A stretch of 64,000 nt of DNA, taken from Escherichia phage VpaE1_ev78. The notes beneath the pieces were generated by a model. That model did not search any database. It saw nothing but the letters and a program-made list of their open reading frames with translations, and was not told where the DNA came from. The position numbers and the translations under genes were made by a program. Of this stretch, positions 1 to 64,000 are shown piece by piece. Numbering within the stretch: the first letter of the stretch is position 1; every line of letters begins with the position of its first letter. Location of the stretch: sequence record LR597663; one strand, given 5' to 3'.

Positions 1-57
1 TTGCATATGGCGAATTAATTGATACAGAGCCATCACTATTGTAATTAAAACTTACTG

Positions 58-291
58 TTAACATTTTTCAGTTCTCCTGCGATTTATAATTTTGCTGCAA
101 TAGAGAAACGAAGTAAACTCACTGGAAGAAACCATTAAGTGTTGTTCACTAGATTGAGCCATTGCCCTGAAATACATTCCAGTCAAAGCATCATAGTGAC
201 TATTCTTTCCAATTGAGGTTATATAGCCATGACTCTTTGCAGTTTGATATAAATCTATAATATCTGCGATTTCTAATTGGGAACTACACAT
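58..291 (-). CDS. hypothetical protein (77 aa)
   Basis: Minus-strand ORF with AAGAGGA Shine-Dalgarno about 6 nt upstream of ATG; divergent from the plus-strand early operon. Confidence 0.45.
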   Translation of the reverse strand: MCSSQLEIADIIDLYQTAKSHGYITSIGKNSHYDALTGMYFRAMAQSSEQHLMVSSSEFTSFLYCSKIINRRRTEKC

Positions 292-434
292 AGATAATCC
301 TCTTGTCTTCTGTAATTTTGAAAGAACAGGTACAGACCAATTTCAGAGGATGAATAGTAGATTAACTCTACCCTTTTTGATTCCTTACAGTGATTGGTAT
401 TCTTACCTTTCTTCGGTTTATTTGATTTTCTCAT
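273..434 (-). CDS. hypothetical small basic protein (about 53 aa from internal ATG)
   Basis: ORF 273..455 trimmed to ATG preceded by GGAGA RBS; Lys-rich N-terminus; overlaps start of downstream ORF. Confidence 0.3.
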   Translation of the reverse strand: MRKSNKPKKGKNTNHCKESKRVELIYYSSSEIGLYLFFQNYRRQEDYLCVVPN

Positions 435-529
435 TAAGTCTCCTTTGTAGAACAAGGCAGACCTACAGCTTTAAGTAAGATGGTACAGTAATCCATACAA
501 CAAGTCAAGAACTATTGCAAGTTAAAAAA

Positions 530-575
530 GTTGTTGACAAAGTACTTGACAAGGTGTAGGCTTATAAATACTTAG
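530..575 (+). promoter_or_regulatory. promoter-like element with tandem TTGACA hexamers (GTTGACAAAGTACTTGACAAGGTGT), A/T-rich -10 candidates downstream
   Basis: Two TTGACA boxes 12 nt apart followed by TATAAATA; near-identical copy at about 42018-42048. Confidence 0.45.
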
Positions 576-683
576 AAGATAACTTAAAAGGTTCCTCTAA
601 AAAGGCTATTTAAACAGATATCTTTCTGGATATCTATCTTTTATCTTAAAAGCCTTTTAAGAGGTCTTATAAGAGGCATACCA

Positions 684-1055
684 ATGAAAAACAGAACAAA
701 CAAAGGCCAGTTTAAAAAAGGCCAATCTGGAAACCCATCTGGAAGACCAAAAGGCTCTCGTAACAAAAGTTCACTTGTAAAAGCTCAACTGACCATTGAT
801 AATTCTGCTGAGTTTGCTGCAAAGTTGTTTGAAGCGATTGTTACAAGGGACGCTGCTAAGCTTGCAGAGTTCGGTTTGACGACTGACGATGTAAACCTGA
901 AGTCGATGATGGAAGCTGGTAAAACTATCATGACTCACTCAGCAGGTGAGATGAAAGCGATTGCAGCAGACACTAAGAAGACACCTGATAATGGTGGTCA
1001 GTCTCAGGCAGATAACAAACCAACGTTCTCTGCTGTAGCGACTCTCAAAAAATAA
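684..1055 (+). CDS. hypothetical protein with N-terminal KGQSGNPSGRPKG motif (DUF5681-like, recalled not searched)
   Basis: ATG with AAGAGG RBS; basic Gly/Pro motif at N-terminus, Ala/Lys-rich helical remainder. Confidence 0.65.
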   Translation: MKNRTNKGQFKKGQSGNPSGRPKGSRNKSSLVKAQLTIDNSAEFAAKLFEAIVTRDAAKLAEFGLTTDDVNLKSMMEAGKTIMTHSAGEMKAIAADTKKTPDNGGQSQADNKPTFSAVATLKK

Positions 1056-1067
1056 TTTTAAAAGGTG

Positions 1068-1097
1068 TTGACAGACTCTACAAAGTTGCTCTAAAGT
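1068..1097 (+). promoter_or_regulatory. sigma70-like promoter candidate (TTGACA, 18 nt spacer, TAAAGT)
   Basis: Consensus -35 hexamer read directly; -10 is a weaker match. Confidence 0.45.
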
Positions 1098-1136
1098 CTG
1101 TCACATCAAACAACAAATGAGAGAAGAGAGTAAAAT

Positions 1137-2552
1137 ATGAGCGAATTATTTAAACATGCGCACCTTCATGCAGGTCGAACTGAAAATGGTGCTGTAAACC
1201 ATACTTCATCAATGTCTGCTCTTGTGGACTTTTATAAAGCTGCTGGTTCAAGCCGTAGCAATGTAGAAGTCTTACCAGACCTGTTCTACAAAGCTTTGCG
1301 TGAGGATGTTGATGTTGCAGTTCGTATTTTGCTTCATATGCGAGATGTACGAGAAGGTATGGGTGAGCGTAAAGCCTTCAGAACTGTTTTGCTTCAAGCG
1401 ATTGAAGACAAAGTTTTAGAGCCTGTACAGGTTCTTCGCATTATGGATAAGATTGCAGAACTTGGTCGTTTTGATGACTTCAAAATCTTCGTAGGTACTC
1501 GTTTCGAGACAGATGCCTTCAAACATTTAGAAGCAGCATTACTAGACCCTGCAACAGCAGGTTTGGCAGCCAAGTGGCTACCACGAGTCAAACCACGTCA
1601 TAAGCAGTTTGTAAAACGTTTCTGCAAGTTTGCCAACTTGAGTGAGAAAGAGTACCGCACACTGTTGTCTGCACTATCTGATACAGTTGAGCAAAAAATC
1701 TCTGCTAATGAGTTTGGTAAGATTGACTACAGTAAGATTCCTTCTCTTGCTGCTGCACGTTACCAAAAGCTGTTTAACCGTAAAGATGGAGAGCGTTACA
1801 AAGCTTACATCGAGTCCTTATCAAAGGGTGAGGCTAAGATTAATGCTGGTGCTGTTTACCCATACGATGTGATTAAATCTGTCAAGCATGGTAATGCAGA
1901 TGTTGCTAATGAGCAGTGGAAAGCACTACCAAACTGGATGGCAGAAGGTGAAAACATCTTATGTATGACTGATGTTTCAAGCTCAATGTCTTGGGTGAAT
2001 TTTGGCTCCATTACTGCTCTTGATATTGGTGTATCACTTGCCTTGTATGTAGCAGAACGCAATACAGGTTGCTTTAAGGATGAGTTGATGGTTTATTCAA
2101 CAAACCCTCACTTCATCGAACTGAGTGGTGATTTACGAAACCGTCATCGTCAGGTGATGCGACACGTTGAATATGGCTCAACCAACTTACAAGCAGCTTT
2201 TGACCGCATTCTTGAGATAGGTAAGAGAAACAACTTGACTCAGGAAGATATGCCAAGTAAGCTTATCATCTTCTCCGATATGGAGTTCAATCAGGTTGAT
2301 GGAGCTAACGGTCGTACAAACTTTGAAGCAATTCAGAGCAAGTACAAGAAAGCTGGATATGAGATGCCACAACTGGTATTCTGGTACTTAGCAAACCGTA
2401 ATGGTACTTGCGAAGTGTCTGTTAAGGATAACGGTGTAGCAATGGTATCTGGTTTCTCTCCAGCCACTTTAAAAGCTCTGCTTGGTGGTGAGAAGTTTGA
2501 CCCAATCAGCGTAATGCTCAAAGCAGTAATGATTGACCGCTATATCTGGTAA
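1137..2552 (+). CDS. vWA-domain protein with MIDAS motif and N-terminal helical domain (DUF2828-like / Ro60-like architecture)
   Basis: C-terminal half contains DxSxS (TDVSSSM), a conserved Thr (GSTNL) and Asp (FSDMEF) typical of vWA MIDAS; N-terminal 260 aa predicted helical; RBS GAGAAGAGAG upstream. Confidence 0.75.
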   Translation: MSELFKHAHLHAGRTENGAVNHTSSMSALVDFYKAAGSSRSNVEVLPDLFYKALREDVDVAVRILLHMRDVREGMGERKAFRTVLLQAIEDKVLEPVQVLRIMDKIAELGRFDDFKIFVGTRFETDAFKHLEAALLDPATAGLAAKWLPRVKPRHKQFVKRFCKFANLSEKEYRTLLSALSDTVEQKISANEFGKIDYSKIPSLAAARYQKLFNRKDGERYKAYIESLSKGEAKINAGAVYPYDVIKSVKHGNADVANEQWKALPNWMAEGENILCMTDVSSSMSWVNFGSITALDIGVSLALYVAERNTGCFKDELMVYSTNPHFIELSGDLRNRHRQVMRHVEYGSTNLQAAFDRILEIGKRNNLTQEDMPSKLIIFSDMEFNQVDGANGRTNFEAIQSKYKKAGYEMPQLVFWYLANRNGTCEVSVKDNGVAMVSGFSPATLKALLGGEKFDPISVMLKAVMIDRYIW

Positions 2553-2569
2553 AAAGTTTTAAAAAGGGT

Positions 2570-2598
2570 ATTGACAATGTGTTTAATACCCTTTAATA
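2570..2598 (+). promoter_or_regulatory. sigma70-like promoter (TTGACA, 17 nt, TAATAT); -35 sits inside inverted repeat AAGGGTATT / AATACCCTT
   Basis: Hexamers and spacing read directly from sequence. Confidence 0.55.
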
Positions 2599-2661
2599 TG
2601 TTCTACATAGAAACGAAATGAGAGCTTTTCTAAGATACTGAAAAATATTTTAAAAAAGTTC

Positions 2662-2691
2662 TTGACAATCACTAAAAAATAATGTTAAAGT
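2662..2691 (+). promoter_or_regulatory. sigma70-like promoter upstream of tRNA array (TTGACA, 17-18 nt, TTAAAG/TAAAGT)
   Basis: Consensus -35, approximate -10, about 25 nt upstream of first tRNA. Confidence 0.5.
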
Positions 2692-2716
2692 GGTTACATA
2701 GAGTTTGAAAAGTTTA

Positions 2717-2794
2717 TCTCTGTTTAGCTCAGCTTGGTAGAGCGTTCCGTTTGGGGCGGTAAGGCCGGAGGTTCAAGTCCTCCAACAGAGACCA
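2717..2794 (+). tRNA. tRNA-Pro (anticodon TGG)
   Basis: Hand-folded cloverleaf: 7-bp acceptor CTCTGTT/AACAGAG, D-loop AGCTTGGTAG, T-arm GGAGG-TTCAAGT-CCTCC, anticodon loop TTTGGGG, CCA encoded. Confidence 0.7.
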
Positions 2795-2801
2795 AATTAA
2801 T

Positions 2802-2879
2802 GTTCCAGTAGACAAAATGGTAAAGTCACCACTCTTTCAAAGTGGATATCTGAGGGTTCAAATCCCTTCTGGAACGCCA
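2802..2879 (+). tRNA. tRNA-Glu (anticodon TTC)
   Basis: Acceptor GTTCCAG/CTGGAAC, anticodon arm CCACT-CTTTCAA-AGTGG, T-loop TTCAAAT, CCA encoded. Confidence 0.7.
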
Positions 2880-2885
2880 GTTTTG

Positions 2886-2910
2886 ACAGAAGACCAATTG
2901 CAGCAAACTT
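2886..2910 (+). repeat. tRNA-spacer motif ACAGAAGACC-N5-CAGCAA, copy 1; followed about 60 nt later by GGTCTGG
   Basis: Motif recurs at about 3053, 3449 and 3535, partial copy near 6168. Confidence 0.6.
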
Positions 2911-2970
2911 AATCTTATTCATCTGAAGGTAAATCGGACAAAGAAGAGATTTGGTCTGGTCATTAAGAAT

Positions 2971-3047
2971 TGCGGGTATAGAGAAAGGGCGTCTCACATG
3001 TCTCATTAGCATGGTATCGGCAGGTTCGACTCCTGCACCCGCCTCCA
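2971..3047 (+). tRNA. tRNA with CAT anticodon (Met / initiator / Ile-lysidine type undetermined)
   Basis: T-arm GCAGG-TTCGACT-CCTGC, acceptor with 1:72 mismatch, anticodon stem built on palindromic CATG; position 37 appears to be T, which is atypical. Confidence 0.5.
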
Positions 3048-3052
3048 AATTT

Positions 3053-3077
3053 ACAGAAGACCGTTTACAGCAATATT
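3053..3077 (+). repeat. tRNA-spacer motif ACAGAAGACC-N5-CAGCAA, copy 2
   Basis: TTACAGAAGACCGTTTACAGCAA; GGTCTGG about 58 nt downstream. Confidence 0.6.
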
Positions 3078-3131
3078 TATTAAATTTTTAGCGGAAAAAA
3101 TTGAAAGATACGGTCTGGTAACACTAAACAT

Positions 3132-3208
3132 GGTTAGGAAGCACATAAGGTATGTGCGGTCGCCTGTTAAGCGAATGGCACAGGGTTCGAATCCCTGACT
3201 AACCGCCA
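3132..3208 (+). tRNA. tRNA-Asn (anticodon GTT)
   Basis: Acceptor GGTTAGG/ACTAACC, anticodon loop CTGTTAA, T-arm CAGGG-TTCGAAT-CCCTG, CCA encoded. Confidence 0.7.
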
Positions 3209-3217
3209 AATTTAAAT

Positions 3218-3305
3218 GTGTCGTTATCCCGTAGATGGTAGCGGTGGGGACTGTAAATCCCTTGTCATTGAGACTCGGTAGGTTCGACTCCTACACGGCA
3301 CACCA
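3218..3305 (+). tRNA. tRNA-Tyr (anticodon GTA), long variable arm
   Basis: 88 nt; acceptor GTGTCGT/ACGGCAC, anticodon arm GGGGA-CTGTAAA-TCCCT, T-loop TTCGACT. Confidence 0.7.
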
Positions 3306-3310
3306 ATAAA

Positions 3311-3388
3311 GGTTATGTAGTTTAATTTGGTTAAAATACTCCCCTGTCACGGGAGATGATGAGGGTTCAAATCCCTTCGTAACCGCCA
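3311..3388 (+). tRNA. tRNA-Asp (anticodon GTC)
   Basis: Acceptor GGTTATG/CGTAACC, anticodon arm CTCCC-CTGTCAC-GGGAG, T-loop TTCAAAT. Confidence 0.7.
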
Positions 3389-3448
3389 ATTTTGAGAGGG
3401 CTATTTAGCCCCTCCCTTAAAGAGTTCTTACGAGTATTCTTTAAAGGA

Positions 3449-3472
3449 GCAGAAGACCAAATACAGCAAGTT
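3449..3472 (+). repeat. tRNA-spacer motif, copy 3 (GCAGAAGACCAAATACAGCAA)
   Basis: Same motif family; GGTCTGG about 67 nt downstream. Confidence 0.55.
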
Positions 3473-3534
3473 ATTTAAAATTTCAAGCCAATTTAATTTT
3501 GAAAAATTTAAAACTTGGTCTGGCTCAACAAATT

Positions 3535-3560
3535 TACAGAAGACCGTTTACAGCAAAACT
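3535..3560 (+). repeat. tRNA-spacer motif, copy 4 (TTACAGAAGACCGTTTACAGCAA)
   Basis: Identical core to copy 2. Confidence 0.6.
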
Positions 3561-3591
3561 TAACAATCTATTTCTCCGGTAAAGAAAAGGC

Positions 3592-3626
3592 GAAGGTTCG
3601 ATTCCTTCACTCGGCAGATGTCGAGT
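3592..3626 (+). ncRNA. tRNA-like minihelix: canonical T-arm (GAAGG-TTCGATT-CCTTC) directly followed by a 7-bp acceptor-like hairpin (ACTCGGC-AGAT-GTCGAGT); no D or anticodon arm found
   Basis: T-loop consensus present but no complementary 5-prime acceptor strand within 120 nt upstream; complementary strand lies immediately downstream. Confidence 0.4.
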
Positions 3627-3668
3627 TGGTGTAATGGTAGTACTTAAGATGATAAACAACGGTCTGGT

Positions 3669-3688
3669 AATTATCTTTGTAGATAAGT
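3669..3688 (+). repeat. hairpin element TTATCT-TTGT-AGATAA preceded by GGTCTGG
   Basis: Second copy with inverted loop (TTATCT-ACAA-AGATAA) at about 3795-3810; the two flank roughly 105 nt. Confidence 0.55.
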
Positions 3689-3792
3689 TATTAAGCTTAC
3701 CTGTGAGTATGCGACCACAAAGGGTGAAAGGGTAAATTCTAGATTTAAACCCAAAAAGGCACATCGCTACAGACCTTAAGCAAGTCTGGGTA

Positions 3793-3812
3793 GCTTATCT
3801 ACAAAGATAATT
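3793..3812 (+). repeat. hairpin element TTATCT-ACAA-AGATAA, second copy, preceded by GTCTGGG
   Basis: Reverse complement of the copy at 3669-3688. Confidence 0.55.
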
Positions 3813-3816
3813 TAAT

Positions 3817-3892
3817 GGAAGTGTAGCAGAATGGTGATGCGGCAGACTTTTAATCTGACAGGCGATGGGTTCGAATCCCTCCACTTCTACCA
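3817..3892 (+). tRNA. tRNA-Lys (anticodon TTT)
   Basis: Acceptor GGAAGTG/CACTTCT, anticodon loop CTTTTAA, T-loop TTCGAAT; two outer T-stem mismatches. Confidence 0.6.
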
Positions 3893-3896
3893 ATAT

Positions 3897-3973
3897 GGTT
3901 CAGTCGCAGATAAGGTAATGCAAGGGTCTCATAAGCCCTATGAATGTGGGTTCGATTCCCATCTGAACCTCCA
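3897..3973 (+). tRNA. tRNA-Met (anticodon CAT)
   Basis: Acceptor GGTTCAG/CTGAACC, anticodon arm AGGGT-CTCATAA-GCCCT, T-loop TTCGATT, CCA encoded. Confidence 0.65.
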
Positions 3974-3974
3974 A

Positions 3975-4050
3975 GCTGGTATAGTTAAGAAGGTTATAAC
4001 ACTCCCCTGATAAGGGAACATCGGTGGTTCGATTCCACCTACCAGTACCA
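3975..4050 (+). tRNA. tRNA-Ile (anticodon GAT)
   Basis: Acceptor GCTGGTA/TACCAGT, anticodon loop CTGATAA, T-arm GGTGG-TTCGATT-CCACC. Confidence 0.65.
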
Positions 4051-4065
4051 ATTTCAATAAAGTTG

Positions 4066-4094
4066 TTGACATTGAGATGTGACTACTTTATAGT
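4066..4094 (+). promoter_or_regulatory. sigma70-like promoter (TTGACA, 17 nt, TATAGT)
   Basis: Near-consensus hexamers with 17-nt spacer inside the tRNA array. Confidence 0.6.
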
Positions 4095-4298
4095 AACCTT
4101 AGTTTTCGTTGCGTAGCGTCTATTTTGCAAATTTAAAATAAATGCAAACGACAATGTTTTTCTGGCAGTAGCTTGATAGGCTAAACACCAGTGAGGTCTT
4201 CCAATCCCTCATCAAAGAATTTGGCGTACTCGCCCACGGTATGATTAATAAGGTGGGCATCTTTAAGGGCTTTCTAAGAGAGTCTTTAAAGATAATTA

Positions 4299-4380
4299 CG
4301 GGGCGTATCTCAGCGGTCTTCTAAACCGCCGTTAACCGAGTAAGTGGAGTATGCGGGTTCGAGTCCTGCCGCCTCGACCA
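4299..4380 (+). tRNA. atypical tRNA-like gene (82 nt): acceptor and T-arm canonical, anticodon-like hairpin with loop CTTCTAA (TCT, Arg-like), no recognisable D-arm, 23-nt extra region
   Basis: Acceptor CGGGGCG/CGCCTCG, T-arm GCGGG-TTCGAGT-CCTGC, CCA encoded; the only strong internal hairpin is GCGGT-CTTCTAA-ACCGC right after positions 8-9. Confidence 0.45.
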
Positions 4381-4394
4381 ATTTTGGAGAAATC

Positions 4395-4742
4395 ATGAAA
4401 ACTTGTATTAGGTGCAAACTTAGCAAGGATGAAAATGATTTCTACATGAAAGATGGTAGGAGAACTCATTCATACTGTAAAAAGTGTGTTAATGAGCAAA
4501 CCATAGAAAGACAAAGAGCACTTAAACTCTCAGCTATTGAGTACAAAGGTGGGGTTTGTCACGATTGTGGTAAAAAGTATCATCCAGCAGTGTATGACTT
4601 CCATCATTTGAATCCTTCAGAGAAAGATTTTAACATTGGTCATAGGAAAAGCCTTAAGTTCTCTCAAGAACTAAAAGATGAACTTGACAAATGTGTTTTG
4701 CTATGTTCAAATTGCCATAGGGTAAGACATGCAAAGTATTAG
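4395..4742 (+). CDS. HNH homing endonuclease
   Basis: Motif DFHHLNPSEKDF...CVLLCSNCHRVRH; ORF-track start lies inside the upstream tRNA, so trimmed to ATG at 4395 (RBS GGAGA). Confidence 0.8.
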   Translation: MKTCIRCKLSKDENDFYMKDGRRTHSYCKKCVNEQTIERQRALKLSAIEYKGGVCHDCGKKYHPAVYDFHHLNPSEKDFNIGHRKSLKFSQELKDELDKCVLLCSNCHRVRHAKY

Positions 4743-4885
4743 TTAGCAGATTACTTAGACGACCTAAGCGGGTCTTCCTGTAGGGAGGTGGTCTGTATCT
4801 CATGTTTTCCAGAACATGTAAATAATCTGAGAAGAAGCTTGACAGTGTTGAGATAACAGGGTAAGCTTCGAATTATAGTTTTAAT

Positions 4886-4956
4886 AGGGGTGAGCTATGG
4901 CAGCAATAGAGTCTCCAAAATTCTTGATTAGAGTTCGAATCTCTACACCCCTGCCA
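4886..4956 (+). tRNA. tRNA-Trp (anticodon CCA), short with reduced D-arm
   Basis: Acceptor AGGGGTG/CACCCCT, anticodon arm AGAGT-CTCCAAA-ATTCT, T-arm TAGAG-TTCGAAT-CTCTA; about 71 nt. Confidence 0.55.
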
Positions 4957-4970
4957 GAACAGGTGCTTGT

Positions 4971-5375
4971 ATGAAACTTTGTAGAAAATGTTCTCAAGAA
5001 AAGCCTTTAAGCTGCTTTCATAAAAGAGGTAATGGCTATCAGTCTGCTTGCAAAGATTGTAAAGCTAAGTACTCAGCAAAGAGATACAAAGAAGACCCTA
5101 CTTATAAAGCAAAAAGAAAAGTTAGGGCAAAATATGACAAAAAGAGGAACAGAGAGTTCCTTAGTAGATATAAAAAGTTTTGCAAATGCAGAATATGTGG
5201 CGAATCTGAGCCAGTAGCTTTGGATTTTCATCACTTAGACCCTAAAGAGAAAGATTTTGCTCCAAGCAATCTTAAAACTTACTCTAGGGGCACTATTAAG
5301 CGTGAAGTCCGTAAGTGTGTTGTGCTTTGTTCAAACTGTCATAGGAAAGTTCATGAAGGACTGTTAAGTATTTAA
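4971..5375 (+). CDS. HNH homing endonuclease (paralogue of 4395..4742)
   Basis: Motif DFHHLDPKEKDF...CVVLCSNCHRKVH; RBS AGGTG. Confidence 0.8.
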   Translation: MKLCRKCSQEKPLSCFHKRGNGYQSACKDCKAKYSAKRYKEDPTYKAKRKVRAKYDKKRNREFLSRYKKFCKCRICGESEPVALDFHHLDPKEKDFAPSNLKTYSRGTIKREVRKCVVLCSNCHRKVHEGLLSI

Positions 5376-5388
5376 CAGTCTTATTAGG

Positions 5389-5476
5389 GGTAGGTAGCGG
5401 CTAATGGTAGCCAAACTGTCTTGAAAACAGTTGCCACTGTAGAGATACGGTGAGGGTTCGACTCCTTTACTTACCG
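5389..5476 (+). tRNA. tRNA-Ser (anticodon TGA), long variable arm
   Basis: Acceptor GGTAGGT/ACTTACC, anticodon arm ACTGT-CTTGAAA-ACAGT, T-loop TTCGACT; CCA not encoded. Confidence 0.65.
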
Positions 5477-5633
5477 CCTAATAAGATTTAAAGCCAAGCT
5501 TCATTCGGATGTTGCTTTGGTATCCCGCGTGTATTGTTGTACACACTGATAAAGCACCTAGTAGGTGTCACGGAGAAGAGATAATATCAAGCTCTCCAAA
5601 GGTTCTAGTCACCGGATTAAACAAGACTATGCA

Positions 5634-5654
5634 AAGACCTTTTTAGGTCTTTTT
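5634..5654 (+). terminator. possible intrinsic terminator or processing hairpin (AAGACC-TTTTTA-GGTCTT plus TTTT)
   Basis: Short hairpin followed by T-run inside the tRNA array. Confidence 0.3.
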
Positions 5655-5733
5655 AGAGGGCTTCTAAGGTTATTACAGCTTGTTGTGGAACCTTGTTGCT
5701 TAGGTTCTTAGAAGTTCTCTAAAAAGATTTAAT

Positions 5734-5811
5734 GGGAGATTGACGGTAATTGGTAAACCTATCTCGCTTAGAACGAGATGTTTGAGGGTTCGAATCCCTT
5801 GTCTCCTACCA
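5734..5811 (+). tRNA. tRNA with TAG anticodon (nominally Leu) but type-I short variable arm
   Basis: Acceptor GGGAGAT/GTCTCCT, anticodon arm TCTCG-CTTAGAA-CGAGA, T-arm GAGGG-TTCGAAT-CCCTT; variable region about 5 nt. Confidence 0.55.
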
Positions 5812-5818
5812 AATTAAT

Positions 5819-5894
5819 GCAGGTGTAGCAAAATGGTTATGCGGCTGACTCTTAATCAGTAAGACGATGGGTTCAATTCCCTCCACCTGTACCA
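5819..5894 (+). tRNA. tRNA-Lys (anticodon CTT)
   Basis: Acceptor GCAGGTG/CACCTGT, anticodon loop CTCTTAA, T-loop TTCAATT; similar to the 3817 tRNA. Confidence 0.6.
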
Positions 5895-5899
5895 AAAAT

Positions 5900-5975
5900 G
5901 GGGTCATAGTTTATATGGTTAAAATTCGAGTTTTGCAAACTTGGGAACTGAGTTCAATTCTCAGTGACTCCACCA
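5900..5975 (+). tRNA. tRNA-Ala (anticodon TGC)
   Basis: Acceptor GGGGTCA/TGACTCC, anticodon arm CGAGT-TTTGCAA-ACTTG, T-arm CTGAG-TTCAATT-CTCAG. Confidence 0.65.
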
Positions 5976-5981
5976 ATTAGT

Positions 5982-6056
5982 GCATCCATAGTTTAAACGG
6001 GAAAATTACAGTCTTCCAAACTGAGGTTGAGGGTTCGATTCCCTCTGGATGCTCCA
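5982..6056 (+). tRNA. tRNA-Gly (anticodon TCC)
   Basis: Acceptor GCATCCA/TGGATGC, anticodon loop CTTCCAA, T-arm GAGGG-TTCGATT-CCCTC. Confidence 0.65.
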
Positions 6057-6063
6057 AATTAAT

Positions 6064-6139
6064 GCTCCTATCGTATAATTGGCTATTACGGTTGCCTTGT
6101 AAGTAACTTATCAGGGTTCGAATCCTTGTGGGAGCACCA
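6064..6139 (+). tRNA. tRNA-Thr (anticodon TGT)
   Basis: Acceptor GCTCCTA/TGGGAGC, anticodon arm GTTGC-CTTGTAA-GTAAC, T-loop TTCGAAT. Confidence 0.65.
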
Positions 6140-6236
6140 ATTTAGAGGTCAAGTGAAAGACCGCTTTGAGTCAACTGAAGACCGTAACAAATTCCACGGA
6201 GTTGAGTTAGCGGCACAACTCCAGACCTCTTCTCAC

Positions 6237-6311
6237 ACTCGCTTAGTTTATATGGTAAAACACCACCCTTACAAGATGAAGAAAAAGGTTCAAGTCCTTT
6301 AGTGAGTACCA
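6237..6311 (+). tRNA. tRNA, probably Val (anticodon TAC); weak anticodon stem
   Basis: Acceptor ACTCGCT/AGTGAGT, T-arm AAAGG-TTCAAGT-CCTTT, anticodon loop CTTACAA with two stem mismatches. Confidence 0.45.
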
Positions 6312-6312
6312 T

Positions 6313-6390
6313 GTTCCAGTATCCCAATTGGCAGAGGATGCAAGCTCAAACCTTGTACTAGTGATGGTTCGAATCCATCTTGGAACACCA
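6313..6390 (+). tRNA. tRNA with CAA anticodon (nominally Leu) but type-I short variable arm
   Basis: Acceptor GTTCCAG/TTGGAAC, anticodon arm GCAAG-CTCAAAC-CTTGT, T-arm GATGG-TTCGAAT-CCATC. Confidence 0.5.
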
Positions 6391-6395
6391 ATTTT

Positions 6396-6471
6396 GCAGG
6401 ATTAGTTCAAATGGATAGAGCAACAGTCTACGAAGCTGTTAATAGGGGTTCAAATCCCTTATCCTGCGCCA
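6396..6471 (+). tRNA. tRNA-Arg (anticodon ACG)
   Basis: Acceptor GCAGGAT/ATCCTGC, anticodon arm ACAGT-CTACGAA-GCTGT, T-loop TTCAAAT. Confidence 0.65.
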
Positions 6472-6490
6472 ATTTAAAGAGGCTATTTAG

Positions 6491-7048
6491 ATGAGATATT
6501 TGAAGTATGCTTCATGGATTTTCTTAGCTTTGTTAGAACCATTTGCAGCAATCTTAGCAGTTATCTTAGCACCTTTTGTAGTTCCATTCTACAGTGAGAA
6601 GAAAGGACACTTACCTTTCGGGTTCAGATGGATGGAGACATATGACAACCCAATTGATGGTGATGAAGGTCACGTTAAAAGATGGGCTAATATTAGATGG
6701 ATTGGTAAACTAGGTGTCTACATGCAAAGAGTCGGATGGCTCTGGAGAAACAAAGCTTATAACTTCTCTTACCATGTGTTAGGAAGAGATGTAAAAGATG
6801 TTACTAAGTGGAAAGGTAATATCAACGTAAGTTCTAACCCTGAAGATAATCAGACAGGTTATCTCCTAATGTGGAACAGTAATGCTTGGGGATTATTCGC
6901 TTTTACCCCATCAATTAAAATCTTTGGTAAACAGTTTTACTGGAGAATTTATATTGGGTGGAAGCTAAAAAGTGTTGTCCCAGAAGAAAGAGCATTCTCA
7001 AGGGAAAGAGTTATGTTGGCATTCTTTATTCATCCACTAAGAAAGTAA
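6491..7048 (+). CDS. Trp-rich membrane protein of unknown function (185 aa) inside the tRNA array
   Basis: RBS AAAGAGG; hydrophobic N-terminal segment WIFLALLEPFAAILAVILAPFVVPF; many Trp residues. Confidence 0.65.
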   Translation: MRYLKYASWIFLALLEPFAAILAVILAPFVVPFYSEKKGHLPFGFRWMETYDNPIDGDEGHVKRWANIRWIGKLGVYMQRVGWLWRNKAYNFSYHVLGRDVKDVTKWKGNINVSSNPEDNQTGYLLMWNSNAWGLFAFTPSIKIFGKQFYWRIYIGWKLKSVVPEERAFSRERVMLAFFIHPLRK

Positions 7049-7056
7049 AGATTTAA

Positions 7057-7132
7057 AGGGGATTAGTTTACAAGGTTAAAACCTCGGTCTTTGAAATCGA
7101 AGAAGTTGGTTCAATTCCAACATCCCCCGCCA
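7057..7132 (+). tRNA. tRNA-Gln (anticodon TTG)
   Basis: Acceptor AGGGGAT/ATCCCCC with 1:72 mismatch, anticodon loop CTTTGAA, T-arm GTTGG-TTCAATT-CCAAC. Confidence 0.6.
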
Positions 7133-7134
7133 AT

Positions 7135-7213
7135 GCTCCATTACTCCAATTGGCAGAGAGGCCAGACTTAAAATCTGTGTTATGTATCGGTTCGAATCCG
7201 ATATGGAGTACCA
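7135..7213 (+). tRNA. tRNA with TAA anticodon (nominally Leu) but type-I variable arm (about 7 nt)
   Basis: Acceptor GCTCCAT/ATGGAGT, anticodon loop CTTAAAA, T-arm ATCGG-TTCGAAT-CCGAT. Confidence 0.5.
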
Positions 7214-7218
7214 AATTT

Positions 7219-7294
7219 AGCGGTATAGCATAACTGGCAATGCAGCAGCCTCTGAAGCTGTCCTATTAAGGTTCAAATCCTTATGCCGCTGCCA
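7219..7294 (+). tRNA. tRNA-Gln (anticodon CTG)
   Basis: Acceptor AGCGGTA/TGCCGCT, anticodon arm GCAGC-CTCTGAA-GCTGT, T-arm TAAGG-TTCAAAT-CCTTA. Confidence 0.6.
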
Positions 7295-7325
7295 CTTCTA
7301 AGGATTCTTACGAGAGTCCTTAAAT

Positions 7326-7401
7326 GTGGCCTTATCATAAATGGTAATGACCCATGCTGTGAACATGGTCTATACGGGTTCAAATCCCGTAGGTCACCCC
7401 A
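7326..7401 (+). tRNA. tRNA-His (anticodon GTG)
   Basis: Acceptor GTGGCCT/AGGTCAC, perfect anticodon arm CCATG-CTGTGAA-CATGG, T-arm ACGGG-TTCAAAT-CCCGT. Confidence 0.7.
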
Positions 7402-7406
7402 ATTTA

Positions 7407-7481
7407 TAGTCCAAGTAGCTTATATGGTTAAAGCGCGTGTCTGAAAAACATGAGAAGAGGGTTCAAATCCCACTGGACTAC
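7407..7481 (+). tRNA. tRNA-Phe (anticodon GAA)
   Basis: Acceptor TAGTCCA/TGGACTA, anticodon arm CGTGT-CTGAAAA-ACATG, T-loop TTCAAAT; CCA not fully encoded. Confidence 0.6.
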
Positions 7482-7499
7482 CAATTTCAAAGGTGCTTA

Positions 7500-8234
7500 A
7501 TGAAAGAGATGACAGAACAAGGTAAGGAGATTTTTAATCTCTTAAAAACCGGTAAAGGGTTCTCTAACCCACTTATTACTGGTGCAGCAGTTCTCGGTGG
7601 AACCGTAGCTGCTTCTACATCACTTGTAAGCTCTATTAGTTCTGTAACAGACCCTACAATGAAGGAGAAACTTGTTGCTGCTGGACTTACAACAGTCCTT
7701 CTAAACAGCTTTACAACAAGCCTTACAAGCACTACAGCAACTACTAAAACTCTGACAGACTACGGTCAAAAGTCTATTGATGAGTTTTCATCACGTATGC
7801 AGGTAGCAAAGGGGTATTCCAATGTTATGGGTGCAGCAGGAGAACAAGTTGGTTGTACACCATTCAGTGGTATCATGGGTGTTGCTACAGAGTATGGTCA
7901 AAAAGCTATTGACATGATGAACAGTACACTAGATAGTGTTAATGGTGTGTTAAGTGACTTGCAAGATGCTATTGATAAGGGTCTTGATACTGTTTCTGAT
8001 TTAGCTAATCAGGCTGTTAGTAAGATTAATGAAGGTATTTCAAAGATTACAGCTTATGCAGATGAAGTTGTGCAGATGATTGAAGAAGAAGCTGCCCTTA
8101 TTGCAGAGTACCTTAAAACGAATATCAATGGGTTCTTAGCAGGTATCTTACCAGACTGGTTTGATGATGCCTGTAAAACTGGTGTGATTGACACTATTGC
8201 AACACCAGAAATGAAGAGCGCATTACAGAAATAA
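7500..8234 (+). CDS. hypothetical Ser/Thr/Ala-rich protein (244 aa) inside the tRNA array
   Basis: ORF-track start overlaps tRNA-Phe; trimmed to in-frame ATG at 7500; low-complexity T/S/A/G-rich middle. Confidence 0.5.
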   Translation: MKEMTEQGKEIFNLLKTGKGFSNPLITGAAVLGGTVAASTSLVSSISSVTDPTMKEKLVAAGLTTVLLNSFTTSLTSTTATTKTLTDYGQKSIDEFSSRMQVAKGYSNVMGAAGEQVGCTPFSGIMGVATEYGQKAIDMMNSTLDSVNGVLSDLQDAIDKGLDTVSDLANQAVSKINEGISKITAYADEVVQMIEEEAALIAEYLKTNINGFLAGILPDWFDDACKTGVIDTIATPEMKSALQK

Positions 8235-8236
8235 AT

Positions 8237-8329
8237 GGAAGATTAACCCTAAAAGGTAAGGGAGCAGTTTGCTAAACTGCCAGTAGCTGAGAAATCGGTG
8301 TACCAGTTCAAGTCTGGTATCTTCCTCCA
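8237..8329 (+). tRNA. tRNA-Ser (anticodon GCT), long variable arm
   Basis: 93 nt; acceptor GGAAGAT/ATCTTCC, anticodon arm GCAGT-TTGCTAA-ACTGC, T-arm ACCAG-TTCAAGT-CTGGT; starts 3 nt after upstream stop. Confidence 0.7.
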
Positions 8330-8333
8330 ATTT

Positions 8334-8409
8334 GAATCCGTGACAGAAATGGCTATGTGCCTGTCTGCAAAACAGGTTTATAAGGGTTCGAGTCCCTTCG
8401 GATTCTCCA
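8334..8409 (+). tRNA. tRNA-Cys (anticodon GCA)
   Basis: Acceptor GAATCCG/CGGATTC, anticodon arm CCTGT-CTGCAAA-ACAGG, T-arm AAGGG-TTCGAGT-CCCTT. Confidence 0.7.
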
Positions 8410-8446
8410 AGTTATTTTACTCTCTCTCAATTAAAATAATAATAAT

Positions 8447-8516
8447 GCCCTGCTATAAGTATTCTTCCTTTCGCTACCGAAGAGTATTTTTAGACAGGGC
8501 TTTTTTACAGAGTTAT
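8447..8516 (+). terminator. intrinsic terminator closing the tRNA array (long imperfect hairpin GCCCTG...CAGGGC plus TTTTTT)
   Basis: Stem arms with internal sub-stem, followed by six T. Confidence 0.55.
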
Positions 8517-8571
8517 ACTTTATAAGAAGGCTTATACAGTATGTCTCTGACGTACATTGTGGTTTCTCCTT

Positions 8572-8595
8572 GACGGTCTCTGTGCCGTCTTTTTT
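8572..8595 (+). terminator. intrinsic terminator (GACGG-TCTCTGTG-CCGTC plus TTTTTT)
   Basis: GC-rich 5-bp stem and T-run immediately upstream of structural module. Confidence 0.6.
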
Positions 8596-8631
8596 AAGGA
8601 GAAACATGGTTAATTATTTGGAGAAAACATA

Positions 8632-8832
8632 ATGAGTGAGACCGTTTATAAAGAACTTTATGAAGCTAATAAGAAGCTAGAATTTATGCAGAATACTATC
8701 ATGGCAATTGCAGACAGATTGTCTGTAGCAACAGGTATTGATATTAAAGAAGCATCTATGGATGCACTTCTTGATGCTGTTGATGCAAAGTTCGAAGTTA
8801 AGAAAGAAGAGACTGCTACAGACTCTGAATAA
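8632..8832 (+). CDS. hypothetical small acidic protein (66 aa), possible terminase-associated
   Basis: RBS GGAG; directly upstream of terminase large subunit; assignment positional only. Confidence 0.45.
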   Translation: MSETVYKELYEANKKLEFMQNTIMAIADRLSVATGIDIKEASMDALLDAVDAKFEVKKEETATDSE

Positions 8833-8853
8833 TTCTATTTGCGGAGGCGCTTA

Positions 8854-10455
8854 ATGGACTTAAATGCTGTTAAGCAGAAGCGAGTGGAAGATGTTAGGAA
8901 AGTCCTAGCTGGAGAGTTGGGGCTTTCTGATGAAGTAAAAGAAATTATCAAATCATTCGGTAAAGACCCCTCTAAATTCCTTCCAACTCAAATTCTGACT
9001 TTATTAAGATACACACCAGACCAAGTTCGCCTTATCTTTAAATTGATGACTGATAAGAACTATGTAGCCCCTCAACCGGGTTCTCAAGAGGTCTTTTTAA
9101 ATACTAATGCTGACTTGGTTCTTTATGGTGGTGCTGCTGGTGCTGGTAAAACTGCTGCATTGTTAATGGACTCTTTAAGATTTATTGAAGACCCTAACTA
9201 TAATGCTGTATATTTCCGTCGAAATACAACACAGTTACAAGGTGGTTTATGGCCTGCTGCAAAGAAACTATTTGGTAAGTTTGGTGGGATTCCTCACGAG
9301 CAGAAGATGACTATCACATTCCCTTCTGGGGCAACTATCAAGTTTACCTACCTAGAACTTGAAAAGCACGCTGAAGGTCATCAGGGTATTGAATACTCAG
9401 CTATTTACTTTGACGAAGGTACACACTTCTCTGCTTCACAGATTTCATACCTACAAACCCGTCTACGTTCTGGTGCTGAAGGCGATTCATACATGAAGAT
9501 TTCCATGAACCCAGACAGAGACCATTTTATTTATGATTGGGTAGAACCATTCTTAGATGAAGAAGGTTATCCAGACCCTGAAAAGTGTGGTCGTATTCGT
9601 TGGTATGTAATGAATGATGGTGTGATGGTTTCTGATTGGGAGAGAGACAAGATTCTTGAAATGTTCCCTCTTGAGATTCCTCAAACATACACCTTTATCT
9701 CTGGTACGATTGATGATAACCCAATCCTTGACTTCTTAGAGCCTAAGTACCGTGGTAAGTTGGAAAACAACACCCCTGTAAACGTTGCAAGACTTCGTTT
9801 CGGTAACTGGAAGGCTCGTGCAGAAGGTTCAAACTATTGGCAAAGACAATGGTGTGAAATTGTTGATTCACTCCCAGAAGATGTATTTGATGTTAGAGCA
9901 TGGGACTTAGCAGCAACTTTACCATCTGAGATTAACCCTAATCCAGACTGGACAGCAGGTGTTAAGATGGGTAAATCTAAAAAAGACGGTTGCTATTATA
10001 TCATTGATGTAGTAAGATTTAGAGATAGACCCTCTGGAGTCGAAACACAAATTAATTTGACTGCTGAAAGTGACGGTAAGCGAACTGGTATTTTTATCCC
10101 TCAAGACCCAGGCGCTGCTGGTAAATCCTACGCAACATCCCTCATCAGGAAACTTGCCGAGAAAGGCTATCGTGCAAGAGCTAAACCAACAAATAAAGAT
10201 AAAGTTACCCGATTTGCGGGGTTTTCTGCTGCTTCTGAAGCTGGACTTGTAAAAGTCTTGAGAGGTAGTTGGAACGAAGCTTACTTCCAAGAACTTGAAG
10301 GCTTTTGTGGTGATGGTAAAACTAAAGATGACCAAGTGGATGCTACCAGTGATGCTTTCAACAGTCTTAACGAAGTTAAATTATTCAAGCCACCATCAAT
10401 GGGTGCTCACACAGACTTAGTGAGAGGAAACCCATATGAGGGGCTTAGACGTTGA
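8854..10455 (+). CDS. terminase large subunit
   Basis: Walker A LYGGAAGAGKTAAL, Walker B-like IYFDEGTH, C-terminal nuclease-like region; start trimmed to ATG with GGAGG RBS. Confidence 0.85.
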   Translation: MDLNAVKQKRVEDVRKVLAGELGLSDEVKEIIKSFGKDPSKFLPTQILTLLRYTPDQVRLIFKLMTDKNYVAPQPGSQEVFLNTNADLVLYGGAAGAGKTAALLMDSLRFIEDPNYNAVYFRRNTTQLQGGLWPAAKKLFGKFGGIPHEQKMTITFPSGATIKFTYLELEKHAEGHQGIEYSAIYFDEGTHFSASQISYLQTRLRSGAEGDSYMKISMNPDRDHFIYDWVEPFLDEEGYPDPEKCGRIRWYVMNDGVMVSDWERDKILEMFPLEIPQTYTFISGTIDDNPILDFLEPKYRGKLENNTPVNVARLRFGNWKARAEGSNYWQRQWCEIVDSLPEDVFDVRAWDLAATLPSEINPNPDWTAGVKMGKSKKDGCYYIIDVVRFRDRPSGVETQINLTAESDGKRTGIFIPQDPGAAGKSYATSLIRKLAEKGYRARAKPTNKDKVTRFAGFSAASEAGLVKVLRGSWNEAYFQELEGFCGDGKTKDDQVDATSDAFNSLNEVKLFKPPSMGAHTDLVRGNPYEGLRR

Positions 10456-10471
10456 TAGCTAGGTGAGAAGA

Positions 10472-11938
10472 ATGGCAGATATTACAGAAACACAAGAAAG
10501 CTTACCACCATTTAGAATGGGTGAAGTAGGTTCTTTGGGTCTGAAGGTTAAGAATGGAAGAATCTATGAAGAACCTCGTCAGGCACTAAGGTTCCCTGAA
10601 AGTATTAAAACTTTCCAATTAATGATGCGTGACCCTGCTGTAGCAGCATCTGTAAATATTATTAAGATGTTTGTCAGAAAAGTCAACTGGAGATTCGTAC
10701 CTCCAAAGGGAAAAGAGCAAGACCCTAAAATGCTTGAAAGAGCAGACTTCTTTAATTCTTTAATGGATGACATGGAGCATGATTGGGCAGATTTTATTAA
10801 CTCTGTAATGTCATTCTGCACTTATGGGTTCTGTGTTAACGAAAAGGTTTATAAGAAACGTCAGGGTAAAAAAGGAAAGTACCAGTCGAAATTTGATGAT
10901 GGTCTAATTGGGTGGGCTAAATTACCAATTAGAAACCAATCAACACTTGATAAGTGGTATTTTGACGAAGACTTTAGAAAAGTTACTGGTGTTAGGCAGA
11001 ATCTGAGAAATGTTTCACATATTGCTGGAGCAATTAATCTCGGAGAAAGACCACTAACAAGAAAACTTCCACGAGCTAAATTCATGCTGTTTAAGTATGA
11101 CGATGAATATGGAAACCCAGAAGGTCGCTCACCATTACTTAATGCTTATGTACCGTGGAAGTATAAAGTTCAGATTGAAGAGTACGAAGCTGTTGGTGTC
11201 TCAAGAGATTTAGTAGGTATGCCAAAGATTGGTTTACCACCAGATTATCTGGATGAAAATGCAGAACCTGAAAAGAAAGCTTTCGTACAATACTGCAAAA
11301 CTGTTGTTAACGATATGATTGCTAATGATAGAGCGGGTTTAATCTGGCCTAGATATATCGACCCAGAAACTAAAGAGGATATTTTCGAGTTCTCATTAGT
11401 TTCTAGACAGGGTGCTAAAGCATACGATACAGGTTCTATTATTGACAGATATTCCAAGCAGATTATGATGGCATTTATGTCAGATGTTCTTGCTATGGGT
11501 CAGTCAAAATACGGTTCATTCTCTCTTGCAGATTCTAAGACAAGCTTACTAGCGATGTCAGTAGATATTCTGCTTAAGCAAATTAAGAACGTAATTAACC
11601 GTGACTTAGTTGCACAGACTTATGCTCTTAATATGTGGGATGATGAAGAACATGTACAAATCACATATGATGATATCGAAACTCCAGACCTTGAAGCAAT
11701 TGGTTCTTATATTCAGAAGACTGTTGCAGTAGGTGCTTTGGAAGTTGACAAAGAGCTATCTAACAAGCTTAGAGAGCATATTGGTCTTCCTCCTGCTGAT
11801 GAATCTCAGCCAGTATCTGAAAAGCTTTCTCCAAATAGTCAAAGCCGCTCAGGAGATGGTTATAAGACCGCTGGAGAAGGTACTGCAAAGACACCTTCAG
11901 CAAAAGACCCAAGCACAGCAAATAAGGCAAATAAATAA
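10472..11938 (+). CDS. portal protein (putative)
   Basis: About 490 aa ORF immediately after terminase; acidic/Gly-rich C-terminus; start trimmed to ATG after AGGTGAGAAG. Confidence 0.6.
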   Translation: MADITETQESLPPFRMGEVGSLGLKVKNGRIYEEPRQALRFPESIKTFQLMMRDPAVAASVNIIKMFVRKVNWRFVPPKGKEQDPKMLERADFFNSLMDDMEHDWADFINSVMSFCTYGFCVNEKVYKKRQGKKGKYQSKFDDGLIGWAKLPIRNQSTLDKWYFDEDFRKVTGVRQNLRNVSHIAGAINLGERPLTRKLPRAKFMLFKYDDEYGNPEGRSPLLNAYVPWKYKVQIEEYEAVGVSRDLVGMPKIGLPPDYLDENAEPEKKAFVQYCKTVVNDMIANDRAGLIWPRYIDPETKEDIFEFSLVSRQGAKAYDTGSIIDRYSKQIMMAFMSDVLAMGQSKYGSFSLADSKTSLLAMSVDILLKQIKNVINRDLVAQTYALNMWDDEEHVQITYDDIETPDLEAIGSYIQKTVAVGALEVDKELSNKLREHIGLPPADESQPVSEKLSPNSQSRSGDGYKTAGEGTAKTPSAKDPSTANKANK

Positions 11939-12438
11939 TGGCTGAAGTTATCTCTATTTCAAATGCTACACGAGTGCATTCGTATAGGGGTGTCCTTATC
12001 ATCACTGATAAGTTATCTGTAGAGGCTGGCTCAAGGGTCAGCCTTTCAGGTTATGTTAGTGATGGTGGAATCTCTGACGTTTTCACTATTTGCAGGTTAC
12101 TTGATGCACCAATGAGTGGAAAACCGTTTATTTCAGGAAATTGTAGTGAAATTGTTAAAATTCCATTTGACAGTTCATGCCTTTTGGGTGTAAAGTTATA
12201 TAACTGCGAGAATAAACGTATCAATGTTAATAGCATTGAAGCCGCTTTCATTACCCTCGATACTGCATTTCAATCTCCAATGACAGTTAATAAAGAAACA
12301 AACAGACTTGAATACATTTTTTCACAAAATGATTACAAAGTACTTGTCAAAGGTAAAGTATATGATATGATTGTAAATGTGGTAGATGAATCTGGTAACC
12401 ATTCAACAGTCCTTAAACAAAAAGTAAGGTTTAATTAA
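11938..12438 (+). CDS. hypothetical protein (166 aa)
   Basis: ORF coupled TAATG to portal stop. Confidence 0.5.
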   Translation: MAEVISISNATRVHSYRGVLIITDKLSVEAGSRVSLSGYVSDGGISDVFTICRLLDAPMSGKPFISGNCSEIVKIPFDSSCLLGVKLYNCENKRINVNSIEAAFITLDTAFQSPMTVNKETNRLEYIFSQNDYKVLVKGKVYDMIVNVVDESGNHSTVLKQKVRFN

Positions 12439-12770
12439 TGGGAACATTAACTATTGATGGTAAGAATAAAATCCTCGCCACGCTAACCCCAACGACTATT
12501 ATTTTACACAATGTAGACCCAACGGCAGACCCTACAGCAAATAAGGTTACTCAGCCAGTGGCTATTTATTTTTCTGAACCGGATAATGGCTTAATTGCCT
12601 CAGAAGACACAGTTAATATTACTGTCCCAGCTTCTGCAACGGTCTCACACTATAGCTTGTGGGATGCTAACGATAAATGCGTGGCAACTGGTGCTCTTAG
12701 CAAACCTCAATTCTTTGCTGAAGAAGGTATCTATGTTATCTCTTCAGTCTCTGTAGATTTAAACAAATAG
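12438..12770 (+). CDS. hypothetical protein (110 aa)
   Basis: Translationally coupled ORF in head module. Confidence 0.5.
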   Translation: MGTLTIDGKNKILATLTPTTIILHNVDPTADPTANKVTQPVAIYFSEPDNGLIASEDTVNITVPASATVSHYSLWDANDKCVATGALSKPQFFAEEGIYVISSVSVDLNK

Positions 12771-12781
12771 GGTGAGTAAAA

Positions 12782-14128
12782 ATGAGTTCGAATATCTTCA
12801 GACTTGCTGATAGATTATTCAACCAACCTTTACTAGCCACTGAATCATTAGCTCACTCAGCAGCAACTTATGTGAATAACAGATTGCTGGGTGATGTCCA
12901 AGCAGCAGTAAACTTTGATAAACCTAAAGGTGAAGCAAGAAGTCTTTTAAAAGTAAAAGATGATATTGCTATTATCCCTATTATGGGTGGCTTAACCCAT
13001 CGTATGACATTCATTGATGCAATGTGCACAGGTGGTTTAAGTTCTTATGAAGGTTTACGCAGAGGCTTTGACGAAGCTTTAGCAGATGAGTCAATTAAGA
13101 CTATTGTTCTGCACATTGATTCTGGTGGTGGTGAAGCTTCAGGTTGCTTTGAATTAGCACGTCACATTATGGCTTCAAGAGGCCAAAAGAAAATTATTGC
13201 TTATGTAGATGAGTTCGCTTGTTCCGCTGCATATGCTCTTGCATCTTCTGCTGAAGAAATTATTGCATCACCAGATGCAGATGTTGGTTCTATTGGTGTA
13301 ATCATGGTTCATCAGGAATTAACTAAGGCATTTGAAAAGAATGGCGTAACAATTAACGTCATCAAAGCTGGTGAGTTTAAAGGTATGGGTTCACCATTCC
13401 AAGCACTTTCAGAAGAAAGCAAAGAAAGACTTCAAAAGAGAATTAATGATACCTACGCAACCTTTACAGGTTTTGTAGCTGAATCTCGTAATCTCTCTGA
13501 AGAAGCTGTAAAGAATACTGAGGCGAATGTTTATTCTGCTCAGGAAGCTCTTGAACTTGGTTTAATTAATTCAATCATGTCTCAAGATGATTTCTTAAAT
13601 TACTTACAAGGTTCTGAAGAGGCTCCTGTAAGTTTAAACGTTAACAATTCAGGTGAAGAAATGACTGAACAAGAAAAGCAAGAACTAGAAGCTTTGCGTC
13701 TTCAGGTTGCTCAAATGAAAGCTAAAGAACAGGAAGCTGCTTTGTCAGATTTGACTAATAAGATTTCTGCTTCTGCTGAAGCTTTTGGGTTTGATGCAAA
13801 AGAAGCTGCAACGACTATTTTAGGTGCTGGTCTTGACAACCCTCTGAGTGTTCTGTTTATGAATGCTATGGAAGGTGCTAACCAGAAACTTAATGAAACT
13901 ATCGCGTCCCATGCTTCTGCAATGGAAGAAAAAGAATCAGAAATTACCAAGCTGAAAGAAACTGCTGGTGCTGTTCTTGAACATTCCAACGCTATGGAAG
14001 AAATGGGTAATGACGGCGAAGCTGATTTGGTTGAAGAAGAAAAAGAACCAGCTAAGAATGCTTCCGAAGACACCGCTGAACAACGCAAACTGGCTCTCCA
14101 GAATGCTCTAAAATCTCTTATCAAATAA
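12782..14128 (+). CDS. prohead protease (S49/ClpP-like) fused to scaffold-like coiled-coil C-terminus
   Basis: S49-type motifs HIDSGGGEASG and FACSAAYALASSAEEIIASPDADVGSIGV; C-terminal Glu/Ala/Lys-rich coiled coil; arrangement like lambda gpC. Confidence 0.8.
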   Translation: MSSNIFRLADRLFNQPLLATESLAHSAATYVNNRLLGDVQAAVNFDKPKGEARSLLKVKDDIAIIPIMGGLTHRMTFIDAMCTGGLSSYEGLRRGFDEALADESIKTIVLHIDSGGGEASGCFELARHIMASRGQKKIIAYVDEFACSAAYALASSAEEIIASPDADVGSIGVIMVHQELTKAFEKNGVTINVIKAGEFKGMGSPFQALSEESKERLQKRINDTYATFTGFVAESRNLSEEAVKNTEANVYSAQEALELGLINSIMSQDDFLNYLQGSEEAPVSLNVNNSGEEMTEQEKQELEALRLQVAQMKAKEQEAALSDLTNKISASAEAFGFDAKEAATTILGAGLDNPLSVLFMNAMEGANQKLNETIASHASAMEEKESEITKLKETAGAVLEHSNAMEEMGNDGEADLVEEEKEPAKNASEDTAEQRKLALQNALKSLIK

Positions 14129-14139
14129 GGAACACAATA

Positions 14140-14517
14140 ATGGCATATCAAGGTTTTACTAAGTTAGGTAACAGAGAACCTCTGAATGATATCATTCTTT
14201 GGGAACAGATTACCCCAACAGGTCACTCTCGTAAAGAGTACACTCCAGTTGCTTCAACAGAATACCGTGTAGGTGAAGTTCTGAAAGCAGACGGTACTAA
14301 AGTTGCAGCAGGGGAAGAAGCTCAGGCTGACTCTGTATGTATCGTTAACTTCTACGCAGACTCACAACTGTCTTATCATGGTCAGTTGAAAGTTGTTGGT
14401 ATTTACCGTGACGCAGAACTAAAAGACCTGCTTACTCTTGAATCAGGTGTTGATGCTGATGCAGTCAAGACAGCTCTGGCTGCTAAAGGTATTGATTTCG
14501 TACCAACTGGCCTGTAA
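14140..14517 (+). CDS. putative head decoration protein (gpD-like position)
   Basis: 125-aa ORF between protease and major capsid gene; positional inference. Confidence 0.4.
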   Translation: MAYQGFTKLGNREPLNDIILWEQITPTGHSRKEYTPVASTEYRVGEVLKADGTKVAAGEEAQADSVCIVNFYADSQLSYHGQLKVVGIYRDAELKDLLTLESGVDADAVKTALAAKGIDFVPTGL

Positions 14518-14550
14518 TAACAATAATAAGACATTCTGGAGAATTTTACA

Positions 14551-15657
14551 ATGTTGACTAATTCTGAAAAAAGCAGATTTTTCCTTGCTGACCTGACTGG
14601 TGAAGTCCAGTCTATCCCAAACACTTATGGGTATATTTCCAACTTAGGTCTATTCCGTTCAGCACCAATCACCCAAACTACTTTCCTTATGGACTTGACT
14701 GATTGGGATGTTAGCTTGCTTGATGCGGTAGACCGTGATAGCCGTAAAGCAGAGACTAGCGCACCTGAGCGTGTTCGTCAAATCAGCTTCCCAATGATGT
14801 ACTTCAAAGAAGTTGAAAGCATTACTCCTGATGAGATTCAGGGTGTACGTCAGCCAGGCACTGCAAACGAACTGACTACTGAAGCTGTAGTACGTGCTAA
14901 GAAGCTGATGAAGATTCGTACCAAGTTCGATATTACTCGTGAGTTCCTGTTTATGCAAGCTCTGAAGGGTAAAGTTGTTGATGCTCGTGGTACTCTGTAC
15001 GCTGACCTGTACAAGCAGTTCGACGTTGAGAAGAAGACTATTTACTTCGACCTTGACAATCCTAATGCTGATATCGACGCTTCTATTGAAGAACTGCGTA
15101 TGCACATGGAAGATGAAGCTAAGACTGGCACTGTAATCAACGGTGAAGAGATTCACGTAGTTGTTGACCGTGTATTCTTCAGCAAACTGGTTAAGCATCC
15201 TAAGATTCGTGATGCTTATCTTGCACAGCAGACTCCACTGGCTTGGCAACAGATTACTGGTTCTCTGAGAACTGGTGGTGCTGACGGCGTTCAGGCTCAT
15301 ATGAATACTTTCTACTACGGTGGTGTTAAGTTTGTCCAGTACAACGGTAAGTTCAAAGACAAGCGTGGTAAGGTTCACACTCTGGTTAGCATTGACAGCG
15401 TAGCAGACACTGTTGGTGTTGGTCATGCTTTCCCTAACGTAGCTATGCTGGGTGAAGCTAACAACATCTTCGAAGTTGCATATGGTCCATGTCCTAAGAT
15501 GGGTTACGCAAATACACTTGGTCAGGAACTGTACGTATTCGAATACGAAAAAGACCGTGACGAAGGTATTGACTTCGAAGCTCACTCTTACATGCTGCCA
15601 TACTGTACTCGTCCTCAGTTGCTGGTAGATGTTCGCGCTGACGCTAAAGGCGAATGA
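14551..15657 (+). CDS. major capsid protein (lambda gpE-like family)
   Basis: 368 aa; position after protease and decoration gene; codon usage shifted toward highly expressed pattern (CTG, CGT, GGT, ACT). Confidence 0.75.
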   Translation: MLTNSEKSRFFLADLTGEVQSIPNTYGYISNLGLFRSAPITQTTFLMDLTDWDVSLLDAVDRDSRKAETSAPERVRQISFPMMYFKEVESITPDEIQGVRQPGTANELTTEAVVRAKKLMKIRTKFDITREFLFMQALKGKVVDARGTLYADLYKQFDVEKKTIYFDLDNPNADIDASIEELRMHMEDEAKTGTVINGEEIHVVVDRVFFSKLVKHPKIRDAYLAQQTPLAWQQITGSLRTGGADGVQAHMNTFYYGGVKFVQYNGKFKDKRGKVHTLVSIDSVADTVGVGHAFPNVAMLGEANNIFEVAYGPCPKMGYANTLGQELYVFEYEKDRDEGIDFEAHSYMLPYCTRPQLLVDVRADAKGE

Positions 15658-15678
15658 TATTCTTAAGGAGGGTTATGA

Positions 15679-16128
15679 ATGTGTTATACAGGCGACCCAG
15701 CCAATAACCCTCTTGATAGAGTAAGAATCCTCTGCACAGACACCAATAATGATGAAATTCTTATTGAACAGTCTGTGCTAGAGTGGTTCTATCTAGAATC
15801 TGGAAAGGATGAAAAGAAAGCAGCCATCAAAGCTCTTAAATATTTACTCTTTCAAGTAGCCAAGATGGGAGATGAGAAGGTTGGTGGTGTTTATTTACGT
15901 AACTCTTCCAGATTCAAATCTCTGAAAGCTGTTTATGACGACCTTGTTAAAAGCTCTGTTTCAGGACTACCCTATGCAGGTGGTATTAATCAGTGTGACA
16001 TTGATATGCGTCGTCAGAATCCTTGCTCTGTCAAGAAATACACAGAATATGGTGATGCTGCCAGATACGAAGGCAGAGATTACTGCAACCGTGTTAATGG
16101 CGTATTTATTATCGAGCGAGATGAATAA
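15679..16128 (+). CDS. head completion / head-tail connector protein (putative)
   Basis: RBS AAGGAGGG; position after capsid gene. Confidence 0.45.
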   Translation: MCYTGDPANNPLDRVRILCTDTNNDEILIEQSVLEWFYLESGKDEKKAAIKALKYLLFQVAKMGDEKVGGVYLRNSSRFKSLKAVYDDLVKSSVSGLPYAGGINQCDIDMRRQNPCSVKKYTEYGDAARYEGRDYCNRVNGVFIIERDE

Positions 16129-16610
16129 TGGTTAAAAGGGTTATTCACCCCGCTAGAGCAAAATTAGTCGGGGCTATGAAGAACTTGCAAACGGCTAATG
16201 CTCAAGTTGGGTATTTTCAAGAACAAGGTCAACATAGCTCTGGTTTTTCTTATCCTGCTTTAATGTATTTACAAGAAGTTATTGGGGTTCCTTCAGCTTC
16301 TGGTAAAGTATATCGTAGGTTGTTTGAAATCACTATGATGCTAAACAGACAGACCTTGTTAGAGCAGACTAAGAAGAATCTATATAAGCAACTTAGCAGT
16401 CTCAACACAGACCCTTCAAATACCTTAGAAGCATTTGCAAAGAATGCTCAAAAGGCAATTAAAAGGGGTTTTGGTAATTCTGCTATCCTCCCTCCTAACG
16501 CACCTTCCACAGTCAAGAAAAAAGGCTTTAATGCACCTCTTGTTGAGACAGGTGACTTAAGAGATAACCTTGCTTATAAAATTTCTACTAAGAAGGGTAT
16601 TAAGAAATGA
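16128..16610 (+). CDS. head-tail joining protein (putative)
   Basis: Coupled ORF (ATGA overlap) in connector region. Confidence 0.45.
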   Translation: MVKRVIHPARAKLVGAMKNLQTANAQVGYFQEQGQHSSGFSYPALMYLQEVIGVPSASGKVYRRLFEITMMLNRQTLLEQTKKNLYKQLSSLNTDPSNTLEAFAKNAQKAIKRGFGNSAILPPNAPSTVKKKGFNAPLVETGDLRDNLAYKISTKKGIKK

Positions 16611-17008
16611 GACTCTTAAACAGACACAGCTTTGTAGTAAAGCGTAAAGTCTCTGAAGACGGTTATTATAATGATGATGGTGATTGGGTAGCTTCACAAG
16701 ATATTGTAGAGGTTAACTGTAAAGGTAATATCCAGCCATATATCAAAGGTTCTGTAAAGAATGGTACACAGATTGCTTTACCGGAAGGTATTAGACTAAC
16801 CGATACAAGAATCCTGTATACTACATATAAACTTAGAACTTCAGATGATGTAGAGTGGAATGAGTCTGATATTGTTATGATTGATGGTCATGAGTATGAA
16901 GTATTTATGACTATGGATTGGTCACAGCAATTAGCCCATACATCCCATTATGAATATATCATTATTAGAAGGGATAAAATGAATGCAGTTAGAAACAGCA
17001 GAACTTGA
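16607..17008 (+). CDS. tail completion protein (putative)
   Basis: Coupled ORF. Confidence 0.4.
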   Translation: MRLLNRHSFVVKRKVSEDGYYNDDGDWVASQDIVEVNCKGNIQPYIKGSVKNGTQIALPEGIRLTDTRILYTTYKLRTSDDVEWNESDIVMIDGHEYEVFMTMDWSQQLAHTSHYEYIIIRRDKMNAVRNSRT

Positions 17009-17582
17009 AAAAGGTCTAGTTAGAACCTTAGTGGATGTTATTGGTCACAGATTAGCTCGTGATAAAAATAATAGACCAAACGTAATTAGAGCTTACCCTT
17101 CTGATAACTCAAATGACAAAGGTTTAAAACCTGACCAGCCATTTATTACCGTATATTGTCAAGATGCTGCAACACCTTATGGTTGGGTTCTTGATAAGTT
17201 TGTTGAAGATGATGTAGTTTGTTACAGAATCGCTTTTCAGATTCCTGTATTGATTACGGTAAATGGTAAAGGTGCTCACAGTATTATGCTTGAGCTTAAA
17301 CAAAGATTAGAGATGAGTTCAGTCAGAGATTTAATCCTTGAAGAAACAGGAGCTACAGTATTAGACACTGGAGCAATCCCTAACGATTACACTTATCTCA
17401 ATACAGATTTCGAAAATTCTGCGCCTCTTGTTGTAACTCTTGTAAAAAACTCAGTCCTGAAAGATGAACGTGGAAGTATTATTGAGCGTGTCATTGTTGA
17501 TGGTGAGTTGGTTTATGAAGAAGGGCAAGAGCCACCAGAATATACTATCCATCTAGATGTAGACTCCAAAGGGGTAAAATAA
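16983..17582 (+). CDS. tail terminator / sheath stabiliser (putative)
   Basis: ORF immediately upstream of sheath gene. Confidence 0.4.
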   Translation: MQLETAELEKGLVRTLVDVIGHRLARDKNNRPNVIRAYPSDNSNDKGLKPDQPFITVYCQDAATPYGWVLDKFVEDDVVCYRIAFQIPVLITVNGKGAHSIMLELKQRLEMSSVRDLILEETGATVLDTGAIPNDYTYLNTDFENSAPLVVTLVKNSVLKDERGSIIERVIVDGELVYEEGQEPPEYTIHLDVDSKGVK

Positions 17583-18935
17583 ATGTGGAATCCAATTGTT
17601 AATGTAGGTATTACATTGAACACCGCAGGAACTACAAGAGAAGGTTTTGGTTTGCCACTATTCTTAGCTTCAACAGATAACTTTGAAGAAAGAGTGCGTG
17701 GTTATACTTCCTTAACTGAAGTTGCTGAAGATTTCGATGAGAATACTGCTGCATATAAGGCTGCTAAACAACTTTGGAGTCAGACTCCTAAAGTAACTCA
17801 GCTTTATATTGGTAGACGCGCTATGCAGTACACTGTATCAATTCCTGATGAGGTTACTGAGAGCACGGACTACTCAATTACTGTAGCTGTCGGTGGGGGA
17901 ATGTCACAACCATTCCAGTACACCTCACAAGGTGAAGATACTGCCGAGAATGTATTACAACAGTTTAAAACACAGATTGAAGCTGACCAATCAATTAAAG
18001 ATAAAGTTTCAGTCAATGTTACTGGTAGCAACGGTTCTGCCACAATGGTCATCTCCAAAGCTGGTGACAATGATTTCGTGAAGGTAACCACTACAGCACA
18101 AACTGTGTCTATTGCAAGCACAACTGCTGATACAGCGTCAACTGCTCTGGCAGCTATTGAAGCTTATTCTACCGACTGGTATTTCATTGCAGCAGAAGGC
18201 AGAACTCAACAGTTTGTTTTGGCAATGGCTTCTGAGATTCAGGCTCGTAAGAAAATCTTCTTCACAGCTAACTCTGATGTAGCAGCACTGCAAGGTACAG
18301 AATTAAATAGTGCAAATGATGTTCCAGCACAGCTTGCTAAGAGTATGTATACTCGCACAGTTTGCTTGTGGCATCACACAGCGGCAGAAGATTATCCAGA
18401 GATGGCATATATTGCTTATGGCGCTCCATACGATGCAGGGTCAATTGCTTGGGGTAATGCTCAGTTGACTGGTGTAGCTGCTTCTTTACAGCCAGCTAAT
18501 AAGAGACCTCTGACAAGCATTCAGAAGTCAGCTTTAGATGTACGTCACTGTAACTTTATCGACCTTGATGGTGGTGTTCCAGTGGTTCGTAGAGGGATTA
18601 CTTCTGGTGGGGAATGGATTGATATCGTCCGTGGTGTTGACTGGTTAGAATCAGACCTGAAAACTTCTCTGAGAGACTTGCTAATTAACCAGAAGGGTGG
18701 TAAGATTACTTATGATGATACTGGTATTACCCGTATTCGTCAAGTCATTGAAACCTCTCTACAAAGAGCAGTCAACAGAAACTTCCTGTCATCTTACACA
18801 GTTAATGTTCCTAAAGCCTCTCAAGTTGCTTTGGCAGACAAGAAAGCTCGTATCCTGAAAGATGTTACCTTCGCAGGTATCTTAGCAGGGGCTATCTTGG
18901 ATGTTGACTTGAAAGGTACAGTGGCTTACGAATAA
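17583..18935 (+). CDS. tail sheath protein (putative)
   Basis: 450 aa; followed by 148-aa tube candidate, chaperone pair and tape measure in canonical contractile-tail order. Confidence 0.55.
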   Translation: MWNPIVNVGITLNTAGTTREGFGLPLFLASTDNFEERVRGYTSLTEVAEDFDENTAAYKAAKQLWSQTPKVTQLYIGRRAMQYTVSIPDEVTESTDYSITVAVGGGMSQPFQYTSQGEDTAENVLQQFKTQIEADQSIKDKVSVNVTGSNGSATMVISKAGDNDFVKVTTTAQTVSIASTTADTASTALAAIEAYSTDWYFIAAEGRTQQFVLAMASEIQARKKIFFTANSDVAALQGTELNSANDVPAQLAKSMYTRTVCLWHHTAAEDYPEMAYIAYGAPYDAGSIAWGNAQLTGVAASLQPANKRPLTSIQKSALDVRHCNFIDLDGGVPVVRRGITSGGEWIDIVRGVDWLESDLKTSLRDLLINQKGGKITYDDTGITRIRQVIETSLQRAVNRNFLSSYTVNVPKASQVALADKKARILKDVTFAGILAGAILDVDLKGTVAYE

Positions 18936-18950
18936 TAGAGGTAAATTGGA

Positions 18951-19397
18951 ATGGCTATGTATCAGCAATATTCCCCTAAAGACGTTGTATGTAGCTGGAA
19001 TGGTATTGCCATTGAAGGCTTTGCCCCAGACTCATTTTTACGTCTACAGAGAACATCACCACTTATCACACCAGTTGTAGGTGCAGGTGGTCAGGTTGCT
19101 CTGACAAGAAATGCAGACAAGACAGGTACTATTGAGATTGAGCTAATGCAGACTTCTCTCTCTAACCAGATGCTTTCTGCAATTCAAGCTAAACAAGACA
19201 ACATGGAACTTGAAGAAGATATCTCTTCTAACTTCGTAATCTACGACCCATCAGGCTCTGTTCTGGCAACTGGTATTAATGCTTGGTTGCAGGAATTACC
19301 ACAGATTGAACTTGGGCGTGACCAGAACTCTAAAACTTGGATTTTTGGTTGTGAGAAGCTAGACTACACTTCTACAATTCCAGCGTCAAGTGTTTAA
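18951..19397 (+). CDS. tail tube protein (putative)
   Basis: 148 aa ORF after sheath; strong terminator immediately downstream. Confidence 0.5.
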   Translation: MAMYQQYSPKDVVCSWNGIAIEGFAPDSFLRLQRTSPLITPVVGAGGQVALTRNADKTGTIEIELMQTSLSNQMLSAIQAKQDNMELEEDISSNFVIYDPSGSVLATGINAWLQELPQIELGRDQNSKTWIFGCEKLDYTSTIPASSV

Positions 19398-19410
19398 TAA
19401 ATCCTATAAG

Positions 19411-19442
19411 GGGGAGACTTTAAAAGGTCTTCCCCTTTTTTG
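19411..19442 (+). terminator. intrinsic terminator (GGGGAGAC...GTCTTCCCC plus TTTTTT)
   Basis: GC-rich hairpin and T-run after tube gene. Confidence 0.7.
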
Positions 19443-19470
19443 TTTCTTTTAAAAGTATTAAGGAATCACA

Positions 19471-19869
19471 ATGAAAACAGAATCTAAAGTAATTAATGGT
19501 AAGAAAGTAAATATCGTTCTGCTTGGGGCAAGAGATGGGATTAAGATGTCTATGAAGCTGGGTAAAATTGTTGTTCCAACATTTGCACAGATGCTGTCAA
19601 GTCTGACTGACAAGGGTAAGAAAGAAGCTCCAATGGTTCCATTTAAAGAACTTGTTGAAGCTTGTTTTGACAGAATTGAAGAAATTAACCTTGAAGAAAT
19701 GGCTACCCTGTTATTTCAAGGGGCAACTGTTGATGACTTCCCACTTAATATTGATACATACTTCCAAGCAAACTATGGTGAATTTATTGATTACTTAGCA
19801 TTTGCGCTGGAGGCAAACTTCGGAAGTTTTTTCGAAGCAAGCATTTTCAAAAGCCTAACTTCTCAGTAA
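19471..19869 (+). CDS. tail assembly chaperone (G-like)
   Basis: Position between tube and tape measure; contains slippery heptamer near 3-prime end. Confidence 0.55.
   Translation: MKTESKVINGKKVNIVLLGARDGIKMSMKLGKIVVPTFAQMLSSLTDKGKKEAPMVPFKELVEACFDRIEEINLEEMATLLFQGATVDDFPLNIDTYFQANYGEFIDYLAFALEANFGSFFEASIFKSLTSQ
19827..19833 (+). other. -1 programmed ribosomal frameshift site T_TTT_TTC (slippery heptamer)
   Basis: Heptamer in zero frame of 19471..19869 (codons AGT TTT TTC); the -1 frame is open from 19833 into ORF 19872..20111. Confidence 0.55.
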
Positions 19870-19871
19870 AC

Positions 19872-20110
19872 ATGGGTAACACTCTACAGACACCACTGAC
19901 TGATGCTGCTGTAGAGGCAACCTATGAAGAAGCAGACGAGATGAAATTTGTGCTTGCTATTTATGGTATGGAAGGGTGTAAAGAAACACTTGACCAACTC
20001 TTTGCTATGACATTCTCTGATTTATTATCATTGAGACAATTTCTTGAAATTCAGAGGTCGTATAAAGAGGAAATTGCTTACAACGAACTTAGAAGAGCAG
20101 GAAAAATGTA

Positions 20111-20111
<1 letters not shown>
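19872..20111 (+). CDS. tail assembly chaperone frameshift extension (GT-like C-terminal part)
   Basis: ORF in -1 frame relative to upstream chaperone, open across the junction. Confidence 0.5.
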
Positions 20112-28109
<7,998 letters not shown>

Positions 28110-28111
28110 TA

Positions 28112-29299
28112 ATGGCGGTAGGTGAAATTCAAATTAGTGCCTTGCCTCAAGCAGCCTTACCAATTGACCTTAGTGATATCTTCCATCTTAAGCAGGGTAT
28201 TGAGGATAAGAGATGTACTCTTGAGCAATTACTTGCTCCACACTCAAGCCTAAGAAATAACCCTCATGGTGTTACTAAAACACAAATTGGTTTAGATAAC
28301 GTTATCAATGCTCTTCAGTTAGTTGCTGCAAATAACTTATCAGACGTTACTAATGTAGCTCAGGCAAGAGCAAATCTACAGATTATGTCTTCAGAAGAGG
28401 TTAATAATCTTGTTCAACAGCATATTCAGGACAAGAGCAACCCACATAATACAACTAAGGCACAGGTAGGGTTGAGTAATGTTCAGAACTGGACAACATC
28501 TAACCTTTATAATGAAGATGCAGATAAGTATGCTACAGCAAGAGCAGTAAATAACTTGTACAAGGCTGTTCAGGCTTCCTATCCAGTAGGTACTATCCAT
28601 CTTTCCATGAACTCTGCAAACCCTTCTACATATTTAATTTGTGGAGGAACTTGGGAGTTAGTTTCAAAAGGTAGAGCATTGGTTGGTTATGACTCTGACA
28701 CAAGACCAGCAGGTTCTGTATTTGGTGCTTCAACTGTCACTTTGTCAGTTAATAACATGCCTCAACACTCTCACTCTGTGTCTCTTAGTGGTGGTGGTCA
28801 TACTCATAATGCAACGGTGTCAATTTCAACTTTTGATTATGGAACTAAGACTACCAATTCTTTTGACTATGGAACAAAGACTACTAACACAACAGGTAAC
28901 CACAACCATGTTGGTAGTGGGTCAACAAGTACTGCTGGTGCTCACAACCACAGATTGACACATGAAGCAGGCGGTGGCCTATCGGAAAGACCTGCAATGG
29001 TTTGGTCTACAAGAAATGACCAATCGTGGTACTCAGCAGATGCTGTCTGTGAAGTCGCTGGTGCACATACCCACTCTTTCAGTGTTACCACCAACACAAC
29101 TGGTAACCACAACCATACAGTAGGTATTGGTGCTCACAGCCACACAGTTGGTATTGGTTCGCATACACATAATGGTACTGTAACAGTTTCTTCTTCTGAA
29201 CATACGCATAGCGGGAACACTAATAGTGTTGGTGGAGGACAAGCTTTCAACATTGAGCAGCCATCCTTCGTACTGTATGTATGGCAGAGAACAGCTTAA
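28112..29299 (+). CDS. tail fibre protein with C-terminal reiterated HxH motifs
   Basis: Repeats GGHTHNATVS, FDYGTKTTN x2, GNHNHVG, GAHNHRL, GAHTHSF, GNHNHTVGIGAHSHTVGIGSHTHNG; C-terminus ends in the motif W..RTA, shared with the next fibre. Confidence 0.7.
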   Translation: MAVGEIQISALPQAALPIDLSDIFHLKQGIEDKRCTLEQLLAPHSSLRNNPHGVTKTQIGLDNVINALQLVAANNLSDVTNVAQARANLQIMSSEEVNNLVQQHIQDKSNPHNTTKAQVGLSNVQNWTTSNLYNEDADKYATARAVNNLYKAVQASYPVGTIHLSMNSANPSTYLICGGTWELVSKGRALVGYDSDTRPAGSVFGASTVTLSVNNMPQHSHSVSLSGGGHTHNATVSISTFDYGTKTTNSFDYGTKTTNTTGNHNHVGSGSTSTAGAHNHRLTHEAGGGLSERPAMVWSTRNDQSWYSADAVCEVAGAHTHSFSVTTNTTGNHNHTVGIGAHSHTVGIGSHTHNGTVTVSSSEHTHSGNTNSVGGGQAFNIEQPSFVLYVWQRTA

Positions 29300-29308
29300 T
29301 TTCTTTAC

Positions 29309-29330
29309 AGGGGCTTTATAGCCCCTTTTA
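29309..29330 (+). terminator. weak intrinsic terminator (AGGGGCT-TTATA-AGCCCCT plus TTTT)
   Basis: Hairpin between the two fibre genes. Confidence 0.45.
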
Positions 29331-29345
29331 AGAGGAAAATTTATA

Positions 29346-31694
29346 ATGGCAGACTACAAATTGAGTGAATTAAACTCAATCGACACAATCCGTTCAGATG
29401 ACCTTCTTCATGTCAGAGTTAAAAAGAGACCTGAAATGCTGGGTGATGAAGACCGTCGAATGACCTATCAAGACTTCTTAGCATCTTTTAAGCTTGAGAG
29501 ATTTGTTCAGATTGCTGGTAGCACTATGACAGGTGACTTAGGGATTGTTAAGTTACTTTATGGTGGTAAGGTAGTATTTAACCCAACAGGCTCTTCTGAG
29601 ATTAATATTGGGGATGTTTTAAAGACTTTTAAAATCAACGCAAATGGCCTTAAACTGACTATTGCAGACACTTCAAGGTCGGCAACTGTTTATCATACTC
29701 TGAATAAGCCAAGCCCTAATGAACTTGGGATGAGAACTAATGAAGAGAATGATGCAAGGTATGCAAGACTAGCTATCACAAACACATTCTCTGGAACTCA
29801 AAATATTCAAGGTGATGCTAACTTACTTCGCCTTAGAAACCAAAATGCAAATAATGCACAATATATCGAAGGTGTAAACCTAGATGGCTCGGCTAGATGG
29901 TGGGTTGGTATTGGTAGTAATGGCTCTGACGAAGTAAAGCTGTACAATAACAAATACAACTCAGCCTTGACTGTTGCAAGTAATGTCTCTGTTAATAAGT
30001 CTTTAGCAATCACTGGTCAAGTTCAACCTTCTGACTTCTCTAACTTAGATGCTAGATACTTTACTCAGACAGTAGCTAATCAGAGATTTGCACAGTTAGC
30101 TGCGAATAACAATTTCACTGGCACTAACACGTTTAGCAGAAACCTACGTATTATCAGTGACGGTGCTGCTTTAAGGTTGAAAAATGCAACAACTAGCTCA
30201 CTATACATTCAGGGTGTTGACTCTCAGAACACTAACAGGTGGTATGTAGGGAACGGGGATAACACAGCCTCTGTGCTGCTAAACAACTATGTACACGGTT
30301 CAAATATCAGGCTTGATAATGGCTATATCTCAGTCAACCAGAACTTCAGAATCACTGGTCAAGTTCAACCTTCGGATTGGACTAATATTGACTCTAGATA
30401 TATTCCGGCAGCAACTTTGAGTAACCTACCTAAGCTTAATGTTGCTAACACATTTGTGAATGTGCAAACTATTGTATCAAATAATGAAGGCGTAGTATTA
30501 AGAAACTTAACACAGGGGCAGCCACAATATATCCGTGGTGTTGATACCCAGAATGTATCTAGTTGGTGGGTAGGTGTGGGTGGCACAAATTCTACTGATG
30601 TGGCATTAAACAACAGCTACTCTGGGACTCAAATTACTCTTATGCCTTCAGCGATTAAGGCTAATAAGAACCTAACCATTACTGGTCAAGTTCAACCTTC
30701 TGATTGGTCTAACTTAGATGCTAGATATTTTGTTAAAACTCAGTTATTAAACCAATCCTTAATGACTGTTTCTGTAGATAACCTTGAAAACCCTTCAGGT
30801 TTTAATCTTGGATATTCAGGTTTTGTCAGAAACAATCAGGTTGCTAGTGGACTGAGAGAATTGGCAATTCATGTTGCTCACTCTAATAAGACTGCTGCAC
30901 ATGCAAGAGGAATCTCTTTTGTGTATGGCTCAAATGGACTGGCAACATTTACCTATGCCTATGACAAAAATGGTGACTATGCCGGAGAGGCACAGCTTTA
31001 CACAACTGATTTTAAACCAACCCCTTCAGATATCGGTGCATACACTAAAGCTGAAACTGACCAGAAGATTGCACAGGCAGTAAGTGACTCTACAGACCTT
31101 AATAAAATCTATCCAGTAGGTATTGTAACGTGGTTTAACAGTAATGTTGACCCTAATACAGCGTTGCCTGGGTTAACTTGGACGTACCTTAACAATGGTG
31201 TTGGTAGAACTATCAGGATTGCAGCAGCAAACGGTTCAGATGTTGCTACAACAGGTGGTTCAGATTCTGTGACGCTAGCTGTTGGTAACTTACCATCACA
31301 CACCCATAGTTTCTCTGCTACCACTTCATCTTTTGATTATGGTACGAAGAACACTAATAGTACTGGTGCACATACCCATTCAGTTAGTGGTACTGCTGCA
31401 TCTGCTGGGCAACACGCACACAGAATTTCACAGGGTGACAACGCTAACGTTTCATCAGGTAGAGTCGCATCTTCAAACTCTGCTCAGACCCATGTTGGTT
31501 GGACTGAAAATGATGGTGTTCACACCCACTCAGTTAGTGGTACTGCTGCATCTGCTGGTGGACATGCTCACTCTGTAGGTATTGGTGCTCATAGCCACAC
31601 AGTTAGTGGTAACACTGGTGGTACAGGTTCTGGTTCAGCATTTAGTGTTACTAACCAGTTCTACAAGTTAATGGCTTGGGTAAGAACTGCTTAA
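29346..31694 (+). CDS. large tail fibre protein with three internal repeat modules and C-terminal HxH region
   Basis: Three copies of ITGQVQPSD(F/W)(S/T)N(L/I)D(A/S)RY module; C-terminal FDYGTKNTN, GAHTHSV, GQHAHR, GGHAHSVGIGAHSHTV; ends with the motif W.RTA. Confidence 0.75.
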   Translation: MADYKLSELNSIDTIRSDDLLHVRVKKRPEMLGDEDRRMTYQDFLASFKLERFVQIAGSTMTGDLGIVKLLYGGKVVFNPTGSSEINIGDVLKTFKINANGLKLTIADTSRSATVYHTLNKPSPNELGMRTNEENDARYARLAITNTFSGTQNIQGDANLLRLRNQNANNAQYIEGVNLDGSARWWVGIGSNGSDEVKLYNNKYNSALTVASNVSVNKSLAITGQVQPSDFSNLDARYFTQTVANQRFAQLAANNNFTGTNTFSRNLRIISDGAALRLKNATTSSLYIQGVDSQNTNRWYVGNGDNTASVLLNNYVHGSNIRLDNGYISVNQNFRITGQVQPSDWTNIDSRYIPAATLSNLPKLNVANTFVNVQTIVSNNEGVVLRNLTQGQPQYIRGVDTQNVSSWWVGVGGTNSTDVALNNSYSGTQITLMPSAIKANKNLTITGQVQPSDWSNLDARYFVKTQLLNQSLMTVSVDNLENPSGFNLGYSGFVRNNQVASGLRELAIHVAHSNKTAAHARGISFVYGSNGLATFTYAYDKNGDYAGEAQLYTTDFKPTPSDIGAYTKAETDQKIAQAVSDSTDLNKIYPVGIVTWFNSNVDPNTALPGLTWTYLNNGVGRTIRIAAANGSDVATTGGSDSVTLAVGNLPSHTHSFSATTSSFDYGTKNTNSTGAHTHSVSGTAASAGQHAHRISQGDNANVSSGRVASSNSAQTHVGWTENDGVHTHSVSGTAASAGGHAHSVGIGAHSHTVSGNTGGTGSGSAFSVTNQFYKLMAWVRTA
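30011..30730 (+). repeat. three direct repeats of about 50 nt (ACTGGTCAAGTTCAACCTTC...) spaced roughly 330 bp apart inside the fibre gene
   Basis: Near-identical nucleotide segments at about 30011, 30353 and 30680. Confidence 0.7.
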
Positions 31695-31773
31695 TCCCTT
31701 GTTGACTGATTGTTAAGATGGTGTTAATATTCTTTATGGGTATTCTCACCATCTTGGCTGATGAGGTGATTAA

Positions 31774-31968
31774 ATGCCTACAATCCTAGCAATTCTTCTA
31801 AAAAATCTAGGTAGCTTCTTCTGGAAACTCATTTTATCCCTTCTAAGTGAATACATGATTGAGAAAGTGTTCTTTAAGCTTGCAAGATACCTTGCGAGTA
31901 AAACAGACACGCCTATTGATGATGAGTTCGTAGATAACTTAGAAAAAGCTTTTAAGGGGGAGAAATAA
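31774..31968 (+). CDS. small membrane protein (holin-like candidate)
   Basis: 64 aa with hydrophobic N-terminal segment and charged C-terminus; follows tail fibres. Confidence 0.4.
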   Translation: MPTILAILLKNLGSFFWKLILSLLSEYMIEKVFFKLARYLASKTDTPIDDEFVDNLEKAFKGEK

Positions 31969-32340
31969 ATGAAGTGGCTAGAGGAAGCTTTTAAAAATAA
32001 TATTGGTGCAATTGTAGTTGGTATTTTTAGTGTTATTGGGATGTATACCACTATGCAAGTTTCAAGTGGTAAGCAAGAAGTGTCTGTCACAACAAAGTTA
32101 CAGCAGCTAGATAATTATTCCAAAAGTAACTATTCAGCTATTCGTGATTTACAGTCTGACATGAGACTGATTCAGCTAGGGATGGAGAACCAGAAAGTTC
32201 AGTTAGAGAATGTTAAGGGTGAAAACGCAAAACTTACCAAAACTCTTGATAAATTCTCTGACAGTGTGAACAATCTGGCTCAATCAGTATCAGCCCTCCA
32301 AGCTATTACTGAAAAGAACACAAAGAATACTGAAAAATAA
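31969..32340 (+). CDS. membrane-anchored coiled-coil protein (123 aa)
   Basis: N-terminal TM IGAIVVGIFSVIGMY followed by coiled coil; last gene before convergent terminator. Confidence 0.45.
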   Translation: MKWLEEAFKNNIGAIVVGIFSVIGMYTTMQVSSGKQEVSVTTKLQQLDNYSKSNYSAIRDLQSDMRLIQLGMENQKVQLENVKGENAKLTKTLDKFSDSVNNLAQSVSALQAITEKNTKNTEK

Positions 32341-32347
32341 AGTTTAA

Positions 32348-32374
32348 GGCTCCTTTTTACGGGAGCCTTTTTTG
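32348..32374. terminator. intrinsic terminator at convergence point (GGCTCC-TTTTTA-CGGGAGCC plus TTTTTT)
   Basis: GC hairpin and T-run between plus structural operon and minus-strand thyA. Confidence 0.7.
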
Positions 32375-32376
32375 TT

Positions 32377-33276
32377 TTACTTACCTACTGACAGAGGTGC
32401 TTCAATCTTCCCTGCATGTTGGTAGTTGTTAATTCCACCAATAAAGTCACTTGCAGTAAGATGTTTTAAGTCACTTAAAGTGTTAAGCTGTACACCAATC
32501 TCAAAAGTAGGTGCATGAAACTCTTCATTGTTCATCAGTTCATAGACCTGCTTCATATGGTTATGATAAATCTGAGTATCTCCAAAGACACCTATCAAGT
32601 ATCGTGGAGTGTATCCAGTCATCTTGCAAAGAACTTCCAGAATAAAACCATAAGATGCAATGTTAAACGGAAGTCCTAAAAAGGTGTCTACAGAACGTTG
32701 ATACCATTGTAAGTCAACTTCACCTTCGTTAGTGATATAAATCTGAAACAGAACATGACAAGGTGCTAAAGCCATTGAGTTAGCTGCAATATCTGCTGCA
32801 TTCCAAGCATTAACAAGCATGTAACGGTCTGTGATATCACCTTTCATCTTCGTTACTAAGGTCTCTAACTGGTCTACAACACAACCATTATGACCTTCAA
32901 AGTTTCTCCACTGAACCCCGTAGATTCTCCCACCTGCATCCTCTAACCAATCTTGTTCAGAAGAATAGTTAGAGCTTAACCAGCGTTTAAAATCATCTGA
33001 CCAGATAGTCCAGCGTTCCCCATCATTTTCACCCCAAGTACGGTAACGAAGTTCACCAAGCTTATTCTCACCGTTCAGGAACCATAAAGCTTCCCCAATA
33101 ACTTGCCTTGTAAACACCTGTTTAGATGTTAAGAGTGGGAAACCAGTACGCATATCAAAACGAAACTGTGGTGGAGCAAATGCAGAGATAACATCTCCAG
33201 TTCTTGTAGTACGCAGTTCACCAACGGATAAAACATGGTTCAGGATATTTTTGTAACTTGTATCTGCTTGTGACAT
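32377..33276 (-). CDS. thyA: thymidylate synthase
   Basis: Motifs MALAPCH..FQ.Y, QRS.D and GLPFNIASY match the ThyA active-site region. Confidence 0.85.
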   Translation of the reverse strand: MSQADTSYKNILNHVLSVGELRTTRTGDVISAFAPPQFRFDMRTGFPLLTSKQVFTRQVIGEALWFLNGENKLGELRYRTWGENDGERWTIWSDDFKRWLSSNYSSEQDWLEDAGGRIYGVQWRNFEGHNGCVVDQLETLVTKMKGDITDRYMLVNAWNAADIAANSMALAPCHVLFQIYITNEGEVDLQWYQRSVDTFLGLPFNIASYGFILEVLCKMTGYTPRYLIGVFGDTQIYHNHMKQVYELMNNEEFHAPTFEIGVQLNTLSDLKHLTASDFIGGINNYQHAGKIEAPLSVGK

Positions 33277-33277
33277 A

Positions 33278-33823
33278 TCAAAAGTGTCCTTTTACTTGTG
33301 GAACATAAATTTCAAAGGTTGCTTTACCATCCTCTGATGGTTTTGACTGTACCTTTGTAAATACACGGTTATCATACAGCTTCTCAAAGAAGTTTTCAAA
33401 AGGTAAATACACAGTGGCCTCTTCAGTAACTTTATGGAAAACTGTATGGAAAACTACACCAGCATACGGCAAAGCATTGACAAGAACACCTGCACCACCA
33501 ATTACAAAGACATCTTCATCAATAGAGCTATCAAGATACTTCAAAAATGCTCCAAAGGATTCTTTACTGGCCTTAGCATACATTACATCATCTTTGTCAA
33601 AGTCTATACCCAAATATGGAACAGAGTTCGTTAAGACGAGGTTTGTACGTTCTGGTAATGGTTTGCTACCCAGAGTCTTAAAAGTCTCATTACCCATTAC
33701 TACTAAGTTATCTTTAGTGAGTCTCTTAAACTCTTGCATATCCTGTTTATGTCGAGGCCACGGCATACCAGTTGGAGTACCAAACTCCCCATTTTCACCA
33801 CTTGCAAAGATTAATTTAATCAT
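33278..33823 (-). CDS. folA: dihydrofolate reductase
   Basis: N-terminal MIKLIFASGENGEFG...GMPWP and LVVMGNETF resemble DHFR; adjacent to thyA. Confidence 0.75.
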   Translation of the reverse strand: MIKLIFASGENGEFGTPTGMPWPRHKQDMQEFKRLTKDNLVVMGNETFKTLGSKPLPERTNLVLTNSVPYLGIDFDKDDVMYAKASKESFGAFLKYLDSSIDEDVFVIGGAGVLVNALPYAGVVFHTVFHKVTEEATVYLPFENFFEKLYDNRVFTKVQSKPSEDGKATFEIYVPQVKGHF

Positions 33824-34080
33824 TTTGTAAATCCTTTCTTAATGAACCAGTTGATAACACTCTTCACAGCTTTACTACGATGGTAGATAAAATGTGGAGA
33901 GGGTTGGTATGAACCATAAGCCCAGAAAGCGATAATTTCATTACACCCTGTGCATCGGGTACTTTCTTCAGCAATATGACCGTTGACTATTTCACTTACC
34001 TCACCTTGTAAGTCTGTACACCCGCAATGTGGACAACGGATAGGTGTTCCATCAGACTCATAGCAGTGTTCAATTTTCAT
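33820..34080 (-). CDS. small zinc-ribbon protein (CPHCGC...CTGCN)
   Basis: Two CxxC pairs; 86 aa. Confidence 0.5.
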   Translation of the reverse strand: MKIEHCYESDGTPIRCPHCGCTDLQGEVSEIVNGHIAEESTRCTGCNEIIAFWAYGSYQPSPHFIYHRSKAVKSVINWFIKKGFTK

Positions 34081-34596
34081 CTATTTAACCTCAAAAACTG
34101 GTTCAAGAACCAATATAAAGTCTACACAGTCATCTTCTTCATCCAGAATACCATCAAAGTTCTTAGGTACAAAGTCGAAGAGGCTCATAGAATATCGGTC
34201 AGAAGTAACCCTGATAGTGTTCCCTATATTCTCTACAGTTAATATTGTACGGCTTTCTGTTACCTCACTTAGAAGATTACTCACAAAGTCATCTAAGAAG
34301 TGTTTCATCAGTGACTTGAAGCCTTTAGGGTAATCTGTACCAGAGTATGTTTCAATCTGAGGAACAAGCTTAACATTTATACTAGTCTTTGTTAAGAACG
34401 TTTTAGAGAACATGCTATCAGGTAGCTTACAAACAGTCTTTCCAGTACCTTCATGTTCAATCTCAACAAAACCAGCTTCGTCGCCACATGTAACTATTTT
34501 AAAAGATGCTTCATTCTCATACTGTGAAGCCATAAACTTTTTAAGCATCTCTTTAAGGAAATCTGCATGAGCATCTTGTAAGTAGATATCAATCAT
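34081..34596 (-). CDS. hypothetical protein (171 aa)
   Basis: Coupled ORF in minus-strand cluster; no recognisable motif. Confidence 0.5.
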   Translation of the reverse strand: MIDIYLQDAHADFLKEMLKKFMASQYENEASFKIVTCGDEAGFVEIEHEGTGKTVCKLPDSMFSKTFLTKTSINVKLVPQIETYSGTDYPKGFKSLMKHFLDDFVSNLLSEVTESRTILTVENIGNTIRVTSDRYSMSLFDFVPKNFDGILDEEDDCVDFILVLEPVFEVK

Positions 34597-34609
34597 AGTT
34601 AATCACCTA

Positions 34610-34969
34610 TTATGGGAACAAACATTTAATGTCATCGTTTTTGAAAACGAAGCTTGTGTAGTTGTGACCGTCAACATCCAGCCAAACAGCTTGAACATCT
34701 ACACCATCAAGATTGTGGTAAAGCTCTTTGATGAAGTGGTCTTTCACAATCTGGCTGCTAGTTGTCTCCAGCTTAATGTTTGAGATTGCTGAACCTACAG
34801 CCATATAACCCATGACACGTTTCTTCTCAGTGTGCTTAATCTTACCATCTTTGTAAGCCATAATGAGATTGGAAAGAATCTTCACACCATAATACTTTTC
34901 AAGGTGAGTAGGTGCACCATAAAAGCCTAATGCAAAGTTTTCAGAGTGGATAATGTTTTCACGTTTCAT
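34610..34969 (-). CDS. hypothetical protein (119 aa)
   Basis: ORF in minus-strand cluster. Confidence 0.5.
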   Translation of the reverse strand: MKRENIIHSENFALGFYGAPTHLEKYYGVKILSNLIMAYKDGKIKHTEKKRVMGYMAVGSAISNIKLETTSSQIVKDHFIKELYHNLDGVDVQAVWLDVDGHNYTSFVFKNDDIKCLFP

Positions 34970-34970
34970 A

Positions 34971-35300
34971 TTAATCTGCCAGCCTTAAATTAAAATTAAC
35001 ACCAAATTTTTCGCATACTTCCAACATATACTCAAGGGAGACATTACCAGTGAGGTGGATTATGTTGGATACGCGAGCCTGAGAGATACCACAAATTTTA
35101 GCAACTTGCTCTTGAGAAAGACCTCTGGATTTAATCTCTCTCTTAAAACGATGTGCAACGAAATCTCTCATTTCGTCTACATCCATTGGACAAATATAAC
35201 TCTCCATTTCAGCCTCTCTGTCAGCCTCCCAATCATCTTGTGGAGCATAAGGGTCAAAAACCTCATTCATCTTTCTTCTTCCGTTTTCGTGAAGTGTCAA
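34971..35300 (-). CDS. helix-turn-helix DNA-binding protein (XRE/Cro-like)
   Basis: C-terminal HTH-like segment LSQEQVAKICGISQARVSNIIH. Confidence 0.55.
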   Translation of the reverse strand: MTLHENGRRKMNEVFDPYAPQDDWEADREAEMESYICPMDVDEMRDFVAHRFKREIKSRGLSQEQVAKICGISQARVSNIIHLTGNVSLEYMLEVCEKFGVNFNLRLAD

Positions 35301-35475
35301 TCAATGAATCTATGTTTGTAGCCCTAACCTTTTCACGTTCATCGTTAAGATAATCATCAAGAGCCTTTTCAATCTGTGAATCATCTTGACAGATAACTGT
35401 AAAGACTGTAAAGCCGTCTGTATCATCAATTATCTTACCATAACCGCTTCTGGGATGTAACTTTTTAAGAGCCAT
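35263..35475 (-). CDS. hypothetical small protein (70 aa)
   Basis: ORF overlapping neighbour; Lys-rich C-terminus. Confidence 0.3.
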   Translation of the reverse strand: MALKKLHPRSGYGKIIDDTDGFTVFTVICQDDSQIEKALDDYLNDEREKVRATNIDSLIDTSRKRKKKDE

Positions 35476-35476
35476 A

Positions 35477-35860
35477 TCAAATACCTGTGCAGCTTCTGTT
35501 TTCTAAGAAATACTCAACACCATACATAGCTTTTTGCATCAAATCTTCTTTAAACTGGATACGATGATTGAGCATAGCCTGTACATCAATATCATCAGGG
35601 TGCTTCTCTTTAATATTTGCAGATTGCAGGAAATACTCTGCAAGAACACGATACTGATAGTCAGTTACCTTATCAGTCATCTCTGTTAAAGACTCTTCAG
35701 AGATTGGTTTAAGTAGCTCACCATTAGCCAGAGCAACACCTTTAACAATCTGGCAAGTGTCTTCTGGAACTCCTGATAAATCCACATTTGGAAGTTCTGT
35801 TGCATTGACTGGTAAATTCATTGACATAACCATTGCAGCAGCTAATAAAATCTTTTTCAT
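35477..35860 (-). CDS. secreted protein with signal peptide (127 aa)
   Basis: N-terminal MKKILLAAAMVMSMNLPVNA signal-peptide-like sequence. Confidence 0.55.
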   Translation of the reverse strand: MKKILLAAAMVMSMNLPVNATELPNVDLSGVPEDTCQIVKGVALANGELLKPISEESLTEMTDKVTDYQYRVLAEYFLQSANIKEKHPDDIDVQAMLNHRIQFKEDLMQKAMYGVEYFLENRSCTGI

Positions 35861-36132
35861 AATGACCTCAAAGTTATATTAAATTTTGTATTACATTGAG
35901 TATAAAAATAAGCTATAACACCTGACTTGTCAACAGATTTTATAGCTTATTTGGCAGATTTTTTATAAGGCTACTGCCATCCTTCCATACCAGACCACAC
36001 CATGCCAAACCAGACTTCACATCACCTTACCGTGCAATACATTACTTAAAAACCCTCTTAAAAGACTCTTAAGTTATGCTGGTGAGTACCTGTTGGTTTA
36101 TGCTGCTCAGTATACTCACCAAATTTTCTATG

Positions 36133-36321
36133 TCAACAGCTTTCTAATAAAGTTTTATGAAGATTTTGCTTAACAACCCGCCTCACATGCCTGTGCTCTT
36201 TCTTAATAAAGAGTGACCTCTTCTTGACAGAGCGCCTATTCTTGTAGGTATCACTAGGATACTTATCATGAACCGGACAACAGCTACCCGGATTTGTAAA
36301 CTTGATAATCTCTCTTTTCAC
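36133..36321 (-). CDS. hypothetical small basic protein (62 aa)
   Basis: ORF coupled to ligase gene. Confidence 0.35.
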   Translation of the reverse strand: MKREIIKFTNPGSCCPVHDKYPSDTYKNRRSVKKRSLFIKKEHRHVRRVVKQNLHKTLLESC

Positions 36322-37424
36322 TATTCATAATCCCTAATAACTAGCCCAACAGGGAACTGTAAAGAACCCTTACGAGTCATCTTCTGGAACTGAACCGTTA
36401 AAGGCTTCCCGATAAACTCTTCAGGATGTTCAGCAAGATACTGTTTCTTCTCATGAGTAGTCTTCCATGAGACATCTACAAAGACGTTAGGAAGAGTCTC
36501 TACAACGAACTTGCCATGACCGCGTTTATCGGTCTTTACACCAGTCACTTTAAACTCTTCAGTGTGCATCTTCTTGTGTTTAATCAAGAAGTAAGAACGG
36601 TGACAACACTCATAGAAGGAGTCTTCAGAGATTGAACGGTACATTGCACCTTCAAACTTAGCTTCAACCCACTTATCATGAGCTTCATCAAACTCTTCCC
36701 AAGAATTTACACGACGAGATTTGACAGGAACAACTTTACAGCCATCTCTGAAGTCATTCAATGGTGAAGTCTCAATAATATCTCTACGCTCAGGCCACGT
36801 CTTAGTGCTGTCACAAATATCATACCAGTAAAACTTGAGTAGGCGACGGTCAGGATTGTCTTCATTTTTAATCATAGAGACAATATCTTCTAAATCCCAC
36901 CCATGAGCATAAATCTCACCATCAAACTCATCAACATCTTTGTGGAGCCTTAACATTGCCATAATGTCAGGTATTAGCTCAGTAGGGATTTTATAAACAG
37001 TATTCTCACGAGAGTATGCTGTAAATACACTACCAATGCTTAAGTGTCTTGAAATTCTACAACGGACACCATCAAGTTTTGGTTGAGCATCAGCAGGAAA
37101 TATCAAATACTTTGCATGACTAACCTTTGCAGCATCATGAGCAAGCTGTACACCTACCTTCTCAGTATTCTGTGCAGACTCTTTTGTGTAAGCATAACCT
37201 TTGCGGTCAACTTGCTTTTTATACTTAGCAGCAACTTCAAAGAGGGCTTGCTGTTCAGCGTTACGCTCATTCTTTTTACCGATGTTTTTAGGTTCTGCTG
37301 TATACTCTTCAAACATCATCTTGCCATTTTCTTTACCGTAGGTTGTAATAACTTTGTCACCTACAGCAACGCATGACCAGACGTTGAAGGAACCATCTTT
37401 ATTTTGTTTGTACAGAATTGTCAT
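36321..37424 (-). CDS. ATP-dependent DNA ligase (nucleotidyltransferase motif I KxDGxR)
   Basis: Motif PKLDGVRC; start trimmed to ATG preceded by AGAGG RBS (MTILYKQ...). Confidence 0.7.
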   Translation of the reverse strand: MTILYKQNKDGSFNVWSCVAVGDKVITTYGKENGKMMFEEYTAEPKNIGKKNERNAEQQALFEVAAKYKKQVDRKGYAYTKESAQNTEKVGVQLAHDAAKVSHAKYLIFPADAQPKLDGVRCRISRHLSIGSVFTAYSRENTVYKIPTELIPDIMAMLRLHKDVDEFDGEIYAHGWDLEDIVSMIKNEDNPDRRLLKFYWYDICDSTKTWPERRDIIETSPLNDFRDGCKVVPVKSRRVNSWEEFDEAHDKWVEAKFEGAMYRSISEDSFYECCHRSYFLIKHKKMHTEEFKVTGVKTDKRGHGKFVVETLPNVFVDVSWKTTHEKKQYLAEHPEEFIGKPLTVQFQKMTRKGSLQFPVGLVIRDYE

Positions 37425-37617
37425 TTTTAACCTCTGAGTGATACCAAGTCTTGCAAGCATTACATGCGTAAAGCTCTAAGTCATTTTTATCTGGTTTATG
37501 GAAACAGTTTGACCCACAACGACACCGGAATAGTTTACCATCAACACGAAGAATGAATGTTTCAAGCTCACCATCTTCTGTAAGAACTGCGTTCTTAAAT
37601 TTATCTTCTACAGTCAT
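37399..37617 (-). CDS. small zinc-finger protein (72 aa)
   Basis: CRCGSNC...CNAC cysteine pairs. Confidence 0.45.
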   Translation of the reverse strand: MTVEDKFKNAVLTEDGELETFILRVDGKLFRCRCGSNCFHKPDKNDLELYACNACKTWYHSEVKNDNSVQTK

Positions 37618-37919
37618 TTTCTCTTACCGCCAATCTCTACGTCAATAACTTGAACATCACCAGCAACATCAAACTTATGAATGATGCTTTCCACAGTGTA
37701 AGTCCAACCATCAATGCGAACCAGCTCACCTTCTCGTGGAACTATTGGATTACGTTGAGCTACGGTTGTAGTGGAGTGAACAACATCATAACAGTAGATA
37801 TAGTTTACTAGGACTTCCATCGTGAAAACCTCACTCAATAACCGTAGTATGTGATTGCCCATTTTTGCCATAGCTATAAGATGTTGTTGTTTGAGAGTTT
37901 GGGCATCTGACAACAACAA
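37614..37919 (-). CDS. hypothetical protein (101 aa)
   Basis: Coupled ORF. Confidence 0.4.
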   Translation of the reverse strand: MLLSDAQTLKQQHLIAMAKMGNHILRLLSEVFTMEVLVNYIYCYDVVHSTTTVAQRNPIVPREGELVRIDGWTYTVESIIHKFDVAGDVQVIDVEIGGKRK

Positions 37920-38067
37920 TATCTCTACTTATAGCATCACCATGTAACTTGTATACTCTGCAATCTTGCATCTCTGGTGGGAGGCTGTAAGAAGCATTTT
38001 TATCTTCATAAGAAGGGTTGCAGCCAGATAGAAAAATAACACCAAGCGCAATTACTGCTTTCCACAT
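37831..38067 (-). CDS. putative lipoprotein (lipobox LSGC)
   Basis: Signal peptide MWKAVIALGVIFLSGC after trimming to internal ATG. Confidence 0.45.
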   Translation of the reverse strand: MWKAVIALGVIFLSGCNPSYEDKNASYSLPPEMQDCRVYKLHGDAISRDIVVVRCPNSQTTTSYSYGKNGQSHTTVIE

Positions 38068-38080
38068 AACACTTCTCCTA

Positions 38081-38323
38081 TTACTGTTCACGATGTTCTA
38101 CTTCTCTGTATGTACGTCGGTAGTTTATGATAAGAGGTGCTAATTCATTGCTTTTAACATTTGAACGTAACAGTTGCCAATCAAAACCTTTACCGACTCT
38201 TCCATACAAACTAAATAATTTTACTTTGCGTTTCATTTTGGTATACCAATACTCAGAGGTCAATATTAATACGTTCGCCCTTAAGGACTCCTGTACGGTC
38301 TCTTGCAATCTTGCCGTCAACAA
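38081..38323 (-). CDS. hypothetical protein (80 aa)
   Basis: ORF in minus-strand cluster. Confidence 0.35.
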   Translation of the reverse strand: MLTARLQETVQESLRANVLILTSEYWYTKMKRKVKLFSLYGRVGKGFDWQLLRSNVKSNELAPLIINYRRTYREVEHREQ

Positions 38324-38480
38324 TAAGGATATGTGCAGCCCTTAAAGAGTCACCATTAAAAGCTTTTACGAACTTACTAGGCATCACTACAATGGACATC
38401 TCCTGAATCAACTCTGGAGTATAGCAATTGTCGTGAAGTTGCTGAATAACGTCTGCAAGTGTCATTTTTGATGTCTCCAA
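38253..38480 (-). CDS. hypothetical protein (75 aa)
   Basis: ORF in minus-strand cluster; overlaps neighbour. Confidence 0.35.
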   Translation of the reverse strand: METSKMTLADVIQQLHDNCYTPELIQEMSIVVMPSKFVKAFNGDSLRAAHILIVDGKIARDRTGVLKGERINIDL

Positions 38481-38671
38481 TACTCAATGTCAATAAGTTC
38501 TTGTGCAATGCTTTTCAGATTACCTTTCAAGAAAACCTTCTCAGAACCTGAAATAGATGAATTGTCAATTAACCTGTTCATCCTCTCAAACAACTTCTGC
38601 TTACGATTCTTGATAGTCTCCTTTGAAGCACCTTTCATCATTGCTGCATGGGTTCTTCCACGATGGCTCAT
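38462..38671 (-). CDS. hypothetical basic protein (69 aa)
   Basis: ORF in minus-strand cluster. Confidence 0.35.
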   Translation of the reverse strand: MSHRGRTHAAMMKGASKETIKNRKQKLFERMNRLIDNSSISGSEKVFLKGNLKSIAQELIDIEYWRHQK

Positions 38672-38722
38672 AAGCCCTCCTATATAAGATATAGTATAAG
38701 GTACTCTTCCCTGAGCACCTTG

Positions 38723-39250
38723 TCAACTTAGTTTTGCAAACTCTCCGTGGAGTTTAGTAGCAGCTTCACAGTAAGCTTTATGGGCTTCTTCAGGTGTGTC
38801 ATAGTATCCTAATGACATCTTTTTACCTTTATAGCTTATTTGCGCAACCCACCTACCAGACTTCTTCTTCAGGCTTACACCCTTATAGCCTGATTTATTG
38901 GTGGATAGTTTGCTTTTATTCCAAGCACTTTGGTAGTCATCTGCTTCTCTTAAGTTTGCAATCCTGTTATCAAGGGAGTCCCCGTTAATATGGTCAATAA
39001 CACCTTTCGGTAACCTGCCATACACGTACAGCCATGCGAGTCTGTGCGCTTTATGTGCTTTCTTGTCAAAATAGATAGTAATCTGCTTATGACCAGTTGA
39101 GTCAATCTGAATGCTCCCCGCTACCTGTCCTGCGTGCTGACTATTAAAAACTTTAACAGCCTTTGAGTCACCCTCTCTACGAAGCCAAGTAAAGACCCCT
39201 GTTTCGGGGTCATAGTGTAGTAGTTCCTTTAAACGTTCTTGTGTAATCAT
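38723..39250 (-). CDS. HNH homing endonuclease with AP2 DNA-binding domain
   Basis: HNH-like GVIDHINGDSLDNRIANL followed by AP2-like GYKGVS...GRWVAQISYKGKKMSLGYYDTPEEAHKAY. Confidence 0.75.
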   Translation of the reverse strand: MITQERLKELLHYDPETGVFTWLRREGDSKAVKVFNSQHAGQVAGSIQIDSTGHKQITIYFDKKAHKAHRLAWLYVYGRLPKGVIDHINGDSLDNRIANLREADDYQSAWNKSKLSTNKSGYKGVSLKKKSGRWVAQISYKGKKMSLGYYDTPEEAHKAYCEAATKLHGEFAKLS

Positions 39251-39260
39251 TTTGTCACCA

Positions 39261-41960
39261 TTAATGCACTTCCAACCACGATTTACCAACCTTACCAGTA
39301 CCAGTTACCAGTGTTTCACTCTTTAGTCCTAAGTTCTTAGAGGCTTGCCCGTAATACCAATCAGTGACAGCTTTCACCTCTGCCGTCATACTTTCTGGGC
39401 ATTCCCAACTCGTCTCGTCGTGATAGGAGCACAATAAACGAGCACCTATAGCTGGTTTGCGACCGTTCAACTTCATCAAACCTTCGTCAATCATACGACG
39501 GCAAGCAAGGTTAATTGCCTCGTTCTGAATCTGACTTTCCGAACCCATGAGCAAATAATTCAATAGCTTATGCGGAGATTTACACCACAACCAAGCTCCA
39601 GCAACCTTTACAAAACCCCCTTTAGAGATTGCAGCAGTCTTACCAAACACCTCTTCAAGTGCCTTTTTAGTTGCTTTGTAGTCAGCTTCCAAGTCATCTA
39701 GTAGCTTCTTAATTTTAGGCAAACGAATAAAGTAAGTTTGTTTAGTCAGTGCACCTTCCTGAGTAGTTGCAGCTTTAATCGTCTTAGCAAACTTCTCATC
39801 CCCTGCACCGAACAGCAGTGCATAGATACCATTCTTAGCTTTCTTACGGCCTTTGCTAATCTCATGAAGAAGGTTCTCATCCTGAGTAGCTCGACAAGTC
39901 AAGATGTCCTGCTCATCATTCAAGCTAAAGTAAATACTGTTCAGTGTATGTGCATCAGTCCCTGAATAGACAACGTACAGGTCATTCTCAGAGTCATAGC
40001 GAAGGTACTTATCAATCTCTGGGTTGAGGTACTCATCAAAATGTTTGCAGTAATAGCGTCCATCTTCTTGACGAATGAACTCAATCTCTTCTTTACCTTG
40101 CGTTACCGCTTTGGTGAAGTCTTTATCGCCCATAAAGTTACAAAGAAGAACTAGCTGGGCTGAGTTCATATCTACAGAGACAACGTTAGTACCTTCCTCA
40201 CAAATCCACACTGCCCTCATTGGTTCTCCATAGACAGCAGCACCAGACGGTACGTTTACAATACCATACTGTGTCATACGTCCAGTTGAAGTACCAAACA
40301 CCATTGCACCAGCACTAAGGCGACCATCAGGACGAATCTGGTTCAACCAACCTTTTTCATCATCCTTTGAGTTCTCAATAGTTCTGCGTCTGTGCATCAA
40401 AGTATAGTACTTAGCAATCTTCTGTCCAAGCTCACCTTCAATCGTATCATAAGATGATTCCGTAAGTTTTGGTGAAGTACGGATTAAGCAAGGTTCAAGC
40501 AAATCTGTGTACTTCTTCACAGACCAGTTATGCTCGATGTACTGGACGCCTTCATGCTCGACATAACTCAAACCACACCGTTCAACCATCTCCTGCCACT
40601 TAGGATGCTTTGTAATCATCTTTTTGTTGTCTTTGAAACGACAAACTTTGACAGGGCGACCATCTGAGTCTTTCTTGTAGTTCCAGTCATCTGGAATCCA
40701 ACCAACTGATTTCAAGTAGTCTTTAACAACTGCTACCTGAGTCATACGAGAAACTTCAAACTCAATTGGTGTATATGGTGCATCAATCAATCCTGTGTAG
40801 CGACTTGAATCCAGTTCAAAGTGGTTAACAACATGGCTGTTATAGTACTTCACAGTCTTAACTGTCTTCACTGGCTTCCAGTCTTTGCATTTCTTACCAA
40901 TCTTTGCATTCAACTCGTTGCAAATTGCACGAGCATCCTTCATTGCTACAAAACCTTCCTTGTACTCTTCACCAGTTACAGAGTTGGTTGGTGTATAGCA
41001 ATTTCTCTTTTCAATGTTAAAAATCTTTGTAGTTGGCTTACCAAATGGCTTGATTTCATATGTCTGCATCTCACCGTTACGTACCTGCTGACGGTACTTC
41101 GTCTTAGGGTACTTGGTAATTCTCTTCAGTCCATCTGCATGACCGAACGCTTCAACATACTCATTCCAAGCTTTTGCAAACTCTTCTCCAGTAACTTTAC
41201 CTTTAGTCTTAATAGTTGGAGGAAGATGTGGTTCAACTTCTGAAGCAAGCTCATTAGTCAACTTGTCAAGTTCCTTCACATGGAACTCCATAAGCTCTTT
41301 ATCAGCTTTCCAACCATTGATAGCTTGTTGACTCATCCAGAAAGATGTTTCTTTAGCTCGCATATAGGTTTCATAAGTGTCTATACCACACTTCTTTAAC
41401 TTCAGGTATTCATTATCCAGTGCACGTTTAGTTTTGGCGTTAATACGGATATCTTCTACAACACGAGTGAAGATTTCTGCATTCCACACACCCCAATGTT
41501 CAATCTCTGGTTTACGTACACCAACACGAGCACCCCATGCTGCCAAGCCATGAGCACCTTTATAGCCTTTTGGAGTTGGTCTATCCATCCACTGAACACG
41601 AGATTGGATAAGAGAATCCTGAAAGAAATTACTCCACGGCTTACACTTTGGATTATCAAAGTTCCATAAATCAGGTGCAATGTGATTGAAAACCCACCAG
41701 TCATAACCCAGACCATTATGGATGCAAAGTCGTTTCGCCTTTAATGCAAACTCAATACCTTCACGCAAACCACCCTTAATGTACTTGGTGTACTTGTGAC
41801 CGAGGATAGGCTCATCTGTAAAAACCCATACAGGTGGCTCTTCATCATCAGATTTATAGTCTGCGAAAGCCATTACGTGCACTTTAGTGAACTCAAGGAG
41901 TAAACCATCAGTTTCTGTATCACCAACTAAATGTAAGTTTTTAAAATCTACGTTTTCCAT
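39261..41960 (-). CDS. family A DNA polymerase with 3-5 exonuclease domain
   Basis: Exo I motif GDTETDG, motif B-like KNGIYALLFGAG, motif C CSYHDE; start trimmed to ATG after GAGGGAG RBS. Confidence 0.85.
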   Translation of the reverse strand: MENVDFKNLHLVGDTETDGLLLEFTKVHVMAFADYKSDDEEPPVWVFTDEPILGHKYTKYIKGGLREGIEFALKAKRLCIHNGLGYDWWVFNHIAPDLWNFDNPKCKPWSNFFQDSLIQSRVQWMDRPTPKGYKGAHGLAAWGARVGVRKPEIEHWGVWNAEIFTRVVEDIRINAKTKRALDNEYLKLKKCGIDTYETYMRAKETSFWMSQQAINGWKADKELMEFHVKELDKLTNELASEVEPHLPPTIKTKGKVTGEEFAKAWNEYVEAFGHADGLKRITKYPKTKYRQQVRNGEMQTYEIKPFGKPTTKIFNIEKRNCYTPTNSVTGEEYKEGFVAMKDARAICNELNAKIGKKCKDWKPVKTVKTVKYYNSHVVNHFELDSSRYTGLIDAPYTPIEFEVSRMTQVAVVKDYLKSVGWIPDDWNYKKDSDGRPVKVCRFKDNKKMITKHPKWQEMVERCGLSYVEHEGVQYIEHNWSVKKYTDLLEPCLIRTSPKLTESSYDTIEGELGQKIAKYYTLMHRRRTIENSKDDEKGWLNQIRPDGRLSAGAMVFGTSTGRMTQYGIVNVPSGAAVYGEPMRAVWICEEGTNVVSVDMNSAQLVLLCNFMGDKDFTKAVTQGKEEIEFIRQEDGRYYCKHFDEYLNPEIDKYLRYDSENDLYVVYSGTDAHTLNSIYFSLNDEQDILTCRATQDENLLHEISKGRKKAKNGIYALLFGAGDEKFAKTIKAATTQEGALTKQTYFIRLPKIKKLLDDLEADYKATKKALEEVFGKTAAISKGGFVKVAGAWLWCKSPHKLLNYLLMGSESQIQNEAINLACRRMIDEGLMKLNGRKPAIGARLLCSYHDETSWECPESMTAEVKAVTDWYYGQASKNLGLKSETLVTGTGKVGKSWLEVH

Positions 41961-42017
41961 TTTTACTCCCTCTAAAATCATTAACCTCATACATTACTGC
42001 AAAAAATTATAAAAAGC

Positions 42018-42048
42018 AAGTTGACAATGTACTTGACAAGGTGTTAAT
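42018..42048 (+). promoter_or_regulatory. promoter-like element GTTGACAATGTACTTGACAAGGTGT (second copy of element at about 530)
   Basis: 27 of 28 nt identical to the copy near 531-556; sits in AT-rich divergent intergenic region. Confidence 0.5.
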
Positions 42049-42217
42049 CTTTGCGAAGTGGGTTTTTACTTAAAAGGTTACTTAACAGTTTAACTATACA
42101 GATACTTTAAAACTCTTAAAAGATTATTTAATAGCTTTTAAAAAGCTTTAAAGTATAACGTATAGAATACGTTAAGATAAAAGATTAGAACTTAATAGTT
42201 ACTTAAAAGAGGCTTAC

Positions 42218-42640
42218 ATGCAGAAAATGTTTGTTCACCCAGACATAGCTGACTTTGTTAGAGCTTTGCAGAAGTTGGAAGAACTTGACATTGCTGCTCA
42301 ACGGGAATATGCTCACCATCACAGGAGAATGGTTGATATACAACATGAAATAGAGTTGTCTGAAAACTATGAAGATGACTTAAAATGCTCTGTATTTGAG
42401 CATATGAAAGATGTTGCTACAGCTAGACGTAAAGCTAAAGACACAGTTGCTTTACTAGATTCTCTTAAAAAGAGGTTGCAAAGTGGTACAGACCTGTGTA
42501 ATCTAGCGTCACTGATTAACGATGTTGAAACTTCTTGGGATAGGCACTATTATCCACGTTCTGAAAAGACACTTGACTTTTCTTCATCAGAAAACTTAAA
42601 ATGTTCTAGAAAGAAACTTAACCAACTGAGAGAGAAATAA
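42218..42640 (+). CDS. hypothetical early protein (140 aa)
   Basis: RBS AAAGAGG; first gene after divergent control region. Confidence 0.55.
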   Translation: MQKMFVHPDIADFVRALQKLEELDIAAQREYAHHHRRMVDIQHEIELSENYEDDLKCSVFEHMKDVATARRKAKDTVALLDSLKKRLQSGTDLCNLASLINDVETSWDRHYYPRSEKTLDFSSSENLKCSRKKLNQLREK

Positions 42641-42641
42641 T

Positions 42642-43454
42642 ATGAATATCGATGTAGAAAAGATGCTTGAAGAAAAAGGTATTGACGAAGCATTTTTAAT
42701 CAATGCCGTAGAAAGCATGGCTATGATTCTTCGTGGGAACAACTACACAGAACAGTTTATGCCTGCAAGCTACAACTTGCCTGAAGACAAGTCTGATAAC
42801 GGTGCTTTTGCAGAACAGGTCAACATGATGCTTTGTGACAAAAAACTTGCTTTAGCATCTATTGTTGTAGGTGTCGATGCTCTTGCAGAGTTCATTTTTT
42901 ATGAGATGCAGAAAAATGACTATATTGCCATGACCTCTGAAGAAAAAGACTCACTACTGCTCTTAGATAATAATGAGCTAATTGACCTGTTAATTTCGTC
43001 AACGAGTGCTGTTATGGCTGCTCTTGAGAAGCGAATGGAAGAGAAGCTGTCACGATATGAAAAGCTTGATTGGGGTGTAGAGGAATTAAACCCACGAATC
43101 AAAGAGATTATCCAGCAAACCAAAGATTCTTTGGAAGAAGCTGTAAAAAATGATTCTGTAGCTGACATAGAACCACTTCAGGTGAAAGTTGCATTGATGA
43201 TTCCAGCCATCTCTACGATGATGAATATCGTTGCACTAATCCAGCTTTCACAGATGATGGGCACAAGCATTGAGTTCATTGAGAGTATGACTGGTGGTGT
43301 GAGTATGCAAGCAATCAATGATGTTCTGGTGAGCATTGGTGCTTCAATCATTGAAGAGAAGCTGCGCATTAACTTTGGTGATGATTTTGTGAAGCAAATC
43401 TCAGCTATGGCTGAAAAAGAGTATTCACAGGCTAATACTGACCAACTGCACTAA
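42642..43454 (+). CDS. hypothetical protein (270 aa)
   Basis: Coupled ORF; acidic and helical; no recognised motif. Confidence 0.55.
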   Translation: MNIDVEKMLEEKGIDEAFLINAVESMAMILRGNNYTEQFMPASYNLPEDKSDNGAFAEQVNMMLCDKKLALASIVVGVDALAEFIFYEMQKNDYIAMTSEEKDSLLLLDNNELIDLLISSTSAVMAALEKRMEEKLSRYEKLDWGVEELNPRIKEIIQQTKDSLEEAVKNDSVADIEPLQVKVALMIPAISTMMNIVALIQLSQMMGTSIEFIESMTGGVSMQAINDVLVSIGASIIEEKLRINFGDDFVKQISAMAEKEYSQANTDQLH

Positions 43455-43471
43455 GTCTTTATAAATCTTAC

Positions 43472-43497
43472 AAGCCTCCTTAGTTGGGGGCTTTTTA
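43472..43497 (+). terminator. intrinsic terminator (AAGCCTCC...GGGGGCTT plus TTTT)
   Basis: Hairpin and T-run after 43454. Confidence 0.6.
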
Positions 43498-43515
43498 GTA
43501 ATTAATGGAGATAAA

Positions 43516-44259
43516 ATGAGTAATATTATAGCATTTACTGGAAAGGCGCGTTCTGGAAAAGACACCTCATGTTCTATTGTGAAGAACATCTTAGAGGATG
43601 AGCACGGCTACAATGTTGCAGTAATGGCCTTTGCAGACAACCTTAAACTATCTGCATCAAAGATATTTGACTTGACTTGGAATGACCTGTACGGTGAAAC
43701 TAAAGAGACTCCGCAGGTATTTGACTTATCATATCATGAACTGATGTTTAAAGTTACGGAAGCTATGGAGTTCACCTTCAGGGATGAACGTTACCATATG
43801 GACTTCAAGCTTATGTCAGAGTTAACCGGACGATTAATCATGGAGCTTAAGAAGGTTGCTAAACCGACTCTATTGACACGTCTGGGGTTTAGTAAAAAGT
43901 ATAAATTCTCATCAAGACAAATTCAACAGATTTGGGGTACTGAAGTTGTCCGTAAAGTAATGGGCGACAAGTTCTGGTCTAAAGACCTTGAAAAAAGAAT
44001 GGTTAGATTCCATGAAATGTGCTCACTTAGAAATCAATATGGTTTTGTCTTAATCAGTGATTTAAGATTTGACTCTGAAGCTGAATGGCTGAGTAGATTT
44101 GCACACCAAACTATTGAAGTAAAAAGAGACAATGTGGACAAAGTTTCATCACATGTTTCAGAAAATGGGATTTCTACAAAATATGAGCGTGACATTATTC
44201 ATAATAATGGTACTCTTGCAGACCTTGAGAACAAGCTAAGAGCCATCATTAAAGTTTGA
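43516..44259 (+). CDS. deoxynucleoside monophosphate kinase (T4 gp1-like)
   Basis: P-loop FTGKARSGKDT at N-terminus; length and layout match phage dNMP kinases. Confidence 0.7.
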   Translation: MSNIIAFTGKARSGKDTSCSIVKNILEDEHGYNVAVMAFADNLKLSASKIFDLTWNDLYGETKETPQVFDLSYHELMFKVTEAMEFTFRDERYHMDFKLMSELTGRLIMELKKVAKPTLLTRLGFSKKYKFSSRQIQQIWGTEVVRKVMGDKFWSKDLEKRMVRFHEMCSLRNQYGFVLISDLRFDSEAEWLSRFAHQTIEVKRDNVDKVSSHVSENGISTKYERDIIHNNGTLADLENKLRAIIKV

Positions 44260-44468
44260 AAGAGATAATGAAGATGAGAGTAAAAGACAATTTTAAAGTT
44301 ATTGACCACCGTTTAGTGGAACTCTCATCTCTTTCCAATGAGGTAATGATTGAACGTCTTAAGAGAGTTGAATCACGAAGGAAAGAGATTGCAGATGAAA
44401 TTCATGAACTGGACAAGATTGAAAATGGATTGAAGGCAGAACTACAACGAAGAGGTGCTAATGTCTAA
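44256..44468 (+). CDS. hypothetical coiled-coil protein (70 aa)
   Basis: Coupled ORF. Confidence 0.4.
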   Translation: MKEIMKMRVKDNFKVIDHRLVELSSLSNEVMIERLKRVESRRKEIADEIHELDKIENGLKAELQRRGANV

Positions 44469-46446
44469 AGGTCGTAAATTGAAAGAGGCTGGTCAGTTTG
44501 TTGGTCATTGCGCATGTCCACGTTGTGGTTCATCAGATGCTGGTTCAATCTATCACCATGACGATGATTCTTATTCAATGACTTGCTTTAGTTGTAACAA
44601 AGGTTTCCCAGAGTGGGATTTTGATAAAGGACAAATCGTGAGCACTTATTCTACTGGTTCAGACAATAAAAACCGTACTTTCCGTGGAATGGATTTAGAC
44701 GATGTGAAAGAAAACCTTGAAGCAATGGACTTAAAGGACAGGAAGATTCCTGCAAAAGTTCTTGAGCGTTTGGGTATCAAGGTTGACATTGACAGTGACG
44801 GTGAAATTGATGCGCATTTCTATCCAACTTACAAACGTAATGAAGATGGTAAGCTAGAGCACGTCGGTTACCGTGTACGTCATCGTTATCCAGAAGACCA
44901 TCCAAAAGAACACCTACGAGGTAAGCTAAAAGACTTCTCAGGTGGTGTTGGAGACATTAAAGGTGAACTGGCAATGTTCGGTTCATGGATTGCTCCAGAA
45001 GGTGGTAACCGTCTATTCATCTGGGAAGGTGAGATGGAATGTGCGACAGCAATCTATATGACTTCTCTTGCGATTAAGGACAAGTCTCGTCGTAAGAATT
45101 ACTGTCACGTATCTGTTCCATCAGGTGCAAACATCAAGTCTATCAAAGATAACTATCAGTACATTACATCCTTTGATGAAATTTACTTGTGCTTTGATAA
45201 CGATGAAGCAGGTGCTAAAGCCACTAAAGAGGCTGCTGGTATCCTACCTATTGAGAAGGTTCGTTTATTCCAGTACCCAGAGGGTGTAAAAGACCTTAAC
45301 GAATGGTGGACAAAGTTCTATAAAGAAAAAGATACAGTTCTGGAAGGATTTAAGCAGCGTATCTACAATGCACCTCGTTACTGCCCTGCTGGTATCAAGA
45401 ACTTCGCAGATGGTTTTGAGGCAATGAAGAATCGTGGTCAGATTCCATTGATTCCTTTCCCAGAATCTTTCGGAGATTTGAACAGACTGACTTATGGTGG
45501 TTACGGTTTAGGTGAGATTACAACTCTGGCAGCACCATCTTCAGTGGGTAAATCTGCATACACTCGTGAAATGATTTATACTGCTTGGAAAGATACCGAT
45601 TACAATATTGGTGTAATTCCTGTAGAAGATACCTATGAAGAGTTGATGGAGATGCTCTGTGCAATCCACCTGAGCAAGCAGATTTCTGAGATTCCTTATG
45701 ACGAACGTGATTGGGATGAATTGAAGAAGGCACACGCAGAACTGTCTAAAGGTCGTCGTATCCACATCGTTGACCATCAAGGGGCAATTGACCAAGATAA
45801 CTTGCTGGAGTTTGTTGACTATCTTGTTAACAGCTTAGACTGTAAGATTATTATTCTCGACCCTATTACGTTGGCTCTGTCACGTTCAGATACGGATGAA
45901 GAGGAAGTTTTATCTGAGCTATTGCGTCGTTGCAAACGCTACCAGTATGCACAGGTGAACGTCTGTCACGTTCGTAAGAGTGCAGGTGGTCAGAAGGCTA
46001 ACTCCGAAGGTGGAGATATCTCTGAAGAGGATATTAAAGGTTCTGGTGCGTATTTCCAGATTTCTATGAACAACATTCTGTTAATGCGTAACAAGGTTGA
46101 CCCAGACCCTGTTAAGAAAAACTTGACAAAAATCAAGTTAACTAAATGCCGTCGTCACGGTAAGTCAACAGGTATTGCTGGTCATACTTGGTACAATCCA
46201 GATACAGGACGTCTCATTAAAGCCTCTGGTTGTGGAGTTGACATTGATGGTGCAGCAGAAAATATTCGCCAACAGTTTGGTATTGGTGAAGCTGAAGACC
46301 ATTACGATGACTCTTTGCCACATTATGAGGATGAAGTGTTTGACCGTGAGACTGGTGAAGTCTATACTGAAGAGCAGCGTCAAAGCTCAACGATTCCACC
46401 TGTATTAAGTGAGGATGCAGATGACTGCCCGTTCGAAACTGAGTGA
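44461..46446 (+). CDS. DNA primase-helicase (T7 gp4-like)
   Basis: Zinc ribbon CACPRCG...CFSCN, TOPRIM WEGEME...DNDEAG, DnaB-type Walker A APSSVGKSA and Walker B IIILDP; start trimmed to ATG after AGAGGTG. Confidence 0.85.
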   Translation: MSKGRKLKEAGQFVGHCACPRCGSSDAGSIYHHDDDSYSMTCFSCNKGFPEWDFDKGQIVSTYSTGSDNKNRTFRGMDLDDVKENLEAMDLKDRKIPAKVLERLGIKVDIDSDGEIDAHFYPTYKRNEDGKLEHVGYRVRHRYPEDHPKEHLRGKLKDFSGGVGDIKGELAMFGSWIAPEGGNRLFIWEGEMECATAIYMTSLAIKDKSRRKNYCHVSVPSGANIKSIKDNYQYITSFDEIYLCFDNDEAGAKATKEAAGILPIEKVRLFQYPEGVKDLNEWWTKFYKEKDTVLEGFKQRIYNAPRYCPAGIKNFADGFEAMKNRGQIPLIPFPESFGDLNRLTYGGYGLGEITTLAAPSSVGKSAYTREMIYTAWKDTDYNIGVIPVEDTYEELMEMLCAIHLSKQISEIPYDERDWDELKKAHAELSKGRRIHIVDHQGAIDQDNLLEFVDYLVNSLDCKIIILDPITLALSRSDTDEEEVLSELLRRCKRYQYAQVNVCHVRKSAGGQKANSEGGDISEEDIKGSGAYFQISMNNILLMRNKVDPDPVKKNLTKIKLTKCRRHGKSTGIAGHTWYNPDTGRLIKASGCGVDIDGAAENIRQQFGIGEAEDHYDDSLPHYEDEVFDRETGEVYTEEQRQSSTIPPVLSEDADDCPFETE

Positions 46447-46702
46447 TAGCTATAAAAGAGAGGGGTTCACACCCTTCTTTGAAGAAAAAAGTTTAAATAA
46501 ATTTCATGAAGAGTGTTTGACAAAGATTGATAGGTTCTATAGAATGCTCCACATGAAATGCGATGGAGAAGTTGAAATAGAACAACAGTTCCATCAAAGT
46601 ATGATTACAGTCATCATTACACTGCCTCAGCATAATATTGGTTGGCTGTTTATAATGAAAGAAAATGTGTTTGAATATCAAGTATATCGGAGAATATCAT
46701 GA
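46409..46702 (+). CDS. hypothetical protein (overlaps primase 3-prime end)
   Basis: ORF-track ORF; true start uncertain. Confidence 0.25.
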   Translation: MRMQMTARSKLSDSYKREGFTPFFEEKSLNKFHEECLTKIDRFYRMLHMKCDGEVEIEQQFHQSMITVIITLPQHNIGWLFIMKENVFEYQVYRRIS

Positions 46703-46848
46703 AACACTCTAAAGCATTTGAAAAAGTTTTTGGGGATTCCTTAAAAGCCACTGCTGGAAAACCAGCAAAATACTATGAAGAAAAACGTGTAAGAACTGGA
46801 AAAACTGCACGTAAAGCAGCTTCTAAAGATAAGCACAACTTCCAGTAA
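46699..46848 (+). CDS. hypothetical small Lys-rich protein (about 49 aa)
   Basis: ATGA-coupled small ORF not in ORF track (below size cutoff); read manually. Confidence 0.3.
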   Translation: MKHSKAFEKVFGDSLKATAGKPAKYYEEKRVRTGKTARKAASKDKHNFQ

Positions 46849-46855
46849 TTAGTAT

Positions 46856-46884
46856 TTGACAATAGAGTATCAACAAATTAGAAT
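46856..46884 (+). promoter_or_regulatory. sigma70-like promoter (TTGACA, 17 nt, TAGAAT)
   Basis: Near-consensus hexamers about 35 nt upstream of SSB-like gene. Confidence 0.55.
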
Positions 46885-46920
46885 TGGTACTCTTCATAAA
46901 TTGAGATAGAGGTTTAAATA

Positions 46921-47778
46921 ATGTCTAAAGTTGTTAAAATGAAAGCTCCGGTAGAGAAGTACAACGGTACTGAACGTCAAACTCTGCGTTACCTGCTGAA
47001 AGATGTCTGGTTTTATTACCTGAACACTTCACCACGTCCGGGTAAAGGTAAATCTATTGACAAGAAATTCCCAGGAAAAGATTGTAACTACAGCGTATCA
47101 ATTCTGGCAGAAGACGGTAACAAACTCTTTAAAGAGTTTACTAAGTCTAAGAAGAACCCAGAGGGTTGGGATAAAGTTACTACTGAAGCAGTTGATGCAG
47201 ATGACTTCGAAGAGAAGTTTGGCTGCAAACCACCATTTGAAGCAGACACTTACTACATCTTGAAAGTAAGTCGTGCAGCAGCTTATAAAGATGGTGCTGT
47301 ATGGACAGCTAAACAGTCATTCCCTGTAATGCTGATTGAAGAAGTGAATGGTAAGCGTGTAGCTGTTAAGCAGCCGATGAAGAAAATCAAAGCTCAAGCA
47401 TCTGATAAACATGAAGATGACAAGAACTATGATGTAATTCATCCAGATATCGCAGTTGGTAACGGTTCTTTTGGTAGTGTGATTCTTTCTACTCACTTCT
47501 ACACTTTTGAGAACAATGTTCTGACAAAACCTATTCAGGAACAGTTTATCATCGATACCCTTGTACCTTACACTGGTGGTAACGGTGCTAATGGTGAACC
47601 TGAACTGGATGAAGATGAACTGGCTATGCTTGGTCTTGATGGTGTCGAAGATAACGGTGAAATCACTGAAGAAGACGCAACAGACCATAAATCTTCGAAT
47701 GATTCTGATGATGGTGATGATGAAGATTTGCCAGACCCAGATGACGAAGAAGATGAAGACTTCGATACAGAAGACTAA
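46921..47778 (+). CDS. single-stranded DNA-binding protein (T7 gp2.5-like, putative)
   Basis: Highly acidic C-terminal tail with aromatic residue (DDEEDEDFDTED); strong RBS; own promoter and terminator. Confidence 0.5.
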   Translation: MSKVVKMKAPVEKYNGTERQTLRYLLKDVWFYYLNTSPRPGKGKSIDKKFPGKDCNYSVSILAEDGNKLFKEFTKSKKNPEGWDKVTTEAVDADDFEEKFGCKPPFEADTYYILKVSRAAAYKDGAVWTAKQSFPVMLIEEVNGKRVAVKQPMKKIKAQASDKHEDDKNYDVIHPDIAVGNGSFGSVILSTHFYTFENNVLTKPIQEQFIIDTLVPYTGGNGANGEPELDEDELAMLGLDGVEDNGEITEEDATDHKSSNDSDDGDDEDLPDPDDEEDEDFDTED

Positions 47779-47796
47779 TCTCTAAAAGTTACTTTA

Positions 47797-47824
47797 AAGC
47801 CCTGTACTTAGTATGGGGCTTTTT
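47797..47824 (+). terminator. intrinsic terminator (AAGCCC...GGGGCTT plus TTTT)
   Basis: Hairpin and T-run after 47778. Confidence 0.6.
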
Positions 47825-47840
47825 CATATGGAGAGCCATA

Positions 47841-48881
47841 ATGGAGAAGTACACATTAACAAAACTTCCCGATTCAGTTACACATGTTTTTATTGACTCT
47901 GACAGCATTGCCTATAAAGGTGCTTGTGTAGTTGAGAAAGCAAAATATAAATACGTCAATAAACTCACAGCAGAAGAATCTGAACCATTTGACAATGCGA
48001 AAGATGCTGCAAGATGGTTAGCAGACCAGAGAATCCTTGTGGAAGAACTTGGCCTGACATTTGATGAAGATGAATGGGAAAGACAGACTTGGAAAGAAGC
48101 TAAGAGTGAAAAAGAAGCTATCATGGCTACTCAACAGGTGCTTCAGGAATGGCTTAAGATTGTTGGTAAAGAAAGAACTTGGGTAGGTTATTTAACAGAG
48201 AAAGGTGTGCATAAACATAAAGACATTAAAGGTCTTGAGCACCAATATCAAGGTAACCGTAAAGATGCTGTCACACCAACACACTTAGTCGCTTGTCGTG
48301 AATACCTTCTGTCAAGACCAGAGTTCAAACTCTTAAAGGGAGGATTCGAAGCCGATTCAATCGTAATTGCTAAAGCTGAAAAGATGGGTAAGAAAGCTGC
48401 TCTTATGAGTATTGACAAAGACCTTCGACAAGCTGAAGGAACTTATTGTATTGATATGACTTATGAAAAATCACCACTAATTTTTATTGCTGATAATAAT
48501 GTTGGTGATATCTGGGATTGTCCTATCAAATCAAAACCAAAAGCTGCAAAAACAGTTGGTGTAGGTTTTAAATTCTTGTGTTATCAGGCTGTTGCTGGAG
48601 ACAATGCAGACAACTACTTCGGCCTAAAAGGGGCTGGTAAAGTAGCTGTGATGAATGCTTTAGATGGTAAAGAGACCTACAAAGAGTGTCTTGATGCTAT
48701 CTATGAACTTTATGCTAAAAAAGACTCTTATACCTATGTGTCATGGGATGGACAGACTGTTACCAAAACACCATTAGAGTTAATGGAACAGCATTTCTGG
48801 ATAGCGTATCAAGAGAGAAATCCAAAAGATAATTTCTCTTTTAAGAAATATAATTGGGAGCCGTGTATGAATGAAGATTAA
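47841..48881 (+). CDS. 5-3 exonuclease / flap endonuclease (T4 RNase H-like)
   Basis: N-terminal acidic cluster HVFIDSDSIAY and H3TH-like AGDNADNYFGLKGAG. Confidence 0.65.
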   Translation: MEKYTLTKLPDSVTHVFIDSDSIAYKGACVVEKAKYKYVNKLTAEESEPFDNAKDAARWLADQRILVEELGLTFDEDEWERQTWKEAKSEKEAIMATQQVLQEWLKIVGKERTWVGYLTEKGVHKHKDIKGLEHQYQGNRKDAVTPTHLVACREYLLSRPEFKLLKGGFEADSIVIAKAEKMGKKAALMSIDKDLRQAEGTYCIDMTYEKSPLIFIADNNVGDIWDCPIKSKPKAAKTVGVGFKFLCYQAVAGDNADNYFGLKGAGKVAVMNALDGKETYKECLDAIYELYAKKDSYTYVSWDGQTVTKTPLELMEQHFWIAYQERNPKDNFSFKKYNWEPCMNED

Positions 48882-49368
48882 AGGATTTGGCAATTGCCCT
48901 ACCTATGGTCATTGGGTATCTTTATGTGGGGAAGTTGACCCCACTAAACATTTTGGCTTTGTCTATTTAGTACACTGTAAGAAGACTGGACAATATTATA
49001 TTGGAAAGAAACAGCTTAACAGTGTGACCAAAAGAAAAGTTGCTGGGAAGACTCGGAAGAAGGTAGTCACTAAGGAAAGTGATTGGATGACTTACGAAAC
49101 CTCTTCTGAGTATATTAAAAAAGATATTGAGAGCTTTGGAAAAGAATTTTTTGACTTTTACATTATTCAGACCTACTACACAAAAGGTGGCCTAGTCTAT
49201 GGTGAAGCAAACCTTCAACATAAATTCGATGTAATGACAAAAAGGATTGACTCGAAGCTCAGACTCTTCTACAATGCCAATATTGCAGCAATTAAGTTTA
49301 TTACTAAAGAAACTTATGAAGATGCTGAAAAAAGAATCCATAAGGTAATGAAAGCAAATTGTGCTTGA
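48871..49368 (+). CDS. hypothetical protein, possible GIY-YIG-like nuclease
   Basis: Weak motif FVYLVHCKKTGQYYIGKK; low confidence. Confidence 0.3.
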   Translation: MKIKGFGNCPTYGHWVSLCGEVDPTKHFGFVYLVHCKKTGQYYIGKKQLNSVTKRKVAGKTRKKVVTKESDWMTYETSSEYIKKDIESFGKEFFDFYIIQTYYTKGGLVYGEANLQHKFDVMTKRIDSKLRLFYNANIAAIKFITKETYEDAEKRIHKVMKANCA

Positions 49369-49389
49369 TAACTATTGAGAGAGAATAAA

Positions 49390-49620
49390 ATGTTTAACAA
49401 AAGCAAAGCTGTGAGTCATGTAGCAAAAGTTGACAGCAAGATTGAAGAACTTGAGCGCATCCTTGCAAATGCTAGAGAGTCAATAATCAAAGAAGTTGAA
49501 GCTGTTGAATCTCAAATGCAGCACCTAATGCTTAAACGTCAAGAGCTACGTGAGCATCTAGAATATATTGAAACACGAGAGCTAAAAGTTAACAGATTTT
49601 TAAGGAGTCCAAATGTTTAA
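49390..49620 (+). CDS. hypothetical coiled-coil protein (76 aa)
   Basis: Trimmed to ATG after GAGAGAG RBS. Confidence 0.4.
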   Translation: MFNKSKAVSHVAKVDSKIEELERILANARESIIKEVEAVESQMQHLMLKRQELREHLEYIETRELKVNRFLRSPNV

Positions 49621-50368
49621 CTCAAGAGAAGCAGTAAAAAACTGGAATCTTCGTTGTGGAAACACTCAAAAGCAACCTTACAGTGATGAGTATTGGGAAT
49701 CTTTAAAATCCCAGTCTCTGTGTATGCTGGAAGAAGCAAAAGAGCTTGTAAAAGCAATTGAAGAGAAAGACCCCATTGAGACACTGGATGCTCAGGCAGA
49801 TTTGCAATATGTTCTTGACGGTTTGATTTACCTGTCACAACATGACCATAACGGTGCTATGAAAGCTGTTTGCCGTAATAATGACCTGAAGTACACAGAT
49901 GACTATGAAGAAGCTTTAAAACGTCTTGCAGATATTGAGAAGCGTACTGGTCAAGAGTGTATTATCAGAATGTCAGTAGTTGATGGTAAAGAGTGGTATG
50001 CCATTGTTCGTGCAGCAGATGGGAAGATTATGAAGCAATCGAATCTCCCTAAAGTACAGCTTGGTGAATACATTGTAGAACTTGAAAGCCAAGAACTTTT
50101 TGTGGTAGTATCTGAGACATGCGTTATCTGCAAAGGTATTGTAGGTAGCTTAAAGGATTTGGGTGTAGATGGTTTTGTAGAAGTTAATCCAATTACCTCT
50201 AAAGCAGATAAAGACTTCTGTAAAGAGAATGGACTATGGATTGCAGATATTGTCTATTATGATGGTGAGCAGTTCCATGTAACCTCATACCCGAAACTGA
50301 ATTATGATGCTAATAACCTGAAGTGCTGGTTAAAAGGGGTTGGTTATAATGGATTCACAGAACATTAA
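49613..50368 (+). CDS. MazG-like nucleotide pyrophosphohydrolase domain fused to unknown C-terminal domain (putative)
   Basis: N-terminal helical region with EE..E....EE.D and LDAQADL acidic pattern; inference only. Confidence 0.35.
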   Translation: MFNSREAVKNWNLRCGNTQKQPYSDEYWESLKSQSLCMLEEAKELVKAIEEKDPIETLDAQADLQYVLDGLIYLSQHDHNGAMKAVCRNNDLKYTDDYEEALKRLADIEKRTGQECIIRMSVVDGKEWYAIVRAADGKIMKQSNLPKVQLGEYIVELESQELFVVVSETCVICKGIVGSLKDLGVDGFVEVNPITSKADKDFCKENGLWIADIVYYDGEQFHVTSYPKLNYDANNLKCWLKGVGYNGFTEH

Positions 50369-50672
50369 TAAAGAGGGTGTGGCTCAGAAGAGCCACTTCT
50401 CAAACTACAATATTTCTATGACGGTGTTCATGAATGACCCGTTACTAGAAAAATATGGTGAGACTCCAGATACACTTCTGGACAATGAACAAGTTTTAAA
50501 AGCAGTCCTGTACAAATATGGGATTGATATTGAGAAAGAATATTCCTTTGAAATCTGCCAACACAGGAATACTTTCGGTAAAGTTGTGATGGCTCCACTC
50601 TTTATGGGTGTAGAAAGGACTGACTATGGTTGGTTATATCTAAAAAGAAACTTGGAGAAATACCGTGTCTAA
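50340..50672 (+). CDS. hypothetical protein (110 aa)
   Basis: ORF in early block. Confidence 0.4.
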   Translation: MVIMDSQNINKEGVAQKSHFSNYNISMTVFMNDPLLEKYGETPDTLLDNEQVLKAVLYKYGIDIEKEYSFEICQHRNTFGKVVMAPLFMGVERTDYGWLYLKRNLEKYRV

Positions 50673-51003
50673 AGCAAAAAAGCTATCTTATGATGATATT
50701 GTCTCAGGTGCTAAGTTAGGCGTTGACAGCCTCGGACAAGATGTTAAGCACGGGGACACAGTTATGTACTGTGATGACCGAAGAGGTAGAAGTGCAATCT
50801 TGTTTGGAAGAATTGTTTGCAAGATGCGAGGCAATTACGTTGTTGCAGACATGGATGTGAACGTTACACAAAAACTTGAAACACTTATGGATGATAATAC
50901 ATCATCATGGTTCTCCCTGAACTGTATGCACACTTCTTCAGTCACAAAAGTAAGTGATAAGTTTTACGATATGTGGCAGAATGAGCAAATTTTCAAGATT
51001 TAA
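50665..51003 (+). CDS. hypothetical protein (112 aa)
   Basis: ORF followed by strong terminator. Confidence 0.45.
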   Translation: MSKAKKLSYDDIVSGAKLGVDSLGQDVKHGDTVMYCDDRRGRSAILFGRIVCKMRGNYVVADMDVNVTQKLETLMDDNTSSWFSLNCMHTSSVTKVSDKFYDMWQNEQIFKI

Positions 51004-51007
51004 ACTA

Positions 51008-51031
51008 GGGAGCCTCTTCGGAGGCTCTTTT
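51008..51031 (+). terminator. intrinsic terminator (GGGAGCCTC-TTCG-GAGGCTC plus TTTT)
   Basis: GC hairpin with TTCG tetraloop and T-run. Confidence 0.7.
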
Positions 51032-51049
51032 CATCTGTAGGATTCAAAA

Positions 51050-53284
51050 ATGATTAAGACAATTAAAAAATCAAACGGTACAGTAGTAAGCTTTGACCCA
51101 GAAAGATTGAATAAGTGGGCATCATGGGCAGATAAACGTGGAATTATCTGGTCAGAAGTCACTATGGAAGCTATGAAACGTGTCTATGAGGGTTGCACTA
51201 CAAAAGAGATGCACCAAGCCATGATTGATGTTTGTGTTGATAAACAAACTCAAGAGTACTCAGATATGGCTGGACGACTGCTTTTGGGTATTATCTACAA
51301 AGAAGCATTTGGAGGCTTTACTAAGGTTCCTACGCTGGTTACCTTCGTTAAAAATATGGAGAGAGCAGGACTTTGGGAGAAGATGGACTACTCACAGGAA
51401 GAGCTTGAATACCTGCAAGGTTACATTGTGCACTCAAAAGATATCTCTTACGGTTATGCAGTCTTGAAACAGTTCAGAGACAAGTATGGTATCCGTGATA
51501 TTAAAACGGGAAGACTTTTTGAGTCACCACAATTTATGTTCATGGGTATGGCTATGAAAGCCTTTGAGAAGCAACCAAAGCACCGTAGACTGCAAGATGT
51601 TATCAAGCTGTACACTTACCTATCTGACCTGAAGATTAACGCTCCTACGCCCTATTTAAACGGGTTAAGAGCAACTAAATCAGGTTATGCGTCATGCTGT
51701 TTGATTAAGGCAAATGATACTGCTGAGTCTCTTGGTATTGCTGCAAAGGTTGCTTATGATATGACCACAAAGCAAGCTGGTATTGGTATGCTGATGGAGA
51801 CACGTACTATTGGTGATGGTATCCGTCAAAATACGATTGAGCACATGGGTAAACTACCTTATTACAAGCTTGTACGTTCATCTGTAGAGGCAAACAAACA
51901 GAAGAGTCGTGGCGGTTCAGCTAATAACTTCTACACTGCTCTAGACCCGCAGATTGAAGATTTACTGCGTTTGAAGCACCCTACAACGGTTCCTTCTAAA
52001 CGTATTAATGAGATGGACTATTCATTCGGCACAAACGATTATTTCTGGCAGTGTGTTCAGTATGATACAGATTGGTTGCTATTCTCTTACAAAGATGCAC
52101 CAAAACTCTATGACATGTTCTACACAGCATCTGCTGATGAGTTTGCTATGGCAGTTGGTCATGCAGTACATTCAGGTGTTAAGCACAGACGAGTCAAGGC
52201 TCGTGAAATTGCTAAGCTGTTTATTCAACAGCGTTATGCTACAGGTCGTGTGTATCCATTCTTCACTAACAATGCAAACACACATACACCATTTAAAGAA
52301 CCATTGAAGATGTCAAATCTTTGTATGGAAATTGTATTGCCAGTGTATGGTTTTGAGAAAGAGACAGACCTTTACAGAGACGATGCTGTGAAAGAGGATG
52401 GTGAGGTGGCTCTTTGCTTCCTAGCTAGTTTGGTTGCAGGGAGAATTTCAGAAGATGAATACGCTGACGTTGCTTATTATGCTCTTGCAATGGTTGACTC
52501 CGTTATTGACCTTATGGATTATCCGTATCCGTCGATGCGTAACCATGTTCAGAAGCGTCGTTCTGTTGGGATTGGCCTTACAAATGTGGCTCATTACCTT
52601 GCGAAGAACTACGTGAACTACTCTTCACGAGCAGGTAAAACGAAGCTTCATGAACTTGCAGAGATGCACTCTTACTATCTACATGAAGCCTCTCTGAGAC
52701 TTGCTAAAGAGCGTGGAGTTCCAGAGTACATGAAGTTCACTAAGTATCCTGAAGGCTGGGTTCCTCCAAAGACAGCTAACAAGAAGATTGATGAAAAGCA
52801 TGATGCAAAACTACGATATGATTGGGATGACTTAGCACAACGTATCAAAGAAAATGGTGGAATCCGAAACTCTGTATTAGAGGCTTACATGCCTAATGAG
52901 AGTTCTTCACTAGCAACTAATACGACAAATGGCTTGTACCCAATTCGTGACTTTATTTTAACTAAAAAGTCTGCAACTGGTAACGTGCTGTTTATTGTTC
53001 CAGATTATGAAGAGTTGAAGTATGTATATGAAATTGCTTGGGGTATTGACACCTTTGACCTGATTGATTGTTATGCAATTGTTCAAAAGTTCACTGGTCA
53101 AGCTATCTCTTCAGATTTCTATGTTGACTACGCAAAAGCTAAGAAGGTATCATTGGCTCAAGCTTTGAAGTACATGATTTATGCCAACTCGGTAGGTATG
53201 AAAACCATGTACTACCTTAACAGTCGCATTGGTGTAGGTAAATCTGCACTGCAAGATGCTTATTGCGAGGGTTGTGGTGTTTAG
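51050..53284 (+). CDS. nrdA: ribonucleotide reductase class I alpha subunit
   Basis: N-terminal ATP-cone-like region, active-site SNLCMEI motif, C-terminal Cys pair CEGCG. Confidence 0.9.
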   Translation: MIKTIKKSNGTVVSFDPERLNKWASWADKRGIIWSEVTMEAMKRVYEGCTTKEMHQAMIDVCVDKQTQEYSDMAGRLLLGIIYKEAFGGFTKVPTLVTFVKNMERAGLWEKMDYSQEELEYLQGYIVHSKDISYGYAVLKQFRDKYGIRDIKTGRLFESPQFMFMGMAMKAFEKQPKHRRLQDVIKLYTYLSDLKINAPTPYLNGLRATKSGYASCCLIKANDTAESLGIAAKVAYDMTTKQAGIGMLMETRTIGDGIRQNTIEHMGKLPYYKLVRSSVEANKQKSRGGSANNFYTALDPQIEDLLRLKHPTTVPSKRINEMDYSFGTNDYFWQCVQYDTDWLLFSYKDAPKLYDMFYTASADEFAMAVGHAVHSGVKHRRVKAREIAKLFIQQRYATGRVYPFFTNNANTHTPFKEPLKMSNLCMEIVLPVYGFEKETDLYRDDAVKEDGEVALCFLASLVAGRISEDEYADVAYYALAMVDSVIDLMDYPYPSMRNHVQKRRSVGIGLTNVAHYLAKNYVNYSSRAGKTKLHELAEMHSYYLHEASLRLAKERGVPEYMKFTKYPEGWVPPKTANKKIDEKHDAKLRYDWDDLAQRIKENGGIRNSVLEAYMPNESSSLATNTTNGLYPIRDFILTKKSATGNVLFIVPDYEELKYVYEIAWGIDTFDLIDCYAIVQKFTGQAISSDFYVDYAKAKKVSLAQALKYMIYANSVGMKTMYYLNSRIGVGKSALQDAYCEGCGV

Positions 53285-53339
53285 TTTTAACAACTACGAG
53301 GGTCGTAAAAGACCCTCTAAAAATAACTTTGGAGAGACC

Positions 53340-53597
53340 ATGAAAGATTTAATAGAAAAACATGAACGACCAATATACTTGCTCTACAAACCCCGCAAAA
53401 CATTGTACTATGTGAGCAGCACAGGTATCATGATAAAGCAGAATGATGACTTATGGGTCACTGGAGCCTCTTACATCTCTACAGCAGATGGTAAAATCTA
53501 CGCAAGACCTTATGAGATGTTTAACAAAGAGAATTGGGAAGTTTTAGACAGAAAACAAGCCTTAGAAATGATAAAGAAAGGAGAAATCACGCTATGA
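53340..53597 (+). CDS. hypothetical protein (85 aa) between nrdA and nrdB
   Basis: Trimmed to ATG after GGAGAG RBS; hairpin GAGGGTC-GTAAAA-GACCCTC just upstream. Confidence 0.4.
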   Translation: MKDLIEKHERPIYLLYKPRKTLYYVSSTGIMIKQNDDLWVTGASYISTADGKIYARPYEMFNKENWEVLDRKQALEMIKKGEITL

Positions 53598-54667
53598 TTA
53601 ACCAGCACCCAATCTTTTTAGGTGGTGAGAGAAAAACTTTTGACTCACTTAATAAACACTACCCAAAAATCTTTGAACTATATAAGCAACAAAAAGCACA
53701 AGATTGGTCAGAAGATGAGTTCCCTTTTGAACAATCACGTCTTGATTTTGAGAGTGTTCCAGCATCTATGTCAGGTGTAATGCTTGAGATTCTTAAGTGG
53801 CAATGGGAAGCAGACACCCAAGTTGCTAAGAGCTTGGCATTTGCCTTTGCACCTTTCATCTCTGATGACATTTATGCGACTGCAATTATGAAGCAGTCTG
53901 AGATTGAAAACCTACATGCTCTTACTTACTCAGAGATTGTAAGACAATGTATTAAAAACCCTGAAACAATCTTAGACGAAATTAACCAGAATGTTGCTGT
54001 GCAAGACCGATTAAAAACTGTGAATCGTGTTCTTGAAGAGTTACTGGATGAAGGGATAAACTACCGACTGAGTTATGTGCGTGATTCACTTCTGGACAAA
54101 GACCCTTTACACTTCCATAAAGTGATTCTGAAAGGGCTGTTTGCAGTGACTGCACTTGAAGGTATATCTTTTATGGCATCCTTTGCATGTACTTTTGCAC
54201 TTGATGCTCAAGATAAATTTCAGGGTATTGCTCAAGCTGTGCAGAAGATTATGCTTGATGAAATCCTTCACACTAAAATTGATATTGAAGTTTTAAAAGA
54301 AACTTTAAGAGATGATGAGTGGCAGAAAGCTTTTCAACAAATTCTTCCAGAGATTAAAGTAATCTTAGATGAAGTAGTTGAAAGTGAAGAGAAATGGTCG
54401 TATTATATCTTCTCCGAAGGACGTGCTGTAGTTGGCCTAAATACAAAGCTTCTTCATGAGTGGGTTTACTATAATGCTGCCCCACTGTATGATATGTTTG
54501 GCATTCCCAGAGATTTTGTAGCTCCTAAAGAACCACCTTTGAAGTATATGATTAAGAAGATGGAAATTGATAAAGAGCAGAATGCTAATCAGGAGCAACA
54601 GAACGGTGCGTACTTATTGAATACTGTTGTAGATGATTTGAATAGTGGATTTTTAGAGGTTCCTTAA
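53594..54667 (+). CDS. nrdB: ribonucleotide reductase class I beta subunit
   Basis: Start trimmed to MINQHP; di-iron and tyrosyl-radical subunit-like helices; coupled to nrdA region. Confidence 0.8.
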   Translation: MINQHPIFLGGERKTFDSLNKHYPKIFELYKQQKAQDWSEDEFPFEQSRLDFESVPASMSGVMLEILKWQWEADTQVAKSLAFAFAPFISDDIYATAIMKQSEIENLHALTYSEIVRQCIKNPETILDEINQNVAVQDRLKTVNRVLEELLDEGINYRLSYVRDSLLDKDPLHFHKVILKGLFAVTALEGISFMASFACTFALDAQDKFQGIAQAVQKIMLDEILHTKIDIEVLKETLRDDEWQKAFQQILPEIKVILDEVVESEEKWSYYIFSEGRAVVGLNTKLLHEWVYYNAAPLYDMFGIPRDFVAPKEPPLKYMIKKMEIDKEQNANQEQQNGAYLLNTVVDDLNSGFLEVP

Positions 54668-54909
54668 TGACTTATGTAATTTACTCCAAAACTGGATGCC
54701 CTCAGTGTGAGACTGCAAAGAATTTTGCAAAAGCTCGTGGTATTGACCATGTTGTGAGAATGTTAGGGCAGGATTATGAACTGTCAGACCTGATGGATAT
54801 TGCACAGATGCCAGTTCGTCAGATGCCATTCATCATGAAGACTGATGGTCAAAATCTAAAACCTGTTGGGACGCTACAGAATTTTATGGCAGAGGTGAAT
54901 AATGCTTAA
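54667..54909 (+). CDS. glutaredoxin-like protein (NrdH/NrdC-like)
   Basis: Active-site CPQC motif near N-terminus; 80 aa; adjacent to RNR genes. Confidence 0.7.
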   Translation: MTYVIYSKTGCPQCETAKNFAKARGIDHVVRMLGQDYELSDLMDIAQMPVRQMPFIMKTDGQNLKPVGTLQNFMAEVNNA

Positions 54910-55108
54910 ACGCCTTTGGGAAGGTTTGGTTGTTGATGCACCAGCCATTGTGATTGGTATGCTTATTGTTAACCTATTTACTGATTTTGAACAAGGTTCA
55001 TTGTTTGGAGCCATGTTACTATGGGTTATCTTTGAAATATTAGAGATACAGCTAGGTATCACTGAAAAACTAATAAAACTCTTTTCGAAGTTTTCTAAAA
55101 AGATTTAA
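54902..55108 (+). CDS. small membrane protein (68 aa)
   Basis: Two hydrophobic segments. Confidence 0.4.
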   Translation: MLKRLWEGLVVDAPAIVIGMLIVNLFTDFEQGSLFGAMLLWVIFEILEIQLGITEKLIKLFSKFSKKI

Positions 55109-55115
55109 AATGAAA

Positions 55116-55137
55116 GGGTCTCTTCGGAGACCTTTTT
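55116..55137 (+). terminator. intrinsic terminator (GGGTCTC-TTCG-GAGACC plus TTTTT)
   Basis: Hairpin with TTCG loop and T-run. Confidence 0.7.
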
Positions 55138-55156
55138 AGCATGTAAAGGGGCAATA

Positions 55157-57301
55157 ATGAACAAAGTACAGATTATTAAAAAGAATGGCTCACTCGAAGA
55201 ACCTGATATCAAAAAAGTTTTAGCAGCAGTAGCTAAGTCAGCTAACAGGGTTGGATATAAAGAACTTCCACCAGATGTTACCCAAGCTCTTGAGTCAGCA
55301 TTCATGAGGATTTTGGTAAAGTCCACTAAGCAGAATAATTTGCTTATCTCGGTAAATGATATTCACAGTATTGTTGAAGGTGCTTTGGCAGAAGTTAATC
55401 ACGAGATTTATGAGTCTTACTCAACATACAGAAATTACCGTAAAGAGGTTGCTCAAAATTGGGATGAACTCTACCAGAAGACTAAAGATACACTCTTCTT
55501 AGGTGACCGTGAAAATGCTAACTTTGACAGCAGTTTAATTTCTACGAAAGGTTCAATTATCCGTGGTTACCTGACTAAAGAAATCTTTAAACAGTACCAT
55601 TTAACACCAGAGGAACTTGAAGCCATTGAAAAAGGATTTATCTATATCCATGATTTAAGAGACCTAATTTTTGGTGGTATCAACTGTTGCCTGTTTGACA
55701 TTGGTAAAGTCCTGAAAGGTGGCTTTGAAATGTCTGGCATCGAATATTGTGAACCAAAGTCTGTACTGTCGGCCTTACAGGTTATAGGTGACGTAGTTCT
55801 TTCAGCAACTGCACAGCAATTTGGTGGTTTTACTTTAGCAGAGATTGATAAGGTACTTGTGCCGTATGCTAAGAAGTCTCTACGCTATCATGCTGAGAAA
55901 GCAGCATCTTATGGTATTCCTAAAGAACATTACCACAATTATGTCATGGAGCAGCTACAGATTGAACTGACTCAAGGTTTCCAGTCACTTGAAATGAAAC
56001 TAAACACTGTACCTTGTAGCCGTGGGGATTTTGCATTCACAACTTTGACATTCGGGCTACTTGACTCAGATATGTCCAATGAAGATAACCGACTGCAATA
56101 TATGATTGCAAGTACTCTCCTAGATGTTCGTATGAATGGACAAGGTAAGAGCAAGAAACCTGTTGTATTCCCTAAACTGGTTTATATTTATGACCAGAAG
56201 AGACATAATGAGAATATCTGTCAAGGCCACCTGTACAGTAAAGCTATAGAGTGTTGCTCTAAAGCGATGTATCCAGATTTCTTAAGTGTATCTGGTCATG
56301 GTGCTGTAGCAGAGGCTTTTGAGCGTTCTGGCAAGGTTATTTCGCCGATGGGTTGCCGAGCGTTCTTATCTCCGTATCTTAACGAGAATGGGGAAGAGTT
56401 CTACGTTGGTCGTGCTAACATTGGTGCTGTATCTTTGAACTTACCAATGATTTACCAGTATTCTAAAGAGAATGGTTTAGATTTCTGGAAAGAGCTTGAT
56501 AAGTACCTAGAGATGATTCGCAGCTTCCACAAGAAACGCTACGAAATGATTGCTAATATGCCAGCAAGTTCTAACCCTCTTGCATTCACACAAGGTGGTC
56601 TGTACAAAGGGACTAAGAAACCTACTGACAAGGTTGGTTGGGATATCGTGAAGTCCTTCACAGCTTCTTTTGGGGTTACTGCTCTTGATGAACTGTCTGT
56701 TCTTGCTGAAGGTAAACGACTTCATGAAGTTGGAAGATATAGTTTTGCATACGATGTTCTGGAATACATCAACATGAAAACTGAAGAGTTTAAGAACGAA
56801 GATGGCTTCTTGTATGCGGTATATGGCACTCCAGCAGAATCACTTTGTGGAACTCAGTTAAAACAGTTCAGAGATATGTTTGGCGTTATTAAAGGTGTCT
56901 CTGACAAGGAATACTTTACAAACAGTTTCCATATGAATGTTGCAGCAGACATCTCACCATTTGAGAAGCAGGACTTAGAAGAGCCATTCTTCCATATCTG
57001 TAGAGGTGGCAGAATCCAGTATGTAAGGGTAGCTAACCCAGAAAACTTAACAGCACTTAAAAGTTGTATTACCAGAGGGATGTTGAAGGGTTTTTATCAG
57101 GGACTTAACTTTGACTTAGCAATCTGTGAACATTGTGGTAACAGACCAAAGGCTGATGTTGAAGAATGTGAGGTTTGCCATTCACATGATATCTCTGTGA
57201 TTAACAGGGTGTGCGGGTATCTTGGGTGGACCAAGATTAAAGGTGAATCCCGAATGAACGATGCAAAAATCGCTGAGATTCGTGATAGAGTCTCTATGTA
57301 A
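55157..57301 (+). CDS. nrdD: anaerobic ribonucleotide reductase (class III)
   Basis: C-terminal zinc cluster CEHCG...CEVCH and glycyl-radical motif RVCGY. Confidence 0.85.
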   Translation: MNKVQIIKKNGSLEEPDIKKVLAAVAKSANRVGYKELPPDVTQALESAFMRILVKSTKQNNLLISVNDIHSIVEGALAEVNHEIYESYSTYRNYRKEVAQNWDELYQKTKDTLFLGDRENANFDSSLISTKGSIIRGYLTKEIFKQYHLTPEELEAIEKGFIYIHDLRDLIFGGINCCLFDIGKVLKGGFEMSGIEYCEPKSVLSALQVIGDVVLSATAQQFGGFTLAEIDKVLVPYAKKSLRYHAEKAASYGIPKEHYHNYVMEQLQIELTQGFQSLEMKLNTVPCSRGDFAFTTLTFGLLDSDMSNEDNRLQYMIASTLLDVRMNGQGKSKKPVVFPKLVYIYDQKRHNENICQGHLYSKAIECCSKAMYPDFLSVSGHGAVAEAFERSGKVISPMGCRAFLSPYLNENGEEFYVGRANIGAVSLNLPMIYQYSKENGLDFWKELDKYLEMIRSFHKKRYEMIANMPASSNPLAFTQGGLYKGTKKPTDKVGWDIVKSFTASFGVTALDELSVLAEGKRLHEVGRYSFAYDVLEYINMKTEEFKNEDGFLYAVYGTPAESLCGTQLKQFRDMFGVIKGVSDKEYFTNSFHMNVAADISPFEKQDLEEPFFHICRGGRIQYVRVANPENLTALKSCITRGMLKGFYQGLNFDLAICEHCGNRPKADVEECEVCHSHDISVINRVCGYLGWTKIKGESRMNDAKIAEIRDRVSM

Positions 57302-57310
57302 AACTTGACA

Positions 57311-57350
57311 AGGTGATGTGGGTCTTGATAGGCTTACATCACCTTTTTTA
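57311..57350 (+). terminator. intrinsic terminator (AGGTGATGT...ACATCACCT plus TTTTTT)
   Basis: 9-bp stem and T-run after nrdD. Confidence 0.7.
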
Positions 57351-57455
57351 TTGGATGTTAGATATGGCAGAGAGTATTATTGGGTTGTTCATAGGTTCTG
57401 TCTTACTAGGGTTCTTTTTAGGACTCTCTTATTGTGAATTGAAAGGTAAGTTAAA

Positions 57456-57656
57456 ATGTTTAAGATATCAAAAGCGTTGATATACATACTCCATATTCTA
57501 GTCTTCTTCTTTGGGGTTAGTGTTATGGTATGGGGTTTTTCAGACCCACAATGGGGTTTCTCATATCATGGTCAGATGGATTTATGGTCATGCTTCAAAC
57601 CATTTTTAGGGTTAGTCATAGCATTCAGTGCATTACCAACTAAGGTGAAATTATGA
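57456..57656 (+). CDS. small membrane protein (66 aa)
   Basis: Hydrophobic segments; between nrdD and nrdG. Confidence 0.4.
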   Translation: MFKISKALIYILHILVFFFGVSVMVWGFSDPQWGFSYHGQMDLWSCFKPFLGLVIAFSALPTKVKL

Positions 57657-58048
57657 TTAAGTTGAGCCAAAAACAGTTAGAGTGGATTAAAGATTATGCC
57701 TTAGAGTGTGGCTCTTGTGAAAAGAATCACGTAAGATACTCAACATTCCACACGGTCTTCACATTGTATATCGGCGACAATGTTCTAAGTGATTCTGTAG
57801 AAGATGGTGTAGCATTGCCTAATGAATTGCTTGACAAATTAGCTGTAGTCACTGGAACTTGGTCTGAAGAAGATGGTCACGAACTATCTGATGATGTTGT
57901 CTTCTACAGTCTTGAAAACATCATGAATCCAGAGTACATTATGCTAATGACTTGCGCACAAGATTGTGTACCATTACAAAACTTCATTAAAGAGCACTGT
58001 GAAGAATTTATTACTAAACAGGTTCCTTGTCAGGTGGTGTTTGAATGA
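57653..58048 (+). CDS. hypothetical Cys-rich acidic protein (131 aa)
   Basis: Coupled ORF. Confidence 0.45.
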   Translation: MIKLSQKQLEWIKDYALECGSCEKNHVRYSTFHTVFTLYIGDNVLSDSVEDGVALPNELLDKLAVVTGTWSEEDGHELSDDVVFYSLENIMNPEYIMLMTCAQDCVPLQNFIKEHCEEFITKQVPCQVVFE

Positions 58049-58344
58049 GTAAAACAATTCGAAGAAAAGGTTTAAAGAACGTTCATGGACTTTATGAGTG
58101 GAGAAATGAGGTACGTAACAGAGAAAATGCTTCAGATGTCTACTTCCATTCTGATATGATGTCCAGAAAAGGTGGCTCTTATGACTTTACAAGTCAGCCT
58201 TGTAGAGAGATTAAGAAGGCTACTAAACGTCTTACAAGAACACAAATAAGGCAGCTTTCTAAGACATCCTTCTTAGATGAAGACTTTGACATTGACAGTA
58301 AGTCTCCGAAGAAAGCTGCTAAGAACACTTATATGTATTGGTGA
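58045..58344 (+). CDS. hypothetical basic protein (99 aa)
   Basis: Coupled ORF. Confidence 0.45.
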   Translation: MSKTIRRKGLKNVHGLYEWRNEVRNRENASDVYFHSDMMSRKGGSYDFTSQPCREIKKATKRLTRTQIRQLSKTSFLDEDFDIDSKSPKKAAKNTYMYW

Positions 58345-58353
58345 GGTAACTAG

Positions 58354-58839
58354 ATGAATTACATGGAGATTCGACCATTTGACACAGCTAATGGTGAAGG
58401 GGTTCGTGTAAGCCTCTTCGTAGCTGGTTGTAAGCATCACTGTGAAGGCTGCTTTAATAAGGAATCTTGGAAGTTTAATGCTGGTAAAGAGTTCACTTAT
58501 GCAAACCTTTATGGCATCATTAAGTTAATGGATGATAATGCCATCAGTGGGCTGTCAATACTTGGTGGAGAACCTCTAGATGATAGAAATATTCAAGAGG
58601 TTACCAACATATGCAAACGTATTAAAACCGTTTACCCAGAAAAATCTATCTGGCTCTGGACAGGTTTTCAGTTACATGAAAAAATTCACCTTGATGTGAT
58701 GAAATATGTTGACGTGGTGATTGATGGTAAGTATGATTCATCTAAACCAACAGTTAAACCGTATCGTGGTTCAGATAACCAAAACCTCTGGAGAAAAGAG
58801 TACGGATGGCAAGGTGATTGTCAGTGGAGAGCAGAGTGA
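58354..58839 (+). CDS. nrdG: anaerobic RNR activating protein (radical SAM)
   Basis: Cys cluster CKHHCEGC near N-terminus; small size; adjacent to nrdD. Confidence 0.75.
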   Translation: MNYMEIRPFDTANGEGVRVSLFVAGCKHHCEGCFNKESWKFNAGKEFTYANLYGIIKLMDDNAISGLSILGGEPLDDRNIQEVTNICKRIKTVYPEKSIWLWTGFQLHEKIHLDVMKYVDVVIDGKYDSSKPTVKPYRGSDNQNLWRKEYGWQGDCQWRAE

Positions 58840-58935
58840 TTATTCTGGCAAATGGACTAAGGTATAACTCCAATTGGTATCACTGAAGAAGAACTTCATA
58901 AGTTCTGTATTAAACTTTAATGAGAGAGACTAAAA

Positions 58936-59202
58936 ATGGGAATTTTAGGTAATATGAAAGCTGGATTCTTGAAGGCACTGGAAAAAGCAGCAGCAATTGT
59001 TTCTATGACTGGAAAGCAGGTCGGTGTAGATGCTTCAGCGGTTGCACAGGTTCTTGCAAGCCAAATTGAACAGCAGCCTTACATCTACGTAGGACGTGGT
59101 AAAGGTGGTAAGAAACAAGCCCACCGCCAATCTGGTGCAGCAGCTATTAAACGAGCAGCTAAGAAAGCTCGTAACCGTAAACGTAACAAGAAGGTTAAAT
59201 AA
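58936..59202 (+). CDS. hypothetical protein with highly basic C-terminal tail (88 aa)
   Basis: C-terminus KRAAKKARNRKRNKKVK. Confidence 0.45.
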   Translation: MGILGNMKAGFLKALEKAAAIVSMTGKQVGVDASAVAQVLASQIEQQPYIYVGRGKGGKKQAHRQSGAAAIKRAAKKARNRKRNKKVK

Positions 59203-59204
59203 CC

Positions 59205-59525
59205 ATGAGCAAAGTTTATAACACTCGTAAATTACAGATTTTCGTACTGTGCCAGTTTATGGCTAAAGAATACAACTTCTACTATTGTGGTACAGGTTTT
59301 ATTAGCGATGATGATGGCTCATACCTCCCATTCAAAGAGGCTGTAAAACTCTTCAATGAAGAGAAAAGTTCTAAGAAAGATATTGAAAAGGTTAAGCTAA
59401 CCTACAGCAAGAAAGATAAGAAGATTATCTGCCTAGATAACTTTGTGAAAGTTACTGGAGAAGCAAAAGAGTTTATGGATGAGAGTGAGATTTCATTCAC
59501 AAGCATCTTGAAAGTAGCTCAGTAA
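59205..59525 (+). CDS. hypothetical protein (106 aa)
   Basis: Coupled ORF followed by terminator. Confidence 0.45.
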   Translation: MSKVYNTRKLQIFVLCQFMAKEYNFYYCGTGFISDDDGSYLPFKEAVKLFNEEKSSKKDIEKVKLTYSKKDKKIICLDNFVKVTGEAKEFMDESEISFTSILKVAQ

Positions 59526-59536
59526 ACAGATACTAT

Positions 59537-59563
59537 AAGGGGACTGTAAAGGTTCCCTTTTTA
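59537..59563 (+). terminator. intrinsic terminator (AAGGG...CCCTT plus TTTTT)
   Basis: Hairpin and T-run. Confidence 0.55.
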
Positions 59564-59576
59564 TTTTGGAGGTAAA

Positions 59577-60362
59577 ATGTATCTGTCAAACCTGAAACGT
59601 TCGGTTGCAATGTCAGTTCTAAGACTCAGCTTTGATGAGCGTCAAGAGTTTATAGACTCCCACAAATATGACCCTTCAAATTCTAATCACATGGTTCTTT
59701 GGAATCGTGATAACTTCCGTGAAAGAGCACTTGTCCGTTATTACCCACACTACACAATAGATAACCTGTATGAATGGTGTGTTGTGAAGAACACCATTGC
59801 AACACTGAACAATCTTTGCAGGTATACGGGTAAGCAAACATTTACATTAGGTCATCACAAACCTGTTACAAAAGGTGGTGAACATCACTGTGCAAACTGG
59901 TTTATCCAAACTAAAGCTGATAACCAGAAGCAAGGAGATAGCCTCCTAAGTATCCCTAAGATGACCTATGAAGAGCAAGAGAAATATATCAAAAATAATA
60001 TGCCAGATGTGCTTGACAACAACTATACAGATTTGGCAATATCTCTCCTGTTGAAGTTCGAGACAGTTTATAGGCAACTTATAATGGTTAAAGAAAAGTG
60101 GGAGATTTTACCATTAGTCAGTGAAGGAGGTAATGGTTGTGAAATGTACATGATACGTGGTCATGTTCCAGAGCCAATTGCACTTGAGATGGTAAACAAC
60201 TTTACAGATGGTTCTTACAAAGACTTAGGCGAACCAACTGTCAAGCAACAATGGGTTAAACCTGTACCAGACAGCACAGGTAACTGTAGTGTACTTTATC
60301 ACGTTGTAGACCCTGCAAAATGCAAATCTGCAATGGCAGTAACAAACGTAACTTTTGATTGA
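59577..60362 (+). CDS. hypothetical protein with HNH-like nuclease motif (261 aa)
   Basis: Segment LGHHKPVTKGGEHHCANWFIQTKADNQKQGD resembles HNH core. Confidence 0.45.
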   Translation: MYLSNLKRSVAMSVLRLSFDERQEFIDSHKYDPSNSNHMVLWNRDNFRERALVRYYPHYTIDNLYEWCVVKNTIATLNNLCRYTGKQTFTLGHHKPVTKGGEHHCANWFIQTKADNQKQGDSLLSIPKMTYEEQEKYIKNNMPDVLDNNYTDLAISLLLKFETVYRQLIMVKEKWEILPLVSEGGNGCEMYMIRGHVPEPIALEMVNNFTDGSYKDLGEPTVKQQWVKPVPDSTGNCSVLYHVVDPAKCKSAMAVTNVTFD

Positions 60363-60373
60363 GAGAGAAAACT

Positions 60374-61255
60374 ATGAAAACATCTATCCGTGTTACAGTT
60401 CATTCACCAACTAAAGGAACTCATGAAGAAGAGTTTAACATCATCCAATTTCCTTCTGGTGAGATTGGTGGACACTTTTCGCCAGAGTTTGTTGATTTCA
60501 CTGCTTATGCAGCATCATCCATCAACAATGTGATTATGATTGTAAAAGGTTATGATAAGGACACTTTGTTTGCTGTGGCACTTGCTAAAGAAGCAATTGA
60601 TGATTTAATTCCTCATGATTATGCTTTAAAGACTGTCATCTTTTACTACTTACCAAATGCACGTTATGACCGTCACATGTTTAAAGGCGACGCAGCAGCT
60701 TTAAAGGTTTTTGCTAAACAGGTAAATGCAATGGGATTTGGTGCAGTCTGTGCAGTTGACCCTCACAGTTACGTTCCAGATAACCTGTTTAACTGCTTCC
60801 AGAGTATTCCTCAAAAGGAGATTGCAGTCCACTATGCAAATGACCCACTGGTTGATTACTTAGTAGCCCCAGATGCAGGTGCTGCTAAGAAGGTTGCAGA
60901 GACTGCTAAAGAGGTGGATAAACCATACATCACAATGTCTAAAGTGCGTAACCTTAAGACTGGTGAAATTACTGGTATGCGAATCCTTGATGATGTTGAT
61001 TTGACAGATAAAACCGTCATGATTCTTGATGATATCTGTGATGGTGGTCGAACCTTCATAGAAGCAGCGAAACATCTTCGTGAAGCAGGTGCAAAACGTG
61101 TGGAACTCTATGTGACTCATGGTATCTTCTCTAAAGGCGTTGAAAACCTTCTTGACAATGGCATTGACCACATCTACACTACAAACTCTTTAGGGGAAGC
61201 TAAAGACCGTGGCTTAACACATTATGGTCAAGTTACTGTAGTAACCATTGATTAG
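60374..61255 (+). CDS. prs: ribose-phosphate pyrophosphokinase (PRPP synthetase)
   Basis: PRPP-binding motif VMILDDICDGGRT; start trimmed to ATG after GAGAGAGA RBS. Confidence 0.8.
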   Translation: MKTSIRVTVHSPTKGTHEEEFNIIQFPSGEIGGHFSPEFVDFTAYAASSINNVIMIVKGYDKDTLFAVALAKEAIDDLIPHDYALKTVIFYYLPNARYDRHMFKGDAAALKVFAKQVNAMGFGAVCAVDPHSYVPDNLFNCFQSIPQKEIAVHYANDPLVDYLVAPDAGAAKKVAETAKEVDKPYITMSKVRNLKTGEITGMRILDDVDLTDKTVMILDDICDGGRTFIEAAKHLREAGAKRVELYVTHGIFSKGVENLLDNGIDHIYTTNSLGEAKDRGLTHYGQVTVVTID

Positions 61256-61263
61256 GTAACAGT

Positions 61264-61755
61264 ATGAATAAGGGTTATTTTGAAAAATACCTAGTATATG
61301 AACCAGATACAGGTTTATTAATTTGGAGAGTAACCCTTTGCAGTACCGCTATTGCTGGTAATGTGGCTGGCACAAGGTCTAAGAAGGGTTATATCCAAGT
61401 CCAGATAAATAAGAAGAGGTACTATGCACATAATATTGCATGGATTATGTCTGGAGGTGAGATACCAAGTGGATATGAGATAGACCACATAGACCTTGAT
61501 AAAACTAATAATAAGTTGGAGAATTTAAGACTTAGCACAAAGTCACAAAATCAGAGGAATAGAGGTATACACAAGAATAATAAAACTGGTGTGAAGGGTG
61601 TAAGTTTTTGTAAACAAACAGGTCTTTACAAAGCAAGAGTCATGCTTTACTATAAAGAATACTTTTGTGGAAGATTTAAAACGGTAGAAGAAGCAAAAGA
61701 AGCTGTAATTAAAAAGCGAATAGAACTTCATGGTGAGTTTGCAAGACATAACTAA
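61264..61755 (+). CDS. HNH homing endonuclease with AP2 domain
   Basis: HNH-like YEIDHIDLDKTNNKLENLR followed by AP2-like GVKGVSF...GLYKARV; paralogue of 38723..39250. Confidence 0.75.
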   Translation: MNKGYFEKYLVYEPDTGLLIWRVTLCSTAIAGNVAGTRSKKGYIQVQINKKRYYAHNIAWIMSGGEIPSGYEIDHIDLDKTNNKLENLRLSTKSQNQRNRGIHKNNKTGVKGVSFCKQTGLYKARVMLYYKEYFCGRFKTVEEAKEAVIKKRIELHGEFARHN

Positions 61756-61769
61756 GAGAGAGATAAAAT

Positions 61770-63551
61770 ATGAGTAAGTCACTTTACGCAGTACCGGCAG
61801 GTCTTAATGCAGATGCTTACAAGGCATCACATATATATCAGTATCCAGATGCTACACAGTATCTTATGCTAAACCTGACACCACGTAGTGACAAATGGTT
61901 TAACAGCCCCTTAGCAATTGATGGTGTAGTAGCTTTTGGTATTCAACGTTTTGTTAAAGATTACTTGATAGACCACTGGAATGCCACCTTCTTTGAACGT
62001 GACAAAAAAGAAGCAATTGATGAAATCTTAGAAGTCATGAACGGTGTTCTGGGTAAAGATGCTATTGGTCGAGAACATTGGGAAGCACTTCACGACTTAG
62101 GTTATCTACCAGTTGAAGTATACGCTGTAGAAGAGGGTACAGTTGTCCCTATGCGTGTTCCAATGATTGTATTCCAGAACACTGTTTCAGGTTTCCATTG
62201 GGTAGCAGGGTATCTAGAAGATGCTTTCTCTGCTGAGATTTGGAAGGCTTGTACCATTGCAACTATTGCATTGCACTACAAACGTATCTGTAAGAAGTGG
62301 GCTGACCTTACTTGTGACAATGCATTACATTTACCTTATCAGTGCCATGACTTTGCTATGCGTGGTATGTCTGGCTTTACCGATGACGCATTTAACGCTG
62401 TAGGCCACTTAACCAGCTTTAAAGGGACTGATAGCTTCCCTGCTGTATATACAGCTAAACGCATCTATGGACAGTCTTACCCAATCTCTGATATTGGTAG
62501 CTCTGTACCAGCCACTGAGCACTCTGTAATGTGTGCAAACATTGCTTGGGAAGGTGGTAATGAGTTGATTGAAGAAGAAAGACGCTTTAAAGGTGAGTTA
62601 CAAACCTTCCGTCGTTTCTTAACAGAAACTTACCCAACTGGTATTGCAAGTGTTGTTTCAGACACTTATAACTTCTGGAGAACTGTGTCAGAAATTTTAC
62701 CAGCACTTCGTAAAGAAATTATGGAACGTGATGGCAAACTGGTAATTCGTCCTGACTCTGGAGACCCTGTACATATTGTCACAGGTTATAAAGCAATCCA
62801 CTTAGAATGTGCTAAAAAGGCTTATTACGAACACTTAAGCAAGCTTGAAGCCAGCGACACAATGTTGAATGCTGTTCTGAACATGAAGCTTGAAAACATC
62901 AATTATGGTATTGCTGGATGGCTACTGTCAGAAGGCTACGAAATGGTTGTTGACAGAGAAGACTTTGAAGTTGCTGATACAGTGCTGTTGAAAAACGCTT
63001 ATATGGTTGGTTCTGCAAACGTTGTAACACGTCCTGTAGCTGAGATTGATGGAGCTATTAAGACACTGTACAACATCTTTGGGGGAACTATTAACTCTAA
63101 AGGGTTTAAGGTACTGGATGAGCATATCGGACTTATCTATGGTGACTCTATCACGCTGGAACGTGCAAACGAAATCCTGAAGCGTCTGTATGAAATGGGT
63201 TTTGCAAGCTCTAACGTAGTGTTTGGCGTAGGTTCTTACACTTACCAGTACATGACTCGTGACACCTTTGCATTTGCTGTCAAAGCAACTCTTGCAAGCA
63301 TTGGTGGTAAAGAGATTATGCTTGCAAAAGACCCTAAAACAGATAGTGGTGTTAAGAAATCTGCCTTTGGTGGTGTAGCACCTATGTGGGATGGTGACAA
63401 GCTGAAAGCTATAGATGGCTATGGATTCCAGAGTTTTGCAGATGTACTTGACCACCCAGCTTGTGCCTTACGTTTAGTCTTTAGTGACTCTGAGCAGTTC
63501 GGTTACACAACTCTTGGGGATATTCGAAATAATATTGACAAGCAGCTTTAA
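61770..63551 (+). CDS. nadV: nicotinamide phosphoribosyltransferase
   Basis: 593 aa; N-terminal Y(K/A)(A/V)SHI-type region and overall length match NAMPT; adjacent to prs. Confidence 0.8.
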   Translation: MSKSLYAVPAGLNADAYKASHIYQYPDATQYLMLNLTPRSDKWFNSPLAIDGVVAFGIQRFVKDYLIDHWNATFFERDKKEAIDEILEVMNGVLGKDAIGREHWEALHDLGYLPVEVYAVEEGTVVPMRVPMIVFQNTVSGFHWVAGYLEDAFSAEIWKACTIATIALHYKRICKKWADLTCDNALHLPYQCHDFAMRGMSGFTDDAFNAVGHLTSFKGTDSFPAVYTAKRIYGQSYPISDIGSSVPATEHSVMCANIAWEGGNELIEEERRFKGELQTFRRFLTETYPTGIASVVSDTYNFWRTVSEILPALRKEIMERDGKLVIRPDSGDPVHIVTGYKAIHLECAKKAYYEHLSKLEASDTMLNAVLNMKLENINYGIAGWLLSEGYEMVVDREDFEVADTVLLKNAYMVGSANVVTRPVAEIDGAIKTLYNIFGGTINSKGFKVLDEHIGLIYGDSITLERANEILKRLYEMGFASSNVVFGVGSYTYQYMTRDTFAFAVKATLASIGGKEIMLAKDPKTDSGVKKSAFGGVAPMWDGDKLKAIDGYGFQSFADVLDHPACALRLVFSDSEQFGYTTLGDIRNNIDKQL

Positions 63552-63566
63552 AAGTATATGATAAGA

Positions 63567-63587
63567 GGCTCCTACGGGAGCCTTTTT
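63567..63587 (+). terminator. intrinsic terminator (GGCTCC-TAC-GGGAGCC plus TTTTT)
   Basis: Hairpin and T-run after nadV. Confidence 0.7.
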
Positions 63588-63604
63588 AATTTCTGGAGAA
63601 AACT

Positions 63605-63940
63605 ATGAAAATCAAAGAGATGAACATCAACATTGTCTTAGAAGAACGTTGGGAGAACATCAAGAAGCCTGAAGATGGTCATAAGTTCCTTAACAAAATC
63701 TTGGTAGCAGCTAAAGAAGAACTGACTGGCAAGATTGCAGCAGCAATCACAATAAAAGTCTGTGTAAAAGGTCTTCCAGACAACCACCAATTTGCGCTTG
63801 ACGAGTTTAAAGAAAGCTTCTACAATCCAAACAAACAGATGCTTGAAAGTAACTTTGCAGTGTCTACAAGTATCGTCCATGACAGAAGTTTTATCCTTTA
63901 CAAAAATATGAGAGGTGAGTCATGCAAGCATATTGGATAG
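63605..63940 (+). CDS. hypothetical protein (111 aa)
   Basis: ORF with RBS after terminator; no recognisable motif (no NMNAT signature). Confidence 0.5.
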   Translation: MKIKEMNINIVLEERWENIKKPEDGHKFLNKILVAAKEELTGKIAAAITIKVCVKGLPDNHQFALDEFKESFYNPNKQMLESNFAVSTSIVHDRSFILYKNMRGESCKHIG

Positions 63941-64000
63941 AAATTTTACTGTCACTTGGCAGTGTAGCAGTATTTGTTTACCTTATTTGCAAGTACTATG

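Follow-up and report, generated by a model that had tools for sequence, protein, structure and literature searches.

The window analysed here, a stretch of 64,000 nucleotides from Escherichia phage VpaE1_ev78 (sequence record LR597663), contains at positions 4299–4380 an 82-nt element that reads as a tRNA gene in its acceptor stem, its anticodon hairpin and its T-arm, and that has no D hairpin. The question it raises is what such an RNA would be, as the original prediction left the choice between a structurally divergent tRNA-Arg, a remnant associated with a homing endonuclease and a mimic of tRNA. All of the features described below lie on the plus strand.

Architecture of the gene

Read from the sequence, the gene begins with the 5′ strand of the acceptor stem, CGGGGCG (4299–4305), and ends with the 3′ strand, CGCCUCG (CGCCTCG in DNA; 4370–4376), the discriminator A73 and an encoded CCA (ACCA, 4377–4380); in the window copy the stem is of 7 bp, with a G·U pair at 3:70. 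The T-arm, GCGGG-UUCGAGU-CCUGC (4353–4369), is stacked directly on this stem, making a 12-bp acceptor/T stack. Acceptor stem with CCA and T-arm had both been called canonical in the original prediction, and both were confirmed, as was the claim of one strong hairpin, GCGGT-CTTCTAA-ACCGC, with TCT in its loop; this hairpin (4313–4329) is an anticodon arm, with the stem GCGGU/ACCGC and the loop CUUCUAA, in which U33 and A37 flank the anticodon UCU (TCT in DNA; 4320–4322). The element therefore has the canonical tRNA features of an acceptor stem with discriminator and CCA, a T-arm (UUCRANY) and an anticodon arm (U33, purine at 37). Between positions 9 and 26 no hairpin with a stem of 3–4 bp and a loop of 7–11 nt is found; the acceptor stem and the anticodon hairpin are separated by 7 nt (TATCTCA), and the hairpin and the T-arm by 23 nt.

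Alignment with homologous loci in related phages, which had been proposed as a check, yielded a conserved, covarying family. Our set of 128 distinct homologues was drawn from phages of five taxa (Ounavirinae, Asteriusvirus, Stephanstirmvirinae, Vequintavirinae and Demerecviridae) and from many metagenomes; the gene is located inside tRNA clusters, and 34 of the first 51 unique members encode the CCA. A search of 185,579 species genomes gave three matches, all on MAG contigs, and the atypical tRNA-Arg is so far almost exclusive to phages. Across the 128 sequences the acceptor, anticodon and T stems are 96–99% paired, with double changes in 15 of 17 pairs: all seven pairs of the acceptor stem covary (98.8% of cells paired), as do all five of the anticodon stem, and the T-arm (99.1% of cells paired) has three pairs with double changes and an invariant equivalent of G53:C61. 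The connector UAU (4306–4308) is the same in 128 of 128 sequences, and its first two bases may be the equivalents of U8 and A9.

Gene finders miss this tRNA, apparently because the pieces of its D-arm are ordered differently from those of a textbook tRNA. ARAGORN reported 26 tRNAs in the window, the gene at 4299–4380 not among them, and the Rfam model RF00005 matched 4299–4377 with 31.7 bits (gathering score 29), the lowest of 24 matches in the window, by treating the D-arm as deleted (4 nt for 15) and counting 20 nt in the variable region as inserted. A normal cloverleaf was thus recovered by neither tool. A covariance model built from the homologues (R1) gave 102.3 bits for the window element, compared with 91–104 for family members and at most 35 for ordinary tRNAs, and the element is far beyond chance. 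When the sequences were ‘un-permuted’, ARAGORN called 128 of 128, compared with none of the 128 in their native form; as it also called controls with a shuffled segment (114/128) or the wrong segment (128/128), this test mainly gauges spacing.

Many public phage genomes miss or mislabel the gene, including the Felix O1 reference, in which an HNH CDS is annotated over it, and such phages consequently seem to be without an AGA decoder that they very probably possess. In some GenBank records the tRNA is labelled tRNA-OTHER or pseudo, and in phage 121Q it is miscalled as tRNA-Leu(taa). The latter reading takes UAA in CGUUAAUCG as the anticodon, which leaves a flanking stem of about 2 bp at most and a U at position 37, and it is further ruled out by the perfect covariation of the UCU hairpin.

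Covariation around the anticodon arm

The original prediction described the gene as having no D-arm and, after the hairpin, about 23 unpaired or weakly paired nucleotides. The absence of a D hairpin was upheld, but not the absence of pairing: CUC at 4309–4311 pairs with GAG at 4338–4340 in every one of the 128 sequences, and compensatory changes are many. In the corresponding alignment columns (11–13 and 40–42), 384 of 384 cells are paired, 54 of them changed on both sides and none broken. The pair 12:41 is UA in 87 sequences, GC in 22, AU in 18 and CG in one, and the pair 13:40 is CG in 113, GC in seven, UA in six and UG in two, so that versions of the helix include CUC/GAG, CAC/GUG, CGC/GCG, CUU/AAG, CGG/CCG, CAG/CUG, CCC/GGG, CGU/ACG and CUG/CAG. 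Mutual information recovered the helix independently, with 1.27 bits for 12:41 and 0.52 bits for 13:40, and columns 12, 13, 40 and 41 had been left unconstrained in the pattern used for the metagenome search. With CUC before the anticodon arm and GAG after it paired, the anticodon arm is nested within a short D-stem-like helix of 3 bp. Between this helix and the anticodon stem is a lone A (4312), placed like residue 26, which covaries with 4337 (columns 14 and 39: AC in 82 sequences, CA in 20, AU in 12 and CG in five); a possible fourth pair between the two would be a standard one in just 16% of the sequences, A·C and C·A alternating.

Two other pairings were rejected. That of CUC with the second GAG (4347–4349) has nine broken cells and no compensatory changes, and a weak 3-bp hairpin within the 23-nt stretch, taken from the MFE fold, has 30 of 153 cells broken in 51 sequences, again with no compensatory changes. 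Single-sequence folding with ViennaRNA (z-score 0.04) did not predict the 3-bp D-like helix, and RNAalifold on the 128 sequences gave the three classical stems only, with the D-like region unpaired; energy models are therefore blind to this helix, which covariation and mutual information detect. What argues for the CUC/GAG pairing is thus the comparison of homologues.

The D-loop-like segment and arginine identity

In place of the variable loop, an 8-nt joiner, CGUUAACC (4330–4337), bridges the 3′ strand of the anticodon stem and the D-like helix. Within the main family its C, UU and AA do not vary, an invariance partly set by the search pattern; in a divergent member with the anticodon ACG, found with the covariance model (L058, 2689–2766), the joiner is reduced to 3 nt. 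Beyond the helix, a 12-nt segment, UAAGUGGAGUAU (4341–4352), runs directly into the T stem. Its consensus, UAAYUGGAGUAU, is nearly invariant, partly because the search patterns fixed it, and the matches obtained by pattern-free BLAST and with the model define the conserved core as UAAYUGGA. The segment resembles the D-loops of canonical tRNA-Arg, such as AAUUGGAUA in Escherichia coli O157 typing phage 15 (L001) and AAAUGGAUA at position 6396 of the window. In particular, GG followed by A, which lies at 4346–4348 in the relocated segment and which we compare with A20 directly after G18 and G19, occurs in 128 of 128 family members and in 29 of 35 canonical phage tRNA-Arg (83%), compared with 70 of 756 other tRNAs (9%). 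We propose that the segment holds the equivalents of A14, A15, G18, G19, A20, A21 and U48; as invariant bases cannot covary, the correspondences with U8, A14, G18/G19, A20 and U48 are ones that we infer.

With the anticodon left unconstrained in the search, arginine anticodons were found in 93 of 94 members (UCU 86, CCU 3, ACG 3, UCG 1, ACU 1). All members have C35, followed by U36 or, in those with ACG or UCG, by G36. As discriminator, G is found in 76 of the 128 members, A in 45, U in five and C in two, that is, G or A in 121 (about 95%), with A in the window copy. The anticodon loop, CUUCUAA, is the same as that of the canonical tRNA-Arg(UCU) of typing phage 15. The identity set of bacterial ArgRS consists of A/G73, A20, C35 and U/G36 (PMC9976931), and the family matches it at the discriminator, C35 and U/G36. 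In addition, the combination of G3·U70 and A73 in the window copy could allow mischarging by AlaRS.

Genomic setting

In Felixounavirus the atypical gene and a canonical tRNA-Arg(UCU) occupy one slot in different phages: typing phage 15, Ro111lw and Moogle have the canonical gene, with identical slot and flanks, and lack the atypical one, whereas the window, Felix O1 and D1-2 have the atypical gene in a cluster without a canonical UCU tRNA. The atypical tRNA is also the sole UCU tRNA in nine of the ten large tRNA clusters fetched. Two contigs (L034 and L055) hold both, so that the two forms are not strictly exclusive. The codons AGA and AGG are rare in enterobacterial hosts and abundant in phage genes; in the long ORFs of the window AGA is the commonest arginine codon (39%) and AGG makes up 10%, and the only other phage tRNA-Arg of the window reads CGN. 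A sigma-70-like promoter (TTGACA-17 nt-TATAGT, 4066–4094), which matches the consensus at 11 of 12 positions, lies about 200 nt upstream of the tRNA and probably drives both the leader and the atypical tRNA; in typing phage 15 this leader is found in front of the canonical tRNA-Arg allele. In a phi92-like phage (L004), a promoter that agrees with the consensus at 11 of 12 positions stops 11 nt short of the 5′ end of the atypical tRNA.

On the downstream side, the gene does end 15 nt before the start of an HNH endonuclease gene, as originally described (ATG at 4395, with 14 intervening nucleotides after 4380). The ORF (4395–4742, 115 amino acids) has a weak Pfam HNH match (E = 0.0037), the annotations of Alf5 and Felix O1 list its homologues as HNH endonuclease, and it is inserted exactly between ...CCAATT and TAGTTAGCAG... 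Most Felixounavirus copies are without the HNH gene, and their match stops just past the CCA. Elsewhere the atypical tRNA is adjoined by at least three different HNH lineages and by other ORFs, several unrelated nuclease genes being found next to it in other phages, and at 102 of 139 loci no ORF of at least 90 amino acids starts within 45 nt. Constant linkage to HNH, as expected of a component of a homing-endonuclease cassette, was rejected on these grounds, and the HNH gene is an optional neighbour, outside the tRNA.

Discussion

Taken together, the results suggest that 4299–4380 is probably a functional, non-canonical tRNA-Arg(UCU) with a topologically permuted D-arm, a reading in which we place considerable confidence. 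Among the options of the original prediction, that of a structurally divergent tRNA-Arg is favoured by the arginine anticodons, the discriminator, C35 and the slot shared with canonical tRNA-Arg(UCU). Processed by RNase P, charged by the host ArgRS and used by the ribosome, the atypical RNA would supply the phage with a decoder of AGA and, by wobble, of AGG. The segment equivalent to positions 10–21 would have been shifted from before to after the anticodon arm, the 12-nt stretch would act as the D-loop, with its GG docked on the T-loop to form the elbow, and the A following GG would be the A20 read by ArgRS. If the stretch does behave in this way, the molecule would keep its L-shaped core although its segments are re-ordered. 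Such a non-circular permutation could be reached by an internal tandem duplication followed by a deletion.

The wider proposal, which we advance tentatively and hold at a little under even confidence, is that these genes may represent a widespread, almost phage-only class of arginine tRNA in ordinary bacterial translation, non-circularly permuted so that positions 10–21 lie between the variable region and the T-arm, and still forming the elbow and presenting A20 to ArgRS. The altered D/anticodon junction might give resistance to nucleases of the host or of rival phages that cut canonical tRNA-Arg and this, if real, would account for the spread of the class over unrelated phages.

An unlikely reading, and a weaker one than that of a functional tRNA-Arg, is that the RNA is a tRNA-like decoy or mimic outside translation; for example, it might lure a host nuclease or toxin that attacks tRNA-Arg(UCU), or act on ArgRS or on a modification enzyme as a sponge or regulator. 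To bait a factor specific for Arg-tRNA, an RNA would have to keep just what is kept here, the anticodon loop and the identity marks of arginine, but the anticodon shifts are confined to arginine anticodons, as in a decoder, and features of translation for which a nuclease bait has no need are kept, namely the 12-bp acceptor/T stack, the canonical T-loop, the discriminator and the encoded CCA. Phage tRNAs are known as counter-defences against tRNA-cleaving immunity (PMC10264068, PMC11555353, PMC11464382). Two contigs do retain the canonical tRNA-Arg(UCU) beside the atypical one, as a decoy would allow; in Felixounavirus, however, the gene substitutes for the canonical tRNA rather than standing alongside it, and the genomes are AGA-rich.

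We consider it quite improbable that the molecule is D-armless in the manner of mitochondrial tRNA-Ser(AGY), in which case CUC/GAG would just lengthen the anticodon stem, there would be no tertiary core and the 12 nt would form a flexible linker. The secondary structure is, formally, that of an extended anticodon arm in a three-way junction. However, a linker needs no conservation of UAAYUGGA, yet this core is kept in very divergent members, some of them found without fixing it, and it fits the D-loops of canonical tRNA-Arg, including the Arg-specific A after GG. In the mitochondrial tRNA, moreover, the T-loop is remodelled and bulged bases that could make tertiary contacts are absent, whereas the phage T-loop is canonical, with the G53:C61 equivalent unchanged throughout. 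A degenerate pseudogene or remnant made or carried by homing-endonuclease activity, as the original prediction had also suggested, or a processing signal of the HNH mRNA, is hardly credible even with the HNH gene adjoining the tRNA in the window, a nuclease-like ORF at most 26 nt downstream at about 13% of non-redundant loci and the aberrant GenBank labels of some copies, because most homologues have no adjoining nuclease gene, purifying and compensatory selection is strong, and compensatory changes in four helices together with near-invariant functional loops, seen throughout five phage taxa and in many environments, cannot be reconciled with decay.

Should the permuted tRNA-Arg function as we infer, RNase P, ArgRS, EF-Tu and the bacterial ribosome would all accept re-connected D-arm elements, and the family would be a natural experiment on which necessities of the tRNA core are topological and which merely spatial. 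A variant body plan restricted to one amino acid across unrelated phages invites tests of resistance to tRNA-targeting defences, and the tRNA could also be a scaffold for engineered tRNAs. Our literature search, with many subscription papers outside it, found no description of a D-armless, non-canonical or permuted phage tRNA-Arg, and phages are unmentioned in a 2020 review of non-canonical tRNAs.

Comparison with known systems

With canonical tRNA-Arg(UCU), such as E. coli argU or the gene of typing phage 15 (L001, 2101–2177), the atypical tRNA shares the loop CUUCUAA, the type of T-arm, a G/A discriminator, CCA and the D-loop-type sequence AAYUGGA with A after GG, as well as the Felixounavirus slot and flanks, and the two presumably do the same job of decoding AGA and AGG. 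The atypical tRNA differs in lacking a D hairpin from position 9 to position 26, in its length (82 rather than 77 nt), in being invisible to ARAGORN and in having one strand of the D stem before the anticodon arm and the other strand, with the D-loop-like sequence, after it.

The tRNA-Ser(AGY) of metazoan mitochondria, of which human mt-tRNA-Ser(GCU) is an example, likewise has no D hairpin, and its short 5′ connector pairs 3′ of the anticodon stem to give an extended anticodon arm (PMC9427863). The connector and the extended anticodon stem are both seen in the phage tRNA, but not the loss of the tertiary core: whereas the mitochondrial tRNA has lost this core and remodelled its T-loop, the phage tRNA has a canonical T-loop and a conserved GG segment. 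In addition, it has another amino-acid identity and another setting, in which it must suit ordinary bacterial enzymes.

For the HNH neighbour, rather than the tRNA itself, the parallel is with free-standing homing endonucleases of the T4 SegB type (PMC2330249), where a small nuclease gene likewise lies between two tRNA genes, some close relatives have it and others do not, and one place can be taken by nucleases of different families; homing by the window HNH is putative.

The order of segments is also unlike that of the textbook in the circularly permuted tRNA genes of red algae, in which, as the work of Soma is summarized in PMC10085705, the 3′ half comes first and a circular intermediate restores a normal tRNA. 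The phage gene, in contrast, has acceptor strands at both of its ends and so is not circularly permuted; its 5′ and 3′ ends are where they normally are, and the rearrangement would be present in the mature RNA. The non-circularly permuted hammerhead ribozymes (Eckert et al. 2023, PMC10085705) are natural RNAs in which conserved elements are re-ordered without a plain swap of the 5′ and 3′ ends, presumably with their three-dimensional positions kept. The hammerhead is a different class of RNA, and for the atypical tRNA a kept three-dimensional arrangement is what we propose. Eckert et al. knew of no such permutation in other natural RNAs; if our reading is true, the phage molecule would be the first case of core elements re-ordered in a natural tRNA, and tRNA would apparently be the second RNA class, after the hammerhead ribozymes, to which natural non-circular permutation extends.

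Identification of the atypical tRNA gene and its family

The DNA derives from a Felix O1-like myovirus (Felixounavirus), positions 3800-5400 sharing 99% identity with the corresponding regions of wV8, Alf5 and heid, and it carries a tRNA cluster (2718-8409) in which ARAGORN called 26 tRNAs, none of them at 4299-4380. The 7-bp acceptor stem (4299-4305 with 4370-4376, with a G.U at 3:70), the ACCA end (4377-4380), the canonical T-arm (4353-4369) and a single strong hairpin with the anticodon UCU (GCGGU-CUUCUAA-ACCGC, 4313-4329) all agree with the original prediction, the hairpin being preceded by only 7 nt and followed by 23 nt. The Rfam tRNA model gave the gene 31.7 bits, against a gathering score of 29, but this match needs the D-arm deleted and a 20-nt insert in the variable region. 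Automated recovery of a normal cloverleaf with different boundaries would have refuted the observation; neither ARAGORN nor the Rfam model recovered one, and the observation stands. In addition to its Rfam score, the gene has four of five architectural features of a tRNA, the D hairpin being the one absent. Three of the ARAGORN tRNAs, namely Met (2971-3047), Tyr (3218-3305) and a short, 71-nt Trp (4886-4956), score below the Rfam gathering threshold and may be further atypical phage tRNAs; the record of phage D1-2 labels the short tRNA-Trp gene tRNA-Pseudo.

A BLAST search of GenBank phages with positions 4280-4395 matched 262 records. Beyond Felixounavirus, copies 83-90% identical were found in the unrelated taxa Asteriusvirus (121Q), Stephanstirmvirinae (phi92 and W22), Vequintavirinae (W70 and BIS47) and Demerecviridae (AmPh_EK80 and Kamaji), and in the unclassified jumbo phage SE_PL; in these records the gene is unannotated, 'tRNA-OTHER' or, in 121Q, 'tRNA-Leu(taa)'. 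With pattern scans of IMG/VR and metagenomes added, the set grew to 128 distinct sequences of 82 nt, aligned without gaps. From the first 51 of these we built a covariance model, which scored members at 91-104 bits, two divergent members at 55-58 and every ordinary tRNA at 35 or less. When one genome per species was scanned for 185,579 bacterial and archaeal species, only three matches appeared, all on MAG contigs, and the family therefore looks nearly restricted to phages. Two phage contigs each hold two members: L043 (12999-13080 and 13348-13429) combines a CCU with a divergent UCU member, and L058 combines ACG (2689-2766) with UCU (4029-4110). Such pairs, differing in anticodon or body, indicate that the architecture diversified within single genomes.

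Covariation reveals a fourth helix

Pairing reaches 96-99% in the acceptor, anticodon and T stems of the alignment, and 15 of their 17 pairs show double changes. These compensatory changes, in a conserved family of 128 distinct sequences, show that the gene is no remnant. A fourth helix joins columns 11-13 (CUC, 4309-4311) to columns 40-42 (GAG, 4338-4340), with standard pairs in all 384 cells (pair positions in single sequences); no pair is broken, and in 54 cells both partners have changed. Pair 12:41 occurs as UA (87), GC (22), AU (18) and CG (1), and pair 13:40 as CG (113), GC (7), UA (6) and UG (2), and at least nine versions of the helix occur among the homologues. The search did not select for the pairing, because the metagenome pattern allowed any base (N) at its four variable columns (12, 13, 40 and 41), and a blind mutual-information scan placed 12:41 among the classical stem pairs. 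Pairing of CUC with the second GAG (4347-4349) is broken in every variant, and a small hairpin proposed by ViennaRNA inside the 23-nt stretch shows many breaks and no compensatory change. Energy-based folding of the gene and of the alignment did not predict the 3-bp helix, which is unsurprising as it is short, like a D-stem, and D-stems are held in tRNAs by tertiary contacts.

The order, 5' to 3', is acceptor, UAU, CUC, A, anticodon arm, CGUUAAYC, GAG, UAAYUGGAGUAU, T-arm and acceptor, and covariation shows the anticodon arm to be nested within a D-stem-like helix. The original description thus holds in that there is no D hairpin and that 23 nt follow the anticodon arm, but these are not all unpaired or weakly paired, as they include the GAG that pairs in every sequence. 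'No D-arm' should be replaced by the wording that D-arm elements are present but joined in a different order.

The 12-nt segment and arginine identity

The segment after GAG (4341-4352) reads U-A-A-Y-U-G-G-A-G-U-A-U in the family and suggests a relocated D-loop; the D-loop of the canonical tRNA-Arg of typing phage 15 is AAUUGGAUA, and that of the window tRNA-Arg(ACG) is AAAUGGAUA. Among approximately 790 distinct canonical tRNAs from the fetched loci, GG followed by A was present in 29 of 35 tRNA-Arg compared with 70 of 756 others, and among the window's 26 tRNAs in tRNA-Arg(ACG) only. All 128 family sequences have GGA, an invariance partly imposed by the search patterns; UAAYUGGA was also kept in the matches found without fixing the segment (BLAST, one pattern scan and the covariance model). 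Bacterial ArgRS identifies arginine tRNAs mainly through A20, in combination with C35, U/G36 and A/G73 (PMC9976931).

We propose that the 5' connector UA-UCUC-A would correspond to U8, A9, the 3' strand of the D-stem (22-25) and A26, and GAGU-AAYUGGA...A-U to its 5' strand (10-13), A14, A15, Y16, U17, G18, G19, A20, A21 and U48. All invariant bases would then fall at positions with known tertiary contacts (U8-A14, the A15-U48 Levitt pair, and G18/G19 with the T-loop), and the RNA would keep an L-shaped core. Segment 10-21 would have left its place between 9 and 22 for one between the variable region and 48, possibly through an internal tandem duplication of 10-48 after which the outer partial copies were lost. 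The bases concerned do not vary, which places this mapping beyond the reach of covariation. 'Un-permuted' sequences were called by ARAGORN, as were control sequences.

With the anticodon left unconstrained, the metagenome scan returned UCU (86), CCU (3), ACG (3), UCG (1) and ACU (1), and the covariance model found the divergent ACG member on L058 (2689-2766), which has a 3-nt joiner and the same D-like helix and D-loop-like segment. All of these but ACU are arginine anticodons; they tie the body plan to one amino-acid identity, and would fit a single origin after which the anticodon could drift only among triplets keeping C35. In 121 of 128 sequences the discriminator is a purine (G or A), and 34 of the first 51 unique members encode CCA. 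Arginine charging of the ACU member (L155, 121-202, minus strand), a metagenomic sequence with an otherwise typical body, would lead to misreading of the serine codons AGU and AGC; this member may reflect a sequencing error, or be a pseudogene or a recoding tRNA. The window copy has G2:C71, G3.U70 and G4:C69 (4300-4302 with 4373-4375) and A73 (4377), which are the acceptor-stem determinants of E. coli AlaRS, and G3.U70 by itself can be enough to make other tRNAs accept alanine (PMC9976931). The window tRNA might be partly charged with alanine, although G3.U70, present in only 9 of 128 members, is not a family trait.

Replacement of the canonical tRNA-Arg(UCU)

Typing phage 15 has a normal 77-nt tRNA-Arg(UCU) in exactly the slot of the atypical gene, and both alleles share their flanks, namely the upstream leader and the downstream sequence TAGTTAGCAGATTAC... 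The canonical allele matched 160 phage records, mostly Ounavirinae, and the atypical allele approximately 117 (BLAST, GenBank phages); no phage with both was among the matches listed for either query. In model searches, Ro111lw, Moogle and typing phage 15 had the canonical gene without the atypical one, and Felix O1 and D1-2 had the atypical gene without a canonical UCU tRNA in the cluster. The atypical gene was the sole UCU tRNA in nine of ten large tRNA clusters of other phages, and both kinds occurred together in two contigs (L034 and L055). The feature is real, and its reading as a structurally divergent tRNA-Arg, which this replacement and the arginine anticodons across the family support, is right.

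Of the arginine codons in the window's long ORFs, AGA is the most frequent, with 39% of Arg and 16.5 per 1000 codons; AGG occurs at 4 per 1000, and the sole other phage tRNA-Arg has the anticodon ACG. In E. coli, AGA and AGG are the rarest codons and are read by scarce tRNA. Approximately 200 nt upstream of the gene is a promoter that agrees with the consensus at 11 of 12 positions, and an equally good one in a phi92-like phage ends 11 nt before it. We infer that the tRNA is expressed, arginylated and used by the ribosome; a selective advantage might be, for example, escape from tRNA-targeting nucleases.

Between the promoter (4066-4094) and the tRNA lies a conserved leader of approximately 200 nt (4101-4298), common to canonical-allele phages up to approximately 4260; it has no Rfam match and contains an antisense 46-aa ORF (4120-4260), annotated as hypothetical in Ro111lw. 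Six members without an encoded CCA (L009, L015, L021, L025, L034 and L092) have the acceptor helix prolonged into both flanks by 12-15 bp, and the resulting 19-22 bp duplex might serve as an RNase III-type processing stem or be the trace of an insertion.

Neighbouring genes

The HNH ORF starts at 4395, its insertion point lying precisely after ...CCAATT, and the Felixounavirus locus exists in three states: canonical tRNA-Arg, atypical tRNA alone, and atypical tRNA with HNH. Enough downstream sequence was available for 139 non-redundant loci; in 37 of them an ORF of at least 90 aa starts within 45 nt, and approximately 18 of these ORFs are nuclease-like. The nuclease-like ORFs belong to several unrelated groups (the window HNH type, two HNH_3 types, another HNH-motif protein and a RAP-domain protein), which indicates that different mobile nuclease genes landed repeatedly at the 3' end of the atypical gene. 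The tRNA is independent of the adjoining nuclease genes, and HNH is optional. Mobile nuclease genes are already known in phage tRNA clusters, for example T4 SegB (PMC2330249), and nuclease-driven co-conversion is a plausible route of spread between unrelated phages.

In the Felix O1 reference (NC_005282.1; locus L225), the atypical tRNA is unannotated (5018-5099; genome approximately 25951-26032), and the annotated HNH CDS (5070-5462) overlaps its last 30 nt, so that the CDS start was probably called too far upstream. Directly downstream of tRNA-Trp, the window has a second HNH gene (4971-5375, 134 aa), whose N-terminal Cys-rich motif is similar; HNH genes are scattered across this cluster and differ among close relatives. 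In L025 and L157 the next gene, 38 nt downstream of the tRNA, encodes an RNA ligase (Pfam RNA_ligase plus PHA02142 OB domain), and in L123 and L174 a ligase-like protein gene adjoins; these neighbours in some environmental phages may point to a connection with tRNA repair.

Comparison with known systems

We found no earlier description of this phage tRNA in the literature covered, which is incomplete but includes a review of non-canonical tRNAs. The tRNA that comes closest to it in structure is the D-armless mitochondrial tRNA-Ser(AGY), in which a D-replacement loop joins an extended anticodon stem, the tertiary core is lost and the T-loop is remodelled (PMC9427863); the phage tRNA, in contrast, retains a canonical T-loop and a D-loop-like element. 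According to a 2023 study, natural non-circular RNA permutations were unknown before the hammerhead ribozyme finds (PMC10085705). A passage of the same source describes the circularly permuted tRNA genes of algae, in which processing restores a normal tRNA, whereas in the phage tRNA the ends are normal and it is the interior that is re-ordered.

Follow-up and report, generated by a model that had tools for sequence, protein, structure and literature searches.

The leucine identity of E. coli tRNAs lies in A73, the A15-U48 pair, G18G19, A20a and the contacts G18:U55, G19:C56 and U54:A58 (Giege & Eriani 2023, PMC9976931), with A14 as a further determinant (Fan 2019, PMC6614811). Leucylation is uncorrelated with the sequence or the folding of the long variable arm that marks type II tRNAs, and armless variants stay active (PMC9976931). 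As summarised in that review, engineered E. coli tRNALeu lacking the arm is aminoacylated by E. coli LeuRS as long as neither A73 nor the D/T-loop tertiary contacts are disturbed, the constructs being those of Larkin et al. 2002, Asahara et al. 1998 and Tocchini-Valentini et al. 2000. In A. aeolicus, removal of the arm leads to lower affinity.

Natural tRNALeu with a short variable region (type I) is found in animal mitochondria–for example, human mt-tRNALeu(UUR)–where identity consists of A73 and A14, with no long arm (PMC9976931). The only characterised bacterial case is tRNALeu(CAA) of S. coelicolor, which is of bacterial type, has an ACAG(U/C)-like variable loop of 5 nt, and was published as the one, rare, bacterial exception (PMC6614811). 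In vitro, E. coli LeuRS was unable to leucylate this natural tRNA, and the enzyme was described as charging type II only (Fan et al. 2019, PMC6614811); this is the only such test of E. coli LeuRS. In phages, the tRNA-Leu genes of T4 (87 nt) and T5 (85 nt) are type II, and by full-text literature searches we found no description of type I tRNA-Leu.

We analysed a window of 64,000 nucleotides from Escherichia phage VpaE1_ev78 (LR597663), a Felixounavirus (Felix O1-like phage), in which a preliminary description had pointed to three tRNA-Leu genes with short variable arms. We consider it probable (about 0.78) that these are functional phage genes of a type I tRNA-Leu class, leucylated by the LeuRS of the host. 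The features discussed below are:

2718..8409, + strand: tRNA array of 26 genes called by ARAGORN, all on this strand (ARAGORN, Rfam)
3218-3305, + strand: tRNA-Tyr, 88 nt, type II control (ARAGORN)
5389-5478, + strand: tRNA-Ser(UGA), 90 nt, type II control (ARAGORN)
5734..5811, + strand: tRNA-Leu(UAG), type I (ARAGORN, Rfam 44.5 bits, segmentation, compensatory pairs)
6313..6390, + strand: tRNA-Leu(CAA), type I (ARAGORN, Rfam 43.8 bits, side by side with E. coli leuX, compensatory pairs)
7135..7213, + strand: tRNA-Leu(UAA), type I (ARAGORN, Rfam 47.5 bits, segmentation, compensatory pairs)
8237-8329, + strand: tRNA-Ser(GCU), 93 nt, type II control (ARAGORN)

Three tRNA-Leu genes with short variable regions

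ARAGORN called the three Leu genes with the same coordinates and anticodons as the preliminary description (tag, caa and taa in its notation), at lengths of 78, 78 and 79 nt for Leu(UAG), Leu(CAA) and Leu(UAA). CCA is encoded in all three, leaving bodies of 75, 75 and 76 nt. Their matches to Rfam RF00005 are full-length (model positions 1-71) and score above the gathering threshold of 29 bits, with at most 4 inserted bases within the variable region. The variable loops, delimited by hand segmentation and ARAGORN brackets, are UGUUU at 5779-5783 in Leu(UAG), ACUAGU at 6357-6362 in Leu(CAA) and GUUAUGU at 7179-7185 in Leu(UAA), so they are 5, 6 and 7 nt long, and none contains a helix. None of the genes has the variable region of 10 nt or more, forming an extra stem-loop, that defines class II; each combines a Leu anticodon (5769-5771, 6347-6349 and 7169-7171, respectively) with a variable loop no longer than 8 nt, our definition of type I tRNA-Leu. 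The range of 5-7 nt reported earlier thus stands by ARAGORN, Rfam and hand segmentation, and the doubt voiced with it, that the anticodon loops might be misregistered, can be set aside: ARAGORN and Rfam agree on the registration, and automated folding assigns the same anticodons and finds no long arm in the three genes. Both tRNA-Ser genes and the tRNA-Tyr gene of the same array retain their extra hairpin, so that long arms, where present in this array, do not escape the tools.

Leu(CAA) has a D arm of Leu type, with a 3-bp stem (UCC/GGA) and an 11-nt loop CAAUUGGCAGA. Host leuX is like Leu(CAA) and Leu(UAA) in this arrangement (3-bp stem and 11-nt loop, N-A-A-Y-Y-G-G-Y-A-G-A), whereas its variable region is 13 nt long. 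The D loop of Leu(UAA) is identical to that of Leu(CAA), which is also its nearest relative inside the array (identity 0.67); Leu(UAA) is a paralogue of Leu(CAA). Leu(UAG) is the atypical member of the three. Its D stem is of 4 bp (CGGU/ACCU), its D loop is the 9-nt AAUUGGUAA, and its nearest relatives outside the array are other type I Leu genes. The idea that Leu(UAG) was remolded from another isoacceptor found no support and was rejected: within the array it comes closest to Asp (0.60) and Glu (0.59), and neither value reaches the 95th percentile of all pairs (0.62). The irregularities that we counted against the genes are a 3-nt connector (UGA) in Leu(UAG), where other tRNAs have 2 nt, together with a C.U at 10:25 in its D stem, and a mismatch in Leu(UAA), C27.U43.

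Short-arm Leu genes are kept in three genera of Ounavirinae, in about 290 records, and Leu(CAA) has at least 95% identity in 240 phage records. Segmenting the cloverleaf gene by gene, we found 19 or 20 of the 20 stem pairs to be standard in each window gene. Between genera, many pairs are changed on both sides and still paired: 7 of 20 in Leu(CAA) and 13 of 20 in Leu(UAA), each compared with its orthologue in Erwinia phage phiEa21-4, and 13 of 20 in Leu(UAG) compared with Leu(UAG) of Citrobacter phage Michonne. These counts replace column counts on a MAFFT alignment of the Ounavirinae Leu genes, which we dropped because rows with extra bases were shifted. As judged from sequence comparison, the predicted cloverleaf of the three Leu genes is more than chance.

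Type I tRNA-Leu in viral and bacterial genomes

To count type I and type II genes in viral arrays independently of Leu, we anchored the samples on tRNA-Arg(UCU) and tRNA-Met(CAU). Type I made up 25 of the 109 Leu genes found in this way (23%), which bears out the earlier statement that most phage tRNA-Leu are type II (about 77% in this unbiased sample). The short-arm architecture is therefore that of a common minority class of phage tRNA-Leu and not peculiar to this phage. Loss of the arm is a Leu-specific feature: the ratio of type I to type II was 25:84 for Leu, 1:63 for Ser and 2:32 for Tyr. Against the published rarity of the Streptomyces type, roughly a quarter of the sampled phage tRNA-Leu are type I, including all three of a large, well-studied group of E. 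coli/Salmonella phages. Scans of IMG/VR anchored on the Leu anticodon loop and the T loop GGTTCGAATCC had given an estimate of more type I than type II genes; we discarded it as an artefact, since 20% of the type I Leu genes have this T loop, as against only 6% of the type II.

The class is coherent. Of 328 viral type I Leu genes, 87% have A73, 87% have U48 and 75% have A14A15, against 53%, 38% and 37% of other type I tRNAs. Once the anticodon was masked, a Leu model trained on type II genes alone was the best-scoring one for 62% of the type I Leu bodies. Its core signature comprises A9, C12-G23 and C13, where type II has G9, G12-C23 and G13, together with a GGCAGAG D loop and an ACAGU-like variable loop. 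Leu(CAA) and Leu(UAA) of the window have A9, C12, C13 and GGCAGAG, and their variable loops depart from ACAGU; in Leu(UAG) the D-arm part of the signature is absent.

In bacterial genomes, 32 of the 104 matches were short, mostly single genes in Actinomycetota. The actinobacterial chromosomal type I genes have the D arm U8-A9-GCC-CAAYYGGCAGA-GGC in common with the phage genes, and from U8 to U48 the Michonne Leu(UAG) differs from a gene of an Actinomycetaceae genome (L477) at only about 3 of 45 positions. The actinobacterial genes are chromosomal and single-copy, in high-GC hosts whose LeuRS has a specialised leucine-specific domain, whereas the window genes are phage-borne, diverge from ACAGU in their variable loops of 5-7 nt, and are obliged to work with an enterobacterial LeuRS. 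Host tRNAs at prophage edges were considered as a general source of the viral genes and rejected, because most viral type I Leu genes sit in tRNA arrays (271 of 342, counting three or more tRNAs within 2 kb as an array) and the median GC content of their loci is 41%. No type I Leu of this family was found in 5,426 E. coli genomes, prophages included.

These distributions bear on a reading that is compatible with charging by host LeuRS, namely that arm loss was adaptive. Phage tRNAs without the arm would escape host factors that read the class II long arm, whether anti-phage toxins that modify or cleave tRNAs or mis-serylation by SerRS, and decoding of leucine would survive in defended cells. 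A widespread phage class with its own core signature fits this idea, as do the co-occurrence of both Leu types in 9 of 67 Leu-carrying viral loci and the absence of the family from the E. coli genomes. We nevertheless regard it as doubtful: in the same phages the Ser and Tyr tRNAs still have long arms that would leave them exposed, and the Leu-only pattern is accounted for just as well by neutral arm loss under deletion bias. To our knowledge, no such defence system targets tRNA-Leu in Enterobacteria, which also counts against adaptation. A broader scenario, which we offer as speculation and hold to be improbable, would make type I tRNA-Leu a single, horizontally spreading, phage-borne lineage that was also the source of the type I tRNALeu on the chromosomes of Actinomycetota, that of S. 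coelicolor among them, with arm loss selected as immunity to class II-recognising factors (AbiE/MenT-type toxins, SerRS mischarging) and with enterobacterial LeuRS routinely charging type I tRNAs in Felix O1-type infections.

Leucine identity and charging by the host

All three window genes have A73 directly before the encoded CCA, and contain the bases of U8/A14, A15:U48, G18G19, A20a, U54:A58, U55 and C56; these core determinants were scored as presence of the bases, from which the tertiary pairs are predicted. The last base of the variable loop is U in each gene, and the T loop is UUCGAAU. E. coli leuX and leuZ, T4, and T5 tRNA-Leu(UAG) are like the window genes in having Leu anticodons, A73, U8/A14, A15:U48, G18G19, A20a and a UUCGA T loop, and these type II tRNAs presumably share with them the same enzyme, host LeuRS. 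Since the full E. coli LeuRS set is present, and the long arm does not belong to it, the most likely outcome appears to be that host LeuRS leucylates these tRNAs in the ordinary way; the suggestion in the preliminary description that identity or charging could be unusual draws no support from the sequence. The 3:70 pair is G-C in Leu(UAG) and U-A in Leu(CAA) and Leu(UAA), and the identity elements of AlaRS (G3:U70) and SerRS (a long variable arm) are absent from the three genes. An Ala or Ser identity is unlikely on this evidence. Animal mitochondrial tRNALeu, although type I too, has a mitochondrial LeuRS of its own and a relaxed structure rich in mismatches; in the phage genes the stems are stable, and G18G19 and the T-loop elements keep their canonical form.

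A LeuRS is absent from the phage: we found no aminoacyl-tRNA synthetase among the large ORFs of the window, where the sole ORF of 800 or more amino acids encodes a family A DNA polymerase, nor in the remaining 23 kb of a near-identical genome. The Leu codon usage of the phage matches the three anticodons: in the ORFs of the window, UUA accounts for 26.7% of Leu codons, UUG for 13.4% and CUA for 10.9%, with CUG at no more than 15.6%.

On our reading, transcription of the array during infection would yield three tRNA-Leu already bearing CCA, to which the LeuRS of the host (E. coli or Salmonella) would add leucine. Leu(UAA) would decode UUA and UUG, Leu(CAA) would decode UUG, and Leu(UAG) would decode CUA and neighbouring CUN codons–codons that this phage of 39% GC uses frequently and that the host pool serves poorly. 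[quoted passage not shown] If host LeuRS does charge the three tRNAs, they would be evidence from nature that an enterobacterial LeuRS can do without the long arm, ready-made compact tRNALeu scaffolds for synthetic biology, and a handle on why cells keep the arm and phages often drop it. They would also be natural counterparts, under selection, of the engineered armless tRNALeu, which are laboratory constructs.

Quite unlikely, in our judgement, is that these tRNAs are bad substrates of host LeuRS, or none, and would depend on a phage factor or a specific modification or have a non-translational role (as decoy, primer or regulator). This is favoured by the inability of E. coli LeuRS to charge the Streptomyces type I tRNALeu(CAA) in vitro (PMC6614811) and by an uncharacterised DUF2828/DUF7788 protein, annotated as RNA-binding, that is encoded directly upstream of the array. 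However, the Streptomyces result may not carry over to the phage tRNAs, because the Streptomyces tRNA has C48 where the window genes have U48, and the full E. coli identity set, including this U48, is present in the phage genes. Poor charging would also sit badly with the activity of armless E. coli tRNALeu variants (PMC9976931), with the fit of the anticodons to phage codon bias, and with purifying selection on all four stems.

Charging with an amino acid other than leucine, which would recode UUR and CUA in phage genes, is far less credible still, even though a type I body is unusual for Leu and Leu is not always first in anticodon-masked isotype profiles: A73 and a Leu-type D loop are present, G3:U70, the long arm and G-1 are absent, the anticodons UAA, CAA and UAG are unacceptable to anticodon-reading synthetases under established identity rules, and these codons make up 51% of the Leu codons in conserved proteins such as ribonucleotide reductase and DNA polymerase. 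In those profiles Leu ranked first for Leu(UAG) (25.7 against 23.1 bits) and Leu(UAA) (33.7 against 31.3), by small margins, and third for Leu(CAA) (Tyr 21.5, Leu 18.0), which makes the profile test a weak one for the window genes, informative as it is for the class.

The notion that the genes are an artefact–a misregistered cloverleaf, or decaying pseudogenes with part of the arm lost–can draw on the labels pseudo or tRNA-OTHER that neighbouring genes carry in some records, but it is already contradicted by the data and has next to no chance of being right, given the same structure from two programs, the nearly complete standard pairing, conservation across about 290 genomes, compensatory substitutions between genera, and the same architecture in 228 sequence clusters of viral tRNA-Leu, in which 96.8% of cells are paired. 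For annotation, type I tRNA-Leu genes of phages should not be classed as pseudogenes or isotype conflicts. Single-sequence MFE folding recovered the cloverleaf for Leu(UAG) alone, and the z-scores were unremarkable, as is usual for tRNAs.

Three tRNA-Leu genes without a long variable arm

The window belongs to a Felixounavirus (a myovirus of the Felix O1 type that infects E. coli and Salmonella). Its region 5300-8500 finds matches in 293 phage records, and shares 99.7% identity with Escherichia phage VpaE1_ev108. ARAGORN finds an array of 26 tRNA genes, all on the + strand, at 2718-8409. The preliminary description reported three genes in it with Leu anticodons and short (type I) variable arms, and ARAGORN places them at identical coordinates:

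5734-5811, + strand, tRNA-Leu(tag): ARAGORN; Rfam tRNA model 44.5 bits; variable loop UGUUU
6313-6390, + strand, tRNA-Leu(caa): ARAGORN; Rfam tRNA model 43.8 bits; variable loop ACUAGU
7135-7213, + strand, tRNA-Leu(taa): ARAGORN; Rfam tRNA model 47.5 bits; variable loop GUUAUGU

All three exceed the gathering score of the Rfam tRNA model (29 bits), and the Rfam alignments insert no more than four bases into the variable region. The short arms are thus borne out by ARAGORN, by Rfam and by cloverleaf segmentation, from which the variable loops were read off. The suspected error in anticodon-loop registration is dispelled; ARAGORN gives the same anticodons. CCA is encoded in each, so the mature bodies are 75-76 nt long. 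Long-arm controls are present in the same array: two tRNA-Ser genes (90 and 93 nt) and a tRNA-Tyr (88 nt) retain a clear extra hairpin. Leu(CAA) and Leu(UAA) are reciprocally closest relatives within the array; Leu(UAG) is irregular, with a 3-nt connector, a 4-bp D stem containing C.U, and a 9-nt D loop.

Annotation of these genes as tRNA-Leu goes back to the Felix O1 genome, and records of Felix O1, Citrobacter phage Michonne (Mooglevirus) and Erwinia phage phiEa21-4 (Kolesnikvirus) list Leu genes of 77-79 nt. Leu(CAA) is at least 95% identical across 240 records. In comparisons of the window genes with counterparts from other genera, stem pairs that changed on both sides yet remain paired number 7 of 20 for CAA and 13 of 20 for both UAA and UAG, with the D loop CAAUUGGCAGA unchanged. 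At the position of Leu(UAG), Michonne has a different type I Leu(UAG) that is more canonical than the window's.

Type I tRNA-Leu in phages and Actinomycetota

The tRNA-Leu genes of T4 (87 nt) and T5 (85 nt) are type II, unlike the three in the window, and they underlie the expectation in the preliminary description that phage tRNA-Leu are mostly type II. Initial IMG/VR scans, anchored on a GGTTCGAATCC T loop together with a Leu anticodon loop, gave more type I than type II genes; we rejected this result as sampling bias, because type I Leu have the anchor T loop about three times as often. When viral tRNA arrays were instead sampled independently of Leu, the ratio of type I to type II was 10:35 with tRNA-Arg(UCU) as anchor and 15:49 with tRNA-Met(CAU). 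Pooled, the unique viral Leu genes comprise 25 of type I and 84 of type II (23% type I), so the expectation holds: most, 84 of 109 genes, are type II. The type I share is the same in large arrays, and 19 of the 67 Leu-carrying viral loci have at least one type I gene. In the same samples the ratios for Ser and Tyr are 1:63 and 2:32, and in a larger set the contrast between Leu and Ser-plus-Tyr gives a Fisher p of ~1e-60. Type I is a common minority of phage tRNA-Leu, and loss of the arm is specific to Leu.

These genes form a coherent class. We found 328 unique viral type I Leu genes, in 228 clusters at 80% identity; the consensus of 120 representatives (MAFFT and RNAalifold) forms a cloverleaf of four arms that has a D stem of 3 bp and lacks an extra arm, with 96.8% of cells paired and at least three pair types at 18 of its 20 pairs. 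A73, U48 and A14A15 occur in 87%, 87% and 75% of viral type I Leu, values near those of type II Leu (93%, 96% and 90%) and well away from those of other type I tRNAs (53%, 38% and 37%). In an isotype test with the anticodon masked, the variable region removed and the Leu profile trained on type II genes only, that profile scored best for 62% of type I Leu, at an overall held-out accuracy of 71%. The class signature is A9, C12-G23, C13, a GGCAGAG D loop and an ACAGU-like variable loop, whereas G9, G12-C23 and G13 are found in type II Leu, and AGGUC in ordinary type I tRNAs. Its D-arm part is present in the window's CAA and UAA genes and absent from UAG.

Hundreds of cultured phages carry ungapped relatives annotated simply as tRNA-Leu; their hosts are Mycobacterium, Streptomyces, Rhodococcus, Gordonia, Klebsiella, Enterobacter, Pseudomonas, Vibrio, Enterococcus, Lactobacillus and Synechococcus, and a crAss-like phage has a relative too. 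Across 5,426 complete E. coli genomes we found no relative. Many Actinomycetota carry a single chromosomal type I tRNALeu(UAA) with the same signature (loci L475-L585, e.g. L475, L477, L493, L506, L509, L539), in Nonomuraea, Nocardia, Microbacterium, Leucobacter, Kibdelosporangium and Bifidobacteriaceae MAGs. It has the form GCCCCCGUAGCCCAAYYGGCAGAGGC...NCAGU, and shares a core with the phage class; 27 of the 32 cases have no other tRNA within 8 kb. In Actinomycetota, type I tRNALeu therefore extends far beyond the one published Streptomyces case. In a full-text literature search, the phrase 'type I tRNALeu' appeared only in a Streptomyces paper, and no paper remarked that type I is frequent among phage tRNA-Leu. 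The class, which is under-recognised, lends itself to a clean experimental test.

Probable charging by the host enzyme and loss of the arm

The determinants of E. coli LeuRS are A73, the A15:U48 Levitt pair, G18G19, A20a and D/T-loop tertiary pairs; leucylation is uncorrelated with the sequence or folding of the long arm, and tRNALeu variants lacking the long arm and the anticodon arm are still active (Giege & Eriani 2023, PMC9976931). A14 is a further determinant (Fan et al. 2019, PMC6614811). Each of the three phage genes has all of these bases, and CAA and UAA share the D-arm architecture of the host's leuX (3-bp stem, 11-nt loop). The segmented sequences contain neither G3:U70 nor any feature usable by SerRS. 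We found no phage-encoded synthetase: the sole window ORF of at least 800 aa encodes a family A DNA polymerase, and no synthetase-like gene lies in the other 23 kb of the near-identical genome. Leu codon shares in 52 window ORFs are UUA 26.7%, CUU 28.2%, UUG 13.4%, CUA 10.9% and CUG 15.6%; in E. coli, CUG makes up about half of Leu codons and CUA about 4%. The three anticodons are therefore in keeping with the usual supplementing of the host tRNA pool.

The unusual identity or charging suggested in the preliminary description is thus not favored: the genes are most likely ordinary working tRNA-Leu charged by host LeuRS (probability about 0.8), and their function is probably ordinary. An enterobacterial LeuRS is here predicted to charge type I tRNALeu. 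The single bacterial type I tRNALeu published so far, S. coelicolor tRNALeu(CAA), is not leucylated by the E. coli enzyme, which is described as charging type II only; its variable loop is A44-C45-A46-G47-C48 (Fan et al. 2019, PMC6614811). The phage genes differ at position 48, where all three have U48 as the A15:U48 determinant requires, a difference that could plausibly keep the negative S. coelicolor result from extending to them. In the A. aeolicus system, removal of the arm lowered affinity.

Arm loss confined to Leu is what would be expected if LeuRS, unlike SerRS and bacterial TyrRS, can do without the arm, and the most economical reading is that the loss was neutral or economising, LeuRS permitting. 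An adaptive origin, in which type I Leu evade host factors that recognise class II tRNAs via the arm, seems improbable to us. According to a 2026 preprint, class II tRNAs are probably preferred by the abortive-infection toxin AbiEii, as by MenT3.

Possible gene turnover and other irregular tRNAs in the array

Among Ounavirinae, HNH endonuclease genes and small ORFs break the tRNA array at differing sites (loci L001-L003, compared to 4395-4880 and 6484-7047 in the window). Felix O1 has three HNH genes in its array; Michonne has one, directly abutting Leu(UAG), whose sequence differs from that of Felix O1. Content also varies: Arg(UCU) is present or replaced, and Tyr is absent in Michonne. Together these differences suggest that individual tRNA genes turn over, driven by homing endonucleases. 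Directly upstream of the array, ORF 1137-2552 (+) matches DUF2828, DUF7788 and, weakly, VWA, and is annotated 'RNA-binding protein' in Felix O1; from its position, a role with tRNAs or tRNA-like RNAs is possible. Several other genes are irregular:

4299-4380, + strand, tRNA-like gene: Rfam 31.7 bits; missed by ARAGORN
4886-4956, + strand, tRNA-Trp(CCA): 71 nt; Rfam 33.2 bits searched alone, filtered out in a larger scan
5389-5478, + strand, tRNA-Ser(UGA): 33.2 bits, the lowest tRNA score in the first Rfam array scan
2971-3047, + strand, tRNA-Met(CAU): ARAGORN; absent from the Rfam gathering-threshold list for 2500-8700
3218-3305, + strand, tRNA-Tyr(GUA): ARAGORN; absent from the same list

The tRNA-like gene, followed by an endonuclease-like ORF beginning at 4395, combines a 7-bp acceptor stem, A73 and encoded CCA with a normal T arm and an anticodon arm carrying UCU (Arg); it has only 6 nt in place of the D arm and a 23-nt variable region containing a small hairpin. 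Its GC content is 59% (39% for the genome). It is kept, mostly unannotated, in about 200 Felixounavirus records, and the sister phages VpaE1, UAB_Phi87 and Michonne have a normal tRNA-Arg in its place; the gene may be either a remnant or a tRNA-Arg lacking the D arm. In the tRNA-Trp the D arm is degenerate (the Rfam alignment leaves three D-stem positions unpaired and has a 3-nt deletion), and T5 tRNA-Trp is also 71 nt. The ARAGORN call for tRNA-Ser(UGA) ends in GCC, whereas nearly all its neighbours have CCA, and its phiEa21-4 counterpart is annotated as a possible pseudogene. The Tyr gene carries a pseudogene flag in the Felix O1 RefSeq record.

Follow-up and report, generated by a model that had tools for sequence, protein, structure and literature searches.

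The open reading frame at positions 6491–7048 (+ strand) of Escherichia phage VpaE1_ev78 (LR597663) is a functional, strongly conserved Felixounavirus gene under strong purifying selection, and its product belongs to an already catalogued but uncharacterised family, DUF7338. The whole stretch of DNA analysed, 64,000 nucleotides long, is called the window below. As to function, the reading which we prefer, with a probability of about 0.4, is that of an inner-membrane-anchored, periplasm-facing accessory factor, which would act on a conserved component of the cell envelope, either by exclusion or by alteration of the surface.

The gene and its product

The coding sequence (6491..7048, +) starts with ATG and specifies 185 amino acids plus the stop codon. 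A Shine-Dalgarno sequence, AAAGAGG (6476..6482, +), is located 8 nt before the ATG, inside a spacer of 19 nt which follows a tRNA-Arg gene. The window is a segment of a Felixounavirus (Ounavirinae) genome; its bases 6000–7500 match 255 phage records and are 99.6% identical to Escherichia phage VpaE1_ev108, whose counterpart protein is 100% identical. Orthologues are ORF48 of Felix O1 (Felix01p097) and bas63_0153 of Bas63, which is "hypothetical" in the expert annotation of that phage. The reading frame was intact in all 23 distinct Felixounavirus alleles, and the median dN/dS was 0.066 (242 pairs); the ORF is therefore a real, constrained gene. An earlier note on this DNA, which was made from the sequence alone, had proposed an ORF of 185 residues here, and the start codon, the ribosome binding site and the constrained alleles all bear it out.

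The same note had described an unusual number of Trp and Tyr residues. With 11 Trp (5.9%) the protein ranks first among the 65 window ORFs of at least 100 amino acids (mean 1.2%), the Poisson tail being about 3e-5 as estimated from the window mean; it also ranks first in the sum of Trp, Tyr and Phe (18.9%), in line with that description. The pI is 9.9 and Cys is absent. There is a single hydrophobic segment at about residues 8–33, with a Kyte-Doolittle 19-mer maximum of 2.38. Hydropathy, an AlphaFold2 model and alignment together delimit the codons of the N-terminal hydrophobic helix (residues ~9–33, WIFLALLEPFAAILAVILAPFVVPF; 6515..6589, +), a predicted signal-anchor transmembrane helix.

The DUF7338 family

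The Pfam family DUF7338 (PF24027) matched residues 1–184 of the 185 with E=1.3e-61 and 207.9 bits, against a cut-off of 27, and phrog_2143 ("unknown function") matched the full length at E=2e-79. No NCBIfam family matched the protein, nor did any defence-system model of PADLOC-DB at E≤1. All 81 diverse family members, scanned at E≤1, matched only DUF7338 and phrog_2143, and no second recurrent family appeared among them. A literature search found no paper which mentioned DUF7338, PF24027, phrog_2143 or the locus tags. The earlier note had assigned no function to the protein and had named a known structural or lysis function, identified by a profile search, as the result that would speak against its reading. 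Searches of Pfam, PHROGs, NCBIfam and PADLOC returned no such function, and the only families obtained, DUF7338 and PHROG 2143, are both functionally uncharacterised. The more general view of a Trp-rich membrane protein with one helix in a tRNA array can thus be kept; the suggestion of anti-defence found no specific pointer, either in PADLOC or among the neighbouring genes.

Members of the family are stand-alone proteins of about 170–200 residues, with one N-terminal hydrophobic helix and a compact, Trp-rich and basic alpha/beta domain of about 150 residues. Among the 81 diverse members W83, R86, N87 and G156 are invariant, and P42, T50, D52, G57, G109, G123, W157 and K158 are at least 90% conserved; P28, within the N-terminal helix, is invariant among closer relatives. 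All family-conserved residues are present in the window protein (alignments of 29 and 81 diverse members). The statement that no enzymatic motif can be recognised holds for known motifs only, since a conserved polar and aromatic signature exists, which comprises T50, D52, N53 and G57, then W83, R86, N87 and Y90, and finally G156, W157 and K158. Its first part is encoded by the juxtamembrane loop codons T50-Y-D52-N53-P-I-D-G57-D58 (6638..6664, +), its second by the codons W83-L-W-R86-N87-K-A-Y90 (6737..6760, +), both as defined by alignment of diverse members.

DUF7338 was found by tblastn in 601 phage records. Carriers were the Felixounaviruses, several T4-like genera of the Straboviridae (RB43, Klebsiella, Enterobacter and Cronobacter phages, STP4-a and Dhaka-type coliphages), Otagoviruses of Pseudomonas and Pectobacterium, jumbo phages of Aeromonas, Serratia and Klebsiella, Sinorhizobium phage phiM9 and one Bacillus-labelled phage, AgentSmith. 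For the latter the Bacillus host is a label of the record only, and the DUF7338 core is the sole similarity that was found besides tRNA matches. An exhaustive profile search yielded 889 clusters at 50% identity, nearly all of 160–200 amino acids. A pattern scan of bacterial genomes, one per species, gave just six loci, several of them resembling prophage or contaminating phage; judged from these searches, the family is almost entirely phage-borne. The named hosts are almost all diderm and span Enterobacterales, Pseudomonas, Aeromonas, Rhizobia, Burkholderiales/Neisseriales and Selenomonadaceae.

Several unusual members were noted. A 178-kb contig of a "Flagellimonas marina" assembly (L002; NZ_JBHSCL010000010.1) carries a DUF7338 gene whose product is 59% identical to the window protein, with the neighbours of RB43-type enterobacterial T4-like phages; it is probably the genome of a contaminating or co-cultured phage and not Flagellimonas DNA. 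The longer members mostly have N-terminal extensions. One protein (P0078, 288 amino acids) has a C-terminal extension with the string SCDKHDNCY, which is phospholipase A2-like by eye, followed by a hydrophobic tail. This extension has no Pfam match; it may derive from fusion with an adjacent gene and hint at an activity directed at lipids. Another protein (P0033), which ends with a tail-fibre C-terminal domain, was rejected as a domain fusion, as it looks like a chimera from assembly or frameshift.

Predicted structure and membrane topology

An AlphaFold2 model, calculated with a 29-sequence alignment, had a pLDDT of 91.8 and a pTM of 0.81. It consists of a 32-residue N-terminal helix (residues 2–33, pLDDT 91–98), four short helices and a five-stranded, antiparallel, aromatic-rich sheet. 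Shortly behind the membrane helix, the loop between model helices 43–48 and 59–64 contains the T-x-D-N...G motif, and WLWRN is found at the end of helix 73–86. The strongly hydrophobic N-terminal helix, which the earlier note had seen, is present both as the one segment in the hydropathy profile and as a helix of the model. A search of the PDB gave no fold relative, and as modelled the fold resembles no solved structure. The only sequence-profile match in the PDB was the JEV M protein (E=0.69), which was dismissed as a chance hit.

A single hydrophobic helix is present in 238 of 245 representatives of the family. The tail in front of it is short (median length, 5 residues), its net charge is +2, and for the 15 residues behind it this value is −0.3; the charge distribution favours the N-in/C-out orientation in 131 representatives and the opposite one in 43. 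From this distribution we infer that the helix serves as a signal anchor which leaves the short N-terminus cytoplasmic and places the domain on the periplasmic side; this is a statistical prediction. The domain has a mean net charge of +6.7 over the 245 representatives and often contains a single Cys, and these properties would also suit a cytoplasmic location. A signal-arrest-release domain was considered and rejected, since the helix is too hydrophobic, and no signal-peptidase site was seen by eye in the window protein.

The tRNA array and expression of the gene

The gene is embedded in an array of 26 tRNA genes, all on the + strand (2718..8409, ARAGORN), which further includes two HNH-like ORFs and a gene for a DUF7217 protein. 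On the same strand, 19 nt separate the end of tRNA-Arg(acg) (6396..6471) from the start codon, and 8 nt separate the stop codon from tRNA-Gln(ttg) (7057..7132), both tRNAs being placed by ARAGORN and Rfam, in full agreement with the location within a tRNA array that had been claimed earlier. An Rfam scan of window positions 1–9000 found tRNAs only. The nearest strong sigma-70-like promoter match upstream, TTGACA-17-TATAGT (4066..4094, +; 11 of 12 positions), is a candidate for the transcript start, with the reservation that promoter-like sites in the window as a whole are not above shuffle expectation. The first clear intrinsic-terminator-like hairpin with a T-run after the array (8572..8599, +) is a candidate for the transcript end, and the window scan gave no promoter- or terminator-like site between these two. 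Spacers of 19 and 8 nt are too short for a promoter or terminator, and the mRNA is therefore predicted to be transcribed together with the tRNAs, in one polycistronic precursor. As the geometry of the spacers suggests, tRNA processing would then release it, with RNase P cutting in front of tRNA-Gln, at its 5' end, and with trimming of the 3' end of tRNA-Arg. The arrangement should provide a clean natural case for the study of mRNA release from a tRNA precursor.

In Bas63, tRNA-Leu(caa) replaces tRNA-Arg(acg) before the gene, and the spacer is again 19 nt (L176 29864–30518, compared with window 6313–7048). In several Felixounavirus loci from IMG/VR the nearest tRNA detected upstream is about 257 nt away. 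The tRNA before the gene is therefore variable; the tRNA-Gln which follows the stop codon at 8 nt does not vary. The DUF7338 gene of Pseudomonas phage phiPsa347 starts about 20 nt after a tRNA-Gln.

Some other genes in and near the array deserve mention. The second protein gene of the array (7503–8234, +) matches Pfam DUF7217 with E=2e-87. It is listed from a GTG at 7437, overlapping tRNA-Phe (7408–7483), and its true start is probably the ATG at 7503. Between tRNA genes there are two small Cys-rich ORFs with HNH-type motifs (4395–4742 and 4971–5375, both +), which gave weak Pfam HNH matches below the cut-off. In Felix O1 the corresponding genes carry the annotation HNH endonuclease. The two ORFs probably encode homing endonucleases, and their presence marks the array as a place where mobile and accessory genes tend to collect. 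At 4299–4377 (+) the Rfam tRNA model scores 31.7 bits (gathering score 29) where ARAGORN makes no call; this match, which may be a degenerate or pseudo-tRNA, overlaps with the N-terminal extension that the first HNH-like ORF has when it is started at its GTG. Directly upstream of the array a protein of 471 amino acids is encoded (1137–2552, +), with DUF2828, DUF7788 and weak VWA matches. Its Felix O1 orthologue is an "RNA-binding protein" in RefSeq, and its Bas63 orthologue is gp130, which according to the PhageMaP preprint is Ro60-like and counters ppl defence (PMC11482910). The authors of that preprint suggest that some "tRNAs" of the array may be Y-RNA-like; its main text gives no gene-level fitness for Bas63 gene 153 (PMC11482910).

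Gene context in other phages

DUF7338 genes occur in two recurrent contexts, namely in tRNA clusters of large lytic phages and after tail-fibre genes in smaller phages. In all relatives with an identity of 55% or more, one truncated copy (L042) excepted, a tRNA on the same strand precedes the gene by less than 1 kb, and in RB43 and STP4-a the pair of tRNA and DUF7338 gene is found at different places of the genome. Two Otagoviruses, with about 26% identity, have the gene inside arrays of 20–22 tRNAs. In AgentSmith, L093 and the prophage-like L003, tRNAs are 1.1–1.7 kb from the gene. Locations inside or within 2 kb of tRNA clusters were noted for L010 (4986–5546), L177 (5001–5516), L009, L008, L043, L052, L171 and L093. 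These are observations on individual loci, and most members of the family occur in phages without a tRNA within 5–6 kb. The flanking tRNAs of different lineages are no more alike than other isoacceptor pairs, which argues against one recent block transfer; a transfer of tRNAs plus ORF as a block among Felixounavirus, Otagovirus and T4-like phages was rejected for this reason. The tRNA-adjacent arrangement seems to have arisen or persisted independently across lineages.

In the smaller, often temperate-looking phages, DUF7338 is the first gene after tail-fibre, fibre-assembly or baseplate genes, and a lysis cassette is frequently next. A census of 43 clusters (60% identity) showed fibre and baseplate families dominating the three upstream genes (Gp10_C, Collar, DUF2612, Phage_tail_APC, DUF4376, GpJ, mtd and Caudo_TAP) and an endolysin within three genes in about one fifth of the clusters. 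Holin and endolysin genes are located directly 3' of DUF7338 in L060, L066, L068 and L088. The order in a Jeongeupia prophage is fibre, DUF4376, DUF7338, two holins and Peptidase_M23; in L092 it is holin, VanY-type endolysin, a 76-residue ORF, DUF7338 and integrase. The gene comes right after fibre genes in L091 and phiM9, after an unannotated protein of 1331 amino acids in phiWae14, and in one phage it lies in the replication module. Defence or anti-defence genes were not found as recurring neighbours. Both tRNA islands and the 3' edge of tail-fibre blocks are classical hot spots of accessory genes, the latter being the classical place of exclusion genes such as cor and llp.

The "holin" label

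DUF7338 proteins are labelled "holin" or "putative holin" in scattered GenBank records. Neither the window protein nor the 81 relatives matched a holin family in Pfam, NCBIfam or PHROGs. Homology to holin T was tried and rejected, hhalign giving a probability of 0.2% against the gpT-like holin of Klebsiella phage Miro, a phage which carries both DUF7338 and this holin. Other relatives adjoin Pfam holins, i.e., Phage_holin_4_1 with GTA_holin_3TM, Phage_holin_8 with Phage_holin_3_7, or Phage_holin_3_3. Like holins, DUF7338 is a small protein with at least one transmembrane helix; linkage to lysis genes is lacking in Felixounavirus, where distances from about 8 kb to more than 20 kb separate the gene from those for lysin, endolysin and spanin, the endolysin gene being on the other strand. 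A better holin candidate is the two-helix protein bas63_0116 of Bas63, near the endolysin. The Felix O1 genome paper reported no holin-lysin cassette and named holin candidates without ORF48 (PMC3185647). The labels found no support in any of this. DUF7338 coexists with other holin families and with gpT, and it is our committed guess that the protein is not the holin of the phage. A known function would also correct these labels, which are now spreading in GenBank.

Possible functions

We would expect DUF7338 to be a non-virion protein, acting on the envelope of the infected cell in the manner of membrane-anchored proteins for superinfection exclusion or surface alteration. The invariant loop residues T50, D52, N53 and G57, about 15–25 residues behind the helix, would form a site together with the WLWRNxAY helix end; the invariant residues and the conserved proline-containing helix suggest that this predicted binding or catalytic site is at the outer face of the inner membrane, where a glycan, a lipid-linked phosphate or another ligand common to all diderm hosts would be a suitable partner. 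In favour of such an envelope factor are the topology statistics of the 245 representatives, the conservation, the family identity together with its constraint, the accessory hot-spot positions in tRNA islands and at the edges of tail-fibre blocks, the almost exclusively diderm hosts, the coexistence with true holins, and the published list of Felix O1 virion proteins, which does not contain ORF48 (PMC3185647). Several points tell against it: the basic domain (+6.7) and the frequent single Cys also fit the cytoplasm, exclusion proteins are usually narrow in range while DUF7338 spans very distant phages, and the late-operon position in temperate-looking phages is not where an exclusion gene expressed from a prophage needs to be. 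In addition, the linkage to endolysins in about one fifth of the clusters and some stop/start overlaps with holin genes favour a role in lysis, which is the main rival explanation. The protein would then be an accessory of the lysis cassette. It could permeabilise the membrane like a holin, act as an antiholin or regulate the timing, or assist endolysin or spanin, and it would have an inner-membrane anchor and a periplasmic domain like T4 T and RI. This is a live rival, because distant relatives often adjoin holin or endolysin genes, although we consider it unlikely. In at least seven independent clades DUF7338 directly adjoins holin and endolysin genes of different families (Phage_lysozyme, GH108, GH19, Peptidase_M23 and VanY/M15 among the endolysins), in L089 its stop codon overlaps the start of a holin gene, in STP4-a an endolysin follows about 670 bp downstream, several GenBank records use the holin label, and in Felixounaviruses no holin has been identified experimentally, nor is one annotated in Bas63. 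It is weakened by the fact that just about 20% of the clusters have an endolysin within three genes, by the distance of more than 20 kb to the lysin and spanin genes in the VpaE1_ev78 lineage, where better holin candidates exist (bas63_0116 and the set in PMC3185647), by the coexistence with four different canonical holin families and gpT, none of which it resembles, and by invariant polar residues in a soluble domain conserved across very distant phages, which is atypical of holins.

The linkage to tail-fibre genes could also point to a membrane-bound factor or chaperone for the assembly of fibre or baseplate, or to a minor virion or ejection protein, which we regard as quite improbable. The dominance of fibre and baseplate families upstream, likewise seen in phiM9 and L091, and the position behind the 1331-residue protein in phiWae14 would agree with it, as would the detection of the neighbouring DUF7217 protein (Felix O1 Gp49) in virions (PMC3185647). 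Gp49, the product of ORF49, was found by mass spectrometry in a 51-kDa virion band, though the protein has only about 26 kDa (PMC3185647); an equation of DUF7338 with this virion protein was rejected, since DUF7338 is ORF48, which is missing from the virion list. Furthermore, the fibre genes of Felixounavirus and T4-like phages lie at a great distance from this gene, and a stable, strongly hydrophobic membrane anchor would be unusual for a fibre chaperone. A cytoplasmic domain (N-out, C-in) with a role in nucleic acid or tRNA metabolism, membrane-tethered, basic and possibly metal-binding, appears very improbable to us. It would explain the linkage to tRNA clusters, with a tRNA within 2 kb in five groups (Felixounavirus, several Straboviridae genera, Otagovirus, AgentSmith and L093, with L003 as a sixth) and flanking tRNAs whose lack of unusual similarity speaks against a single recent block transfer; the pI of 9.9, the charge of the domain (mean +6.7) and the acidic cluster D52/D56/D58 are compatible with it. 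Against this stand the presence of most members in phages without a tRNA within 5–6 kb, the charge distribution (131 to 43 in favour of N-in/C-out), the lack of similarity to any enzyme or binding fold for nucleic acids, and the general nature of tRNA islands as accessory hot spots, the array of VpaE1_ev78 itself holding HNH endonuclease ORFs.

Returning to the envelope factor, a more far-reaching proposal, which we consider doubtful, is that DUF7338 is the first of a new class of phage envelope effectors, with a new fold, a juxtamembrane active or binding site, a diderm-wide target and repeated recruitment into tRNA units. The site would be built from the invariant T-x-D-N...G and W-x-x-R-N-x-x-Y residues, and among its possible targets are lipid-linked glycans or phosphates on the outer face of the inner membrane; in this way very different phages might alter or seal the surface of the infected cell. 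Large lytic phages would repeatedly have recruited the gene into tRNA units, the message being obtained from tRNA processing. A membrane-anchored domain which is conserved, and for which a new fold and an invariant polar pocket are predicted, is a plausible source of a new envelope-targeting activity. Once found, the function would annotate about 890 phage protein clusters (50% identity) at once, including genes of Felix O1-type and T4-type phages for biocontrol or therapy against Salmonella, E. coli and Klebsiella; as matters stand, DUF7338 is another conserved phage protein of unknown function.

Comparison with known systems

Within DUF7338 / PHROG 2143 the window protein is a typical member, as its length, architecture and conserved residues all match. 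Its gene can be compared with mixed tRNA-mRNA operons, such as thrU-tyrU-glyT-thrT-tufB of E. coli and the tRNA cluster of T4, which are processed by the enzymes of tRNA maturation. The likeness consists in an ORF and flanking tRNAs on the same strand, with spacers too short for a separate promoter or terminator; the difference is that the ORF is internal here, with tRNAs on both sides at 19 and 8 nt, and that processing is deduced from the arrangement.

With the class III holin T of T4 the protein shares a single N-terminal membrane helix in front of a domain of about 150 residues, which for DUF7338 is predicted to be periplasmic, and frequently a position right after tail-fibre genes, as is the case for gene t in T4-like phages (Miro). 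It differs in having no similarity in sequence, profile or fold, in its coexistence with a gpT-like holin in Miro, and in its location away from lysis genes in VpaE1_ev78.

The membrane-anchored superinfection-exclusion proteins, among them T4 Imm and Sp, lactococcal Sie2009, T5 Llp and Cor of phi80 and N15, are narrow in their range of hosts or targets. Their genes are accessory genes of hot spots, often beside those for receptor-binding proteins, and are dispensable for growth in the laboratory. Superinfection exclusion or another action on membrane or envelope fits the architecture of DUF7338 and its accessory hot-spot position: like these proteins it is small, probably accessory and has an anchor in or at the inner membrane, and its active part would likewise face away from the cytoplasm if the predicted topology is right. 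DUF7338 differs from them in lacking homology and in its invariant polar residues, which are retained across very distant phages.

Follow-up and report, generated by a model that had tools for sequence, protein, structure and literature searches.

[quoted passage not shown] Positions are those of the window, i.e., the whole stretch of 64,000 nucleotides that was analysed, and the proposal is read from sequence. The original prediction that a −1 frameshift joins the two chaperone ORFs has been supported by the anatomy of the reading frames, by homology, by conservation, and by the joined coding sequences (CDSs) annotated in relatives. In fact, this frameshift is already known, being annotated in Felixounavirus and published for close relatives.

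Gene order and reading frames at the chaperone locus

The phage from which the window derives is a Felixounavirus (a Felix O1-like myophage), the region being 95-97% identical to many Felixounavirus genomes, e.g., LF82P3, skuden, and Alf5. The genes are found in the order sheath, tube, G, T, and tape measure protein (TMP), with the chaperone pair between the tube and the tape measure genes. The features considered are the following:

17583-18935, + strand: tail sheath (phrog_205)
18951-19397, + strand: structural protein in the tube position (phrog_280, PF11681)
19408-19447, + strand: intrinsic-terminator-like hairpin with a T tract (13-pair stem, then TTTTTGTTT)
19460-19464, + strand: Shine-Dalgarno sequence AAGGA of the G gene, 6 nt 5' of ATG 19471, as read from the sequence
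19471-19869, + strand: tail assembly chaperone G, the zero-frame product, 132 aa (PF21822 Phage_TAC_15, phrog_1613)
19809-19813, + strand: GGAGG, internal Shine-Dalgarno-like sequence, 13 nt before the heptamer
19827-19833, + strand: slippery heptamer T_TTT_TTC, putative −1 shift site, in phase with the G frame
19833-20111, + strand: predicted −1-frame segment of GT, 92 aa plus stop, with ATG 19872 inside
19834-19866, + strand: dual-coded overlap, encoding EASIFKSLTSQ, the C-terminus of G (frame 0), and the predicted GT linker RSKHFQKPNFSV (frame −1)
19872-20111, + strand: T ORF, 79 aa (phrog_4963, "tail assembly chaperone")
20111-22321, + strand: tape measure protein, TMP (phrog_4036, PF20155)

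The assignment of both chaperone ORFs is supported by profile searches. G matches the Phage_TAC_15 family over residues 9-124 with 71 bits (cut-off 22; E = 1.7e-19), and phrog_1613 with E = 2.4e-48; T matches phrog_4963 over its full length (positions 1-79 of 79; E = 2.8e-55). In the Felixounavirus Bas63, the tube and the TMP have been assigned by cryo-EM to gp14 and gp17, respectively (PMC12609058), and the chaperone ORFs of that phage would be the genes located between these two. A ribosome binding site is annotated before G in Mushroom and Michonne, at the place equivalent to that of the AAGGA of the window. The hairpin lying between the tube and chaperone genes is kept in relatives, and the Michonne record annotates a terminator there; this element probably reduces the transcription of the downstream genes for the chaperone and the TMP. 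At the other end of the locus, the ATG of the TMP gene overlaps the GT/T stop codon as ATGTAATG (20106-20113), and therefore a ribosome that had shifted frame would terminate right on the start codon of TMP. Termination on G takes place 242 nt farther upstream, and a translational coupling from GT to TMP is possible.

The G frame reads TTT at 19828 and TTC at 19831, a phasing that makes of TTTTTTC the heptamer T_TTT_TTC, and both the position and the zero-frame phase given by the original prediction agree with the sequence. The same applies to its claim that the −1 frame is open into ORF 19872-20111: between a TGA at 19788 and the TAA whose last base is 20111 this frame has no stop codon, its open stretch starting at 19791 and including that ORF. 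The +1 frame is closed, being open only at 19859-19879. The distance from the heptamer to the stop codon of G, given originally as 35 nt, has been corrected to 33 nt when counted to the first base of the stop (19867), or 36 nt when counted to the end of the ORF. The G frame and the −1 frame overlap by 76 nt, a stretch running across the G stop, and T_TTT_TTC is the only canonical slip site within it; the other candidates in the overlap (ATT TTC and TTC AAA AGC) have been discarded, as no re-pairing is possible for them in the −1 frame.

The predicted GT protein corresponds to join(19471..19833,19833..20111) and has 213 aa, comprising residues 1-121 of G followed by RSKHFQKPNFSVNMGNT...GKM, and its linker RSKHFQKPNFSV begins with the codon CGA at 19833. 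An example of a −1-frame peptide encoded upstream of ATG 19872 is PNFSVNMGNTLQ..., and this same part of the frame includes the tryptic peptide PNFSVNMGNTLQTPLTDAAVEATYEEADEMK, which initiation at 19872 cannot yield.

According to the mechanism proposed, most ribosomes would translate 19471-19869 up to the stop codon and produce G, of 132 aa. A minority would slip with two tRNA-Phe, placed on TTT in the P site and on TTC in the A site (19828-19833); with both tRNAs moved back by one base and paired to T_TT T_TT, decoding would resume with CGA at 19833, and translation would continue to 20111 to give GT, of 213 aa. The last base of the heptamer is only C or T in the sequences compared, which fits the re-pairing of tRNA-Phe in the −1 frame. 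Heptamers of the type H_HH.U_UU.Y have been reported to rank with the −1 motifs of highest efficiency in E. coli, a statement made for the class (Sharma et al., 2014; PMC4066793) and applied here to T_TTT_TTC, the literal U_UUU_UUC being absent from that work. The heptamer would be the main determinant of the shift, and GGAGG may add stimulation. As for the function of the products, in lambda G and GT are made at a ratio of ~30:1, G binds the tape measure protein, T binds the tube protein, and neither of them is found in the virion (PMC5009743). By analogy with lambda, the shared G part would bind the TMP and the T part would recruit the tube protein, the frequency of slipping would fix the G:GT ratio, and neither protein would be expected in the virion. 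Searches of the literature on Felix O1-like phages and on tail-chaperone frameshifts yielded no experimental report of a GT fusion in Ounavirinae; one paper naming Felixounavirus together with a frameshift and a chaperone (PMC6669636) concerns rfaK mutations of the host and has no bearing on G/GT.

Conservation of the heptamer and of the −1 frame

The position of the heptamer alone is only moderately unlikely to arise by chance. Counted in any frame, the + strand of the window has 181 heptamers of the form XXXYYYZ with Y = A/T, together with 10 T6 runs. At these frequencies, the 76-nt overlap, with its 25 in-frame positions, would be expected to contain ~0.07 heptamers of this form and ~0.004 T6 runs. 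The position of the heptamer is suggestive, and the decisive case is that made by comparative conservation. The 181 heptamers observed compare with 258 ± 18 in mononucleotide shuffles, and among the 19 Phe-Phe dipeptides of window ORFs of at least 120 aa a single one, that of the heptamer site, is encoded as nnT TTT TTY. Both the deficit and this codon usage are consistent with slippery sequences being generally avoided where DNA is coding.

The original prediction had described the arrangement as a conserved one, and this has been borne out in two sets of sequences. The annotated relatives were picked so as to span all the matches obtained by tblastn with the predicted GT as query, and comprise Felixounavirus (Alf5, skuden, and Mushroom), Escherichia phage CL1, Mooglevirus (Michonne), Suspvirus (mistaenkt), Kolesnikvirus (phiEa21-4 and phiEa104), Yersinia phage P778, Pectobacterium phage Arno162, and the Vequintavirinae Av-05 and CR3. 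An in-phase heptamer and a long open −1 frame are present in all 12 of these phages, which belong to two subfamilies (T6 in 11 and T7 in CL1), and a TTTTTTY heptamer is kept in all 80 IMG/VR loci of the second set, related sequences being non-independent samples in both counts. In the named relatives, the −1 frame is already open ahead of the heptamer and stays so until the tape measure gene begins, with 227-278 nt of it lying past the stop of G. Even Av-05 and CR3, with 26-30% amino acid identity, keep both the heptamer and the open −1 frame, and over all the relatives examined both are kept down to ~25% protein identity.

The IMG/VR loci were retrieved with eight aligned G proteins as query; at 50% protein identity they fall into 19 clusters, and their local GC content is 0.38-0.64. 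All 80 carry nnT TTT TTY (TTTTTTC in 76 and TTTTTTT in four), a result that concerns codon choice and not the existence of members lacking FF, since the loci were selected by the amino acid motif [SC]FF. The −1 frame is open in them for 78-125 codons, and the codon preceding the heptamer is AGT, TCT, or TGT, with a final T without exception, also at loci where synonyms richer in GC would be the expected choice.

The conservation is concentrated at the heptamer and immediately after it. When 33 representatives are aligned without gaps, none of the six T columns varies, unlike the other third-codon positions nearby; at the protein level, Phe120 and Phe121 are invariant in the G family. Nucleotide identity to the window among six Ounavirinae reaches its maximum (0.87-0.90) at 19823-19850, a stretch taking in the heptamer and the beginning of the dual-coded overlap, and its minimum (0.39-0.50) at 19868-19886, around the stop codon of G and the start annotated for T. 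In agreement with this profile, the blastn match to Erwinia phages is confined to 19816-19856 (92.7%), and RSKHFQKP, a −1-frame peptide whose codons lie before the stop of G, is kept across four genera. A block of ~27 nt (19826-19852), formed by the heptamer and CGAAGCAAGCATTTTCAAAA, is near-identical across Felixounavirus, Mooglevirus, Suspvirus, and Kolesnikvirus, the G proteins of which share only about 42-80% identity; where G identity between genera is as low as ~42%, the block still shows ~93%, a conservation that can be explained by the dual coding of two conserved peptides.

A particular case is Escherichia phage CL1 (OK040806), in which the slippery run has T7 in place of T6 (L008:957-963), G and T being thus fused in frame. 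Its record contains a single annotated "tape measure chaperone" of 213 aa, with the junction GSFFRSKHF... and 99.1% identity to the predicted GT. Ion Torrent sequencing is prone to errors in homopolymer length. Since the CL1 genome was sequenced on this platform (PMC9156722), its T7 is likely an error of this kind, and the possibility of CL1 being a natural phage with an in-frame GT has been set aside in favor of that explanation.

Stimulators of the shift and alternative readings

The search for a downstream stimulatory structure, suggested originally as a check, detected none at the canonical distance in the window phage when 19834-19893 was folded: the energy is −3.4 kcal/mol (z = +1.17), and no stem-loop or pseudoknot is predicted 5-9 nt after the heptamer. 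Within the locus, the segment 4-48 nt past the heptamer ranks at the 86th percentile, most of the locus being more structured. The sole downstream hairpin starts 37 nt past the heptamer, and the fold of 100 nt is not significant (z = −1.76); a search of 19300-20300 against Rfam returned two sub-threshold, unrelated matches only. The efficiency of the shift may therefore be low, there being no 3' structure in the window. The absence of such a structure is no argument against frameshifting; the lambda G/GT shift reportedly needs none (Levin et al., 1993). Strong hairpins are present in 8 of 31 representative loci, several of which belong to distant GC-rich clades, and these are at or below the 10th percentile of their own locus. 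For example, locus L066 has a 9-bp stem (CCGCGAGCG/CGCUCGCGG) after a 7-nt spacer (z = −2.8; L066:1889-1915), and a spacer of 5-9 nt is the canonical geometry of ribosomal 3' stimulators (PMC5009743). Hairpins located 5-9 nt past the heptamer have been seen in L066, at homologous positions in L053 and L067-L091, and also in L049, L084, L074, and L064; within the L066 clade, the changes in the stem are of the G-U type only. Judging from these sequences, the 3' stimulator seems to be clade-specific and the heptamer universal.

On the 5' side, the GGAGG at 19809-19813 is a candidate stimulator that may act as in dnaX. The Glu codon located there is GAG in 27 of the 33 representatives compared and the sequence GAGG appears in 25 of them, all these being non-independent sequences (GAG accounts for 34% of the Glu codons of the window); GGAGG is missing in Kolesnikvirus, P778, and CR3. 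Stimulators of this type reportedly lie ~10-14 nt upstream of the shift site (Larsen et al., 1994). Their use has been described in dnaX and in many IS elements (PMC5009743). It is conceivable, if rather unlikely, that a non-canonical, sequence-specific stimulator (GGAGG or the block 19826-19852) sets the G:GT ratio of Ounavirinae, or else that felixounaviruses make G, GT, and free T, the latter through reinitiation at TAA-AC-ATG; if true, either a sequence-specific stimulator or the existence of three products would be a modest variation on the G/GT theme.

Other readings of the locus have to be weighed against ribosomal frameshifting. The production of G and T as two separate proteins, with T (79 aa) initiated at ATG 19872, perhaps by termination-reinitiation, and with no fusion at all, is highly unlikely. 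It would agree with the location of this ATG only 2 nt past the G stop (TAA-AC-ATG), with the in-frame ATG found soon after the G stop in Felixounavirus and also in Mooglevirus (Michonne) and Suspvirus (mistaenkt), and with the distinct CDSs annotated in Alf5, skuden, FelixO1, and others, as in most GenBank/RefSeq Felixounavirus records. However, no Shine-Dalgarno sequence can be read before ATG 19872 in the window, the region surrounding it is the least conserved of the G-T stretch, and its Met is not conserved, aligning with L, M, a gap, L, and E in other Ounavirinae and being absent in P778, Arno162, and Kolesnikvirus. Moreover, the annotated T starts of phiEa104, Av-05, and CR3, located 63-122 nt past the G stop, cut into the open −1 frame and drop part of it, which in phiEa104 includes sequence aligning as conserved, and two separate proteins would leave unexplained both the invariant in-phase T6 and the conservation of the −1 peptide encoded before the stop of G. 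The conservation profile, the peptide RSKHFQKP, and an ATG that is neither conserved nor preceded by a Shine-Dalgarno sequence indicate, taken together, that translation of the −1 frame begins at the heptamer and that T is not an independent gene; there is some possibility of a minor free-T product alongside GT in Felixounavirus.

Alternatively, GT might be produced by transcriptional slippage, with the RNA polymerase adding a U in the T6 run, perhaps with the participation of a nascent hairpin at 19807-19823, and the resulting U7 mRNA encoding GT. This is an established route to frameshifted products (PMC5009743), the T6 homopolymer comes after a weak hairpin and was flagged as terminator-like by a terminator scan, and the T7 DNA variant of CL1 encodes a fusion with the predicted junction; it is nevertheless very unlikely here. 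The bacterial cases involve runs of ~9 A or T (PMC5009743), compared with six in the window, and a run of seven T has been found in only four IMG/VR loci (two clusters at 50% identity plus two singleton clusters). The phase of the run with respect to the G frame is fixed in 19 of 19 clusters and its last base is C or T, as tandem slippage on the ribosome needs. The hairpin 19807-19823 does not covary (76.0% of cells paired vs. 76.3% in shuffles), upstream folding is not enriched in the family, and the 3' hairpins found at 5-9 nt in several clades act on ribosomes and not on RNA polymerase. This hairpin was also considered as a conserved element in its own right and rejected, since pairing is almost as good with the 3' partners slid by +1, and it has been treated as a by-product of the L-E-x-N-F-G codons. 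The heptamer could, lastly, be taken as a chance by-product of a conserved Ser-Phe-Phe motif with no recoding function, in line with the invariance of Phe120/Phe121 and with the expectation of ~0.07 for one heptamer in the overlap, but this is extremely unlikely: the synonymous codons AGC, TCC, and TTC are left unused at the site in the 80 loci, even at 60-64% GC, the other 18 Phe-Phe sites of the window avoid nnT TTT TTY, and an open −1 frame of 78-125 codons accompanies the heptamer in every locus.

Relation to known systems and consequences for annotation

Ribosomal frameshifting, the preferred reading, has already been annotated or described for phages very close to that of the window. Salmonella phage Mushroom (KP143762; Felixounavirus mushroom) has a tape measure chaperone CDS joined from two parts, and its site is identical in sequence to that of the window; Citrobacter phage Michonne (NC_028247; Mooglevirus) has a joined CDS with the note "ribosomal slippage". 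Mushroom, Michonne, and Moogle share with the window the same genes, the TTTTTTC, the −1 frame, and the junction, and differ from it only in strain-level substitutions. The genome announcements of Moogle and Michonne state that the chaperone is made with a −1 translational frameshift (PMC4319497; PMC4591319), and that of Michonne cites Xu, Hendrix & Duda 2004 for the frameshift of the chaperone.

The sequence traits of lambda-type systems (Levin, Hendrix & Casjens 1993; Xu, Hendrix & Duda 2004, 2013, 2014) are found together at this locus, i.e., the position of the genes, an overlapping −1 ORF, a phased X_XXY_YYZ, conservation, and a T without a conserved start or ribosome binding site. Lambda is a siphophage and slips on G_GGA_AAG, whereas the phage of the window is a myophage with T_TTT_TTC, and its G belongs to a different Pfam family (Phage_TAC_15). 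An example among myophages is phage P2, in which the proteins E and E+E' reportedly arise by a −1 shift on T_TTT_TTG between the tube and tape measure genes (Xu et al., 2004); both phages have in common a contractile tail and a T-rich heptamer, and differ in the last base of the heptamer and in the protein family. With E. coli dnaX and with IS3 and IS911, the window shares an X_XXY_YYZ heptamer and an upstream Shine-Dalgarno-like sequence (GGAGG in the window, a candidate stimulator), but these systems also use a 3' stem-loop or pseudoknot located 5-9 nt downstream, and none is predicted in the window. A sequence search of the PDB with GT found no relative among solved structures.

For annotation, the consequence is that records of Felixounavirus, Kolesnikvirus, and Vequintavirinae should carry join(G..heptamer, heptamer..T end). 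In most of them the T segment is separate, truncated, or missing (loci L001 and L002, and L012:1331-1444, L004:1569-1806, L010:1638-1853, and L011:1743-1925). Most public records, including the RefSeq ones of Alf5, FelixO1, and phiEa104, have a separate T without a joined GT CDS, several have a T truncated at an internal start codon, and phiEa21-4 has no annotated T gene. The site raises no new question on frameshifting or on tail assembly. On the other hand, T_TTT_TTY is invariant in every Phage_TAC_15 relative examined, from 38% to 64% GC, and this invariance makes the heptamer a reliable marker for the tube-chaperone-tape measure module in uncultured phages. Finally, two records with other host names, "Staphylococcus phage SA1" (GU169904; 147 kb) and "Campylobacter phage A132" (MG065664), contain Felixounavirus sequence that is 97-98% identical to the window, which looks like contamination, a chimeric assembly, or a wrong host assignment.
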